Assembly: GCA_965112155.1 (NCBI GenBank)
Contig: OZ218114.1
Length of the DNA stretch: 64,000 nt
Direction: 5' to 3' (one strand)
Source of the DNA: Podarcis liolepis
Lineage: Eukaryota
In this document: one piece after another, positions 1 through 64,000 of the stretch
Layout of the letters: the number at the start of each line of letters is the position of its first letter
How positions within the stretch are numbered: position 1 is the stretch's first letter
Program-made: the position numbers and the translations under genes
The notes under the pieces: model-generated
What the model saw: only the letters and a program-made list of their open reading frames with translations
The model's database searches: none
What the model was told of the DNA's origin: nothing

Positions 1-3000
1 AGCAGAAATTCACATAGTATTTCATATTTAGTACAAAAACAAAATCAGTGTAGTTTGAATTATTACATACACCTTATTTTAACTGTGATTAATGTCTCAT
101 ACATAAAGTAATTTATAACCACACTGTTAGGACTTGAGAATAAGCTCTCCTTAGGGAAACTCACCCCACTTAAATACAGCTCAGCTTATCTACAGTGTGG
201 GCAGCTTGTTGTTTTTGGTTGTTATTATTGCACATATTTTTGAGTTTTTCTGTTGTAAACAGCCCTGTGATCTTTGGATGAAGGGAAGTATAGAAATTTA
301 ATTAATAATAATGATGATTAAAAAACACACTCTAGTTTTGGGCTTGCAAAACCCCAATTCTCAGGCAATGGTGTGGAAGGAGTTATAAAGAAATGCAGTA
401 ATGAGTTCACAGGTACATTTCAAATGCAAATGAATGTGTGAATGTGCAACTGAAAATACTACATGGATCAGTGGACAATCTTGCTTCAGTGCCTGAGCTG
501 AATGACCTCTGAAAAACTGTAGAAATGGTTACCAACAACATATACAAGCATGGCACAAAATCTTTGTGGCAGCATGGAGACTACAAAATTGGACAAAGAT
601 GTATTCTCAGCAGCCCCTTCAACAGAATAAATCCTTCTTCTGGCAGGATTCACCCAAGCTGCAGGATCTTTCAGAATCACTGTCATTTGTTATGATGTTT
701 AAATATTAAGAACCTACTGGGTTGTGGGGTGTGTGTTAATTTGTATTTTGCGTTTCTACTTTTTCCATTTATTCCTATATGCCTACTTTTTTCCATTATA
801 TGCCCCAAGCATTTGAGAAGGTGCAGAGCAGAAGACTGAAGAAAAAGGAATGATTCTTGATTGCTTGAATGTTCTGTGTTTGTATTAAGTTGCTTCTTCT
901 CCAGTGGACATCTATTTTGATTGCTGTGTGGCCCTTGCTATTACGATATACCATATCATCTGGAATGATCTCAAACTGCTATATTAAATAATACATTTTG
1001 TTTTAAGGAGCACGCAGGATCCTGATTCAGTGCAGGACTTGATCTAGAAATGGATCTTCAGGTCTCTTATAATCTTACAAATCTACTATGAAATCTTCTT
1101 GATCTAAGATCTCCATGAGAACCGATACAGCATGTTGGAGAGATCAACTTCCCCGTAGCAGTATAATCACAGCAAATTTAGTTGCATACCCACAGCAAAT
1201 TAAGAAGACTTCACTCACTGAATTTAGACAACTATCTGGTCCTATATAGAGACCTATATCTTCCCATATATATGTGAAGTGCTACAACTAATAATAAATG
1301 ACTTAAGTGACCATGTAACCAGAGTTTAAAGCTCCAACCCTGCATCAAGCTGCTTAAAGCTTCTATTTTCTTTGTTTAAGACGAAAACAGGCATTCAGGA
1401 AAAGTGAATGTCAACACTCTTTTGAAGAGGAATTAAACCCACACTTCCTTTGTTTACCCAACAGATAACTAACCTGTGAAAATGTCACAAAGTATCATTA
1501 AGATTAGCAATGCTTTTAAAGAAGGGTGAAAGACCGATGAATCATTGAAACATAAAAACTTACTAGAAACAGAAGCTAGTAGAATTTTTATCCTTCCTAG
1601 ACACCTCAGCTGCCATGCAAGTGTATAAAGGTACATTAAGCTACATAGTCCTATTAAAAACAATATGGAGTCAGATATTGTCAATAGTCAGGCAAGGCAC
1701 TGACTGTCTCTGGGAGCTCAAGTAGAGATATTTTCCAGTCCTGCTACTATTGTGCTACTAAAGAACATTTTAGTTAAACTAAAATCTGGGGGCATCCTCA
1801 TCTCTCACCCATACACCACTCTCCTTTTTGCTCACTCATTCAGAAAGCAGGAATTCTTCTTATCCCACCCCAGCCATGCTAAGACACCGCAAGAGATTTT
1901 GAGATTGCAGGTACATCTGTCTTGCAAGTCAAGGGTATTCATCGATAATCACAACAGCTCACCCTCTTCATCATGCATACAACCATGCAGCAGCATTGAC
2001 TTCAAAGTGGTTACAAGCCAAGGAGGGACTCAGAAGGCAAACACAACCATTTCTTCTTGTAACTTTGGAAGCAGCTCCTGGCTACAAGGAAAACAAATCC
2101 TGATTGAGCAAAAAGCTTAATTATTTATAAATGTTTGGCACAACAGTTTCTTCTGCTACAGCCCGGTATTTCCTGAAGTGGGAAAAGGATATGTCTATGT
2201 TTTCTATAATGTTTAAGAATCAAACTCAAAGAAGATGTGGTGTCTTCAGAACATTTCTCCAAGAGCCCATCTAGCTTGAAACAGTACAAAATAACTAGCT
2301 GATGGCAGAAACTTCAAATCAGGTTAACTCCAAAGGAGGTGACCACAAGTTTAAGCTACAATTTAGAAAGCTGATTAAGTACAAAGGAGAAGTTCAGGTT
2401 GGGGAGGCACTACAAAACTGAAATCCACTTTAAAAAGTGGTGATCAGCAAGGATCAAAATTGCTGAAAAAGAAGAACATATAGTGACTTGGCAATCATGT
2501 CTGATCTGTCCAAATGCATTTGAGTTGTATTTCAATTGTTCTTTATTTCAATTTAATAAAAAGGAAGATCTTCCTTTTCCTTGCATTTATTTGTGGCCAA
2601 GAGCACAATGAAACTCCAGAATAGAGACCACATTTTTAAAAGTGTGGAAATACCTGCAATTTTCCTGTAAACTTGGTTCCAGATTCACAGTGCTAATCCA
2701 TCTTGCTGCTACTCCCTTATTCTCTCCATGCTATGGATATCTGCTAGCAATATAACCTTTCCAAACAATGATGAAATAAATTTGAAGGTCTGCAAGCTAT
2801 ACAGTTCCAAGAAATTTAGTTTTCAGTAAGTCAACCAAGTTACTTCCCTAACTTTCACTTATTTCCTCTAATTCTGAAACATGAGAAGGGAGGGGAAAAC
2901 TGCATACATTCTGCTGTGGTTCTAGTCTTCACTGTCAAATCCTTTTTACAGAACACTTTGTCACCAACACTTATAGTTGCGGATTGTTAATGCTACATTT

Positions 3001-6000
3001 CAAAAGTTCATAGTGTTTTGGTCCACTTCTGATTTCTTTTGAGAATGATTTTAAGATATCCTTGAATATAATAATTTTTCAGCCTTAATAAAGCAGCAAA
3101 AGTTAGGAAGCAAAACTTATGCCAGTTATGAGAAACACAGTAGAAGATGCTTGAACCATAGCAGTCTAGTCTACCCAATCTAAATACAATTCACCACTGT
3201 TAATACTTCTTTTGAATATGCATTCTAAATCTTTGCTCACAGAAGTTTATCAACATGATTATCATAGGAGTTTTGCCCAAATCTATTTCTTTCTCTTGTT
3301 TTAAGTTCCTCTCTCTTGTAGAGGCAAACCAAAGCATATTGCTTCTGAATCTTTGCAACCCTAATTGCCACACACCTCTGTGCCATAACCAATATGTGCC
3401 TCTTTCTAGAGATGCTGTGACAGCTGCAAATGGTAACATACAGATAGGAAGAAAAAACTGCAACCCACTGTAAAACATTAAAGTAGTGACCACCATCCAT
3501 CAAGATACTGGGTAGATGAAACCAACACTGATTTATCAGGCAATTTCTATGTTCTTAATAATAATACAGTATGCACTAAATACTTGAAACAAAAACACTA
3601 TCTCAAAGGGGCTTCCTGCATTGCGGAAAGCAGAACTGGGAGTGGGGAGATGAAGTGGAGCCATGCATGGTTTTGTACAATCCTCTCTCACCAATCCAGC
3701 TGTGCCAGCAGAGCTCATGAATCCCTCAAGTTGCTTACCATACTTTTCCATGTATAAGACACCCCTGTGTATATCAGGTTGTCAAGAAAAGTCATGAGAC
3801 AAGGTGATCAAGTTCCATTTTAGCAGAATTTTAAAGTATGGAATTATAAAAAGGAAAGCTGAAGAAAATAATTTCAAAAAACTACCACCAGGATGGCATA
3901 GCATTGTAATCTCTTGACTTAACATCAGAAACAGAGGTGAATTTCTTATTTGAAATTTGAACAAGGTGCATGGCTGTCAGCATGAAGGAATGCCATTTGA
4001 ATTTATGATCCCCTTTAGCAACAGAAAGCTTCTTTACAAACATCTATTTTTGCACATTTTACGCTCTGAGCCTTGTTGTGTCCAACAACTACAACTACAG
4101 AAGCCAAAATTGGTTCTTTCCGTTCATACATCAATCTCTGGCTACTCATGCATCCTTGCTGTATTTGACACTTTCTGTGCAATGTCCTGTAGGTTACTGC
4201 CAAATCCAATCTTATTATTGACAGATATTAAATATAGTGCCAGGTATTTACATAAAAATTGCAAGTGCTCAGAGAGGTGTTTTTATTAATGGATCTTGCA
4301 GTCTCCAAATAAAGTTATTTACAATGTAACATTTTTCATTATTTTCAGCAAACGTTGAAACCTCCCCTAACAACATTACATTGGTACACTAGACTAAAAA
4401 ATGGGTCAAAAATCAAGCAGGGAATAATTTGTACAAAATTACCTAGCAGTCACTACAATGTAATATGGAAAGTGCAACCCAAAGTGAATGAATTAAGTGA
4501 ATAAAGCATTATGTATTAAAGGCATTAAAAACTCGCTTTCATCTGTTTCTACCTACACAACATAATGCTGTAATTAACTTTACTTTAAAAATGTAAGTAG
4601 TTTCTCAACTGTTTGGGTCCTTCAGAAAACATAAGCTAAAATGCTAGGAACACAAACAACTATAAAGATGCATAAAACCAGCCAAGGTACTAGCCTCTAT
4701 TAGGAACAAACTTTTCAGTTGCTTAAATAAAATCTAGCACGTTTTAGATACTTTAATAAAATCCCACAAAAACTACTTCAGTCATTCATTTAATACTTAA
4801 CCAAGCTACCTATTTATCCAATAAACTGTAATTACGTGTACCCTCTGCTTTTCCCCCTTGAGACTTGCATCTTCTTTAATGTGTAGTTTGCATTCAAAAA
4901 GATTCTCATGGCCTTAATTTAGTACACAGACAGAATGATTCATATGATTGGGAGGTAAAATAGAACCATCCTTCTTTAAACTGACTCCAGGTCAAGGGAA
5001 CTAAGTTTTGTGATCTTTCCAAAATAGATGGGAGCTTAGCACTCTGAGGTTTGACTTTTGTGATTTCCAAAAAGATAAATAGCAAACCCAGCGTCCAGAA
5101 TTGCTATCATACTCATCCAAGGTATAACTACCGAAGAGTTGAGACAACTAAATGGGCAGCATGTACCACCTCCCCACTTCCAAGATGCAGTCATGGAATG
5201 AGCCAAGGGCATGCTGCCAGGGATGTCTGCATGAAAAATGGACTAAGAGCAAAAGCAGTAAAGTTTGACAAGGTATCCCAGCATGTTTTGCCTTGAGAGT
5301 TCTTCTGAGAAGTAGAAAAATAAACTCTCATTCATTCTTCTGGTTGCAGAAAAACTGACAGGTGCCAACATTATGCCAGGCCTGGGCTAGCTTCTTAACC
5401 TCTTTTGCTGCTGGAATGAAAAAAAGGGACAAAGGAAGTTACGCTTCCCCATCACATTCCCAGTTACTGGAAAGGAAATGACTGTGGTTGAGGCTACAAG
5501 GACAATAGCAGAGTTCAGTTATACCACTGAAGATCAAAATCAGCTGAGAGAAAGGGACAAGATACCCTGCTAGGAAATCTTCCTGAGTGCCAGGAATCAT
5601 TCTGATCAGTTTGCTTAGGCACACGACTGACCTTGTTACCTCATTGTGCTCAGGAACTCCCTTCTTTTTAAAAAAGCCATTTTTTCATACCATATCCTAC
5701 ATACTACTCCCCCTTGTTTTAAATTACAACAGCCTTTCTCTGCTACAACCCCCCCAACTCACTTCTCAAGTAAACGTCTATGTCCCCATTCTTCCTCCCC
5801 ATATTTATGCCTACAATTATAATAAAACTGCCTTTGCTTTAGGTGCAGCCTCCCTTCCAATCCCAAATTTCATTAAGGGAAAATATAATCATGTTCACCA
5901 TGTGATGCCTAAATACCAGTTCCTGCTTCCCAATGGCCTTATTAGACCCTTTCCCCCAACTCCAGTCATTGAAGCCACTGCCCAGTTGCAAATAACCACC

Positions 6001-8759
6001 TCAAAATTAGCACAGCCATGTCCTTCTGAGACAGAGTCCCTTTTAGACGTGTCAACCATTTTCAGAATACTCCAATCCACCCTGCACAACAAGGAAGACT
6101 GCCATCTCTCTTTCTCTCTCTAATCACACTTTCTTGGGGGCTCAGATGTTGTTGAACTACAACTCCCATCACCCTAGCTAGCAAGGCCAGAGCTCAGGGA
6201 TGATGGGAGTTGTAGTCCAACACAGGCTGTGAACTGCTGCATGGGTAGGCAAACTAAGACCCGGGGGCCGGATCTGGCCCAATCACCTTCTAAATCCGGC
6301 CTGTGGATAGTCCGGGAATCAGCGTGTTTTTACATGATTAGAATGTGTGCTTTTATTTAAAATGCATTTCTGGGTTATTTGTGGGGCATAGGAATTCGTT
6401 CATTTCCCCCCAAAAATATAGCCCGGCCCCACAAGGTCTGAGGGACAGTGGACCAGCCTCCTGCTGAAAACGTTTGCTGACTCCTGCTCTAAACCCTTGA
6501 TGCCATGCTCCATTATCCTTCTTCTCTGGATACATTTTGTTTTGTTTTTACTTTGAGGAAGGACCCTCCACTTATCACCCTGTTATGAACAACCTTTATC
6601 ACCTACTTTTGAGGATCAGGTCTCCTGTGGGAGGATATTTCAGAGTGCCATGAGACATAAGCTGACTCCACCACCCTTTCCATATTGCCCAGGCTCATTT
6701 CCTGGACAAAATGATCAAGGTCCGAAGAAAGCTTGGGGGGGGGGTGACACTCCTACCACAACTTCCTCTAAAAGACCACCCATGGACACTATGTTTCAAG
6801 AACACACCAACAAGCACTTCCTTTGATATAATGCTCCATTCTCCAAGGTGAGAGGAAAGCGAAGATCATCCTCCTAGTGAAAATCTCGTTTTATCACAAA
6901 AACCTCTTTTCCAGGGTGCGGTTCTTCTTTCTGAAGGGGCAGGCCATGACAAGCAAACACCTCTTGATTTAAATGGGGGGGGGGGCTTTATAAGGAGACA
7001 CCCCTTTTGGATCACCACCACACACACCTTCTCAGAACTATGTCCTGCAGCATTAATGAAGCCAGCATCCTTCTCATGTGTGTATACCTGGAAGAAGTAC
7101 ATTTTGGAAGGGGTGTGTGGGAAGTATGCTTGTGGGGATGCACCTTCTCTAGTGAAGGCAATGTTCCTTTTAGGAAACCCAAGACTGCCTTTTATTAGGC
7201 TGGCTTTCATTTCGTTACTAAACTGCCCCCTTCCCTCGCAACATTTCTAGCATCATGTTAACGTAATACTTTCTAAAGTGGTGAGATGGGAAGGAGGGAG
7301 AACCCTGCTGCTTGCTTTTTATTATTTACTTGAAAAATGTATACACTACCTTTTAAGGTAAAGCCCTCCCAAGGCAGCTAATAAATTATAATTAATGCAG
7401 TATGAAACAAATTTTAAACTACTGTACATACAAAATGATTCAATCACAAAACTAGCAGCAGCAGCCGTTTAGAATCTCGTCACATATTTAGAAAAATGAA
7501 GACTGAAACAAAAAAAGTTTTAAAGGTATGTTAAAAGCTAACATACATATTTCTTTCACAAGCAAGCTCCAGACATATGGGGCCACCACTACAAGTGCCC
7601 CATCACTAGCTGATGGACCTTGATGACAGGCCTGTGAGCAACCTTAATGCCCAGGCAGCTAATACAGGAGCAGGCTTGGGACTAGGTTATGGCTTTAAAT
7701 GTAAAATGCAGCACTTTAGAGCCCATAAATAAGTAACCCAAGATAACTGGTATAGTATCAGTCTAGTATGCTTTGACTGCCATCCCTCCCACCCACCCCG
7801 CCATTCTTGCAGCCGCATTCTGTACTTGTCGAAGTTTCTGAGTGTCTTTAAACACAGCCCTAGGAATTGTGCATTAGTCGGGATATAGGCAAAACACGTG
7901 TAACTGTTAAGGTTTGCTTTCTCCAGGTATGGTTGCAACTGGAAGCCAGCCTAAGCTGGTAAAAAGGCACCCCTAGTCACTGGCAGGATCCAAGCTCCCA
8001 GTGACAGTACCAAGTACAAGAGAACCCCAAAACCACATACTTGATGTTTCAGGGGGAATGCGGCCCCATCCCAAACTGGCTGCATATCTCCATCCAGATC
8101 AGCAGATTTCCCACCCCACACTGCCTCTCTCTTTATCCTAATTCAGCTTCAACTAGGCCACCTGCATCCATTCCAAGATAGCCTCCCCCTAGGGCTTGCA
8201 GGTGGAGAAGAGGGGTAAGGCTGTGTGTCATCTGCATAGGAATGACATTTAGCCTGAACCTCATGATGACTTCCCCCACCAATGGTTTCTTGCAGATGTT
8301 AAAGATGACAGAGAAACAGGACACAACCTTGAGGCACCCCAAAGGGCAAGGCCATGAAGTGGAAAAGAAGCTCCCAGAGCACCCACCCAAAGACTTTAGT
8401 ACTTTTAGAAAAAGGAATGGGGGGGGGAATACCGCCTCCTTTCTCTTGTTAATATTTGTATTATGGGTCACCCCCCAAAAAGGACCCACCACAATCCTTT
8501 CCCCTTTCCCGGAATCCACATTATTATAGTTTCCCAAGGAGAAAAGACACATGGATGCAGAAAGAAAGGGGGAGAGAAAAGAGCATTTACCTTTCTTTCA
8601 TCAGCACACCTCAAGGAGAAGGGGGTGGAGAAGAAGGAAAGCAGGAGATTGATAGAAATGCTCCCCCCTCCACCCGTGGTTTGAGAGAAGGAAGAAAATA
8701 AGGCGGGACACAGCTCGATCCCCTTCAAACATAACCTCCACCAAAGGGAAAAATAGAGA

Positions 8760-9960
8760 AACGCCCCCTTGGTTGGAAGAAGAATGGGGCGCCCGCGTTC
8801 ACACGTTATCCTCACCCAACACGCGTGTTGTTCAGGGGGAAAAATCCCCTCCCCCTTCTCAACGGTGCCAGAGAAAGGTGAGGGTGGGGGGCTCGCCATG
8901 CCCACCTCCCTTCTCTCTCACCCCCCCCCCCCGCCAAGACCGCGCTCCCCTTTTCCTCTCAGGCGCCTCTCCCCACCTCGCTCCGCGTGATGCGGTGCCG
9001 GCCCAGCTTGACCACGGCGAAGTTGCCCTTGCCCAGGGTGCCCTCGATCTCGTAGAAGCCGACGCGGACGGGGCCCGACCCTCCGCGGGGCGGCTGCAAG
9101 AGCAGCGCCGCGGCAGCAGGGGGAAGCCGCCGGGGCTCGGCCATCACCATGCTGCCCGGGCGGCTCCCCGCTCCTCCTCGCCGCCACCACCTCCTCCTCC
9201 TGCCGCCGGGGCTGCTTCCCCGCTCCTTCCCCTCCGCCTCTCCCTCTCGCTCTTTCCCTCACGAAGGACTGAGCAGCCGCCACTGAAGCCCGGCGCCCTC
9301 CCAGCCACCGCCGCCGCCGCGCTCGGCTCCTCCCCCTTGGCTCCTCCCAGGCTCCGCGCGTCACGGCGCGCGTCATCGGAGAGGGTGGGGGCGCGCGTCG
9401 CCGCGGCAACCGGAGCCAACCGCGGGCGAATGTTCCAACGGCCATCTCCTCTCCCACCCGCCATCGCTCTCTATCCTCCCGCCGCGCGCGCGCGCCACTT
9501 CCCAGTTCAGGGGGCCGTTCCCGCCAATGGGAGGGGGAGGGGGAAAATCCCCATCAACCCCCGCGCGATACTTGAGGGGCTTTCCTGCCACCTCCACCCC
9601 TTTTTGCATTCCCGTTTGTGGGGCTGCGCGAGGTGTTATCGCCTCTCTCAAACTGTGCTTTAGCACCGGGCACCCCTCGCTGTGCCATAAGCATCAGGAG
9701 AAGCGGCTCTGGCTTTAAAAATGGGGGGGGGGGCAGGCGCTCTTTTTTTGACATTGATAACCTCCCCAGTTGCTTATCGAGTCGTCCTGCGAGGGACCGT
9801 TTTTCTTCGCCAGCCACGTCATTTTACCACACGTTCACAGAATGCGCGGTTTGCCTCGCGTTTTACCTCACGTTCTGTGGCTGCGCGCATTTTGCACCTG
9901 ATGCGTGTGGTCACCATCTCCCTCGCCGCTTGGCACAATGGGAGGGCAAATTTTGTGACG
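8760..9960. promoter_or_regulatory. SIK2 CpG-island promoter/5'UTR
   Basis: CpG-dense block over exon 1; two half-CRE CGTCA (9359-9363, 9371-9375), X-box-like GTCGCCGCGGCAAC (9397-9410), CCAAT near 9523. Confidence 0.8.
8977..9150 (-). CDS. SIK2: Salt-inducible kinase 2, coding exon 1 (58 codons; remaining exons not found in this window)
   Basis: MVMAEP...[33 protein letters not shown] matches the SIK2 N-terminus and kinase Gly-loop; phase-0 donor GAG|GTGGGG; lies downstream of LAYN as in human. Confidence 0.95.
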
Positions 9961-12900
9961 CGAAAGATTATAGTTTCGTTGTTCCCTTTCAATACTGAAA
10001 TGTTTGAATATGGTGAGCTTCATAACATCAGAAGAGCCTCACTGGATCAAGCTAATGGCCTGCCTGATAAATGTGCCCAATGTACTTTTATGGACACATT
10101 TTGGTGCATAACCATTCTACAGAGGGAGAAGATTCTTTCTCTTCTACTGTTTCCCTCACAGTGAGATGCTTTAGTTTGCCCTAATGAAGTTGGAAACTTT
10201 GTTTTGTCCTGATTAAGATTTTCGAGTCACCAGGAAAGCTTGTGAATGGGATTCAACTGCATATTGGCAAATTCAGATTGTACAGTGAAAGTGATTCAGT
10301 AAACAGCACACCCCGCCCCCCTCAGCCTTTTTGCAGCAAGGAAAGTGATGTTAAAACTGGAAAGTGGGACACTAATTACTAGACATTGATGCCATGTAAC
10401 CTTGCAAACAGAGGAATGGATGCCCAATAAATTGGGTTGGGTATTGTATATAATCTTGCAAACTTAGTGCAAACAAAACCGGACAAATACTCATTAGGTT
10501 GTTTGGAAGTGATCCGTCTGCTTCCATTAAATGGGAATAATAAATAATGCACACAGTGAGCTGTTTTAGGTGGGTTTTTTTTGCAAACTATGTGCTGGGT
10601 AATCCTGGGTTTCCTTGGAAACATAGATTCCTATATGAGAACTCAAAACTTGCATTTTGTGATATTTTAGTTGACTTGATAAAGGTGCTGCCCTAAGAAT
10701 GAATTTTAGGTTTCCCCCTCTTAATAAGATCACTCATGGAAGACAACCTTTCCCAATTGCTGAAGTTGTCGGGGGGGGGGGGGTAATGGTAAAGCCCAAC
10801 AGGCTGAGGACCAGTGCCCCATATACTGTGTGTGCCCTAGAACCTTCTTCACAACTCTGCAACAAAACCACAGACCAACATCCTAATCTAAAGCAAAATT
10901 GCAGACTTGAGGGAGAATAGTTACACCTTAGGAAATGCTTCCTGCATCTATATTGTATTTATACTACAACATAAATACCAACCAGTGGGGCCATGGCATT
11001 ATGGAAAAGGAGAAGGAGCAGAAGAGGGGTTGTCTGTTTGTGATGCTGAAATATATAACTCTTGTGATATCGCTGCATAGGTCAAAGAGATGATTGCCTA
11101 ACAAAACCAGTCTCCAAGGTGCCACAGTGTCTTTTATCTTCTGTCTTGATCCTATAATTCTCCCAATTTACTCCTGGCAGCCTATGGGGACTCCAAAGTT
11201 ACTTGGATGATTGCAAAACCATTCCTAATTATAAGGCAAAACTGAGCTAGCGCTGGTTTGGAAGAGATTAGGACAGTCTGGGCATGAGAGGATATTGAGT
11301 AATGGAGATATTTCTGCCTTTTAATCCAAAATAAGTAGCTAAAAAGATACTTATTTTGATCCTGCTTTGTTTTAAATCTTAATAACTGTGCAGCACTTAC
11401 TTTATTGATTTATCATACCCATAATTGTTGAACTAGATGGGAGGGTGGTAGATGAACAATGGTATGTTAGCTACTAGCCAGTGCCACCCAAACAGAAAGA
11501 GTTGAAGGGTATTTTTGAGTCTGAGTTTTTTTTTAGTTAATATGGAGAGAAGACAAATTCTAGCATAATCCTGTTTCTGGAGATAGAACTAGTATGAGCC
11601 AGAGGGCAGACTATATTTTTTGTGGATCCTACAACAATAAATTTAAGTTACTTAGTTTTAACGTGCTTTGGGATGCCTAATTATGTACAGAACCAGGCTA
11701 CAGTTTGTGTAGCTGATTTTTTAAGCCTCAGTTTCCATAGTAGAAATCATAGTGGTCTATCTTGTGTGACTGTTGTGAGGAGAAAATCTAAATAGCTAAT
11801 TACTTTCGACAGCTTTAGTTCTCATGTTTTTACCCATGTCTGACTTCAAATTCTTCTTTAATCTATCCATGGTCATTACTGCATGGTGTTAAAAGCCTAT
11901 AATTAATTTGCAAGTGTCAATTTGTTTACATATCTACAACTATGAGCCCTGGACGCTAACAGCAACAAGAAAAACCAGCTGGTCAGATAGCAGCTGGAAG
12001 TTTTATGTGGGGCAAACTTCAGGTGATGTCCACCTCTGCAACCTCCATTCAACAATGAACCCTTCTGTAAAGGGCTATTTCAGAGGGGATTTGGCACCCA
12101 AGAGTCTCTGTTTTGTACACCGTGATGACTTATGGTCTACCTCCACAGGTGGAAGCAGTATGCCTATGAAAGTCAGTTATGGGGAAAGCGCTGTTGTACT
12201 GAGGTCCTTCTTGCGGGCTTCCCATAGATATATAGTTGGCCACTGAGAACACAATGCTAAGCCACAAGTCTGATCCAGCAAGCTGTTCTTACACCATATG
12301 GATATATGATTATACAGTATAAAAATCTGAATAAATTATAAATTTAGTGTGACATTCCAAGGCATCACAAAGCTGAGCAGGTGAAAGGATTTATGGATCT
12401 AGTTGTAAAATAAGTCCCTCTACAAATTTTAAGCTGAACAGTGCCCTGTTTTTTTGTTTTGCTCTTCTCCTTGCCGTCTGGGTACTCCTTCCACCCTTGG
12501 TTCAGTGCTCCCAGTTTTGGCAATTCTTGTGACCTGTGATATTTGCCAGAGCTTCTGGCTTCTCTGCTTAACTTCAAGTTTCCCTGATGATTAAACTGAC
12601 AACTGTTTTAACCCCAGCAAAAGATGTGCTCCCAAGCTAGTCTGCTGCTGAATACAGTCAAATTAACCACTTTCTGGACTCTGGTGCTCAGTAGCCATCC
12701 AGTCCAAAGGTTTGGAAGCAAGTATTGTGCCACATCCAGTTCTGGTGTGTTAGTTGTACTATACAATTGGCCTAATGACAGATTCCAAACCACCACTGTC
12801 TCCCATGGATTGCCAAGACTTTACCAGAATAGCCCCTCTTTGGTTTTCTTCTCAGGGTTGAAAAACGCAAGACAAAAAAAATGCACATACTGTACAGGTA

Positions 12901-15900
12901 AAAGAAACCAGAACTGATATGCCTCAGCCATCTCCTAAATTCCACCATACAACTCAAATAATGTTACAGCTGGTTGCCTATTGTCTCTGTTGGGTTTTTG
13001 TTTTTTGTTTTTTTTGCATATTGAAGAATTTACATTTTCAACAAGCCTTTTGAGTCTGTATCTGTATTGGATTTCAAACTTTTATTGTTAATCGCTTCAG
13101 GATGTTTCATGGGTAGCAACAAACAAAAAGGCAGGCAGACATTTCAGGGAGTTTTTGTACATGATGCCCATGTTGTAATGGAATCAAAGTGGAGCTCTCT
13201 TCTGCCCACTCTTCCCTTAAACGTGGGCTCAGATAATTTTTCATCTGGGCATTTCTGTCAGTACTTATTTTATATGGCTAACATTTGCTTTACTGCCTTC
13301 TAGATTTATCCATTCTGAAAAGTTCCGGTGGATGAATGGAAGCTGCTGAATGGAATTAGTCAGCCATCCACCTTCAGAGATGGCTGATCTAAGCAAGAGC
13401 AAGCTAAGAATAGTGCCTCTCATGGTATGATATGGTACCAGATGCTGTACTCTGTTCTTAAACCCATTCATTATCCCTCCTTGCTGTAGTGTTTCATTCA
13501 TTCACCTGTAATTATTCTTTCATGCTATGAAAGTGACAGAAAAGTTCCTTTAGTAGACTGTCCCCAAACTCAGCTTTTTATGCAATTGTAATACATGCAC
13601 AACCGCCTTCCCCAAACATCTGCTGTAGATGTGGTGGACCTAGCTAGCTGGCTCCGATGGGAGTTATAATCTCAAACACCCAGAGCCGGAGGGCTCCAGG
13701 TTGGGGAAACCTTTGGTGCACATTTTTAGAAACTGATGTCCTTTTATTGGCAGCTAAATCAGCAATAAAAATAGCAGAGCCAACTTTAGCAGGCTGGATG
13801 AAATGTTCTTAATGGGTGTGCCCTTTCGTGACAGTGGGGAGGCACAGCTGAGGAAACAGGAAAGATCAAATGATACTTGCAGCAACTTTTTCATGGGAGA
13901 CAGAAAAGGGCCTCCTTTCCACGAGTGTTTTTAATCCCATATAGAATTTACATTTTGCAAACACAGTTCTGCTGCTCAGAACCCTTCACCAGTCAAGCGT
14001 GTGGCCTACACTACAGAATGCTCAGGACATTAGTCTCAGCTATGCCAAATCTGAAACAAAGGTGCCCTCTAGTGGTGCACATTTTTTCCTCTTCATACAT
14101 TATTTTTCTAGTTCTTAGGGCTGAGCATAAATGACCTCCCATAATTCTCCACTCTTATTTGCAGGCAGCAGACTTGGGAGTGGGGGGCATTTTGTGGAAT
14201 ATTTCTGTGTGCACATGCACACAGAAATTCTACAGTTCAGAGGCAGGAAAAAATGAAGAAGAAACTCCAAATTTTTATCATAATAACATCCTCATAAATT
14301 TCTGCTCCAATCTACTTGGTATGCAGCCTTCAAATAACAAAAACAATAGAAGCATGAAAAAGTTGTTTTAAAAGAAGCCTTGAGTACCCAACAATTCCTA
14401 CACAGATTTTTAAAAAAACAGACACTGCAGCTGCTATACTTGCAGGTTTCTGATATATACTGTATTTGCATCTCAAGCATACATGCCATCTGCACCTGGC
14501 TTCTAAAATACTATCTGTTGCAGAGCCCAATTCCCCTCCCTCTCTTGCTCTCATCTTCATGCTTCTAGCCCTGCTGTTCCTTATGCCCAGACTAGTCTTG
14601 CCTCCCCTGCAATCTCCCTCTTCTTATCTGCTTTCCCCCCTTGCATCCTTTCCTAGACTATCCTACCCTTACCTACTCTATAGCTACTGGGCTCTCCCAA
14701 GCCTATCCAAACAGTATAAAACTGTCTCCACCATCACTACCATAGATCACTACTCTGTCATTCTACAGTAGGTCTTTGATATTCAAGAAAGTGGTTAATG
14801 TAACAAGTTGCTGTTGGGTTTTTTTTATTAAAAAAATACAAGTGCTTGTAAAAACTGCAGATGGCAAGCACTACCTTAAAAGAGGCATCCCCCCTCTTCT
14901 CTCGCATGCCTCCTATGCGTGCAATATCTGAAAACAAATTATGCTTCTTGCTTCAGAAATATTGACTTTCCCATATGTAGATTTAATCAACAATTTTATC
15001 AACATGTATGAAATAGAACTCAGGGCAGGGCTATGAGGACAGACTTCCTTGCTTCACACCGAGTTATATGGGCAACATAAGTGGGCAGCAACCCTTGGGC
15101 ATTTAATTAGTGTTACTATGAAATTCAGGAATAGCCTTGGACACAGATAATGGAGGGGGGCAGGGGGCATTTGCCCCCACCCATAATCAAGTAAATCAGT
15201 AAAAATACTAAACTAACCAAGGTTCTGCCCCCTCCTAACCTAAAGCCTATCCCCCCCCCAACCATAAATCCTGGCTATGCCCATGGTAATAGCATTTGCA
15301 AGGCTGCTCATCTGTGCCAAAAAAATCTCTGGAAAAGCAACTTGTGGTGAAGCCACCAAAGAATCTGTGTGTGAAATAGCTAATTTGACCCTTGCGCACA
15401 GGCAGCATGTGACCCAAGCTGTCTAAAAATGCTACCACTTTGAGAGTGAATAAGACACACAAAGGTTGGGGCCATGGCTTTCCCCAGCACAGCTCTCGTT
15501 TCCTGTTTTCCTAAACCAGTAACAGATGATGCTGGACCAGCTAAAAAAGAAAAGTTGAGAATGATTAAAACCTTTTTTAAAAAAGCAAATGCATCTGACT
15601 GCTTCATGAAATGTAGTTAAAAACTGGGGGAACAGCCAACGGCTATCATTCTACTGGCTAACACTTCCCTGGCAGACACTGCTTAGCTTTGTTCAGGCTG
15701 CTTGTAGTCATTTATCTGGCGTTGAACTCCCTATGCAAATGGCTGTAGTTTTCCAGAGAATTTTGAGCCTTGCAGAACTTAGCCAGCAGGCATTTCTCAA
15801 AGGCTGCTAGCTAGGAAGGAAGGAGTCACAGAATAATGCTGACCAATTGACAGGGAAAGGCCAGCAGAAATGTAAAAAGGACTACAATGGTTGAAAAATG

Positions 15901-16350
15901 CTAGGATTCCTTTCCAGAAAACTGGCTGCCTGAAGTGTTTATACTGGCAAAGCAAAATCATAGCAGCATTCACTTTTATGGTTGTTTCATTCCCATGCCA
16001 CACACATTCTTCTCAAGGCTTCTTTTCATTCTTTAAGTTCCTGGTAGCTTCTGGGTATTGATTTTAATTTTATATTGTGGTTTAGCTACTTTTGATGCAA
16101 AATAAGTAGAACCCCAAGCATCATATTAACAATGCCAGTTTCTAATGAGGGTACAGTTGCTTTGTAAGCATTACATGTCTGCTGATTTCATGAAAGATGG
16201 GAGGTGGGCAATTATTTATCTTCAGAGAAGCAAGGGGGGGGACCCTATCCAAACTAAATAGCAGACTGTGATCTTAGGTCTGCTATAGCTCCACAGATGT
16301 GCACCGTGCATTTCCTATATCCACCCTCAGGCATGTTTTGATGCCTGTTA

Positions 16351-16439
16351 CATAGCTGTCAACTTTTCCCTTTTTTAAAGGGGAATTCCCTTATTCTGAA
16401 AAGGATTCCTTGCAAGAAAAGGAAAAGTTGACAGCTATG
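16351..16439. mobile_element. Short hAT-type MITE (TIR CATAGCTGTCAAC)
   Basis: Terminal inverted repeats; 8-bp TSD GCCTGTTA/GCCTGTTT; relatives at 24469, 54429, 56655. Confidence 0.8.
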
Positions 16440-17394
16440 GCCTGTTTACATTGCAATGTAGAAATTTCCTGTGATAGGAGAAACTAACCTTGGTATCCCC
16501 AGTGCCATAACTTGCAAATAAAGAAATGCTAGTGAGATTGATTAACTTTTTAAAAATAGCAATAAAAATTGAAATGCATCTAACTACTTAATGAAAAAGG
16601 TACCTTTAGCACAGCAATTGGGAAACCAAGCAAGAGGCATCACTCAACTACCGGTAACTACCACTTCCTTGGTGCAACCTGGCAACTGTTGCCTAGCACT
16701 GTTTTGACTGTTGCTCATGGGCAGCAATCTTGGGCATTATTGTTGCCTTTGCTTTTAAGCAACACATGGCTGATTCACACATGCATGCTCATCCCTTGCT
16801 CATCAAGACGCGACTTGCATGTGGGACTGTATCATCACAGATCAAACACAATGCACTTAAGTAGAGGAATTTCACACATTCAGCAATGTGTGCTGACTAA
16901 TTCAATGGTGGTCAGGAGGACTCAGCCCACTGAAGTAGATGTGCACACATGTTTAGTAACCCTGGCCATCTTAATAGCATGGAGTTATAGTCCAGCAAAC
17001 AGTTCACCAGCAAAACATGTGTATTCCTTGATAAACAACATACAAGGTTGCATTCAGACATGCACAAGAGAAACTTGACAGCAGTGCAATAATACCCATG
17101 TCCAGGATAACGGGAAAAGTAACTGAAAATACAATGAAGGTTTGTGGCTGTTTGTACACTAAGGTTTGTAAACTAAAAGTTACTAGAGTTTTGTCAGTCA
17201 TCAAATTTGAAAGGTGCCCAAGGCTATCTTGATACCAATTCCAGGATCCTACTACCCTACATTCCAACTGGAATCATCTGGAGAGGGAATTTCCCTTATA
17301 GGGGATTCTCATTCATATGTGGGTTAACGCAGTGTTTCCCAACCGGTGTTCCGCGGCACACTAGTGCCGCGAGACGTTGCCTGGTGTGCCGTGG

Positions 17395-18067
17395 GAGGGA
17401 GGCGGGCGAGTCGGGCGGCGAGAGGCGGGGCGGCGGCGGCATCTCCTGCTGGATGCAAATCCAAACATGGCGGGCGCCTCCCTCGCTCCTTTGTAGGCGG
17501 ACCATCGAGAGAGAAAGAAAAGGAGGCGAAAGAGCGAGAGAAGGCGCCTGCGCGGAAAGAGGAGCGAGCAGTGCGTCTGCGCGCCGCGGCGCCCGAGTGC
17601 AGTGAAATTCCGTGAAGAGGGGAGGGGGGGCTGGAAAAGAGAGAAAAGAAAGATTTTTCATTTTTTTTAAAAAAAAAAGGAAGAGGGAAAGAAGAGAAAA
17701 AGCGGCAGAAGCTGAGGGGAAGGTTTCCGTGAGGGAGAGAGAGAGAGAAACACGGGGCTGGCGGGACCCCTCCTCTTCCGCCACGCGTCGCCCGCCACCG
17801 CCTCAGAATCTCCTCAGGAGCGGCGGCGGCTGCTCCCCCTCGCCCCCTTCCTCCCCCCCAGCCCCCTCCCAACCCCCGGACGAGGGACGCGAGGCGGCGC
17901 CGCTGAGAGGACGGGAAGGCCCCCGGCGGCGGGGTCGGCTCGAGCAAGGAGGGGCGAGCGCTAGCCGGCTGGCTCTAGCCCGGCAAGTGGAGGAGGAGGA
18001 GGAGGAGCACGCCGTCGCTTCCACAGCGGCCGCCCCACACTCCCCTCCCCGGGCACCGGCGGGGAGA
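17395..18067 (+). promoter_or_regulatory. Captured CpG island/5'UTR, inferred to come from UBE2G1
   Basis: CpG-rich sequence running directly into the UBE2G1 ATG; YY1-type AACATGGCG (~17464-17472) and NRF1-type GCGCCTGCGC (17544-17553) motifs. Confidence 0.7.
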
Positions 18068-18113
18068 ATGACGGAGCTCCAGTCCGCGCTGCTACTGCGG
18101 AGACAGCTGGCAG
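18068..18113 (+). pseudogene. UBE2G1: Orphan copy of UBE2G1 coding exon 1 (46 nt) with its splice donor
   Basis: Encodes MTELQSALLLRRQLA+G, the conserved UBE2G1 N-terminus, followed by GTCGGT; no further UBE2G1 exons found in the window. Confidence 0.88.
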
Positions 18114-18425
18114 GTCGGTCTGTCCGTCGGTCGGGGCAAAACACACCACAGCGCAGGCAGAGGCAGGCAGGCCCGTCTCTCCCTGCCCCCCCTCGGACCT
18201 GGCCGGCCTGGGGTTTGCACCCCAAACATTCATGTCCACCCCAGCTACACAAGCCCACACCTTGCTCTCAGTTCGATCTGTCAAATAACTCACCTATCAT
18301 TCACATAAAGAACCTAGTCTATCCTCAAACGTCAGAATGCACCTCCTCTCTAGCTTCCCCCACTTCATCTAGGCACTTTCAGCCCTTACTTAACCCACCC
18401 CAGCCTGCTTACTCTTCCTTCATTT

Positions 18426-18551
18426 GCTATAAAAACTAAATACAGAGAGAGACTGAGAGCTGTTGATGAAGAGCTACGTGTGTGTCTTTCTTCGATTCCA
18501 GCCAGAATATCAGCTTTGTGTTCAGCCAAACAGGCCCAGGTTGCGCACTGA
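18426..18551 (+). pseudogene. C-terminal remnant of hAT (Charlie/Buster-like) transposase
   Basis: [41 protein letters not shown] fits the K-T-K-Y-R-x-R-L...LRV.LS...Q...H* end of Charlie/Buster transposases; stop overlaps AATAAA (18551-18556). Confidence 0.85.
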
Positions 18552-21500
18552 ATAAAGTATTTTATAATTTTTCATATTTCTGTTTACTTACTATTTCATA
18601 ATAAAGTAATTATAAAATACTTTCTTTGTGTTTATTTGATTCCTATTAAAGAGAGTTACTTTATATATATATACTTTAAACATTTTCTAATGGTGGTGTG
18701 CCTCAAGATTTTTTTCATGAAACAAGTGTGCCTTTGCCCAAAAAAGGTTGGGAAACACTGGGTTAACGGATTGTCCGTATTCAATCGCTCCTTTTCTATC
18801 CATTAAGTGCAGGAAGCAACTTCTCTGTTTGAGCCATTCACATAACATGGTTGCCAGTTCTCACGTGTCTGAAAATCACGCAGTGAGAATTGCTGTCATC
18901 AGATTCCATTACAGCTATTTGTGCTGAATTGCACATATAGGAAAAAATATGCTCTGAACACCCTGCATGTCACACAAAGTAATACACTCTGGTAAGGAGT
19001 ATAAACACCCATTTCCTTATGCCCTGACCACAAGGTTCCAAGTGGCCTAGCCTGCTTTCTAGTTACTCAAGCAAGACCTCATGTCTTTTTGGCTAATCTT
19101 TGCCTCAGAGTCAAATTTGATGTTACTTTTTCCCTGTGGTTAGCATCCACATCATTTTTAGGTTAAAAAAAATACTTGGCACAAACCCCTTTTTCTTACA
19201 ACTGGATATGAATGTGGGAAGTGAGGTTTAACCCTTCCACGGAATCCCCCCAAATCCCTGTGTGCTAGATTAGAAGAAGAAAAAGCTCTGTTGGTCTCTG
19301 CTTTTCAGCCCCTTCTCTCTGCCCTTTCTTTCCTCCACCCCTTGTGTTCTCTGCCTCTTGAAGAGAAGAGTCCCATCAAAACTGATCTTTATTTTCACCA
19401 TAAAAGTTGGTCTGTTTGTGGGGATTCTATTGTCTTCAGTGCCATTCCTTCCAAGTTAGAATGTTCACAGACATTCCATGACATCACAGCAACTCAGCCA
19501 CCCACAGCCAGAGGCTTCAGACATCCACATGCATACAACCCAACACCACCACAAATATCACCTTACAATATAATTTAAAAAAATTGTGGCCTCATATGGT
19601 AACACTGTTCCACTCAGTACACGATAACAGACTGCTGCTATTACTAAGTATCTTTTCTGTCACATGTCAAATAACAAAACAAAACAAAACAATTTTTCCC
19701 CGGTCTTATTCCAATTCACAGCTTCTTCCTTGGAGCAGAAAACCGGAGGAGTTGTAGCATTCAGGTTAAAAACTGCAGGCCTCAACTAAACATGTCAACA
19801 AATAATGCATTGATTGTTTGGTTTGGACATTTCCAGGAATTACAGCATGGAATTCAATAAGACTACTTTTGACACCACTGTACAAACATAGCCCCAGTCA
19901 CTTTGTTACTTTTTCCAGTGTGGGTCTCTCATCACTTGAGGCAGAAACTCACTGAAACATGGAGGAAAGGATCTCAGGGAACTTTATTACATTTCCTGAA
20001 ACCGACATCTTCTTCAGTCCCTCATTTAGTATTGTGCTTCCAAAAACAGATATCAGGCCCTTTTTTGACACTGGAGGAAGTCTTGTCAGTCCTGGCTCAT
20101 TTAGAGGTCAAAGTTTAAAAATTCCACTTAAGGATCAATGGTTAAAAAAAAAATCAAAATCAAAGTATAATGTATTCGATATCCGATGGCAAAGGAGGAA
20201 TTTCATTTGTTTCCCTCTGTCTTAGGACTGATGGTAGAAAATCAGGATTAGATGCTGCTTCCAGAAGACTGTTGCTCATGAAGATTTGCTTTCAGTTATT
20301 TCCATCACTTGTGTTTGTCCTGTTGCTAGACTTTAAAATCTTTTCAAAATTGTACTGTAAAACACGAAAGGAACAAGAAATAGTAATAAGAAAAAGAGGC
20401 GAAAGGCATGCAGAGACTTACTTTCCATCTTCACTGTTCAGGAAATCACATTCCGCACACACAAAAATTGCATTTGGAAGCTCTTGTCAAGTTCACGTTA
20501 CGCTTACATTGCAATTGTGCATTCAACAAATTTATAAATATGTAACAGATAAACAAGACTTGTAAATAGCCACACACCGGTCTATTGATTTCTATGCAAA
20601 AGTATATAAATGGGATAAGCATCCTCCCATGGATATGAATGGGTTCAAAATTGTGCCTTGGCCAAATCATGTTGCTTTCATGGATAGGTGAGCTAGCAAT
20701 TTTTTGTGTACTTTGGTACTTTTTGTGGACATTCACAAGGCTGGGAAGAATATAAGAGTTAATGCTATCAGGCTCAAACCGTACATGACATTAATCACCC
20801 ATGTAGCAGAGAAAGTGGGCACAGCAGTTCTTCTGTCTCTTCCATTATACTAGAACACAGGGTCATCTAATTATTAAACTGATTAGCTGTCAGTTCAGGA
20901 CTGAAAAGAGAAAGTGCTGCTTTGCATAATACATAATTGCTAACTTCACTAGATTTGCTGCCATAATATCTAGTGATGTCCACTGAGTTAGACTTTTTTT
21001 AAAAAGGGCCTTTAAACGGGATTAATCAAATTCATCAAAGAGGTCTAAAAATGCCCATTACTGAAGTTGGCTATATGGAATTAATGTTCAGAGGCACTAT
21101 CACATTTTACCTTAAGTCCTATTTCAAGTCTTCAAGCGGAAGAGTCTGCACTGATGTAGCCAAATGGCATAATCCAAGCACAAAGTTTGGGGGAGTCCTG
21201 AGATTTGCAGCAGCATGAACAACAACAACAACCCTAATGTTGGGGAGGGGACATTCCATATTAGTTTGAAGTGGATACAAGTATGTTTGCTCCTTAGAGG
21301 AAAATAGCAGCTGCTGGGGTGGGCAAATTTGGATTAAGAAAATAGTGGCAGGGGAAGGGTTAAGTCTTCATCTCCCAGTGCCACCACCCTGATCTGAATC
21401 CCTCCCCCTTCCTAAAAAAGCAACAACACAAAACCATTAGGATATCCAACCACAGATCTCCAGGTGTCACTACTAGCCTCTCAAAAGTGCACTGATGCAT

Positions 21501-22621
21501 TGGCTTCTACCACAACAGATTTATACAGAATGTGTTATTATGTGTTTCAGACTGGTGGTATTTTTCTACTCCCCATTACATTCACTAACCTTGCACAGTA
21601 ATCTCATCTGCATCAGGACTTCTAGGAGTGCAGCTGTGCTGGTCTTCAACACCCTTGCTGGCAGCAGAAAGCATAAAAGAGGTAATAACGTAACAGTAGC
21701 TGGCCACCTATTTCCTCCAAAATTAAGTGACCAGTGTTTAATCTTTCCCTCAAGGCATATGAGCAAACCTGGCACAGAGGTCTATTGTACAGCAGCATAT
21801 AAGTGCCTTCTTGGCTCTACAGATGCAGATGTGTCTATAAATTTTTGCTTTAGCAATCTTTCCAAAAAAGAGGGGTTAGGGATTGTCGCCATTCCTATGG
21901 TGAACGCATTGCCTGCACAGATACTGCAAGTTCTTTATATTTAGGTTCTTGGAATGAGTCTTTTTGCTTAACGTGTTACATCCAACATCCGAAACATATT
22001 GCTTTGTTGGTTTTTGATGTCATTTGATGTCGATGTCCTGTGTTGGGAGGCCTTGGGTATAAGAAAGCTAATCAGTTGTTGCAAAAGTAGGCTGGGTGGA
22101 TAAGAGCAAAGCACAATAGAGGAACAGCCCCCTCCTTGCTGGAAAACTGATGGCTTTCAGGATGAGAAAAGATGGATACTAGGCAGCTGGTGAAAACTAG
22201 GTACTGATGGTCACCTGTGACACCTGTAGTATTTTTAGCCTGGAGCTGGAAAAACCATCACTGAATAACTCACAAGCTCCATCTGGGCTTAGGCAATTAG
22301 CTTAAAAGACAGGAGTTTTGATTTAAGTGCATGTTGTCACAAGACAGAAATACTGTCAAGTTGTAGATTATTAGGGAATGATGTCTGTCTGTCAAGGAAT
22401 GGAAGCAAGATTGCACAAGGCCATTTTCCTTAGCTGAGTAAGAGCTCTACATATATAAATTCCCTCACATTCCACTTTCAGAAAAAGGAAAACCTTTATC
22501 ATAAAAACACAAACACTGCCAAATGCAGAAATCACATTCCTTTGCCTACAAGGCGCGCATCCCTGTGTGCCAGAGCTAGTTCCAGTGTCCACTTAGCTCA
22601 ATAGCCAAAGCACTGTCTTCA

Positions 22622-22982
22622 TTAATAGCCATAGATCTCGTTTTCTACCCAGGCTGATTCTTTGCTTCGCCCCACTCGGTCATTGCACAGTTCGTATATG
22701 TCATTGGTGACAAATCCACTTTCGGTGCTGGCCAAAGTCACAAAGCCGCTCTCTGAGGTGTTGACAGCCATATTGTCATAGTCCCCAGAGAGGTCATCAG
22801 GAGTATCTTCTCCAGGACGGGCCCGGAAAGAAGAGTTCTTAATGTCTGGTCTGGTCCTAGCGAGATCTGTTTCTGACTGTTTTCTGATTACATTGTATAT
22901 CTCCAAACTGGGGCTGTTCTGTCTCTTGGGGGACAGCCAGGTATCCTGTTCCTTTGCGTTCATCTCCGTTTGCTCCCGTCTC
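22622..22982 (-). CDS. LAYN: Layilin last coding exon (cytoplasmic tail)
   Basis: RREQTEMNAKEQDTW...YNVIRKQSETDLARTRPD...ESGFVT...ESGFVTNDIYE...ESAWVENEIYGY*; acceptor ttctaag. Confidence 0.96.
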
Positions 22983-23058
22983 CTTAGAAGGGAAATAAAT
23001 AAAAAGATATTAGCTTCCTTTTATCTTCCACTGGACCACAAAACACTTACTAAGAAAC

Positions 23059-23091
23059 TAATCTAGTGGTGTTAGTGTAGAGAAAATGTGT

Positions 23092-23144
<53 letters not shown>

Positions 23145-23205
23145 GAGTCTGTGTGTGTGTGTTTGTGTATACACATATTTTCTCTGCACTAACACCACTA
23201 GATTA
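23059..23205. repeat. Fold-back inverted repeat enclosing (CA)n/(TG)n microsatellite
   Basis: TAATCTAGTGGTGTTAGTG...CACTAACACCACTAGATTA arms, centre CAGAGTCTG. Confidence 0.85.
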
Positions 23206-23828
23206 TGTGGTCTCATGGCCACATAAAGGGAAAGAATACTTCAGGTATGGTCAGATTTGTTTACTGTAGTATGTAGTGGCACAATCCAATCTGAACTTAG
23301 CAGTAGCAGGAAAAAGAAAGGTAATAATAACTGCAGGCAATAAAATAACTTCCTTTATCCAAAAGTAGAATTTTACCCTGGAAGCACATACAAGCTAGCA
23401 ACAGGAAGGACACCTAAAAGTGATAGCAGCAGATGTTTATGTGTATGCACATTTGTTAACTTAACATGCTCCTTTCTCAAAATAATGTTTATTCATTAAT
23501 TAAATCTATATCCCACCCTTCCTCCCAGAGGAGCCCAGGGCAGCAAACATCAACACGTTAAAACAATACAATTTGAAACAGAATAAAAATGAACATGTTT
23601 AAAGCATTTTAAAATAGTTTGAAAGCCACCAAAAACATTTCATTCCAGATGTGTGTAATAGTAATTTCACTGAGCTTCTTACAGCCTATTTCACATCCCT
23701 CCTCTTCCATTACAACCCTACTCCCAGTTTTGTACTACATTCATTCACACTGCCCCTTGGTCCTGACCAGATGCTGTCTATGACAGCGTATCATAAAGCT
23801 TCATGCTTTGCCCCATATTGTGACTTGC

Positions 23829-23931
23829 CTCTTTGCATAAAGCCAAAAGCTGAAAATGGCTGTGATGACCACGAGGAGAAGCAGAACAGGAATGCTGGGG
23901 ATTAAGAAGTAGGCAAGGCTCCAAACAGGCT
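23829..23931 (-). CDS. LAYN: Layilin transmembrane exon (GC donor)
   Basis: EPVWSLAYFLIPSIPVLLLLVVITAIFSFWLYAKR; 103 nt, phase 1 to 2; donor AG|GCAAGT. Confidence 0.92.
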
Positions 23932-24079
23932 CTGTTGAGGGGGAAAAGATACTCTAACTTTCAGTGGAAAAATTAACAGGCATTACTTTTTCATGCAGTT
24001 ATTGCGCTCCAGGTTCTCTGTGCATAATTTCCCCTTTTTCCTTTTAACTTTAGCAATGGGGGCAGGAAGAGAGGATATA

Positions 24080-24248
24080 CCGTATTTTTCGCTCTATAAC
24101 ACGCACCCGACCATAACACGCACATAGTTTTTAGAGGAGGAAAATCCGTAGGCATGCCACCCGTAGGCATTTCCTCCATAACACGCACAGACATTTCCCC
24201 TTACTTTCTAGGAGGAAAAAAGTGAGTGTTATGGTGCAAAAAATACAG
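24080..24248. mobile_element. Tc2/mariner-like MITE (TIR CCGTATTTTT)
   Basis: TA flanks; imperfect TIRs; same ends as 52861-53449. Confidence 0.75.
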
Positions 24249-24351
24249 TAATTAGCACAAGTATCAGGATGTTTTAACTATCTCTGCTGTGGTGTTCTCC
24301 AGGAAATCAAATGTTGCATTACAGTCTGTGGTAATGAATGACAGTGCCTAC

Positions 24352-24438
24352 CTTTAGCTTCTTTGAACGTTTTATTGGTTGCAACTTCAGGAATGGGTTC
24401 TTCTGGGGATGTGGGTATAAAGGTCTCTGTTGCAGCTC
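24352..24438 (-). CDS. LAYN: Layilin stalk exon
   Basis: GAATETFIPTSPEEPIPEVATNKTFKEAK (compare human ...KKTFKESR); AG/GT sites, phase 1-1. Confidence 0.88.
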
Positions 24439-24468
24439 CTAGGAAAGGAATCTGGCTATTACAACTCT

Positions 24469-24642
24469 CATAGCTGTCAACTTTCAGATTTGAAAATAAG
24501 GGATCAGCAGCCACGAAAATAAGGGATCAGCAGCTTCACCTGTCCTGGGGACAGTCTACGGGATATCTAACAACCCAGGACAGCAGCGGGAAGCAGCGCT
24601 GGAATAAGGGAATTTCCCACAAAAAAGGGGTTGACAGCTATG
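24469..24642. mobile_element. hAT-type MITE (TIR CATAGCTGTCAAC), long form
   Basis: TIRs; CAACTCT duplicated at the flanks; close relative at 54429-54606. Confidence 0.8.
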
Positions 24643-24869
24643 CAACTCTACAGGAGAATGGCTTCGTTGCACTCTACATTTTAAAGCAGTACAGTATCAT
24701 GCTACTTTAAGCAGTCATGGCTTTTTCCAGAGAATCCTGGGAACTGTAGTTTGTTAAGGGAGTTGCGGACAGTTGTTAAAAGTTGACTGGGGAACACTCT
24801 GGGAGCTGTAGCTGTTATTTGGAACAGAATCTATACCATGCACTCAAATTTTACTGATGTGAAATTTAC

Positions 24870-24911
24870 CTGCTTGAGAGGTATTAATTTCAGAGGCAGC
24901 TGTTGGCTTTT
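24870..24911 (-). CDS. LAYN: Layilin short stalk exon
   Basis: EKPTAASEINTSQA (compare human EKPAVPS...); acceptor ttgcag, donor GTAAAT; 42 nt, phase 1-1. Confidence 0.85.
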
Positions 24912-25354
24912 CTGCAAGGGAAAAAACATACAGACATACATTTTCTGCTGCATTTGGTCACCAGGAGAAACTTAATCCCACTCCCCCAATGTTTTGGCTT
25001 ATCCATGGACGTTCTCGGCACATTTGATATTGTGTCCCAGAAGTTTAGTTAAGGAGACCATTTTTGGAAACGGCTTGCAACTTGTCACTGAAACCATTTT
25101 TCCATTTCCCTTGTCATTTCATCGCCTTCAGATTTTTTCGGTGCCCAATGGTGATACTTAAAAGTCTTAACCTGCATCCTCTCTAAGGGTGGCTCTCGAG
25201 AAGCTATGGTTCCATACAATTCCCTTCTAGGTTTCTTGATGTTCCTATGAGCAATATCTTCAAGTATGTGGCCAGTGAATGCTAGAGGCCCATTATTGTA
25301 CTGCACATTGCAAACTCCATCAAAGCTGTGAGAACTAAGCCTCGCAATACAGTA

Positions 25355-25963
25355 CAGTGGTACCTTGGGTTACATACGCTTCAGGTTACAGACTCCGCTA
25401 ATCCAGAAATAGTACCTCGGGTTAAGAACTTAGCTTCAGGATGAGAACAGAAATCGTGCTCCAGCACGATTTTTAAGAAAATGTAAATAGGGATTGATAA
25501 TTGGAAAATTGATATTTATAATAGGTTAACATCTTGAGTGAGGATAAATGCCAGAGGGTAAGGATTTGCTGAATTTAATATCTGAACTGGAATACAAAAT
25601 GAGAGGTGTGAGGTCAAGAAACTAGTGAAGGAAGTACAAGATTTGAAATTACTAATCTATTTCCTGTTTTGCTTTTTGGGTTTTTCTTTTTGTCCTTCTT
25701 TCTTTTTTGTATTTTTATGTGTTTTGTTTTTTGTATTTTTATATTTTTGTAGTTTTTTCTTTATGTTTAAATGTTGGAATTTTTTATTATCTGTGAAACC
25801 TTAATAAATATTATTATAAAAAAAAGAGAACAGAAATCGTGCTCCAGAGGCGTGGTGGCAGTGGGAGGCCCCATTAGCTAAAGTGGTGCTTCAGGCTAAG
25901 AACAGTTTCAGGTTAAGAACGGGCCTCCGGAATGAATTAAGTACTTAACCCGAGGTACCACTT
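25355..25963. mobile_element. Tigger/pogo-like MITE (TIR CAGTGGTACCT) interrupted by a retroposed insert
   Basis: TA flanks; same family as 26393, 37839, 43621. Confidence 0.8.
25465..25825 (+). mobile_element. 5'-truncated L1/Tx1-like 3' end
   Basis: AATAAA+A tail; 22-bp TSD GAGAACAGAAATCGTGCTCCAG (25443-25464, 25826-25847). Confidence 0.75.
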
Positions 25964-26392
25964 TATCTTCTTCTGAGTTGGAAACTGTTAAAAAAAACCA
26001 GCTGGAAGAGGAAGGGGGCACAGAGCATGAAAAAAGAGCTGTGAGTGGAGAGGGGCCTTTCCCCCTCCTTTAGATCGCCTGGGAAATGCATCAAACCTGC
26101 TGTACCTGGAACTGAGTGTGGAGAGTACAGCTGAATGACACACAGGTGGGCAGCCTGAGGAAGTGCCATCCACTTTGGGCCTGCCCATAAAAAACAAGTC
26201 TAGAATGAGAGCCTAGGGTGATGTCCTCTGTTTCCAGGAACTCGTCTTCTTGTGAGACTTTTGTGGGGAGCTGAGAGTTTGTTTGGGTGAGAACCCCGAG
26301 GCTGAGAGGGAGGGTGTGCCAGAAGGGAGAAAAACCTGATATTGATTTATATATATTAGTAACTCTGTATTAATGTAACATTTTTGTATGTA

Positions 26393-26637
26393 CAGTGGTA
26401 CCTCTGGTTAAGAACTTAATTTGTTCTGTAGGTCCGTTCTTAACCTGAAACTGTTCTTAACCTGAAGCACCACTTTAGCTAATGGGGCCTCCCGCTGTCG
26501 CCGCAGCGCCACCACTGTGCAATTTCTGTTCTCATCCTGAAGCAAAGTTATTAACCTGAGGTACTATTTCTGGGTTAGTGGAGTCTGTAACCTGAAGTAT
26601 CTGTAACCTGAAGCGTCTGTAACCTGAGGTACCACTG
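26393..26637. mobile_element. Tigger-like MITE, inverted relative to the 25355 copy
   Basis: CAGTGGTACCTC...GAGGTACCACTG, TA TSD. Confidence 0.85.
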
Positions 26638-27195
26638 TACCTGTAACTCTGAATTTTAGTAATATTTTGTTTAAGTTGTCTGTTGTTGCTTCTTTTTTGT
26701 ACAGTATGCTGCTTAGAGATATTTTAAAATATATTAAGCAGTATAGAAATTGAATAATCATTCAAGCAATAACCAAATATACGCTGAGTTCAGAGACTGC
26801 CCCAGTAGCATTTCCCTTTTAATGCCTATTGCAGTGCTGAGAAAACTGCCTATATGGAAAGATGCTGGGTTTCTTCAAAACTGGAGAGACATCACAATAT
26901 ACAGATATATGTTATTAATCATTCTTGGTTCCATTTCTTTCAGTTAAGGCCAAAGGACATAGGATGTTCATTCCACAACCACAAAAGATAAAGTCCATAA
27001 TTAGCAAGTTAACTCTTAGGACTCCATAACACAAGTAGACATTGCGTTTAATGACACATTCCCAGGCATTCATGTATCCCTTTGTGGCGTTTGCCCTCCC
27101 ATGTGTGTGACTTCATACTGGGTTCATAGGGAAAGGGTTAACTAATTGTAAAATGACTAACCAATGGGAACCCACGGGGCAGAGTTAACTGTGTA

Positions 27196-27516
27196 CAGTG
27201 GTACCTCGCAAGACGAAAGGGTTTTTTGTTTTTTGAGCTGCTTCGCAAGACGATTTTCCCTATGGGCTTGCTTCGCAAGATGGAAACGTCTTGCAAGTTT
27301 GTTTCCTTTTTCTTAACACCATTAATACAGTTGTGACTTGACTTCGAGGAGCAACTCATAGAACGCGGTTTGGTAGCCTTTTTTGAGGTTTTTAAAGATT
27401 GGTGATTTTTGAAGCTTTTCCAAAACTTTCCTGACACCGTGCTTCGCAAGATGAAAAAAATCGCAAGACAACAAAACTCGCGGAATGAATTAATTTCGTC
27501 TTGCGAGGCACCACTG
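27196..27516. mobile_element. Tigger-like MITE subfamily B (CGCAAGACG repeats)
   Basis: TIRs and TA TSD; relative at 48055-48380. Confidence 0.8.
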
Positions 27517-27665
27517 TATAAGGTTTAAGCACAGAGAGAATTTGTTAAGAGGAGTTAGAGTGGTTGAGAAGACAGTCTGGAGTTAGACGAAAGAGGGAAG
27601 ATAAGTCTGTGGGTTGGGCTAGTCTGGTGTGAGAGAGTGAGAGAATTTGTTAAGAGGAGTCAATG

Positions 27666-27831
27666 CAGTGGCGTAGCGTGGGGGTGCAGGGGGGGCCGGC
27701 CGCACCGGGCGCAACATCTGGGGGGGGCGCATTCGCACTCGCAGCTCTCTGCCCCCTGCTAAAATCCACGGGTTAGGGGGCGCAAATTACTTGCCTTGCC
27801 CTGGGTGCTGACAACCCACGCTACGCCGCTG
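27666..27831. mobile_element. hAT-type MITE (TIR CAGTGGCGTAGCGTGGG)
   Basis: 8-bp TSD AGTCAATG/AGTCAATC; relative at 36127. Confidence 0.8.
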
Positions 27832-28193
27832 AGTCAATCAAACAGTTGAGATAATCAGTCAGAAGGTATTAGGAAGGTATAGGCCGGTAAAGAAACTAAA
27901 GTTAAGATGCTGATATGAATATTATCTGAGAAACCATAAACTCGTTAATGTTTGTAAAATAAACTTTTTCTTTTGATTCACTTTTAACAACTGACTGGAC
28001 TCGGTGTTTTACCAGAGAGTAACTGGTTGGTGGCAGCGGGGAAGCAATCACAGTGGTGGCACAGGGATCATAGACCTTTAAATGTCCGGGGACCCTGTGT
28101 GATCACCACACCCTTCATTACTATAAGTCTCCCACACCACAAATGGCCAGCCCCTGAGCCGAATTGCACATCACAGGATATGGACTCCGTTAC

Positions 28194-28351
28194 CCTGGGG
28201 ATATTTGCAGATGAAGTTGTTTTTCATGCTGCAGCTGTCATCATTCCATTGAAACATATATGGTCCCCCATCACCTGCCGGTGCTGAGGGCTGGTGGTAC
28301 ATCACAACACAGACTTCACTTCCACAGGAGGGCTCGTCTGCGTACCAGTTT
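28194..28351 (-). CDS. LAYN: Layilin C-type lectin domain exon, second half
   Basis: NWYADEPSCGSEVCVVMYHQPSAPAGDGGPYMFQWNDDSCSMKNNFICKY; canonical splice sites. Confidence 0.96.
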
Positions 28352-28607
28352 CTGTGGAATCAAAGCAAAACATCAGGTGAATTGTTTCTCCTTGCCAGGA
28401 GTTCTCCCCATGAAGGGCATTTCGCAGAGCAGAGAAATACATGGAAGGAAACAAATTCACTCACAGCACCTTTAAACTTTGTACCTGCCGCTCTAGCTAT
28501 TCACGTGAATGTGGAGGGGGCAGATGTCAGGGACAGCAAGGCTAGAAGCAAGAATCCATAGCTCTGTGCACAGCTGCCCCCCCCCCAATGATTAGCCAGG
28601 GGAGCTA

Positions 28608-28655
<48 letters not shown>
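28608..28655. repeat. (TAA)n microsatellite, probably a LINE tail
   Basis: Direct observation. Confidence 0.9.
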
Positions 28656-28694
28656 TTATTTGTTTATTTATTTATTATTTGTACTCCACCCATT

Positions 28695-29048
28695 GGGACA
28701 CGGGTGGTGCTGTGGGTTAAACCACAGAGCCTGGGACTTGCAGATCAGAAGGTCGGCGGTTCAAATCCCCGCAATGGGGTGAGCTCCCATTGCTCAGTCC
28801 CTGCTCCTGCCAACCTAGCAGTTCAAAAGCACGTCAAAGTGCAAGTAGGTCAATAGGTACCGCTCTGGCAGGAAGGTAAACGGTGTTTCCGTGTGCTGCT
28901 CCGGTTCTCCAGAAGTGGCTTAGTCATGCTGGCCACATGACCTGGAAGCTGTACGCCGGCTCCCTCAGCCAATAAAGCGAGATGAGCGCTGCAACCCCAG
29001 AGTCGGTCACAACTGGACCTAATGGTCAGGGGTCCCTTTACCTTTACC
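28695..29048 (+). mobile_element. Sauria SINE (Squam1-type)
   Basis: tRNA-like head, conserved body, (ACCTTT)n tail; near-identical to 40380 and 55468 copies; sits in an L2-like fragment extending to ~29370. Confidence 0.85.
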
Positions 29049-30667
29049 CTGCCCATCTGGCTGGGTTTCCCCAGCCACTCTGGGCGGCTTTCAACAAAGA
29101 TTACAAGTACATTAAAATGTCACATATTAAAAACTTCCCTGAACAGGGCTGCCTTCAGATGTCTTCTAAATGTCAGGCAGTTGTTTATCTCTTTGACGTC
29201 TGATGGGAGGGCGTTTCACAGGGTGGGTGCCACTACCGAAAAGGCCCTCTGCCTGGTTCCCTGTAGCTTTGCTTCTCGCAATGAGGGAACCGCCAGAAGG
29301 CCCTCGGTGCTGGACCTCAGCGTCCGGGCAGAACGATGGGGGTGGAGACGCTCCTTCAGGTATACTGAAGGAGGCCGTTTACACGTTGGAGGATCTCCCT
29401 AAACAGAAAAAGGATCCTAGGTGCTGGAGGAATTCCACTGACCCAGGCAAGCCATTGGCTGTCCTCAGTAGGAAGTGCTATGGCGGCTTCCTGTTTAGGC
29501 TGGCAACATAGGAAGCTGACTTTTGGTCAGACTTTTAGTCTATCTTGCTCAGTATTGTCTACACTGACTGGCAGCTGCTTCTCAAGTTTGCAGGCAGGGG
29601 GTGCTCTGAGCTGGAAATGCCAGGAATTGAATCTGGGACCTTCTGCAAGCAAAGCAGATGCTCTACCAGTGGGCTATGCCCTTCCCCAGACCAATGGTTC
29701 ATCTAGCTCTATGTTGTCTACACAGTGATTCGAAGTGGCTCTCCAAGGATTTTTAAAATGGGGTGTTCCGAGTCCTACCTGGAGATGCTAGGGATAAAAT
29801 CAGGAACCTTCTTCATGCAAACCAAATCCTCTATCCCTCCACCTGATTGTCATTCAGGCAGGCAGCCTTGCTGTATTATTTTTTGGCATCCGTTAAAAAC
29901 ATTTTTGTTTAGACAAACCTATCTGGTTATGTAGAATGTTTGCAAGGTTTTAAGCTTACCATTGATGTTAATTATTATTTGTATGTCTTAAATAACTGTT
30001 TTTTCACTGACAGTGATATTATTTTATTCTTTTCGTAAGCCACTTTGAGGTCTTTTATTATCAAATGGTATATACATTTTATGAAGCAATACATAAATAA
30101 TACCCCTGAATTACAGCCCATGGGATCTGTCTTGGCCATAAGCCTTCCCTGGTTGAACCCAGATACTGCATGGTGCTAACAGAGGATACGCAAATGTGAT
30201 ATTTAGTCCCTTTCACAGTCCAAAGAAAGAATACTTGTGCAATTTTTCCCTTGCCATAATTCTTGTTATTGGTTATATTAGCAGGATACAAAGCGGGATG
30301 GGGCCCTGTTTGATCACTGATGTTCTGGTACACAAATTTTATTGGTTGATGTTGGTCACATAGGATAAACCCACAACTATGCCAGAAAGTAAAGGGTGTG
30401 GCAGCTGCTTGCACTCCTAGCATGGGCCTGAAGTCCCAGTTTGGTACTGTGAGCTGTGGGAAGGTTCTCTGGAAAGGTTAGCACCATTCCTACCAGGAAA
30501 CTTGTTATGCAATAATAGGTTGAGCTCTTGACATCCTTGACACACAGGTGTACCTAAGCCAGGAAAGCAAAACACAATTATGGCCTAAAGAAATTCTCTG
30601 GGGCTTTGGATTGAAATGCCAATGCTTTTTCAAAAGGTAGAACTTATTTATAAATGGGTAGGAATCT

Positions 30668-30917
30668 GATGAATTAATATGTTTAATTTCATAAAGTGAA
30701 GATTTAAGGATGTTAATGTTTAAGTTAAATTTTATAAGAATTGTGATTTGGGAAACCATTAAAAGGATATGCAATGAAATTCAACTAAGGGGAAGCGGGG
30801 AAGTCACTTAACAAAGTTAATAAGTGTAATTTTCAATAAGGCTATGATTTATGTTTGTTTGTCTTATGTGTTTGTTTATAATATTGTGAAAACCAATAAT
30901 TTTTTTTGAAAAAAATA
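30668..30917 (+). mobile_element. 5'-truncated L1-like 3' end
   Basis: 19-bp TSD TATAAATGGGTAGGAATCT (30649-30667, 30918-30936), A-rich tail. Confidence 0.7.
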
Positions 30918-31019
30918 TATAAATGGGTAGGAATCTCTATTCAGAACACTTAATAATTTTGTTTGACTTGCTAACTTCATGAAGGAACTCATACTTCTGT
31001 TCTGAACATGTGGACTTAC

Positions 31020-31314
31020 CGAAACGTGGACAAACTTCCATCTGACCAAGAGTACAAGTTTGGGCATTCAGTGCTGTTGTCAGGATCTGATTCTCTCCTA
31101 AGCCCTATCCAGAAGTCGCCATCTGACGCTGAAAAGCTCCCAATCATCTTCTCAATCAGTTTCTGTTCTGACTGTGTTTCTATACTGACTAGGTCTCCTC
31201 CATCTCTCCTACAGGCCTGAAGAGCTTCTTTAAAGCCAACCCTGCGTACAACATTATGCAAGTAAACGATCTTGTAGCACGGGCGTTGGGTTCCTCCACG
31301 GCAAATGGCATGTC
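31020..31314 (-). CDS. LAYN: Layilin C-type lectin domain exon, first half
   Basis: GHAICRGGTQRPCYK...ACRRDGGDLVSIE...DGDFWIGLRR...LYSWSDGSLSTFR; donor GTAAGT. Confidence 0.96.
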
Positions 31315-31735
31315 CTGAGGAAGACCAAAAAGAAAAAGAAAACCCATTAGCAAACCAGCAGGAAAAGGCAGCCAATACTTCTCCCACGATGAGTTTTGTG
31401 CTGAATGAAATTTCTCTCCATTAACTCACATTAGCGCTCATAAAACTAACATGAACTGGAATTAAGAACACCTACCTGCATATTATGGCCAGTCTAGCCA
31501 CATTTCCTTTGACTGAAGTTGAGGAACACACTGCTGTCTTATTTTGGCCAGATACAAAAATGAGTGCCAGCCATAATTCTGTTGGTATGTGTGCTCAGAA
31601 AGAACCCAAATTTTGTATTAGGTGAAAGCTTCTTATCACAAAAAAATATTAACTAAACTAGTTCATATTAAGGCTCATTCAATCTCAGAATTTGTGTTAT
31701 GAATTTTCATACAGGCTGTAGCTCAATAGTAGAAT

Positions 31736-32325
31736 TGTCATGGTCTGGCAGGATGCCGAGTGGTGGGGGGCACCAGCTGGGGAACCCCCAAGGGAAGAAG
31801 GCTCAGAGCCTGGGGATTGGTGGTGAGACGATGCTGAGTGGTCAGAGGGAGAAGAGGGAGCCGACTGGGAGGAGGAGGTGTCAGAAGCTGAAGGGGCAAC
31901 AGGGTTTAGTGAGCAGGAAGAGACTGGGACAGAGAGCAGTCTAGAATCAGAGGCAGAAGAGGAGGCTGGAGAGGAAGGGGACCAAGAGGCAGAGATGAAG
32001 CTGGCTGCTGAAGAAGCCAGGGGGTCTCTATCTCCTCCTGTGACCAGTTCCCCCCACCCCCGGTCTCCCAGAACCAGAAGCGGTATGAAGTGAGAGGAGC
32101 AAATGCACACAAGGCATCAAAGTCTCAGATCGTTTGGGGGATGACCCGGGGCAGGAGGAGACTTAGGGAGATGTTTGGAACTGCCTTACTTGGGCAAGAT
32201 CTACTGGGGAGAGTTGCAATGCTCACTAGGCCTGGCCTCCTGAGCTGTTTCTTTGAATAAAGAGAGTTGACTTCACTGACACCATGTGAGTTATTGCGGA
32301 CCTGCTCCTGAAAACCGCCCTGACA
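31736..32325 (+). mobile_element. Solo LTR (Gypsy/BEL-like)
   Basis: TGTCA...TGACA ends, 5-bp TSD AGAAT, AATAAA near 32256. Confidence 0.8.
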
Positions 32326-32932
32326 AGAATTCATGCAGAAGGTTCAATCCCCAGCATCTCCAGGTAGGACTGCAAAAGACTCTTGATTGAAACCCTGAAG
32401 TGCCATCGGCAATGTATGTGGACAATACTGAGCAAGGCGAACAAATGGTCTCACTCTTTATAAAGCTGCTTCCTATAAACCTATATCATCAGCCAATCTC
32501 TGCCTCTTGAATTTCACAATGTGACTTTTATATAAAAAGATAGGGAACACAATGACCACATCCAAGTAAATCATTTTAATTAGTATTTTTATGTCCACAT
32601 TTATCCAGTGCAGAGTCAAGTGTTCTGTTTTACGAAGCCAACCATGGAACATGTATTTCAGGACAGGATGTTATAAACCCCTACGATGCAAAGTGGTGTT
32701 TCATTTTGAGAGAGATCCTTGTGTTTCTATTCATCCTTAAATGTACAAAACAAAAGTCTACAGTACTCCATTCCAAGGATCTTAATACAGCAGAGTAATT
32801 CGACTGCGTGGGATTCCAATGTCTTGACTGCAGATGGCATACAAGTTAAAATGCTGAGCACAGCAAAAACAGTCTAGTCACCATCGATAATCTGACCAAC
32901 ATGCATCTCCGATGAAACACAAAATACGTTAC

Positions 32933-32956
32933 CTCTCTGAAGAATCAGATCCGCAG
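32933..32956 (-). CDS. LAYN: Layilin 24-nt micro-exon
   Basis: Pyrimidine tract+CAG, 24 nt encoding AADLILQR (human ASDLDLRG), donor GTAACG, phase 1-1. Confidence 0.8.
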
Positions 32957-34481
32957 CTGTGAGCCAATGGGAAGAAGAGAAAAAGCACATCACTTATAGA
33001 ATTGGCAATGACCAGGACTGCAGAATATCTAGCCCTTAAGAGTGGGCTGCTTTGAGGTGGCTAAAGTTTTTGCAACAACCTGGCAATTGTCTGCATTTTA
33101 TCAGCAAAATTTGAAGTTATTTTTAGCCAAGGCAGGAATGCAATGCAGTTGATTGCAGGCCGGGCACTGCTACAAGTCAACTTGTCCAACCAGTGATCTC
33201 ACTCTCCTGCATACTAGAGATGAGTCCATGAAACTAAAGGTGCTTAGTTATTACGTAAGGTGTTGATTTCAGTCTGATTAGCCCTTAATAAATATAGCTA
33301 AAATTCTAACCAGTTTCTCTGCTGCATCAATATGTTAGGCATTTTTAGTGCAAAGAGGTAGATGCAGAGGTCCAAGTTCAAATTCCTCCTTAGAGATGCT
33401 TCACGTCTTGCACAGCGGCTAGATCACACTGGTGTTCAGTGCAACACAAACTGCAAATGTGGAGGGCAGATGGGTGCTCCAAAACAAGTAGTGGCTATGC
33501 ACCAGAGATCTATGGCTGATCATAGCTCTTTGAGCAAGTCCCTGAACGTTTAGGAAAGCATGTCTGTCGGTCAGGTGTTTCATATCTGCTGCAAAACACA
33601 CTAGCAAACACCTTATTAATGACTCAGACAAATAATATGAAATAGTTCTGCAAAACAGCAGCATAGCTTAATATAGTGATGGGAGGCCTGAGTTCGAATC
33701 CCATTGTAACCAAGGCCTTGCATAGCTCCCTCTCCCCCCCATATCTTCTGTAAAATGGGAACAATAATGTTGTATCATCTACGTTTTTGATGAGGATAAC
33801 TAAGGCCTGCAAATGGTTTTGCATGTGAAAAGTAATTAGTGCTAGAATAGCAAACGTGGTAACCATCAATCACGTGGCAGTATATTAACGTATTAGTTTC
33901 ACAATGAAATCATAACATGGCAATTGGGGTGGGGGACAATAGCATGCCATGCACAAAGTTGCACACCTTCAATTACACACACAACACCCTAGCAGAAGTT
34001 GCTTTATGAGTTTCCCAAGACACATTAAATTGGAGCTCGTGCGGGACTGATTCTACAGGCCAAAACCATAAAGTGTGTCCCCAATGGTAATATGAACTGG
34101 CTATGTATCTGGCCCTCATTAATGCAAAAGAAAAGAATGGTTGGAAATGCCTGCAGCATTAATAAAAGGAAAAGAAAAACAGGTACCTTTTAAAATACAA
34201 ATACTTGTTCAGGTGATTGAGTAATTTTATTATGCTTTATTGTACGACTGAGATGTGTATTTTGTTTTTGTTTTACATTGCTTACATGATTCTGCAGCAG
34301 CCTAGAACAGATAGGAGCACTTATAGCTGTGGGGGTGAAGGAACAAGCAAATCCAGACAAAGCAGGCCTGACTAGTACAGAACAAATGGAAATTCTTTGG
34401 CAGTACTTATTTTCAGACAGTCTCCACACTTAGAGTAGGGAAAGAGTTTATTCAAAGGATCTTAAGAAGGGGGAGGGGGAG

Positions 34482-34516
<35 letters not shown>

Positions 34517-34625
34517 ATGTGTGAGTTGTGTAGTTATATATTTATAGGCCAGCTAGAAATATTGTGCAGTGAGCTGCCCACTTCACATCACAACAGTATT
34601 TTAAGCATCCTCTTAGAATAGATAG

Positions 34626-34761
34626 NNNNNNNNNNNNNNNNNNNNNNNNNNNNNNNNNNNNNNNNNNNNNNNNNNNNNNNNNNNNNNNNNNNNNNNNNNN
34701 NNNNNNNNNNNNNNNNNNNNNNNNNNNNNNNNNNNNNNNNNNNNNNNNNNNNNNNNNNNNN
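34626..34761. other. Assembly gap (N run)
   Basis: Run of N. Confidence 0.99.
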
Positions 34762-35667
34762 ATGTGAAGTGGGCAGCCCACTCCACAATATTTCTAGCCG
34801 GCCTTGCCTGTGGAACCGCTATGGTTGTTGCCAAAAGATGTCCTGATTTCTGAATGGCACTGGAGCTCTTAAACCTCCAGCTTAAAGCCCAGTATAGGCT
34901 GTAGCTTAGCGATAGCTCATTTGCTCTGCATGCAGGTCCCTGGTTCAAGCCCTGGCACCACCCAGTGGGGCTTAGAGAGCCCTATGTCTGAAACCCCAGA
35001 GAGCCACTGCCAGTCACTGTATAGAAATTACTGAACTGGATGGTCAGATTCAGTATAGGGCAACTTCCTATGCCAGCTTTAGTAGTAAGGGTTTTTTTTG
35101 GGGGGGGGGAGCTATAGTGACTCAGTAGTGATAGATAAGCATTCTAAGCGAGCTCAGAAGCAATTCTCCTTGATGGGAACAGCTGGAGCTCAGTGGTACA
35201 CTGCCTGGTTTGCAGGTTCAGTCACCAGCATCTCCAGTCCACAGGGCCAGTTTTAAATAAGGACACCTTCCTGCAACTGTGGAAATCTGCTATGAGTCGG
35301 AGCAAACAATATAGGCTAGATGGACCGATAGCCTGACTCACTAGAAGACAGCATCATATAAACAATATCCATTTTGCACAATGGCACCATCAGGGCAGGA
35401 CACTGGGGCAGATCAGCAGAATGATCAGGAAATGCCCCAGCTGAAGCCAGACTGGCTAACCACCTTTTGAAGTAAGCCAAGTAATGCCATCTAAAGAGAG
35501 GTGCCCCATAAGTCTATTCTGCCCAGAGTTTAAAATGACTGAACTTAACCACTGCTTTTGGACGGGAGCTCAGAAGAAGAAGAGCGTACAACACCAGCCC
35601 CTGCAGCTCACAGAGATTCTCAGGAGCAGACCACCAGCTAAAATAGACACCACGGGGCCAGCTTATT

Positions 35668-35815
35668 TCATAGAATTGCAGAGTTGAAAAGGACCCTGAG
35701 GATCATTGTAGTTCAACCCTCTGCAATGCAGGAATATGCAGCTGTCCCGTACGGGGATCGAACCTGCAACCTTGGCATTATCACCATCGTAGTATAGCCA
35801 ACTGAGCTACCCAGC
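35668..35815 (-). mobile_element. tRNA-Ile-derived SINE with CR1-like tail
   Basis: A/B-box head (TAGCTCAGTTGG...GGTTCGATCCCCGTACGGG) joined to a CR1-type 3' end. Confidence 0.65.
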
Positions 35816-36126
35816 TTGATACAGTGAAAGCAGCTTCATATCATTTCTTCCCAGCACTGAAACCAGGGTCCTGGGTATCTGACTCATGTTAAGTCTCCCT
35901 AAGATTTAAGGGTGCCCGGTTGAGAGAGATCTGCAGAATGTGAAACAGGCAGCCCATCACTTCCCCCCTCCCACCATGCCAAGGCAGCAAAGCATCTGCC
36001 ATAGTGCCTTCCCTGTTGGGGCAGCCCCATTCTGCACCCCTAATTCTGCTGTGTCCGGAGCTTTAGCAGCCCAGAGCAGAGCCTGGAAGGGATTCCAGGT
36101 TCTCCGCTGCAGAGATACACAGGGTC

Positions 36127-36273
36127 CAGTGGCGTAGCGTGGGGGGTGCAGGGGGGGCCGGCCGCACCAGGCGCAACATCTGGGGGTTAGGGTTAGGGGG
36201 CGCAAATCCACGGGTTAGGGGGCGCAAATTACTTGCCTTGCCCCGGGTGCTGACAACCCACGCTACGCCACTG
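36127..36273. mobile_element. hAT-type MITE with internal TTAGGG repeats
   Basis: TIR CAGTGGCGTAGCGTGGG; 8-bp TSD ACAGGGTC/TCAGGGTC. Confidence 0.8.
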
Positions 36274-36979
36274 TCAGGGTCTCCGCTCCACTTGGGTGTT
36301 GAAACGCACACAACTTTTTGCAGAAAGCTCTACCATCGCCCACCCCCCTCCTTCCGCGAAAGAAGGGGTTTCCCTGTCTCATTTAGTCCACCCACAATCC
36401 ACTTTGTGTATCTGTAGAGTAAGCAGTAGGCTGAAGACGAGGCCACCCATATCAGCTGGGTCGTCTCTGGGGTGCCATCAACATTTTCCTGGGCGCAGTC
36501 CTGCACACAACTTTGGCAGCGCATAGCCCCTGGCTTTCGATGGGATGGAGACTGCCAAACCACACAGCCAGGACTGCATACTTTGGTTGCCTCCCTGCCT
36601 CTAGAAACAGATACTAAAACTGGCCGGCCGTTGGTCCCGCTTTTCTCATGCAGAAGGACCCCCCCACCACCCTCCATTTCTGGGAGGGGAAAGCTCTGCA
36701 CCTTCACAACCGGCCTGCTTCTCGTGGCAGCAGCAGTAGCATTTTTGTGTGCGCATTAATAGAAGTGCCATGGGGGGGGGGTTAGCCCCCACCTTGGGCA
36801 CCGCTGAAGCTGCTCTTTCACCCACTGTTCTCTCTCCAACACAGAATCTTGTCCCTACCCACCCCAGTTTGCATCACTTTCCTCATCCATAGGCAGGTTT
36901 CTCAGCCGGGGCTCATTCCAATGATTTAATACCCCCCTCCCCAATCCAGGGATAAGTACCCAACCCCATGCCCAAAGCG

Positions 36980-37700
36980 CTCCCCATTCCAGAAAGCGGA
37001 GACGCAGCTCCAGATCGTCCCCCCCTTAACTTTTGCATTTGCGTTCAGTTCTCGGGTGTGAGTGCTTCCCCCCACCCGCTGCAAAACAGGAGGGGACCAG
37101 CCCGAGACCCCCGCGCCTGCAGCGCCTGCCTCTGTCCCCAGCCAGCTCGGGACCGGGACTGATGCATCCGCTTGCCCAGCCCAGCCCGGGAGGCACTCAC
37201 CGCTGAGCAGCCGCGTCCCCTGCCCGCCCGCCGCCCCGCAGAAGGCAGCCAGTAGTAGCAGCAGCAGCAGCAAGTTGCTCCCCGCAGCGGCTCCTCCGCT
37301 GCGTCCCCGGAGCCGCATGTCGCGCGGCTGCACTGGCAGCAGCGGCAGCAGCAGCGCAAGGGCAGCAGCGCGAGCTCCGGGCGAGCTTCTGGCAGCAGCC
37401 AAGGCGGCGGCAGTGGCGGCGGCAGCAGAGCCGGCTCCGCCTCCGGGCCAGGGGCCAGCCGAGGGGAGGGACGCTGGAGAGCCCGGCGGGTGGGGTGGGG
37501 AGGTTCTGCGCGGACACTGGCACTCACTCTCTCGACATGCCTGCCGAGAGGGGTCGAGAGATGCTTCGGTAGCCAAAGCGGAGCTCGGTACCAAACTGAT
37601 GCATGGGAAGAAGCTGCGGAAGTTGAGGGTTTTGGGTGGAGGTGGGGGGAGCATCCATAAGACACACAGAATGCGAAGTTAGACCGCGTGGGTTTTGCAT
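36980..37700. promoter_or_regulatory. LAYN CpG-island promoter
   Basis: GC/CpG-rich block over exon 1 and upstream. Confidence 0.75.
37201..37318 (-). CDS. LAYN: Layilin exon 1 (signal peptide)
   Basis: MRLRGRSGG...LLLLLLLLAAFCGAAGGQGTRLLS (human ...TGRLLS); donor G|GTGAGT; in a CpG island. Confidence 0.9.
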
Positions 37701-37838
37701 GCGGATTGTTCCCGTGCAGATAGGGATCCAAAAGTTGGCTTAGAAGTGAAACGCTGTAGGTCTGGCGTGCATAATGCTATCCGCCCCCCAGCAAGCAGTG
37801 GCAAGGATGCCCTGACAGTAGAATCATAGAATTGTATA

Positions 37839-38047
37839 CAGTGGTACCTCGGGTTACAGACGCTTCAGGTTACAGACTCCGCTAACGCAGAAATAGTACC
37901 TCGGGTTAAGAACTTTGCTTCAGGATGAGAACAGAAATCGTGCGGCAGCGGTGTGGCAGCAGCGGGAGGCCCCATTAGCTAAAGTGGTACCACGGGTTAA
38001 GAATGGACCTCTGGAACGAATTAAGTTCTTAACCCGAAGTACCACTG
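37839..38047. mobile_element. Tigger-like MITE inserted in a CR1 3' fragment (CR1 continues to ~38430)
   Basis: TIR CAGTGGTAC; flanks rejoin into a CR1-type end like 63788-64000. Confidence 0.75.
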
Positions 38048-39519
38048 CAGTTGGAAGGGACCCCCAGGGTCATCCAGTCCAACCCCCTGCAATGCAGGGA
38101 TCTCAGCTAAAGCATCCATGACAGATGGCCATCCGACCTCTGTTTAAAAAATCCTCCAAGGAAGGAGACTCTACCACCTCCAGAGGGAGACTGTTCCACT
38201 GCTGAACAGCTCTTACTGTCAGAAAGTTCTTGATGTTTAGTCAGAATCTCCTTTCTTGTAACTTGACACCATTGGTTCGAGTCCTGCCCTCCAGAGCAGG
38301 AGAAAACAAGCTTGTTCTCTCTCCCATGTGACAGCCCTTGAAATATGTGAAGATGGCTATCATCATAGCTCATCTCAGTCTCCTCTTTTCCAGGCTAAAC
38401 ATACCTGGCTCCTTCAACCTTTCTTCATAAGGCCTCACCGAACAACTCACAACTACAGAAAACAACCCCAGCTGTTCACCACGTTCTCCACAGATACGTG
38501 GGCTCAGCCAACGTGCTTTAGGAATATAGAATGCTGCCTTGCGCCAAGTAATGACTCACTGGTCCATCTAGCATGGTATTCTTATTTAGTATCAAAAAGG
38601 GAGTCCCTCTCATTGCAACTTGGAGATATTGCAAAGGACTGAAGCTTGGACTTTCTGCATGCATGCAAAGCAGCTGGTCCACAGCAGTTACATCTTTCCC
38701 AAAGACTTGAGGTTTGTCTTCTGTAGCTGGATGGTCAAGGGGTCATGTGACAAGGAAACAGCTGGCTCAGACTGTGATTTGACACACCCCACAAAGCTTG
38801 GGAGATCACTCTGCTGCAGACCAGAGTGGCCCAAGGCACTGAAACACTATGGGCACTGGTGAACTCCCTGCAGTACTTGGAGGAACCTCATTCACACAAC
38901 CCACCTTCATTATTTGCCCAGGCTGCCAGCTTTCTCAGCTGTATGGTTTCTTATTTCATTTCTGGCAGCCAGTGGGCTGAATCCAGGTTAAATGGAGCCT
39001 GTCGCTCCAGAGCAAGAGATCTGGTATTGGCTTGTGCTTTGGAAGCAGAAGGGAAGAAAGCAGACTGAGTGGAAAGTTTCCTTTGCACCACTTCCAGTGT
39101 CCGAATGCTGACCCTGCATTTCTCCCGCTTGTTTCCGGAGGGTTGGGGAGCTGGACTGCACCTGCTTCCTGGCTTCCCAGCCATGTTTCTGCTCATCCAG
39201 GCTTGGAAACAGTTTCTAGCTGCCAAAGTGAAGATAAAGTAGACTCAAGATGCTACTTGCATCATGGCTTAAAATAAAGACGTACATTGTGGGACAGGGA
39301 ACCTCTTTAAAAGAAAGTTTTGTCAGCATGCTTCTGAATAACAGTTGCTGGGAATTGCAAGGGAGGAGAGAGCTCTATTGCACTCAGGCTGCTCTTGCAG
39401 GTTTCCCAAAGGCACCTAGTTGGCTACTGTGAAAACAGAAGGCTGGACTAGATGGATCATGGGCCTGATCCAGCAGGGCTCTTCGTGTTTGCAAAGGGAA
39501 CCTTTTCTTGGGTTTAAAC

Positions 39520-40257
39520 CCACAATAATACTACAACCAGACTTAACACAGACACTGGCACCAGAGCCTGCAATAAACCCAGATGCCAACTTTGCTGCCA
39601 CATACACCCGGACAACACCATTACTGGCCCCAACAACATCACACATACCATCTCGGGACTATTTAATTGCTCATCGTCTAACATTGTGTATGCCATCAAA
39701 TGCCAACAGTGTCCTTCAGCTCTCTATATTGGACAAACAGGCCAAACCTTACGCCAAAGAATAAACGGACATAAATCTGACATCAAGAATCACAGAACAG
39801 AGAAACCAGTAGGAGAACACTTCAATCTCCCAGGACATTCTATACAAGATCTCAAAGTAGCTGTTTTACTACAAAGGAATTTCAGAAATAGACTGGAAAG
39901 AGAAGCTGCTGAATTACAACTCATTACCAAACTTAAAACCATGAAAAGACCTGGGCTGAACAAAGACATTGGATTCTTATCTCACTATACATAACTAAAC
40001 CATTTCTCACCTTCCCACCCCTTGCCTTTTCCTGTAAGACCTATTACAGTCGTCGTCAAGAGGCTCTCTCAGCTATCTGCCTATCTCCCATTCCCACCAC
40101 CCTTCTGAGTAACACCCCTCCCCACCTTCTCACTATATAGAAGGATCTGGCAACTTCTGTTTCAGTGTATCTGAAGAAGTGTGCATGCACACGAAAGCTC
40201 ATACCAAGAACTAACTTAGTTGGTCTTTAAGGTACTACTGGAAGGAATTTTTTTATT
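39520..40257 (+). mobile_element. Penelope-like element, 3' fragment with GIY-YIG endonuclease coding region (39686-39994)
   Basis: YAIKCQQC..LYIGQTGQTLRQRINGH...VGEHF...RLEREAAE...PGLN; 12-bp flanking duplication TTGGGTTTAAAC (39508-39519, 40258-40269). Confidence 0.88.
40167..40204 (+). ncRNA. Minimal type I hammerhead ribozyme motif of the Penelope element
   Basis: GUAU-CUGAAGA-a-GUGUG caug CACAC-GAAA-GC-UC-AUAC: stem I, core boxes, stem II, vestigial palindromic stem III. Confidence 0.75.
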
Positions 40258-40379
40258 TTGGGTTTAAACTGTTGGTCTAAACACCCAGCAAGTGATGTTT
40301 GTGAGCACTTTATAATAATCACAACATCATAGAACTGTAGAGTTGGAAGGGAGTTTAAGGGTCACCTAGTCCAAGCTTC

Positions 40380-40729
40380 GGAACGCGGGTGGCGCTGTAG
40401 GTTAAACCATAGAGCCTAGGACTTGCCGATCAGAAGGTCGGTGGTTCGAATCCCCGCGATGGGGTGAGCTCCCGTTGCTCGGTCCCAGCTCCTGCCAACT
40501 TAGCAGTTCGAAAGCACGTCAAAGTGCAAGTAGATAAATAGGTACTGCTCTGGCGGGAAGGTAAATTGCATTTCTGTGTGCTGCTCTGGTTCGCCAGAAG
40601 CGGCTTAGTCATGCTGGCCACATGACCCGGAAGCTGTACACCGGCTCCCTCGGCCAGTAAAGCGAGATGAGCGCCACAACCCCAGAGTCGGCCACGATTG
40701 GACCTAATGGTCAGGGGACCCTTTACCTT
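40380..40729 (+). mobile_element. Sauria SINE, full length, inserted in a CR1 fragment
   Basis: 13-bp TSD TAGTCCAAGCT(T/C)C; ACCTTT tail. Confidence 0.88.
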
Positions 40730-42762
40730 TAGTCCAAGCTCCAGCAATGAAGGAATCACAGCTAAAGAATCCCTGATCATCCACTCTGTTTAAAAATCTC
40801 CAATGCTGTTGACTCCAACACTTATCAAGGTAGTCTGTTGCACTGTCAAACAACTCTTGCTGTCAGAAGGTTCTGTCGAATGTTTAGTCATAATCTCATT
40901 TCTTGTAATTTGAACCCACTGCTTCAGATCCTTTGCTCTGGAGAAGCAGAAAGCAAGTAAGCTAATAGCAGTGGTAGCTCCAGTAGCAAACCCACAGTAG
41001 GATGCAGAAATCTAAATTGCTCCAATTTTGAGGTGTGTGTGGAACCTGATAAAACACCTTCTGCTATTTTTCAAGTTTTTCACTCAATTATCATGAAAAA
41101 CTAAGGTGTTTTTGGGGCCAATTCAAACATGTATACCACTTGATCACTTAAGATCAATGCTAGAAGACTGTCAGCTGTATTTGTGAATGCAGGTGATCTA
41201 AAAGTTTTGTTTCTGGCAAATGATGCAGATTTGCTCTTAGCAATTCCGTAGATGAATACTAGTCATTCTGATCATCTCCCTAATTGCATTCAAGGCATTT
41301 CTAGAAAGCTGCATTGCAATGGCTCAAAGAGCTAATATTAACACACTGCTATGCTTTCTCTGGAAGAAGTGTCAGCGATTTTCTAAGTAGGATCCTGAAT
41401 TATTAGCAGGATATATATATATATATATATATGTATGTATCTATGCCACTCACTCATCATGAGCCCCTGCTAAACCATGTGTGAACCTGACCTGAAATCT
41501 TGCTGCAGAAGCTGACGCAAAGAAATGTTAATTAAATTTCTGCTGATTTTGACAAAGCAAAAAGAGTGTGTGTTGCAAAGCCATCAGGCTTAAAGATATA
41601 GAAAAATGTAAACTTATTACATTAACACAGACCTTGTAATAGATCTTAGCAGATCAGTGTAGGGAGGAAAAAGCATTTTGCATTACATCCTTTTATCGAA
41701 TGTAGAGAATGTAATCTTCTAAGCATCCTCTACAATGCATGCTCTCAGACTCAGTTGCTTATCTATGAACTGGAAAGAATAAAGGCAAGTCTCTGAGAGA
41801 TCTGAAATACATACATTTATAAAAAAATACATTTATATTTTGCAAAGCTCTATACGGATGGACAAAAAAAGTTTCTTCTTCAATACTGACCCAGCTGTAC
41901 CCATCTCAACTATTTTCTTCATGGTTTTAAGAGTGTAAAATATTGTTAAAGTCATATAATAGAACAAAAACTCTTGTCTCCACAACTCAACAGTGTCAAT
42001 TTGTGCACACTGAAAACAAGGTGGTAGATTTAGCTGTTGCTAATTTATCTCCATGTATTAATGCCAGAGACCAGGGAAGAGACAGTACTGAAGTAGGGAT
42101 TCTAGGCAAAATTCACTAGACAATTTTCTGCCAGAGAAAAGTGGTTACTATGCAGCAAAATCCTATGTAGGTTTACTTTGAAGTTAAGTCCCAATGGAGC
42201 TTATTCCCCAAGAAGTGTGCACGGGATTGCAGCCTTAGAGACGTAATACAATAGGACATCAACAAAACCCTGAAAGCTAGAGTATTTTATTTCAGTGGAC
42301 ATGTTTCTGTGGAGAGACATTTTCTTAAAAATGTACATTACATGTTCCTGATCACCATTTTTGTCACAGAGGAACATCATATCTGGGTTTGAATCTTGGG
42401 GGAATGGCCTCTGCCAAACCAGAAAATGATAGAAATATCACTCCTAAGACCACTGAAAGATTAACTTTTCAACATGCATAATACAAGCTGGTGTTTCAAA
42501 GCCCGTTTATTGTATTTAGCATTTCTAACCATGCCTTGTTGCCTGGCATGACAAACTAATAAATTTACTAGTCAGATTGAAGAATTTATTAGCTTCTGAC
42601 ATAGGGCACTCTTCTCAAACTCTTTAGGAAGAAAGTTAGCCAGGGAATCCCACAAGGGCTCAGCATCCGAACAGCCCAAGGCAGAATACGATGAAGAACA
42701 GGACAGGATTTCCGAATGGACAAAGACATCGCTCTCCAAGTTGTTCACGTTGACCAAAACGC

Positions 42763-42829
42763 TCAAGGTAAAGCACTTACACTTTCTTTATCCTCAAGGT
42801 CGGGATCTGGTACCTTTTTTTTAATTTCG
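42763..42829 (-). CDS. HOATZ: HOATZ last coding exon
   Basis: SEIKKKVPDPDLEDKESVSALP* (human KVVSESDKEDQEEVKTLD*); acceptor tttcag; minus-strand AATAAA at 42585-42590. Confidence 0.8.
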
Positions 42830-42972
42830 CTGAAACCAATCAAGAAAATGCACTAAGAATACAAGTCAGTAGCTGCCACACTTTTTGAAACGATGTATGA
42901 ACTGAAACACAACTATTATTTGAAAATCTCCCTCATACAAATTTTGCAATTCAGTTCTCCAGCCAAATATTG

Positions 42973-43486
42973 CATGGTACCTTGGTTCTCAAACTTAATC
43001 TGTTCTGAAGAAGAAGAAGAAGAAGAAGAGGAGGAGGAGGAGGAGGAGGAGGAGGAGGAGTTTGGATTTGATATCCCGCTTTATCACTACCTGAAGGAGT
43101 CTCAAGGCGGCTCACATTCTCCTTTCCCTTCCTCCCCCACAACAAACACTCTGTGAGGTGAGTGGGGCTGAGAGACTTCAGAGAAGTGTGACTAGCCCAA
43201 GGTCACCCAGCAGCTGCATGTGGAGGAGCAGGGAAGAGAACCCGGTTCACCAGATTACGAGTCCACCGCTCTTAACCACTATACCACACTGGCTCTCAGA
43301 GTCCGTTCGACATCTGAAACCGTTCGAAAACCAAGGTGTGGCTTCCGATTGGCTGCAGGAGTTTCCTGCACTCAAGTGAAAGCTGCAGCAGATGTTCGGC
43401 TTCCAAAAAACGTTTGCAAACTGGAACAGTTATTATGGGTTTCCGTCATTTGGGAGCCAAGCCATTCAAGTACCAAGGTACCACTG
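42973..43486. mobile_element. Tigger-like MITE subfamily C, interrupted by a SINE
   Basis: TGGTACCTTGGT...ACCAAGGTACCACTG; related to 55006-55462. Confidence 0.7.
43007..43297 (-). mobile_element. Squam3-like tRNA-derived SINE with (CTT/CTC)n tail
   Basis: Near-identical copy at 62505-62760; tRNA-like head GAGAGCCAGTGTGGTATAGTGGTTAAGAG. Confidence 0.8.
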
Positions 43487-43620
43487 TATATCAAAGTGTG
43501 AAAATAACTGCATATATTAGTGAAAATAGCACACAAAAATATTAGACAAAAGTGTATAGAAATGTGTATAGTAGTTGAATTCTGCATGCAAGTGCTGATG
43601 AATTTCATGAGAACTTTTTA

Positions 43621-43862
43621 CAGTGGTACCTCGGGTTACATACGCTTCAGGTTACATACGCTTTAGGTTACAGACTCCGCTAACCCAGAAATAGTACCTC
43701 GGGTTAAGAACTTTGCTTCAGGATGAGAACAGAAATCATGCTCCAGCGGCACGGCTGCAGCAGGAGGCCCCATTGGCTAAAGTGGTGCTTCAGGTTAAGA
43801 ACAGTTTCAGGTTAAGAACGGACCTCCAGAACGAATTAAGTACTTAACCCGAGGTACCACTG
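43621..43862. mobile_element. Tigger-like MITE
   Basis: Perfect TIR CAGTGGTACCTCGGGTTA, TA TSD. Confidence 0.88.
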
Positions 43863-44779
43863 TATTCTTAAACAAATTCCAAACTGATGCGGAAATGTGA
43901 AGAACTGAACTTGACCAGAAAAACTAGAAACTGAGGGAAGCTGAAACTGACAGATTCTCCCATTCCTACCTCATGCAGGACAGTTATATTTTGCCTTGCT
44001 ATGGAGTTGGAACGATAAAGAGAAGAAGTGGAAGCTGTTTCTGTGAGTGGTGAAAGGGAGGGAAAGGGCTTTACAGGAAGTGAATTTTTCTACCTCGCTG
44101 CTATATTTAGTTTGAGGACATGGCTAAATGAGTATGAAGACTAATCAGTGAGAGAGAAAGAAGAAAGAGGGGAGTCATCAGTCTATGAATCGTTGAAAAC
44201 TGCCAAGGTTTTTGAACAAGAACACCCATTCTCACTTTCTCCCAGTGAGATATACGAGAGTAGCCCCCAAATACTTTAGTAAGAGGATGGGCCCAAATAA
44301 TGGTGTCTTTGTTCTGGGATTGTGTGCCTTTAACCACTGTGCCGACCATGCTAGCGGACCTCCTATGGCACATTGATGGGCCTGGGAATTCTACCTGGGA
44401 ATTCACTGATCCAGTGAGAGGCAGATCTCTCTCCACATAGTAAGGAAACCACACTGGATGAAAAACCGGACTGGGGGTGGGCAGAGAGGACCCGGGAGTA
44501 AGAACAAGCAAGTAGAAGGAATTGTTTCAGATCATTTCATGGGAGCAGCTTGGGATTCCCAGCAAAAGCACCACTGAAATGGATGCAGCATGTGCAGGCA
44601 GGGAAAGGAGGAGGAGGAGATTGATCTTAGAAGAATGTCTTGCAGAAAGACAGCACAGTAAAGCCCCGATGAACTCCAAAAAAGTCAGCTGGAACAAATA
44701 AGGCATTCTCCACCATCCATCTTAGCTGTCAATTCTAGTAGGAACCGCTGCAGCCAGAACAACCAACTCTTAAAGGAAA

Positions 44780-45780
44780 AGAGGAGAAAGGGAAAAAAAG
44801 GTGGAGAATGAACGTTTTCCTATTAAAAAACCAAAAAGTAATACAAGGAGCCAGAAAGTTGATGAAGGAATATTTTGAAAACAATTGGAGGAAAAGGACA
44901 GATGTAAAAACAGTGTGGGATGCTGGGAAGGCAGTTGTTAGGGGATATTTCGTACAATAAAACTCAACAGCATATGTCAGGGAACTACCATCGGAGCTAG
45001 AGGCGGAAGGAAGGCTCCAGAGGGATGCCGGAGAGGGTCCCAGTAGGGAGAGGGGCAGCCCATTTGCTGGGGAAGGAAATCAGCGTAACACCAGTGGAGA
45101 AGGGGGGCAGATGGGGGAATCGGAGAGGAGGCTCCAAGACTCCTCGCCGGAGACCAGCGGAGAGAGTACGGGTCCTCCGCTGCCCACACCCTCCCTGCGC
45201 AGAAGGCTTCCGCACAGGGAGACTAGGCGGAGACTAGGCGTCAAAGAATTTTTGTGCTGGAAGAAGTTCAAGAAACGCCCACTGACGGATTCTGCCAGCG
45301 ACTGAGACAGTCACGATGCTAGAGGCTGTTCAGTCAGAAAGGGTTCAACCAGGTAACCTAGCCAGGAGTGGCGGCAACTTACGCACGAGCAACCCCTAAA
45401 CCCATTACAGCATATAAGAATAAAGGGGGGGGGGAGGGAGCTTTTAGAAGAAATTAAAATGAAGGAAAAATTGGCCCATGCAAGCAAAAATAAAGAGAGA
45501 TTAAATCAAGAAATTAAATTACTGAGAGTAGAATACAATAAAATTATAGAACAGGAGGTAGAACAACAAATCAAATTTTGGAAATATAAAAATTTTGAAT
45601 GGGCAAATAAACCAGGCAAGATCCTTGCCTGGCAATTAAAGAAACAAAGAAATGAAAAATTAATAAATAAGATAAAAGTAGAAGAGAGGACAATAAGGGA
45701 CATTACAGAAATTAAAAAAGAATTTGAAAAATATTATAAAAAATTATATCAGAAAGATGAAGTGTCAATAGAAGAAGCAC
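44780..45780 (+). mobile_element. L1/Tx1-like ORF2 fragment split by a solo LTR
   Basis: VWDAGKAVVRG before the insert; ...ANKPGKILAWQLKKQ...FEKYYKKLY after it. Confidence 0.75.
44975..45409. mobile_element. Solo LTR-like insert
   Basis: TGT...ACA ends, 5-bp TSD GCATA. Confidence 0.7.
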
Positions 45781-47332
45781 TTATCAAGAGGCTTTTCAGA
45801 AACTGAAGTTGCCGTGGGATTTCTCGGGGAAAGGTACCAGGAAACCCAACAAAGTGGGAGGTGGACCTGCAGCCATTCTAATGAAATGCTCCCCGCCCCC
45901 CCAAAAAAATGTGTGCTGGAACTCACCATGAAGTTGTTACAGTAAGTTGCCGGGTGACTCAAGGCAGCCCTGAACTCGGGGCAGCCTGTTTGACAACAGC
46001 TGTGTTCACTGCCCACGGAGGTGCTAAAAGCTATGGCAAGCTGCCCCATAGCTTGTTTGAGGGTCGCCCCTGGTTTTGGTGCAGGTCAAATAAATGCACC
46101 CAAACCTCCCTCATTTTCTTGGATTCAGGCGGATAGCTAGGGCAGCTCGGAAGGGCCCTCGTGCAAACGCATGCAACTTCACAGCTGGAAACCTTAAAGC
46201 CCTATGGGGCGGAGCCAATTTCTATTTCCTTTTCTTCAGTCTGTCTCCCATGTAGCGGCAGCAGGCTTTTAGCAGCCTCTTTTTTCTTTTTGCAGAATCC
46301 ACAGGAAATCCTAGAATTTGAGGGGACTCCAGAAACCCATTTAGTCTAACCCCCAAGCTCATTACAAAACTGTAACAAGCTGGGGGTTTGAATTCTACTT
46401 TCTTGCGGGTCATAAGCTGCCCTGGCTGAGAAAAATTCTATCAATTAACACAATAAAAGGGAAGAATTTGCTGAGTGAAGGAGTGTGTGAGATGCCAAGT
46501 CAGCTCTTCCAGAGGGGTAGTTTTTTAAAAGATGTGGCTTTTAATTTCTTATGGCTTTATCCCCCCCCCATTGCTGAATCTAAACCCTGCCAATAATAAT
46601 TAATAAGACCTGCTACTTTATGCTGCCAGGTTTTACATGTTTTAGTCAGTGTTGGAGAAAATAATTTCATTTTACTATGAAGTGTGTGCCTCAATGATCT
46701 CCCCAGTCCTATTCAGCCTGCCCATTGGGCACATAAATAATCCTTCCCCCAACCCGTCATTTTAAGACTAAAAAAAAAAAAAATAGATCTTCATAGTAAA
46801 ATGAAATTACTTTGCCAATGCAGATCTACTCCATCATTGTTTATACGCACGTTGGCAGGGATGTGCCTGAGAAAGTGTGGATTAAGCCAGCCCTGGAAAG
46901 TAAGCCAGTGTTGTTTTATCCATTTTGCTGGAGGAAGCAGGGAATTAAAGTAGTATATGGCAACCCTGAAGTGTAGTCCACAGTCGTTTTTCTGGCATGT
47001 TTGGTTTCTTCCCAAGGAAATGAAGAGTGTGTGGGGAATTGGCTGTAGAAGCAGTGCAATAACCTGAGGGTTGGAGGGCGTAAAGAGGGCCGGGAGGGGG
47101 GAATGGAAGATTTTGACTTTATGTGGAGAGACTTGGAATACAAGTTTTTCAGAGACCAGGTCTACCAATAACTTGCCATCATTTAGTCACCAGACCTACC
47201 AGAAATAAAAAGCCTGCTCTCTTGTGCTAATTATGCTTTTGAGTATTTACTTCCCACCCCTGGCCTAGAGAAATTCCTACTGACAATTATGAGTGCACAT
47301 CACCCAAACTCTGGCTTTTTCATCATTAGTAT

Positions 47333-47759
47333 CCAGTAGTGATGTATGGAAGTGAGAGCTGGACCATAAAGAAGGCTGATTGCCGAAGAATTGATGCTTT
47401 TGAATTATGGTGCTGGAGGAGACTCTTGAGAGTCCCACGGATTGCAAGAAGATCAAACCTATCCATTCTTAAGGAAATCAGCCCTGAGTGCTCACTGGAA
47501 GGACAGATCCTGAAGCTGAGATGCCAATACTTTGGGCACCTCATGAGAAGAGAAGACTCCCTGGAAAAGACCCTGATGTTGGGAAAGATGGAGGGCACAA
47601 GGAGAAGGGGACAACAGAGGATGAGATGGTTGGATAGTGTTCTCGAAGCTACCAGCATGAGTTTGACTAAACTGCGGGAGGCAGTGGAAGACAGAAGTGC
47701 CTGGCGTGCTCTGGTCCATGGAGTCACGAAGAGTCAGACATGACTAAACAACAACAACA
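47333..47759 (+). mobile_element. RTE-BovB LINE 3' fragment
   Basis: MYGSESWTIKKA...IDAFELWCWRRLLRVP...YFGHLMRREDSLEKTLMLGK; (CAA)n tail. Confidence 0.92.
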
Positions 47760-47868
47760 TCCTGTAAAAATGTGTGATAAGTTGCAATGGTGCAAAGAAA
47801 ACTGGAGGTTTCACATTTCAAAAATTATAAAAATGATTAGAGACAAACAAGAAATAAAGCAATATTAC

Positions 47869-47918
47869 CTTTCACAAGATCTGGTCTTTGTCTTATATGG
47901 ATCAGATACCATTTCTTT
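47869..47918 (-). CDS. HOATZ: HOATZ internal exon
   Basis: KEMVSDPYKTKTRSCE (human KELISLPYKPK); AG/GT sites, phase 0 to 2. Confidence 0.85.
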
Positions 47919-48054
47919 CTGAGAAATAAATATCGTTTACTTCAAAAAGGTTTATAGTCACACTGTAGGCGCCAACAAAACCAAGTATCATTATCACTAC
48001 TGGCAAATCAAATACGTTACATTTCTTGTTACTACGGCATGCAAAACATAAATA

Positions 48055-48380
48055 CAGTGGTGCCCCGCAAGACGAATGCCTCGCAAGACGGAAAACTCGC
48101 TAGACAAAAGAGTTTTCCGTTTTGGAGGTGCTTCGCAAAACGAATTTCCTATGGGCTTGCTTCGCAAGACGACAATGTCTTGCGAGTTCCTGCTGGTTTT
48201 TTTCCCTCCCCCCCCTTTTCTAAGCCGCTAAGCCGCTTATCAGCTGATCCAATCAGCAGATAAGCCGCTAAAAGCCGCTAATAGCGCTAATCCTTCAATG
48301 GGCTTGCTTCGCAAGATGAAAAAACCGCTAGACGAAGAGAATCACAGAACGTATTCTTTTCGTCTTGCGAGGCACCACTG
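48055..48380. mobile_element. Tigger-like MITE subfamily B
   Basis: TIRs, TA TSD. Confidence 0.8.
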
Positions 48381-48443
48381 TACAAAAATCCAACCTCCCA
48401 AAGTTTTGGCCTGCATTAAGAAAAGAATAATACTCCTTTATAC

Positions 48444-48503
48444 CGCAATCCTCTCTTCCCTTTGTTTCTTCAATAATGCTATTATTTCTTCTCTCTTCTT
48501 GCT
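48444..48503 (-). CDS. HOATZ: HOATZ internal exon
   Basis: SKKREEIIALLKKQREERIA (human [20 protein letters not shown]); 60 nt. Confidence 0.92.
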
Positions 48504-51500
48504 CTGAAAGAAAATATACTTGCAATAATTGAGTGCAGAGATATGAATCTGGGATACTTCACACAAGCTTGTTCAACCTGGGTGAGTCGTAAAGTGACCC
48601 TGTAGAGAAGAAATGTTTGTATAGCCAACCTTTCAATTCCACACACCGTATGCTAACAGATGAGCCGAATTAATTTTGGAGATCCACCTGCCTCAAGCTC
48701 ACCCAACTGATAGAGAACTTCAACCATGTACTGGCTTACACAATCAAGACTACTTTGTTCAAGTCTCATTCTCTGCTACGAACTCACAAGTCACATACTC
48801 TCTCCATGTCAGCTTGTACACTTATAGAGTTGCTCTTAAGGATTATTTTTAAATTTTATTTATTAAATTTATATACTGCCCTTAATCTGGCAGTTCACAA
48901 GATAATGGATCGGTTTCAGGCTAACTTAGCTGAACTGAAGTCTCATTAAATTCAACAGGACAACTCAGCCATGACTAGAGATATCGGAGAAGTCCATCGG
49001 AAATGGAAAGAGGAGCAGCAATTAATCAGGAATATAAGCAATTACAAGCAGCATTCACTTCATTGTGTGTGTGTTTTAGTCTGCAAACATTACATAAATA
49101 ATTATGTTATTTTCTGCATTACTTGAGGTTTCCCTTCCACTGAAATTAATCAAGTACAGTAATTAATTATGTCAGTATTAGCCATAGCAGCTAGTGAGAA
49201 TAACATAGCTTCTAGAAGAAGCTAAACTGTAGCAGAATGGAAACAGTGCTGATTGTGATGTACACGGGACATGATGGAAACCAATGCTTCTGTGCATCCC
49301 TAGGCATGACTTACTGATTTAATTGGAAATGAAGGGCAACTAACTCACTCTGGATCCAACCCAATGGGTTGAAATGCTAAGCACATCAGAAGGAGAGGCT
49401 GATGCCAAACACTTGCTCTGTAAGCTACCACACCCTAAACAGCAAACCTCAAGTTCAAGCAAAGGAAAACAGAATGTGATTTGCTACTCTGAAAAATCTC
49501 CATTCCTCCTGCAAGACAACAAATTAGTTTTGTTCTTGATGAGATGGAATTTAGACGTCTCCTGGAGCACCATTCTGGCCTGATGATCTATATTTTGCAG
49601 GATGCACGTGGACTTAATAGTTCTCCCAGTTGTGTTTCAAAAGCAGAAAAGAGGGATATAGTGAGTCAGAATGTTGCATCTTTTGTTGTGGGAGTTGCTT
49701 GGATAAAACAAAATAGCCTGGAAAATTCTCAAGTGCAAGGAAAGGGGAAATGAATTCATTCTTGTTATGTTTTGTCAACAAATTTAGATTCTTAGTCTTT
49801 CAATCAGTCATAGCTCTTGTGAAACTTCTGCTTTTGAAAAAGCCGCTTCCAAATGAGATGGTTACACATCGGAGTTAGTTTGGTCCTTTACTATATTTAA
49901 TTTCTCTGGTTTAACCAAGACTTCTAAAGATTATTGATTTATTTAGAAAATGTATAAACTGCTTCATCAAAAAATTATCCTAGCAGTGCACAAATAAACA
50001 CAAATAAAACATGGGTAAAATTCACAAACCATTTAAAAGCATATCTGCATCAAACTATCAAAAGTTACATACTACATACATATTATATAAGAATTACAAC
50101 CACCCTATCTGAGCTTCTGGGTAGCTTATGATGCATTTTCAGTGCAACAACCTTGAGAAGTTGGTTGGTTAAGAAGACGTTGCTGGATTATACAGTTCCT
50201 GCTGCTGCTTTACTGAGTCTCTTTTATGGATTTTAGTATGGTTTTTAATTGTAACACATTCTTTCCCCTGCCTTCTGATTTGGATTATGTTCTTAAATTT
50301 TTAAAAGTAATTTAGAGACTTTCTGTAGCAAGTGACTAATAAACTGAAAAAATTAAACCATATGGCTCTACAGAATAATTTTCTAGCCAAAATCAACCAG
50401 ACTTGCTGATGACTTATGATACGCAAAATTGAGCAATCTTGAGCTCACATCTTTCTGTGGCTAAAGTATTTGACAAAATAATGGGGGAGGGGGGAACGTT
50501 GAACAGGCTCACTTCTCCTCTTAATCCAATTTCTACTAGGTAGGTTTAATGGATGTTGCTAGATGAAATCCATTATATGGTTATTAATTGCAATAAGTAG
50601 GAATGCAGGCTTGTAAGAAACAGCTGCAGACCTCAGCACTTTTCAGCTCCTCCTAACGACTGCTTGAATCTGGCTTCCTTCCCAGCCCTGAGATATAAAG
50701 CTTTTCATTTAATATAAAAAGAGGGGGAGGGAAGCCTTCTAAAATTAGACTAAAATTAGGGAAATATCCTCAAATTACAGGCTAGCACTAGCAGCCATAG
50801 CACAATACTGTAACGTTATATGGTTTACAGTAATGTTACTTACACTTTCAATTAGCTTAATGATAAATGTGCACAGTGAGCCAGGAGACAAAAGATGCTT
50901 AGTTCCACAGTGTGCTTCAGGAGTTAATTAGCAAAGAGCCAACATGGTGTTTCCCCATCAAGATATATAGAACAGTGGTCAATTTCCCGTTACATCTACT
51001 GCAGCATCATAAATGATGTGGTCCCAACAAGTCTAGAACTGACATAACTGTTGCTCCTGGAGCCTGCGCTTCCTACATCCTCTGACAGCAACTTACCTGG
51101 AATTTTCCTTGATTGATGGAGTCTAATGGACTGTACTGCCAGACTGGTTCCCCATATTCTACAATGCTGGCTATAAATGCCTCCTCTGACAGCCACAGAG
51201 TTGTCACTATTGTAACTAAGAACTACTGGCTGCTTTTCTCTGTTCAGCCTGGCTTTGTTTTTATGTTTGAACTTGATTTCCAGAACCAAAACTTGAATTA
51301 GACCAACAGCATCCTTCTTAGAAAACCTTATAATCCTTTTTTTTTATCTCTTCCAAAGCTCTGTGAGGAAAATCACCATTATTCTCAAGTTAAGTCTACG
51401 TAAATTTCAGTAATTTGGGGACGAAGATGGGTTTTGGAATGCAGGTATCCCACAAGGAATCTGCTTTAAACTGAATCAGTATAGCTGTAAGAAGGCATCA

Positions 51501-52860
51501 CTTTCCCATTCCATTCTGTATTTGCTGCATGCAGCCCTGTTTTCGTCCTGCTGTAATTAGTAATGTAATTTACGCTGTCTTAACATTATTTCACCCCACC
51601 CATTTCAGTGCAGAGGAAGTTGAATGCAAATAGGGAAGAAACTTAATCTACTGTGTATCCTTGTGGACTGAAAGCAACAACAGCAGTAAACGCTGTTTTC
51701 TATTCGAGACATGAGATGAATAAACGAACACCAGCAATTTCTGCTCCCTGGCATCCCTACAAATTGGACCATGTAGCTCAGTATTGTCTGCACTGACTGG
51801 CAGCAGCTCTCCAGGGTTTCAGGCAGGAATCCTTCTCAGCCCTACCTGGAGATGCTGGAGATTGAATCTGGGAGCTTCTGCACACAAAGCAGATGTCCGT
51901 CTGCAACTGAACCACTGCCCTTTCCTTACACTTAAATCCAAATCAATATCCACTGGCCCATACCAAGGTTGTGTTGCAGTCAGGATATACTCAGTGTGCA
52001 GCAGGAATGGCAAGTTTACAGCTGGTGGGCAGGATCTGTCTCACAAAGCAATTTTGTATGGCCCAAGGCAAGCCACCCAAACTTTAATCAAGGGTTGGAA
52101 ATGGTTTGCCCTCCATTTCACTCACTAGGAATACAAAATGCTTTCAAGAATTGTGCGCAAAAAGGAGAAAAAGAAGAGATTTCTATGCAATGCCCCTGTC
52201 ATGTACCCATACACAGAAACACCTTTTCCATATACAGGGCCAGGAGCATGCTAAATTGAACAGCCACAAAAACAAGGTGCTTTAGTGAGCAAAGAATCCA
52301 GCTGAGAATCTTAGCTTTCATTTCTTTTGAAATCAAGTTTGTATCCCTCACGGCTGCAAAGATATGCTTGAACATGCATTGGCTATGGCTGCTAAAATCT
52401 CCAAAGCCAGAGGAGCAGCTGAGTAAGATTTGCACATAAATTATACAGGTTTCTTACTAAGTCTCTAGACGCGGATACAGAATTTATGATTATTTTAATA
52501 CAGCCCTGTCCATAATTAAGTACCTGTTGCTAAGTGGCATTGGGTTTGTCTGGTAAAATGCATTTCTGGGCTCAAACTATTGACTGGAGAACAGGGGGTG
52601 CCCAAGAATACAGTTCTCTCTCTCTCTGATGCAGAAATAAAAAGCTTGCTTATTTTTCTGCCCAATCACTGGTGCAGCGCAAATCTTGAAGAAAGGCCAT
52701 TTCAATCTTTTCAAATTTATGTTTCTAATCCAATTTGCTTGCATGTCTTCCTCTCTCTCAGATTTACAATGCAATTTAATTATCTGAATTTCTTCAGTGA
52801 AAGAGATAATCAGATAGAAAGGCTTCTGGACTGGAGGGGCTAACCTGCACAAACAATATA

Positions 52861-53449
52861 CCGCATTTTTCGCCCTATAGGACGCACTTTCCCCCCTCCA
52901 AAAATGAAGGGGAAATGTGTGTGCGTCCTATGGGGCGAATGCAGGCTTTCACTGAAGCCTGGAGAGCGAGAGGGGTCGGTGCGCACCGACCCCTCTCGCT
53001 CTCCAGGCTTCAGGAGAGCCCCAGCGCCAGCCCCACAAGGTCGGGGGACAGAGGGAGGCGGAACGCCGCCATCCTGCTGTCTCCCGAAGTGGTTTGGACG
53101 CTGACGGCGGGGAGACTCCGCCGTCAGCCCCACAAGCTCCGGGGACAGCTGGGAGACGCAGCGCGTCTTCCTGCTGTCCCCGGACCTGATCTGAAGGTGG
53201 GCGACGGGGAGAAGAGCGCTTCTCCCCGCTGCCTGCCCCACAAGCTCCAGGGACAGCTGGGAGACACAGCGCGTCTTCCCGTTGTCCGCGGACCTGATCT
53301 CAAGGCGGGCGGCGGGGAGAAGAGTGCTTCTCCCCGCTACCTGCCCCACAAGCGCCTGGGGGGGAAATAAATTTTTTTTCTTTATTTCCCCCCCCAAAAA
53401 ACTTGATGCGTCCTATGGGCCGGTGCGTCCTATGGGGCGAAAAATACGG
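52861..53449. mobile_element. Tc2/mariner-like non-autonomous element with palindromic GC-rich core
   Basis: 27-bp TIRs (2 mismatches), TA TSD; 62-bp palindrome; 108-bp tandem unit. Confidence 0.85.
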
Positions 53450-53571
53450 TAGAAATATCTACATGTATATAATTATCTACTTGAATTCTAATCATTTTTC
53501 AGGAAAGACACTGAAAAATAAAACACAAACATGTTACTATTATTATTATTCTGAGAAGGAAGGAATCTTAC

Positions 53572-53645
53572 CTTCTTAATATACTGTCCCTTCAAATCAC
53601 TTTCCCCAGCAACACTATTTTCCATGCCTTTGTCATCTTCTTTTT
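53572..53645 (-). CDS. HOATZ: HOATZ internal exon
   Basis: EKEDDKGMENSVAGESDLKGQYIKK (human ...ESEEKVKYLQK); donor GTAAGA, phase 1 to 0. Confidence 0.82.
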
Positions 53646-53923
53646 CTAAATAAAACAAATGAAAGTAAAACAGTGAGGTTGCAGTCCTAATTCCATTTAC
53701 CTGGGAATAAGCCCCATTTATGGAATAATTCAAAACTGTATGGAGCAATAGCCACTAATACGTAAGCAAACAATGGTAAGATAGAATGAAGGCATATAGC
53801 AAGATGAGGAGGGTGAATGGTTAAGGTAGACTCCCCAAAAAAGGAACAGCTGTCCATTTTTAGTCAGAATAGAGCCAATTTCCCCAAAGATCTCTCGTCT
53901 AGTCTCCTGCAGACAATTCTTAC

Positions 53924-53938
53924 CCACTGCAGGCAAAC
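53924..53938 (-). CDS. HOATZ: Putative HOATZ 15-nt micro-exon
   Basis: cttttag|GTTTGCCTGCAGTGG|gtaaga; frame-preserving phase 1-1 (xLPAV). Confidence 0.5.
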
Positions 53939-54428
53939 CTAAAAGGAGCTACTTCTAAATCTGCTGAAAAGTGCTTTTCTTTTTTAAAGAAATAAAAATT
54001 TTGGGTACTCCTGTGGCCAAGAGGAGGCACATTAAATAGTGGGGTGATCTGGAGAAGAAATGGAAAATCATTTCCTAGGGCAAAGAGACCCTGCATTCAT
54101 TTCAAATCAATCCTGCAAAGTGAACTGCAGGTTGACTGGAGAATATGTGGGCTGGTGTCAGGACTTACAGGCAAAGGGGGCTATCCGATGCCCTCAGGAA
54201 ACTGGGGTGGCAACCCATGGGCAATTATCAGTAAGAGGAGAAAAACAGTGATTCCTTCCTGCACCTCCACCCCCCCACCCCCCCACAGTGTCTTCTCCAG
54301 TTTAACAAAGGGATGCCTCTGGTATCCCACCTGATTACTCTGCAGGCAGATGGGGGCTCCTAATGATTAAAAGGTAGATAAGCTTGAAGGGATGGCCTTA
54401 GATGTAACAGAGGATGCTCACCCAGACC

Positions 54429-54606
54429 CATAGCTGTCAACTTTCAGATTTGAAAATAAGGGATCAGTAGCCTTGAAAAGAAGGGATCAGCAGCCTCGCT
54501 TGTCCTAGGGACAGTCTACGGGCTATCTAACAATCCGAGATAGCAGTGGGAAACGGCACTGGAATAAGGGAATTTCCTGCAAAAAACGGGAAGGTTGACA
54601 GCTATG
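54429..54606. mobile_element. hAT-type MITE
   Basis: TIR CATAGCTGTCAAC; perfect TSD CCCAGACC. Confidence 0.85.
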
Positions 54607-55005
54607 CCCAGACCCCATGAATAGAACAGTAACACCCCAGAAGATGGGGAGATGGCGGTGTATGGTAGTAACTTCGACTAATAGAAGAGGAGACTGTTGA
54701 ACAAGTGTGGTTAAAATGTTGGATGAGGACCTGCGAGGCCCACATAGCCACGAAGCTCCCTGGGTGACTTGTGGGGATCTGTCCCTCTCTCAGACTATCC
54801 TACCCTGCAGGGTTGTTGTGAGAACCAGTTAAATATACACTCCTAGTAGCAGTTTGCTGGACTTAGGACCTGCAAGACCAGGGTTCGAATCCCCACTCAA
54901 GCCTCTCTCAGCCTAACCTACCCCACAGGGCTGCTGGGAGGGTAAGATGGAGAGAACCATGTAGGCCACATTGAGCTCCTTGGAGGGAAGTGCAATAAAA
55001 CAATA

Positions 55006-55462
55006 CAGTGGTACCTTGGTTCTCAAACGCCTTGGTATTCAAACAACTTGGAACCCAAACTCTGCAAACCCGGAAGTGTTCCGGTTTGTGAACATTTTTT
55101 GGAAGCCGAATGTGCTCCGTTTTGAGTGTTGTTTCTGATTTGAGTGCTGCACTTCTGTTTTGAGTGTTATGCGGAGGTCTGTCCATTTTTGCTATTTTGC
55201 AGCTTTTTGTTTCGTTTCTGTGACCGTGTGGAACCCAGTTCAGCTACTGATTGATTGACTGTGTGACTGCAGTACATTGTTTATCTCTTTCATTTTATGG
55301 ATCAAAATGGTTTCGTTAGATAGTAAAATTCATGTTAAATTGCTGTTTTAGGGGTTAGTTTTAAGAGTCTGGAATGGATTAATCTATTTTGCATTACTTT
55401 GTTCATTTGGTTTTGGAACGGACTTCTGGAACGGATTAAGTTTGAGAACCAAGGTACCACTG
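55006..55462. mobile_element. Tigger-like MITE subfamily C
   Basis: TIR CAGTGGTACCTTGGTTCTCAAAC, TA TSD. Confidence 0.85.
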
Positions 55463-55467
55463 TACAG

Positions 55468-55732
55468 TAAAAGGTAAAGTTAAAGGGACCCCTGACCATT
55501 AGGTCCAGTTGTGACCAACTCTGGGGTTGCGGCGTTCATTTCACTTTATTGGCCGAGGGAGCCGGCATACAGCTTCCGGCTCATGTGGCCAGCATGACTA
55601 AGCCACTTCTGGTGAACCAGAGCAACATACGGAAACGCCGTTTACCTTCCTGGCGGAGCGGTACCTATTTATCTACTTGCACTTTGACGTGCTTTCAAAC
55701 TGCTAGGTGGGCAGGAGCAGGGACCCTTGGGG
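55468..55732 (-). mobile_element. Sauria SINE, partial
   Basis: Reverse complement of the 28695/40380 copies. Confidence 0.8.
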
Positions 55733-55749
55733 ATTTGAACCGTGGACCC

Positions 55750-56490
55750 ATTCCGTGGGCTAACCCACAGCGCCACCCGCGTCCCTGTACAGTACACACA
55801 ACAAAACAGGCCCAGGGCTGAGGATGCGCACGCAGGCCACGCCCCTTTTTCCCAGGGGAGAAAGGACATGCACTCTGCACGTGCCCCGGGGCACCCTGAC
55901 TTTCCCCTCGCTCGCAGCCAGCGGGGAGGAGGAAGCCCTGCCAGGGGAAAAGAAGGGGGGGCGAGGGGAGGGAAGCCAAGGGAACCAGGGGCGCTGCTTC
56001 TTCTCCCTCCTCACTGTTGTCGGGGGTGCGGGGGATTTGCAGGCTGGTACCGCTCGCCCGGGAGCTCTTCCTGGAGCTGGAGCCGCTGGCCGAGTCCCTT
56101 CGCGGCCCCAGGCGGGACTCGAGCGGCGGCTGGAGGGTGACGGAGTTCCAGAAGGACTTGGCCAGCGTCACGTCCTGCTCGCAGGAGCCCGTGAAGGCCA
56201 GGAAGGCGGGAGAAGGCGGCGTCGGAGAAGCCATGGCGGCCGCGGCTGCCGTCGTCGGAGGGGCCTCAGGCCTCGCCGTCTCCGGCGTCTCCGGCCTCGG
56301 CGTTTCCATGGCTCCCGGAGGAGGAGGAGGCCTCGCGCTCTCCTTCCCGCCCTTGCGCTCCGGCGGCTCACCTGCCTCCTGCTGGCAACCGTCGCTCTGG
56401 GCCTCCCTCTGCCCCGGATGAAGGGGGATTCGGAGTAGAGGCAGAAAGCGGGGTGGCCGAGGAAAGGTGGCGCGGCCTGGGCCTCGGGAT
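55750..56490. promoter_or_regulatory. HOATZ CpG island
   Basis: CpG-rich block over exon 1. Confidence 0.7.
56015..56309 (-). CDS. HOATZ: HOATZ (C11orf88) coding exon 1
   Basis: METP...FLAFTGSCEQDVTLAKSFWNSVTLQPPLESRL matches the HOATZ motif (human LVFAGSSEQDANLAKQFW); gccATGG context; donor ACA|GTGAGG at 56015, in-phase alternative at 56051. Confidence 0.88.
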
Positions 56491-56654
56491 ATTACTATGT
56501 GTCTCCTATTCGTTTCATAACGTTCATTTCTTTTATATATATCATAATTTGTATTAGTTTTCCATTGCAATCCAGTAATAGTCTCATTATAACAACGCCA
56601 AATTATAATACAATTACCAATACCAGTCATTCATATACCAAATTATAATATAAG

Positions 56655-56744
56655 CATAGCTGTCAACTTTTCCCTTTTCTTGAGAGGAATCCTATTCAGA
56701 ATAAGGGAATTTCCCTTTAAAAAAGGGAAAAGTTGTCAGCTATG
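56655..56744. mobile_element. hAT-type MITE just upstream of HOATZ
   Basis: TIRs; perfect TSD AATATAAG. Confidence 0.85.
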
Positions 56745-59491
56745 AATATAAGTACCCCCCCCGCCCGCATGCTAGAATTGATGGATTGATGATTTACTTT
56801 ATTTCTGCGTTACAAAATCTTACTAATTTCAATCACACTCCAGTCAGAGTAACAATCCCTTATACAACAACTGCAATATTAACAACTTCCATTCGTATTG
56901 ACACATTAAATGATTGATAAAACTACAGGTGAGGCACTCAAACTATATATCCTTGTTCTTCCTGTGTGTGGCAATTATTCTGTCCGTCCGTGATGTTCCT
57001 TCCTGTCCTTGTAAAATATTATGATGGAGAACAGCAACAACCGGGAAAAGAGAGACATAATATTTCATAACATTCATTTCTGTACCGCCTCCACTGTAAA
57101 GAAAAACCCTCAGGGTCTGTAATTATTTCATTGTTTCCTATTTATTAAATTCCATACCCTCCAATGTTTCTCTGATGAAAATAGGGATGTCCCATTCCAT
57201 AATAATAACTTTACCATTTGTACCCCTCTCATCGGACCACGTTGCCCCAGCCACTCTGGGCGGCTTCCAACACATATAAAAACATGATTTAAAATGTTTC
57301 CTATACAGGGCTGCCTTTCAGTTGGCTCGGGGGTTGGATAACTCAACACCCTCCCAACACTTCTCTGATGAAAATAGGGGCGTCCTAAGGAAAAGGGGAC
57401 ATTCTGGGATCAAATCAGAAACCGGGATGGGTTATTGTAAAATCAGGGCTGTCCCTGGAAAATAGGGACACTTGGAGGGTCTGCCCTCTACCCGCAGATC
57501 TCAGGGTGGTTCACAACAAAAAGATTGCAACCTCCCCCCCCAAAAAAGCCCACTTTTAATGGGCATCATCAGGTACACAGGGCACCTTTTTCTGGAAGAA
57601 AAGTACTGGTTAAAAATGTGGCACTTACTCTAACAACTGGTGAGTATTGGCACCATTTTTTCGTAGCAGAATAGCACTGGGCATCATCGAGATGTTGCAG
57701 GAAAACAACTCCCATCGGTCCCAGCCAGCACAATATTCTACCTGGGACTGATGGGAGTTGTAGCCCAACAACATCTCGAGGGCACCAGGTTGGCAAAGGT
57801 TGCTCCAGAAAAAGTGTAACCTGTTAGGATATTTCCGTTCCACCTTAAAAGGGAGCAGGCTTTGTGAGTCAGAGTCTGCGCATGTCCTGTTCACAGGATG
57901 CTTATGTTTGCTATTGCTTTCGTTTCTCTCTCTGTCAGAGACACTGACGCAGGCAGTCATGGTTTTCTTTGTTCTGATCAATGCAGAATAAAACTTGTAA
58001 ATAATGCTCTCCTGAGTGCAACTTTTGGCTGTGCATTATCTGCTGATAAAGAGTGTGCATGAGCTCCAGAATGTGGGAAGCTATTTCAGGAAACTCATGT
58101 CGCTAATTGCTGATACTGCGTGCCTACGGGAGATCGATGGATCGTCCGGCAGACGGCTTGGGGCCATGATGGACTTTATCTCCCTGGCAGTATCCCAACA
58201 TGATGCTCTCCAAACGTTGGATTGCAAGTGCCATAATCTCTCACCATTGACCATAATGGAAGGGGCAGGTGGGAATTGTAGTCCACAATGTGGCATCTTG
58301 CGTGTTGTCTGTGTTCAGGGGAACATGACGGCTGCTTTGCATCGAATTGGCTGTCTTCGTCTGTCAATCACAGTGTTGTTGACACTAACTGGTGGCAGCT
58401 CTGCAGGGTTTCAAGCAGAGTTCTCACCCAGTCCTACCTGGAGAGGCTGGGGGTTGAGCCAGAAACCTTTTTGCATCCAAAGCAGATGATCTACCACTGA
58501 GCTAGGGCTCACTGATTCATTGAGGCTGTATCACCATCACTGAACTCACTTCCTGCATTTGTAGGTGGGCAGCTCGTGAGGGCCACTGTTGACAGGATGC
58601 CCAATTGGTGGGTATTTGCAGAATTTTCAGGAATGCTTGGAGGGGTGTGTGTGTGGAGGTGTCTGTCATTTTCCTGCTGTTTTCTGGTGTAGTGTCTTTC
58701 CTCCCATGTTTGCTGAGTATGCATTGGATACAGTAGCCGTTCTGCAGGGATAGGGGCAGTGCATCTCTGGCCCCTGCATAATATGAGTATAGGCTGGGCA
58801 ACACATACATGGGGCCTTGTAAATTAACAATAAGCTAATAAATCATAATGGAGAGTCAGAATAACCATCTTGATAGTTTAGCAGAATGGCAGGCAGGTTT
58901 AACTTTTTATTTAACAAAATGTATGCAACACGGATTCAAAAGACCTCTAAGCGATTTGCAAAAGACAATCTGAAATATTAATTATGTTTAAAAACATTCT
59001 GAAATATTAATTATGTTTAAAAACATTTAAAAAGTGTTTACATATATATATGTGTGTCTCTCTGTGTGTGATAAAACCAGTAATTTAGAAGCAATTATGC
59101 TTACTAAAATCACATTACACAGAAAATCATATCACAATTGTATACTAAAATTACATGTCTTGTTAGGTGTGCTGGAAGATAAACATTTTTAGTAGGCACT
59201 GATAATAATGCAGCCAAGGTAGTATCTGTGGGCAGGGTATTCCATGGCTGCCACACTGAAGAATTGATTCCTTGCAAGTGTGGAACAAACTGTGGCGCTT
59301 ACAAGCGCCAGTTCCCAGATCTATGTGGTCTAGCAGGTACATATGAGGTACATAGATGCCATCTTCTGGAGGGGACCTCTTCAGTTCTTTACCTTCTGTA
59401 TTGATTTTTCTTCAAAGAATGCTACTTCCAGGCCTCAGTTGCCAAAGCTTCCATGCAAACAGTCGTGTTTCCTAGCCAGAGGTGAGACAGA

Positions 59492-59566
59492 CCATTTTAC
59501 CTGGCCGTGTTGTTAGTGACTGTTGCCTTCGTCAGTCAGCTAACTACACTGCCTAGTAACAAGGCT
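59492..59566 (-). ncRNA. MIR34C: pre-miR-34c (5p arm ~59533-59554)
   Basis: Hairpin GTTACT-AGGCAGTGTAGTTAGCTGACTG-loop-CAGTCACTAACAACACGGCCAGG-TAAAA matches the mir-34c precursor; syntenic position. Confidence 0.93.
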
Positions 59567-60814
59567 GGTGTTTAGACTCTTTCCAGCAGCCTAATTTCCT
59601 CCTTAACTCTGCAAGCCTCCCACATTATCTTAAATGACAGCAATTAGATTTAAGCCTACCTTTTGTAGTTAGATCTTACAGAAAATACATCCAACTCAAC
59701 GGTTAATTTTCAAAAAGAGGGCTCAGTTTGAACCCTGCGCTGAAGACAAAATGGTATGTTTGCACAGAATGGGGCAGGATGCTTCCTCTGCATTATGTAT
59801 GTTACACCTGTGTTTTAACAGAATACACAATACCCTTTACATTAAATAGGGCACAATACCCTTTACATTAAAAAAGTGGAAAAAAGTGATGGTGGTCTTG
59901 CAATTGCTATTATAGAATCACAGAGTTGGAAAGGACCCATATAAATCTAGTTAAGTGTTCTTCAACCTGTGGCCCTCCAGGCTTCATTGGACTACAACTC
60001 CCATCATCCCATGCTGGTTGGGGCTGAAGGGAGTTGGAGTCCAACAACATCTGGAGGGTGGCAGGTTCCCCATCCCTCCTTTAGCTTCTGGATATGTTTG
60101 CACTTCCTTAGGGTGAAGAGTGCATAAAATAACAACAATACTTTTCCAGGCAGCCACCATTTACTCCCCCAAAAATTTCAGCAGTATTTCACTTCTATCT
60201 ACTGTTTGCACATAGTTCTTTCAGCAGGGATCAAACTGCTGGTGCTCCTTTTTGCTCTGCTCCCCAGGCATGTCAAGGAGAAGAAACATCACCTGTCTCC
60301 TATTCCCTTACATGGCGTAAGGAAGAAAACGAGCACTATCTTTGAAAAAGGCCACTCTGGCCAACTCTTTCTGCCCCCAAAGCATAGTAATTCATGCTCC
60401 ATTTCAAAACCAATACATTGGTTTAGCTGTTGGAAAAAAGTCAAGGCTGGCTGAAAGGATGGAGGAGCCTTCAGTGTTCCCAAATGTGTGATCGATAATG
60501 ACTTTGAGCATTGCATATGGACAAAAGCTAGAATCAGATGCAACCACATACAACTTGCTTCACTTCTGTCAACTCTTGATTGCAAAGAGAGCATCCCATG
60601 CTAACCAGGTTCCTATGATACTGCTCTCTCCTCTTGTGATAAAGGGGAGAGACACAAGAAGTGGGGGATATTAAAAGGAGTTGCGTATGCAGAGTGAGCT
60701 CCCCTACTCTGTGGTTTATGTAGCATAATAGGAAAACTAGACCTTAAATACACGGTTGCAGGATATCTGTCCTCCAGCAGCAAATTCAGGCCAGGTGACC
60801 ACTAACACTGGATT

Positions 60815-61311
60815 TGTAAGGCAGCCTTTGCCAACCTGGTGCCGGTGTGCTGGCTGGGGCTGCCGGGGGTTGCAGTCCAGGAGGGCACCGGGTTGGCAAA
60901 GGCTGTGAAAGGCTAGGTCCCTCAGACTAGGATGCCAGGGCCTTGCTTCCTACACCATTTAGGCAGAAGGAGCGTCCAGAGGTGACCCCTGAGCAGCGTT
61001 ACGAAACTTCACCCACTGACTCCATCACTACCCAGTCAGGTGACCCAGAAAACCAATGTAGCTCCACCATGCTCTATAAATGGCATGTCCCATATGCTCT
61101 TCCTTCCTGTAGAGAATTATTTGGCAGGTTCCGCTTCCTCAGGCACACGGCTGCTTTGGGAACCTTGCCTTTTTTGCCTGCCTTAGACTGGCACTTGGCC
61201 TCTGTCTGCTTCTCTCTCCCACTTCACCCCTGGTGCTTTGCTTCTTCCTGATCCCAGGGCTCTGATCCTTCCACCCCACCCCATTCAACCCTGGCCAAAT
61301 TCTGCTGTGAC
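60815..61311. mobile_element. Possible solo LTR with a small hAT MITE (~60822-60905) near its left end
   Basis: TGT...ACA ends with GGATT/GGATC flanks; inner TIR CAGCCTTTGCCAACC. Confidence 0.5.
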
Positions 61312-61598
61312 AGGATCATGCCCAACCAGTGCTAAAATCGTAACAAGGCTGCCAGTGTGTTCCTAATGTTGCGGGTCACGCAGCAACACAGATTCTTGGC
61401 GACCATCCAGCGTACTTCCTTGAGTCAGCATCATCTCTTAAAAGCCCCTTTGTCTTGCTTGCTGGTGAGCTGGTGGCTTCTACGAAGAAACAGGATATTA
61501 TGAACAGAGACAGATAGTAATTCTTTGGGTTCAAGCCGAGAACCAGCTTTCCGGATGTTTTCTGCAGCGCTGGTGAGGTCTGCCATTGGGGGAATTCT

Positions 61599-61684
61599 GC
61601 GCCTTGTTTTGATAACAGTGAAGCTAGTGATTGCTCATGGAAACGGATACAATCAGCTAACTACACTGCCTACAAACCAAATGC
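61599..61684 (-). ncRNA. MIR34B: pre-miR-34b (5p arm ~61649-61671)
   Basis: GGTTTGT-AGGCAGTGTAGTTAGCTGATTGT-loop-CAATCACTAGCTTCACTGTTATC-AAAACAAGGC matches the mir-34b precursor. Confidence 0.93.
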
Positions 61685-62504
61685 TACTTCTGCAGCATCC
61701 GAGCCTGAAAAAGACAAAACGTTTCCAGCAATTACACCTCCCGTTCGCTCGTTCCTTTGCTTTGAAATAATAAAGTGCACTTTATTTTGCATGCTGTGCC
61801 AGGGCTGTGTGTATTCTCATTTTCCAGCTGCTGGCATAAAGTTAGGTAATGAAAGCAGAATTCAATCTGCTGTGAATCCTCATTTTCCATATTATTATGT
61901 TTTTAAATCAAGTTTCTAGTCTAAGATGGCCACAAAGAGCTTTGAAAGTCTGAAAGCAATACGTGGTAAACTCTCAAAAGCTAGAGGTGACTGGATAGTG
62001 TTCTGGTGGTCAGAGAACGGTGCAGTGCCCTTCACAATTTTTATTTTTATTTTGGTCTTTTTGCACGACTACCTATATACATATATACTATAGGCACGGG
62101 TCTTTTCCTCAGCATGGAGTACACCTGGTTGTGACTCCTCACTGTAGCAGTCCCCAGAGTTCCCTCATGCTTTAGTGTGGCTGAGAAACAAACCCGAAGA
62201 ATGTGTTGGGGGTCTATGGAAAGAAACAGGATTTTTCCTTGGCTCCCATTCACTCTTACGGGGCCACAATCTTGGAGATTTGCAGGGGGCAAACTAGCCC
62301 CAGCCCAATGGTGCCCTTAAACTTCTCCTGATAGGGATGGGTAAAAGGGACCCATCATTTGGTGGCAGTGTTGTAATGGGTGGGGCAAAGCCTAGCTTCC
62401 ACTCTTTTCCAGCCTCAGGAAACAAGCGCCTCTCCCCTCCGAGCATACAAGGTATCAGGGGGCTCAGCAATGCTGAGTGTTGCTTGCCCAAACAAGGAAC
62501 ACAA

Positions 62505-62760
62505 GAAGAAGGAGGAGGAGGAGTGTGGTGTTGATATCCCACTTTATCGCTACCCTAAGGAGTCTCAAAGCGGCTAACATTCTCCTTTCCCTTCCTCCCC
62601 CACAACAAACACTCCGTGAGGTGAGTGGGGCTGGGAGACTTCAGAGAAGTGTGACTAGCCCAAGGTCGCCCAGCAGATGCATGTGGAGGAGCAGAGATGT
62701 GAACCTGGTTCACCAGATTACGAGTCTACTGCTCTTAACCACCACACCACACTGGCTCTC
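62505..62760 (-). mobile_element. Squam3-like SINE
   Basis: Copy of 43007-43297. Confidence 0.8.
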
Positions 62761-63787
62761 AGAGAACATAGAGAGCTGCCTTATACCAAATCAGACCATT
62801 GGTCCATGTAGCTCAATACTGTCTACTCTGACTGGCAGTGGCTCTCTGGGGTTTCAAGCAGGAATCTTCCCCAACCCTATGTGGAGATGCCAGGAACTGA
62901 ACCTGGGACCTCACTGCAGACAGGGCAGCTGCTGTACCACTGAGCTATGATCCTGCACCTGATCCTCTGTACCACCACATATTGGCCATAGTCCAATCCC
63001 TTGTAGACCTCTACCAGAGACAAATTAGCAGCATCAGCATCAGGAATAAGGTCGGGTGGGTGGGAAATCAAACATTCCTCATATATCTCAAAAGTCTCAT
63101 TTGCCTCTGAACATAGTATCTTCAATACACCTCCTCTGGTACAAGTTACGTAAAAGAAACTGTAGCAGTTGCCTTTAAGAAGCTTACCTTGCAGTAATCC
63201 CGCCAACTTTATAATTAATTACAACAGCCTGGAATCAGTTCAAAACTTGAGCTAGGAAGCGGGGGAAATCAACAACGCCTTTGAATTTCTTTTCCCTAAT
63301 GGATAATCTCCTCCTTAACCTGCTTTTTAGTTTCTTAAAGCCGCAAATCCTGTTGATGAAAGAGGGACTTCTTTTGGTGGAAAAAAAGAAAAAGAAAGGA
63401 AAGATCAACCTGAAAAATAACCTGCCCACCTCAATCTATCAATTTCTAAACCTGAATCACAGAATTGAAGAGTTGGAAGGGACCACAAGGGCCATCTAGT
63501 CCAACCCCCTACAATTCAGAAATCTTTTGCACAAAGATTTGATTCTGATCGAAATAAGATGCTCCATAAGCAAGAGATCCCACCTGTTTCATCCCTGCTC
63601 TCTCAACAGCCTTTGCACCAGACTGGCCTCAAACAAGACATGGGGCAGTCCCAGGCCCGACGTTTGTGTATACTCTGTAGTCATGGATGCTCAGGTGTGG
63701 CACAGGTGTGACTACAGATTAGCTCTCTGAAGGGGGTGGATTGACTTCACTCTTGTGGTGGTTGCATTGTGCAACGTTTCCATGGGT

Positions 63788-64000
63788 CATAGAATCATAA
63801 GAGTTGGAAGGAACCCAAGGGGCATCTAGTCCACCCCCTGCAATGCAGGAATATCAGCTACAGCATCCCTGACAGATGGCCATCCAACCAATGCTTAAAA
63901 ACCTCCAAGGAAGGAAAGTCCACAGCCTCCCGAGGGAGACTGTTCTACTGCCGAACAGCTCTTGCTGCCAGAAGGTTTTTCTGAATGTTTAGTCGGAATC
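63788..64000 (-). mobile_element. CR1-like LINE 3' end
   Basis: CATAGAAT-type tail; similar to 38048-38430. Confidence 0.7.

Follow-up and report, generated by a model that had tools for sequence, protein, structure and literature searches.

A young non-autonomous hAT transposon carrying UBE2G1 exon 1 in the SIK2-LAYN spacer of Podarcis liolepis

Structure of the Element

The window analysed here, a 64-kb stretch of Podarcis liolepis DNA, contains a transposon of 1431 bp (17330–18760) in the spacer between SIK2 and LAYN. The insertion is placed some 8 kb upstream of the start of SIK2, on the strand opposite to both genes. Its left TIR, the 15-nt sequence CAGTGTTTCCCAACC (17330–17344, +), is the exact reverse complement of the right TIR (15 nt; 18746–18760, −; 15 of 15 nt in the inverted match), and both start with CAG. 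Within the window, these are the only two exact copies of CAGTGTTTCCCAACC and its reverse complement. The element is flanked by the same 8-mer, GGTTAACG, on the left (17322–17329) and on the right (18761–18768), which forms the TSD. A perfect 15-nt inverted pair no more than 3 kb apart, together with an identical flanking 8-mer, is calculated to arise by chance about 3e-6 times per window. The initial annotation had proposed a 1431-bp element with perfect 15-bp TIRs and an identical 8-bp TSD, and the exact matches at both ends bear this out. The TSD reads GGT-TA-ACG, with TA at positions 4–5, and fits the target consensus of Buster-type elements, nnnTAnnn (PMC3499496); as a single site, this agreement is weak when taken alone.

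Inside these ends, the element can be divided into three segments. The hAT left end covers 111 bp (17330–17440, +), is rich in GC (0.74) and CpG (observed/expected 1.14), and carries GTGTGCC motifs at 17355 (−) and 17384 (+). It is common to a very abundant non-autonomous family: the summed contig depth remains at about 10^4 times that of a single copy until approximately 17440, from where, on comparison of contigs, other members with the same left end diverge into unlike sequence. A left end of about 65 bp had been suggested earlier, which the contig breakpoints extend to 111 bp. The right part (18424–18760, +) covers 337 bp and comprises the tail of a transposase gene, a 3'UTR, a subterminal region and the TIR, with GTGTGCC motifs at 18696 and 18726. 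The contig depth rises at 18424 and again nearer the end. The transposon ends alone are repeated roughly 10^4-fold, a figure that is a summed contig depth and not a copy number. Between the two lies a cargo of 983 bp, described in the next section.

The transposase remnant consists of the last 41 codons and the stop codon of a Buster/Charlie-type hAT gene (18426–18551, +). When the 41-residue tail was searched against all proteins, 66 matches were obtained at E ≤ 1e-3, nearly all of which lie at, or a few residues from, the C-terminus of the matched protein. The identity to these transposase C-termini is 63–84%, with the best matches at 81–84%. One of the matched proteins (637 residues) has the domains DUF4371 and Dimer_Tnp_hAT, and another is a UniRef entry named 'HAT C-terminal dimerisation domain-containing protein'. 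The Charlie/Buster-like origin that had been proposed for these codons is therefore upheld by the C-terminal protein matches. A Pfam search with the tail alone matched no family, the query being too short. The stop codon is overlapped by an AATAAA polyadenylation signal (18551–18556, +).

With an 8-bp TSD, short TIRs, a transposase remnant and an empty site in related organisms (see below), the element is a non-autonomous hAT of the Buster/Charlie branch. It resembles TcBuster, SPIN and Charlie of the Buster family in its 8-bp TSD with a central TA, its short CAG-initiated TIRs and the family of its transposase C-terminus, and differs from them in that its coding capacity is confined to the last 41 codons. 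Within the 64-kb window, an autonomous partner was not found. Since only cis-acting parts were kept (the left end, the right part, the TIRs and the GTGTGCC motifs), the element must depend for its movement on a transposase supplied in trans from another locus. Relatives were also sought further afield. Viral contigs yielded no exact copy of the terminal 20 nt of the element. Five JGI metagenome contigs were considered as relatives and rejected, having only the terminal 20–29 nt in common with the element and neither a partner TIR nor the cargo.

The Cargo and the UBE2G1 Exon

The 983-bp cargo (17441–18423, +) is specific to the family that carries UBE2G1, and its breakpoints, 17440/17441 and 18423/18424, are set by the ends of unitigs. 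TIR ends around non-transposon DNA, with only 41 transposase codons left, are the features of a Pack-TIR element. The first 760 bp of the cargo (17441–18200, +) are promoter- and 5'UTR-like. With a GC content of 0.657 and a CpG observed/expected ratio of 0.85, as against 0.1–0.2 in the flanks, this part passes the thresholds for a CpG island (length of at least 200 bp, GC of at least 0.5, observed/expected of at least 0.6). At its very start, an octamer-like ATGCAAAT and the motif AAACATGGCGG suggest, at the level of motifs, a promoter of the type usual in housekeeping genes.

The CpG island encloses the 46-nt coding part of UBE2G1 exon 1 (18068–18113, +), which reads MTELQSALLLRRQLA, starts at the ATG and comprises 15 codons and the first base of codon 16. 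Its peptide, in the confirmed reading frame, has a single match in the PDB, residues 1–15 of UBE2G1 (6d68), with 15 of 15 residues identical (E 0.011), and the earlier assignment of this ATG exon to the N-terminus of UBE2G1 is confirmed by this match. A GT donor (18114–18115) abuts the exon and opens a stretch of intron-like DNA (18114–18423, +) that agrees with the exon in copy number. About 200 bp of separate 'filler' had been postulated in the cargo; their copy number equals that of the remaining cargo, and they cannot be distinguished from it. Reading on past the donor gives GRSVRR, which is not UBE2G1 exon 2, and a scan for short motifs in six frames found no further UBE2G1 exons in the 64-kb window. 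Because exon 1 and its donor are present and exon 2 does not follow, the cargo was derived from genomic DNA rather than cDNA. The proposal that the fragment was captured in this way and not by retroposition is thereby supported.

In other vertebrates, UBE2G1 is not linked to the SIK2-LAYN-HOATZ genes. The CpG-rich DNA around the 46-nt exon may represent the 5' region of UBE2G1. A homology search with the exon region of a 275-residue ORF returned only four Logan ORFs (P0001–P0004), which read through UBE2G1 exon 1. Outside the exon, these ORFs agree with the cargo only in the 'AGR' that precedes the ATG and the 'G' that follows the coding part.

Copies in Related Organisms and Age of the Insertion

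Public DNA runs of three related organisms (X1, X2 and X6) contain the same chimera. The cargo contigs reach a depth of 887–1912 in X1, 222–269 in X2 and 303–512 in X6, compared to single-copy depths of 59, 11.5 and 11.7, respectively. These values correspond to about 15–44 copies and an estimate of 20–40. The copy numbers were obtained by dividing k-mer depths of contigs, and a summed depth does not equal a copy number. Across the three organisms, the cargo contigs differ by 0–2 changes per 115–400 nt and are approximately 99% identical. One contig of X1 (record 2) spans the left breakpoint, and the right one is bridged by two overlapping contigs of X2 (records 13 and 14). The UBE2G1 chimera is accordingly estimated, from contig depth, to be a family of tens of near-identical copies, in agreement with the suggestion in the initial annotation that the element was perhaps one of a family.

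The only single-copy contigs that match the exon (records 5, 6, 11 and 19) are about 88% identical to it. They were considered as the real UBE2G1 gene and rejected: codons 2, 3 and 7 are changed, and the last exon base is a T. These alterations mark them as decayed copies rather than a functional gene.

Each of the three organisms has a single-copy contig in which 17319 is followed directly by 18759, so that 1439 nt are skipped and GGTTAACG remains exactly once. An empty site with a single 8-mer, which had been predicted for relatives, was thus found in all three. Over some 1008 nt of flanking sequence, these contigs differ from the window at 3 (X1), 8 (X2) and 13 (X6) positions, a divergence of 0.3–1.3%. 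None of the three runs yielded a filled junction, and all show the empty site, apart from slightly raised depth in X1 in the bin 17232–17313; it is the assembly that documents the inserted state. The insertion is real and young. Its absence from the closest relatives indicates very recent activity, and the UBE2G1-carrying chimera was still moving after the three related organisms diverged. The recent date that had been proposed is consistent with both the exact empty sites and the CpG observed/expected ratio of 0.85 in the CpG-island part of the cargo.

Transcription

RNA reads from a further run, X23, cover the cargo in sense only, from 17478 onward, which is 38 nt into the cargo. Across the bins 18134–18543, the depth of reads with the first mate on the minus strand is 12–30 and that with the first mate on the plus strand is 0, the strandedness of the library being inferred and not on record. 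Sense depth drops from approximately 29 to approximately 3 in the bin after AATAAA. The family is therefore transcribed only in sense, through the cargo to the transposon's own polyadenylation signal. The DNA run of the organism that supplied the RNA, X6, has the empty site; the reads thus show expression of the family and not of the SIK2-LAYN copy of Podarcis liolepis. About 65% of the sense reads come from a low-copy variant, which is roughly 97% like the cargo over 17734–18038 and identical to it across the coding exon. At 18113 the depth of this variant decreases from 33 to 10, the pattern that spliced native UBE2G1 mRNA would produce, and the variant is indirect evidence of a parental copy.

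Transcription would start either in the captured promoter or in the 5' end of the hAT. The latter reading, according to which the transcripts begin at the transposon's own promoter in the left end and the cargo is a passive passenger in a hAT transcription unit, is a serious possibility, albeit the less probable one. Sense reads are already present at 17478, the transcripts end at the AATAAA of the transposase gene, and the left end is itself CpG-rich. However, reads from the left end cannot be assigned to this family, because roughly 10^4 other copies have the same left end, and the housekeeping-type motifs at the start of the cargo would, as motifs, favour a start in the captured promoter.

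Origin of the Chimera

Taken together, the evidence makes it very probable that the locus holds a Pack-TIR (Pack-hAT), a non-autonomous hAT of the Buster/Charlie branch that carries a gene fragment and was inserted recently. In the proposed sequence of events, the chimera would have originated once, when the repair of a double-strand gap in a hAT copy, or its replication, switched template to the 5' region of UBE2G1, possibly at GGC repeats. Nearly the whole transposase gene has been swapped for 983 bp of host-type DNA, comprising the CpG island, UBE2G1 exon 1, the GT donor and intron-like sequence. The element entered GGTTAACG by cut-and-paste insertion. An open, unmethylated CpG island may have aided the spread of the family. 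TcBuster is known to prefer transcription start sites and CpG islands (PMC3499496).

It is unlikely that the chimera arose instead, without template switching, by composite or aberrant transposition or end bypass, in which two hAT copies, or one copy and a cryptic end, flanked UBE2G1 exon 1. The arrangement itself is plausible, given ends that are repeated about 10^4-fold and the preference of Buster-type elements for transcription start sites (PMC3499496). However, the element has neither internal TIR copies nor second ends, with only two TIR matches found, and the foreign DNA lies between 111 bp from the left and 337 bp from the right of an element that bore a transposase gene, a layout typical of a replaced interior. 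Switching at the replication fork is also the mechanism favoured for multicopy Pack-TIRs by Tan et al. 2021 (PMC8277862).

A far less probable account is that the cargo derives from the UBE2G1 gene of another species and that the finished Pack element arrived by horizontal transfer. Elements of the hAT/Buster type are prone to such transfer, and the single-copy contigs that match the exon are only about 88% identical to it. Nevertheless, these contigs are decayed copies and not functional UBE2G1, whereas the low-copy expressed variant, at roughly 97% likeness with an identical exon, has the depth pattern of spliced native UBE2G1 mRNA. Finally, an assembly artefact that misplaced a repeat into the SIK2-LAYN spacer, to which the purely empty sites in X1, X2 and X6 might be taken to point, can be practically discounted, as an exact 8-bp duplication beside perfect TIRs, and an empty allele with exactly one 8-mer, would not result from a misjoin, and multicopy contigs in other organisms confirm the junctions within the element.

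Relation to Known Systems and Significance

In plants, exon shuffling is driven by cut-and-paste transposons that capture gene fragments; plant Pack-MULEs also favour the GC-rich 5' ends of genes. Like the UBE2G1 element, the Pack-MULEs and Pack-TYPE elements of rice, maize and Arabidopsis are TIR transposons that take up and amplify intron-containing genomic gene fragments (PMC8903248). The present element differs from the Pack-MULEs in being a hAT with an 8-bp TSD in a vertebrate host rather than a Mutator element with a 9–11-bp TSD, and, unlike both plant groups, its cargo contains a single recognised gene fragment.

Pack-TIRs are a kind of element already known in animals, and multicopy animal cases are very rare, which makes the UBE2G1 family notable. 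In the one systematic survey of animals, which covered 100 genomes, Tan et al. 2021 found four multicopy cases among 370 Pack-TIRs and described animal Pack-TIRs as mostly single-copy, transposition-independent events (PMC8277862). The closest parallel is Pack-hAT-N8_XT of Xenopus tropicalis, which is likewise a transcribed, non-autonomous hAT with TIRs, TSDs and a 5' fragment of a host gene inside; its cargo is 291 bp of the CAPSL 5'UTR, and it has spread by transposition to unlinked sites in three copies (PMC8277862). By comparison, the UBE2G1 element has an estimated 20–40 copies that are about 99% identical; its cargo consists of a CpG island, a coding first exon, a donor and intron-like DNA; and its insertion is missing from the closest relatives, indicating very recent activity. 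Neither 'lizard' nor 'anole' is mentioned in the main text of Tan et al. 2021 (PMC8277862), and capture is not mentioned by Novick et al. 2010 in their account of Anolis DNA transposons.

As a family of tens of copies that is transcribed and was mobile until recently, and that carries a start codon and a splice donor along with a housekeeping promoter, the UBE2G1 elements would represent the transposition-dependent route at scale in an amniote. With any new insertion, a CpG-island promoter can arrive close to host genes, together with a 5' exon donor; the SIK2-LAYN copy lies upstream of SIK2. The family makes testable the formation of chimeras, the role of a CpG island as a shield against transposon silencing, and the frequency of chimeric transcripts from the copies. 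Contigs of other members with the same ends run into other GC-rich DNA. We suggest, tentatively and as something short of probable, that in this group of lizards a single Buster-type hAT lineage remains active and has picked up, from many genes and each time anew, a CpG-island promoter with the first exon and the beginning of the intron. Each such capture would then be amplified to tens of copies, and the UBE2G1 family would be one of several. If true, this would make the lineage a vertebrate counterpart of the Pack-MULEs of rice, by which splice donors as well as housekeeping promoters are spread throughout the genome.

Structure and Identity of the Pack-hAT

The gene-fragment-carrying, non-autonomous hAT transposon (Pack-hAT, 17330-18760) was proposed in the initial annotation to have perfect 15-bp terminal inverted repeats (TIRs) and an identical 8-bp target-site duplication (TSD), and both can be read directly in the sequence. 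The left TIR CAGTGTTTCCCAACC (17330-17344, plus strand) is answered by its exact reverse complement at 18746-18760 (minus strand), and the TSD GGTTAACG abuts both ends directly (17322-17329 and 18761-18768). No further exact copy of the 15-mer occurs in the 64-kb window, and the chance expectation for such a pair no more than 3 kb apart with an identical flanking 8-mer was calculated as about 3e-6 per window. Of the 12 occurrences of GTGTGCC in 64 kb, four lie no more than about 60 bp from one or other end of the element; these GTGTGCC repeats are plausible as putative transposase-binding sites.

A reading frame for the tail of a hAT transposase (41 codons, 18426-18548, plus strand; stop 18549-18551) lies in the right part. 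Using the 65-aa open frame that ends in this tail as the query, a search of 1.84 billion representative proteins gave 66 matches at E≤1e-3, nearly all at the C-terminal end of the matched protein, which bears out its description as a C-terminal remnant. The best identities were 84% and 81%, the latter to a fish UniRef "HAT C-terminal dimerisation domain-containing protein". One matching protein of 637 aa bears DUF4371 and Dimer_Tnp_hAT, the domain arrangement of Buster/Charlie-type hAT transposases. The TA at TSD positions 4-5 fits, at this single site, the Buster target-site consensus nnnTAnnn (PMC3499496).

A hAT-like miniature element of 84 bp (60822-60905) has inverted ends of 22 nt that match at 21 positions, start CAGCCTTTGCCAACC and are related to those of the Pack-hAT; its flanking 8-mers are not identical, and it is therefore probably old. 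Five eukaryotic JGI metagenome contigs match the Pack-hAT over its terminal 20-29 nt alone, and the partner inverted repeat is absent from all five.

The Captured UBE2G1 Fragment

The coding part of UBE2G1 exon 1 (plus strand) starts with the ATG at 18068 and runs through 15 codons (MTELQSALLLRRQLA) and one base to a GT donor at 18114. Among all PDB chains, the sole match for the peptide was ubiquitin-conjugating enzyme E2 G1 (residues 1-15, 15/15, E 0.011). Translation past the exon reads GRSVRR, so the downstream DNA is not exon 2, and a short-motif scan in six frames found no further UBE2G1 exons in the window. The UBE2G1 peptide and donor that had been annotated are thus present, as is the CpG-rich block: 17441-18200 has a GC content of 0.657 and a CpG observed/expected ratio of 0.85, against 0.1-0.2 in the flanks. 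Midway through the CpG island, reads and contigs break at a near-palindromic T-run followed by an A-run (17650-17687), but copy number is equal on either side and the cargo is therefore continuous in the family.

The insertion lies in the expected SIK2-LAYN-HOATZ block, in which SIK2 exon 1 (8959-9150), the LAYN signal-peptide exon (about 37.3 kb) and a HOATZ-like exon (55695-56627, Pfam PF17664) were found, all on the minus strand, with CpG islands at about 9-10 kb and 36.5-38 kb. These positions place the element between the SIK2 promoter and the 3' side of LAYN, with its cargo antisense to both. The window also contains an N run at 34626-34761.

Empty Site and Age

Contigs of three DNA runs from related organisms (X1, X2 and X6) and raw reads of an RNA run (X23, same organism as X6) were mapped to 16822-19268. 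In each of X1, X2 and X6, one single-copy contig (depths 59, 11.5 and 11.7) connects 17319 directly to 18759, leaving out 1439 nt, and extends at least 255 nt either side of the joint. In about 1008 flank letters, the three runs show 3, 8 and 13 differences from the window, respectively. The empty site with a single GGTTAACG, for which the initial annotation had asked, is thus exact in relatives down to 0.3% divergence, which is the classic proof of transposition. This shows that the insertion, already suspected to be recent, is very young or polymorphic. In X1, depth is slightly raised in the bin that adjoins the element on the left (61.5 vs 59), which may reflect a filled-junction contig and was given no weight.

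The Pack-hAT Family

The contigs that hold the cargo are short and show 0-2 changes per 115-400 nt. Since summed depths are not copy numbers, ratios were taken from individual contig depths: 887-1912 in X1 (single-copy 59; 15-32x), 222-269 in X2 (11.5; 19-23x) and 303-512 in X6 (11.7; 26-44x). The element is accordingly a family member, as had been suggested, with the cargo family estimated at 20-40 copies per genome. Seven substitutions and a single 1-nt indel separate the window copy from the family majority, and CpG-to-TpG or CpG-to-CpA changes account for four of these substitutions.

Unitig ends place the cargo breakpoints at 17440|17441 and 18423|18424. An X1 contig (record 2) covers the left breakpoint region (17413-17579), and at the right one two X2 contigs (records 13 and 14) share 18424-18453, where depth rises from 260 to 637. 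Over the element ends alone, summed depth, which is not a copy number, is about 10^4 times that of single-copy DNA. From 17440, and before 18675 or 18688, most other members of this end-family diverge into different GC-rich DNA, one continuation containing TGACGTCA, a pattern that suggests other CpG-rich interiors or cargoes.

Transcription and a Candidate for the Parent Gene

Over 18134-18543, X23 has a first-mate-on-minus depth of 12-30 and a first-mate-on-plus depth of 0; the next bin past AATAAA (18551) has a depth of about 3, and on the element flanks there is none. If the library is a standard dUTP one, transcripts run in the same sense as the exon and the transposase tail and terminate at the polyadenylation signal that belongs to the transposon itself; the sense reading and the stop at AATAAA fit each other. 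Copies are presumably inserted in both orientations with respect to host genes, and a signal confined to the sense strand would then point to initiation within the element and not to read-through. Candidate start sites are the captured promoter and the CpG-rich hAT left end. Because the DNA run of the same organism (X6) shows the empty site, this expression evidence applies to the family and not to the window copy.

Two sequences were considered as the parent gene. Contigs at single-copy depth in all three organisms match 18011-18143 with about 88% identity, but were rejected as the real UBE2G1: codons 2, 3 and 7 differ and the exon ends in T. They diverge after 18132, and in X23 the exon-like sequence is expressed only in the opposite read orientation. 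They were taken for an old decayed copy of the exon-1 fragment. A candidate comes from RNA. About 65% of X23 sense reads over 17734-18038 share eight substitutions and three indels relative to the window; four of these substitutions have no DNA contig, two (17941, 17946) occur in low-copy contigs and two (18019, 18038) in several. In the coding exon, sense reads are identical to the window. Their depth is 33 at 18088 and 10 at 18113, a drop that spliced native UBE2G1 mRNA would produce. The variant reads are thus a candidate for that mRNA, about 97% like the cargo, though not proof of it.

Mechanism and Comparison with Known Pack-TIRs

Trans-mobilisation of a non-autonomous hAT, precise insertion, family amplification and sense transcription to the hAT polyadenylation signal were shown. 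The chimera itself would have a single origin, in a template switch into the UBE2G1 5' region, either in the repair of the gap left by excision or at a stalled replication fork; the fork-switching model FoSTeST was proposed for multicopy Pack-TIRs (PMC8277862). The left junction falls where a GGC run ends, and the cargo contains further GGC runs, which suits a microhomology-mediated switch. A Buster transposase is known to prefer start sites and CpG islands (PMC3499496), a preference that would place donor hAT copies close to such templates.

In 100 animal genomes, Tan et al. (2021, PMC8277862) reported 370 Pack-TIRs, a total that included 208 hAT elements; multicopy cases numbered only four (three in frog, one in alligator). 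"Lizard" and "anole" are absent from the main text of that paper, and a literature search found no other animal study on Pack-TIRs or Pack-hATs. The UBE2G1 element therefore belongs to a known kind. It is unusual among animal Pack-TIRs in its recency, in its cargo of promoter, coding first exon and donor, and in its copy number, estimated at 20-40 per genome against three copies in the multicopy example of Tan et al.

What the first reader, a model, noticed from the sequence alone, without database searches (positions are those of the whole stretch)
17395..18556. The captured cassette could be a self-contained transcription unit pointing antisense toward LAYN
Seen: promoter-type motifs (YY1-like, NRF1-like), the UBE2G1 ATG, an unspliced read-through ORF 18068-18439 (123 aa: 15 UBE2G1 residues plus novel sequence), and AATAAA at 18551 supplied by the transposon. 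It lies on the plus strand ~3.9 kb beyond the LAYN stop and ~8 kb upstream of the SIK2 start. Inference: it could yield a chimeric mini-transcript, splice from its orphan donor into LAYN-antisense exons, act as an ectopic CpG island or enhancer for SIK2, or generate small RNAs matching the real UBE2G1 5' end.
Basis: inference. Interest (0 to 1): 0.7.

Follow-up and report, generated by a model that had tools for sequence, protein, structure and literature searches.

The report
Jumping copies of UBE2G1's front end
This is one of 21 near-identical copies of a cut-and-paste transposon carrying the front end of the housekeeping gene UBE2G1; some copies are read as unspliced RNA in a related animal, but this copy is a recent insertion, missing from the three other animals checked, and likely a methylated passenger rather than a working gene or regulator.

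Summary
The sequence features are real, but they belong to a family, not to this locus. Window 17330-18760 is a 1,431-bp non-autonomous hAT (Buster-type) element with an 8-bp target duplication, one of 21 copies about 0.7% from their majority sequence. Its cargo is the 5' leader, exon 1 and intron start of UBE2G1, plus an inverted intron-1 piece. The 123-aa peptide rests on a 1-nt insertion private to this copy; 11 of 21 copies give 79 aa. The site is empty in 3 of 3 DNA runs, including one 0.5% from the window, so the RNA runs (from an organism whose one laid DNA run lacks the insertion) cannot test this copy. CpG decay (12.6-fold family-wide, 8.5-fold here) points to germline methylation. 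Unexpectedly, an older, unrelated hAT-like family captured the same exon independently (at least 20 loci). Verdict: a multicopy Pack-TIR, a known but rarely reported kind in animals; a role at LAYN/SIK2 is unsupported and untested. Not found earlier by this scan.

The parts
17322..17329 (.). left 8-bp target-site duplication (TA at positions 4-5)
   Evidence: empty sites skip exactly 1,439 = 1,431 + 8 bases
17330..17440 (+). hAT left end: 15-bp TIR and two GC boxes (17413, 17428), shared with many sibling elements
17441..17459 (+). 19-nt filler of untraced origin, holds an upstream ATG (17453)
17460..18215 (+). cargo 1: UBE2G1 5' CpG-island leader, exon 1 and 102 nt of intron 1 (GC 0.66, CpG o/e 0.84)
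   Evidence: 95.8% with gaps (11 substitutions) to G000:C17:33484670-33485432 minus
17464..17472 (+). YY1-like motif, inherited from UBE2G1; intact in 15 of 21 copies
17544..17553 (+). NRF1-like motif; the source has a second one, which this copy lost by a private change at 17576
18068..18113 (+). UBE2G1 exon-1 coding part (15 codons + 1 nt), followed by the native splice donor at 18114
18068..18439 (+). 123-aa read-through ORF; this peptide is private to this copy (1-nt insertion near 18254)
   Evidence: no Pfam hit
18214..18425 (-). cargo 2: 212-bp piece of UBE2G1 intron 1, from 1.23 kb further in, inverted; 2-nt overlaps at both joins
   Evidence: 92.5% to G000:C17:33483229-33483440
18424..18760 (+). 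hAT right end: last 42 codons of the transposase, stop 18549-18551, AATAAA 18551 and 18600, minus-strand AATAAA 18636, TIR 18746-18760
18761..18768 (.). right 8-bp target-site duplication
19745..22624 (-). neighbour: LAYN-like stop (22622-22624) and 3' region; spliced reads join 21590 to 20354 in the related organism
8501..10000 (-). neighbour: SIK-family gene start (ATG 9150) with its own CpG island

Best explanation
This is a recent, unfixed insertion of a 21-copy non-autonomous hAT transposon that carries the 5' end of UBE2G1, and at this site it is likely a methylated passenger with no job. The cargo was inferred to be copied once into a broken element by microhomology-guided template switching (two pieces, the second inverted), then spread by a Buster-type transposase supplied in trans, probably by the intact 4.2-kb partner or a close relative. 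Some family copies are read as unspliced sense RNA, which would be non-coding or give an unselected 41-124-aa peptide. Shown: structure, source, copy number, empty sites, CpG bias, family RNA in a relative. Inferred: capture route, which transposase acted, methylation, silence of this copy.
For: 21 full copies plus one source for cargo 2 (22 of 22 candidates scored); perfect 8-bp TSD in 20 of 21, TA at 4-5 in 20 of 21. Copies differ 0.4-1.1% from the majority and share all 24 substitutions and the indels against the source nearly throughout; 141 of 172 derived variants are singletons. Single contigs bridge the empty site in X15, X17, X20 and none of their laid depth carries this copy's letters at 17576, 18254, 18340, 18467; flank divergence 0.5, 1.8, 1.0%. 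CpG transitions 106/3940 against 55/25764 elsewhere (12.6-fold, p 8e-54); this copy 4/188 against 3/1195 (8.5-fold, p 0.008). ORF lengths 41-124 aa, 79 in 11 of 21. YY1-like motif broken or deleted in 6 of 21. Partner: five 4.2-kb copies, 99.6-99.9% alike, own TSDs, 626-aa ORF, ZBED5/SCAND3-like.
Against: Family RNA exists: element-allele reads 7 and 7 (X23) and 24 and 23 (X24) against source-allele 30/24 and 7/9 at 18019/18038; depth about 17 over 18107-18340, on the sense strand (17 vs 0; 17.6 vs 2.45). Within the captured island alone this copy's CpG bias is not significant (2/144 vs 2/599, p 0.17). Germline CpG decay says little about somatic methylation. No RNA, chromatin or methylation data from a carrier were available.
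Confidence: 0.7

Rival explanations
1. This copy is a working mini transcription unit: GC boxes in the transposon's left end plus the captured island start a roughly 1.1-kb unspliced sense RNA that ends at the transposase poly(A) signal, without reaching LAYN.
For: Sense-biased, unspliced family RNA across both cargo joins in X23 and X24, with minority indel variants that suggest more than one source copy; X1 contigs 17348-17651 and 18092-18448 at depth 32-33 against 2-7.5 in the flanks (RNA status of X1 is a guess). Motifs, ATG and AATAAA intact here.
Against: Read-through from host genes cannot be excluded: no start or end pile-up was found (table 6) and the X1 contig begins in the transposon end, before the cargo. 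In X21 and X22 all reads at 18019/18038 are source-type (5/5, 7/7). The source's CpG-rich zone and a second YY1-type motif lie upstream of the capture point, so the cargo may be mostly 5' UTR. CpG decay.
Confidence: 0.2
2. The insertion changes a neighbour: antisense RNA or splicing into the LAYN 3' region, early termination of long LAYN RNAs at the element's minus-strand AATAAA (18636), or an ectopic island acting on SIK2.
For: Orientation and distances are as claimed. LAYN-side RNA reaches 19745-20354 through a spliced 3' exon, with sparse reads nearer the site.
Against: A sense RNA must pass two AATAAA and one ATTAAA and about 1 kb of flank to meet that RNA. Family RNA runs through the donor unspliced; no donor joint listed. 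SIK2 has its own island. The insertion is not fixed.
Confidence: 0.07
3. The family as a whole feeds back on UBE2G1, through RNA antisense to intron 1 (the inverted piece) or small RNAs matching its 5' end.
For: Sense family RNA contains 212 nt complementary to intron 1 at 92%; 23 and 19 antisense reads at 17576 in X23, X24.
Against: Those antisense reads stop by 17647 and fit a shorter derivative (L010 type) that is deeper in that organism's DNA run. No small-RNA data were laid.
Confidence: 0.03

Closest known systems
Multicopy Pack-TIRs of animals, e.g. Pack-hAT-N8_XT of Xenopus tropicalis (Tan et al. 2021, PMC8277862; sections 7-10 read, supplements searched)
   Same: Host 5' sequence between hAT ends, distinct TSDs, far from the source, microhomology at joins.
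   Different: The frog example has a 291-bp 5' UTR piece in three copies; this has 968 bp in two pieces, one inverted, with start codon and donor, in 21 copies. The survey found 4 multicopy families and 0 Pack-TIRs in its one lizard genome. UBE2G1 is not in its supplements.
HelibatN3 and other promoter-carrying bat Helitrons (Thomas et al. 2014, PMC4224331; passages read)
   Same: Same cargo type (promoter, 5' UTR, first exon, part of intron 1), amplified; serial capture; 5' ends over-represented and higher in copy number.
   Different: Rolling-circle elements, not cut-and-paste hAT; about a thousand copies for HelibatN3.
Ssk-FB4 of Drosophila (PMC8277862 sections 9-10)
   Same: Polymorphic, multicopy, carries a gene's upstream region, transcribed.
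   Different: Carries nearly a whole gene and makes protein; here only 15 codons and no conserved ORF.
Buster-family hAT elements and MITEs (PMC3517528; passages read)
   Same: 8-bp nnnTAnnn TSD, short CAG-starting TIR, ZBED5/SCAND3-like transposase.
   Different: No transposase tree was built here; cargo-bearing derivatives are not discussed in the passages read.

Membership tests
Pack-TIR (multicopy) | TIRs and TSD enclosing non-transposon host sequence | tested here: met
Pack-TIR (multicopy) | identifiable parental locus lacking the transposon ends | tested here: met
   UBE2G1 locus; no element ends in 49 kb around it
Pack-TIR (multicopy) | several copies with distinct TSDs | tested here: met
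   21 copies, perfect TSD in 20
Pack-TIR (multicopy) | DNA-level capture (intron kept, no poly(A) tail) | tested here: met
   intron-1 sequence in both cargo pieces
hAT, Buster family | 8-bp TSD with nnnTAnnn consensus | tested here: met
   20 of 21
hAT, Buster family | related transposase | tested here: met
   right end is the C-terminal part of a 626-aa ORF whose relatives are named ZBED5-/SCAND3-like, some with PF05699; the local Pfam scan gave only a sub-cutoff zinc finger and the PDB none
hAT, Buster family | placement in the Buster clade by tree | not tested
   no tree built
Functional chimeric gene (Ssk-FB4 type) | conserved ORF across copies | tested here: not met
   41-124 aa, this peptide in 1 of 21
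Functional chimeric gene (Ssk-FB4 type) | this copy transcribed from its own start site | not testable with these tools
   no carrier among laid DNA runs
Functional chimeric gene (Ssk-FB4 type) | family copies transcribed | tested here: met
   X23, X24; start site unknown
Exapted CpG-island promoter or enhancer | escape from methylation, motif conservation, fixation | tested here: not met
   CpG decay family-wide (island part of this copy inconclusive), motifs eroding, site empty in 3 of 3 runs

The most novel reading that the evidence does not exclude
A still-active reptile hAT clan serially harvests CpG-rich gene starts; UBE2G1 exon 1 is a capture hotspot taken twice, far apart in time, by unrelated elements; and the cargo works as a portable promoter that scatters new, polymorphic start sites (this one facing LAYN) and helps carriers spread.
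Probability: 0.17. Interest if true: 0.72.

Novelty: new member of a known kind. Interest (0 to 1): 0.45.

Why it matters
Multicopy gene-carrying cut-and-paste elements are rarely reported in animals (4 families in a 100-genome survey). A 21-copy, polymorphic family with a known source, empty sites in close relatives and an intact partner is a ready natural experiment on whether a moved CpG island keeps promoter activity. Two independent captures of one exon give a handle on why gene starts are captured preferentially. The specific LAYN/SIK2 effect matters only if a carrier shows it.

Tried and rejected
Run search: no RNA holder listed on record. Test of this copy's transcription: not possible; absence of its private letters in X21-X24 and of plus-strand RNA towards LAYN was set aside because the one DNA run laid for that organism label lacks the insertion. 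Retrocopy origin rejected: intron kept, TIRs present. Cargo 2 from another locus rejected: only one non-family match. Young family derived from the old one rejected: larger cargo, 96% vs about 82% to the source, different ends. Divergent transcription from the island not accepted: antisense reads end where the shorter L010-type derivative ends. Splice from 18113 to the acceptor-like site at 18353: not listed in 8 runs (tables may be cut). Source of the cargo in L052 and L056 not traced. UBE2G1 start site could not be placed. LAYN tail had no PDB or Pfam hit. The protein atlas gave no answer. Paper searches (listings only, apart from the four papers cited as read) showed no report of this family. 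Earlier-findings look-ups: nothing by sequence, six unrelated notes by place.

Full report
Observation. The motifs, ATG 18068, 123-aa ORF, donor at 18113/18114 and AATAAA 18551 are all present. The flanking genes lie on the minus strand at the stated distances: a C-type-lectin gene ends at 22622-22624 and a SIK-family kinase starts at 9150; the names LAYN and SIK2 rest on this plus recalled synteny. Taken alone the features are modest: 7% of shuffles give such an open frame, 12.5% a YY1 core, 1.8% an NRF1-like motif, 21% an AATAAA.

What it is. The cassette sits in a 1,431-bp element, 17330-18760, with 15-bp inverted ends and an 8-bp target duplication. The genome holds 21 full copies, 20 with perfect duplications, 20 with TA at positions 4-5, the Buster signature. 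Copies are 0.4-1.1% from their majority and 1.46% apart on average, in a star-like pattern. The cargo comes from one locus 13 Mb away on the same contig, a full UBE2G1 gene: 756 bp of leader, exon 1 and intron start, then 212 bp from 1.23 kb further into intron 1, inverted. The joins overlap by 2 nt, and the left join has a 19-nt filler; this fits template switching during repair (inference; model in PMC8277862). The right 337 bp are the end of a transposase gene, whose stop overlaps the AATAAA. Five of five 4.2-kb elements examined end to end have own duplications, 99.6-99.9% identity and a 626-aa ORF; its closest relative is a Podarcis muralis protein at 98% and named relatives are ZBED5-/SCAND3-like.

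The ORF. The peptide depends on a 1-nt insertion near 18254 found in 1 of 21 copies; 11 copies give 79 aa, four reach 123-124 aa by other shifts, the rest 41-80 aa. It has no Pfam match. Nothing suggests selection on it.

Age at this site. In three DNA runs one contig crosses the site without the element, skipping 1,439 bases. Their flanks differ from the window by 0.5, 1.8 and 1.0%. All three hold the family elsewhere, at contig depths roughly 19-44 times the flank (not a true copy number). So the family is shared but this insertion is recent and unfixed, or limited to one lineage.

Methylation. CpG transitions exceed other transitions 12.6-fold over 21 copies and 10.2-fold inside the captured island; this copy gives 8.5-fold overall (p 0.008) but only 2/144 against 2/599 inside the island (p 0.17). 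The YY1-like motif is broken or deleted in 6 of 21 copies and this copy has lost one of two NRF1-like motifs. Germline methylation is inferred, not measured. The source's CpG-rich zone and a second YY1-type motif extend upstream of the capture point; YY1 sites occur both at and downstream of start sites (PMC3491394, passages), so whether the true start site was captured is open.

RNA. Four raw RNA runs of organism A (6-12% of each read) were laid. Source UBE2G1 reads fix the strand. In bulk runs X23 and X24, element-type reads number 7/7 and 24/23 at two diagnostic sites against 30/24 and 7/9 source-type, and continue past the donor and across the inversion at depth about 17, almost all sense. 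In single-cell runs X21 and X22 all reads at those sites are source-type. No joint from the donor and no start or end pile-up was listed. It does not show where that RNA starts, and it cannot speak for this copy. The same runs show a spliced LAYN-side 3' exon (21590 to 20354) reaching to about 1 kb from the site.

A second capture. At least 20 further loci (lower bound) carry about 320 bp of the same exon at about 82% identity. All 12 inspected have at least one end of a different short element, and 5 of 8 with both ends found have 8-bp duplications matching at 7 or 8 places. An empty copy of that element lies in UBE2G1 intron 1, 2.2 kb from the exon; a rough chance figure is 0.3% if its 1,039 candidates are its copy number. 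Ends, cargo limits and age differ from the young family, so the exon was captured twice. Siblings of the young family carry other cargo: one six-copy group traces to a single CpG-rich locus without transposon ends; two others were not traced.

Verdict. A new multicopy Pack-TIR of hAT type, with the cargo plan of bat HelibatN3. Most likely a passenger here (0.70); own transcript 0.20; effect on neighbours 0.07; feedback on UBE2G1 0.03. The interest lies in the family: 21 copies, polymorphic sites, an intact partner and a twice-captured exon. I found no report of it in six paper searches or in the Pack-TIR survey's supplements.

Noticed in passing
L024-L026, L033-L041; empty copy at L009:3406-3580: Older family (about 400 bp, 79% pairwise) carrying the same UBE2G1 exon 1 between different hAT-like ends; an empty copy of that element lies in UBE2G1 intron 1. 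All eight aligned copies have T at the last exon base of the donor.
   Followed up: partly
window 18072-18132 in run X1: A contig of depth 196 carries old-family letters and runs on into that family's right end, so one old copy may lie in a well-expressed RNA; X1 being RNA is a guess.
   Followed up: no
L049:3301-7507 (also L050, L051, L062, L063): The youngest intact partner is composite: a CpG-rich 1.7-kb 5' extension with an exon-like stretch and donor, matching a locus without transposon ends (L071, 90%), lies before an internal old left end and the transposase ORF. It may supply a spliced leader.
   Followed up: partly
L052-L061, L064-L075: Sibling elements share the left 111 bp (1,168 first-look candidates) and carry nested CpG-rich cargo with CRE- and NRF1-like motifs and donor-like sites; L054's cargo traces to L064.
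   Followed up: partly
L010:1337-2958: Derivative keeping only the first 138 bp of the UBE2G1 cargo, followed by a GC-rich repeat array; this part is about ten times deeper than the rest of the cargo in DNA run X17.
   Followed up: partly
window 17460-18213 versus 18214-18425: Element and source differ by 11 of 756 bases in cargo 1 but 13 of 210 in cargo 2 (p 4e-4). Unexplained: two-step capture, later conversion, error-prone copying or constraint.
   Followed up: no
window 20354-21590: Spliced reads show an intron downstream of the LAYN-like stop, so an alternative 3' exon reaches towards the insertion site.
   Followed up: no
G000:C17: Four of 21 copies lie on the source's contig (2.9% of the genome); leaving out the given copy, p about 0.02.
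   Followed up: no
L044:1398-3275: The transposase has 85-93% identical relatives in frogs and a snake and 79-80% in fishes, a pattern suggesting horizontal transfer.
   Followed up: no
window 25352-27525: Nested inverted-repeat elements inside the LAYN-like gene.
   Followed up: no
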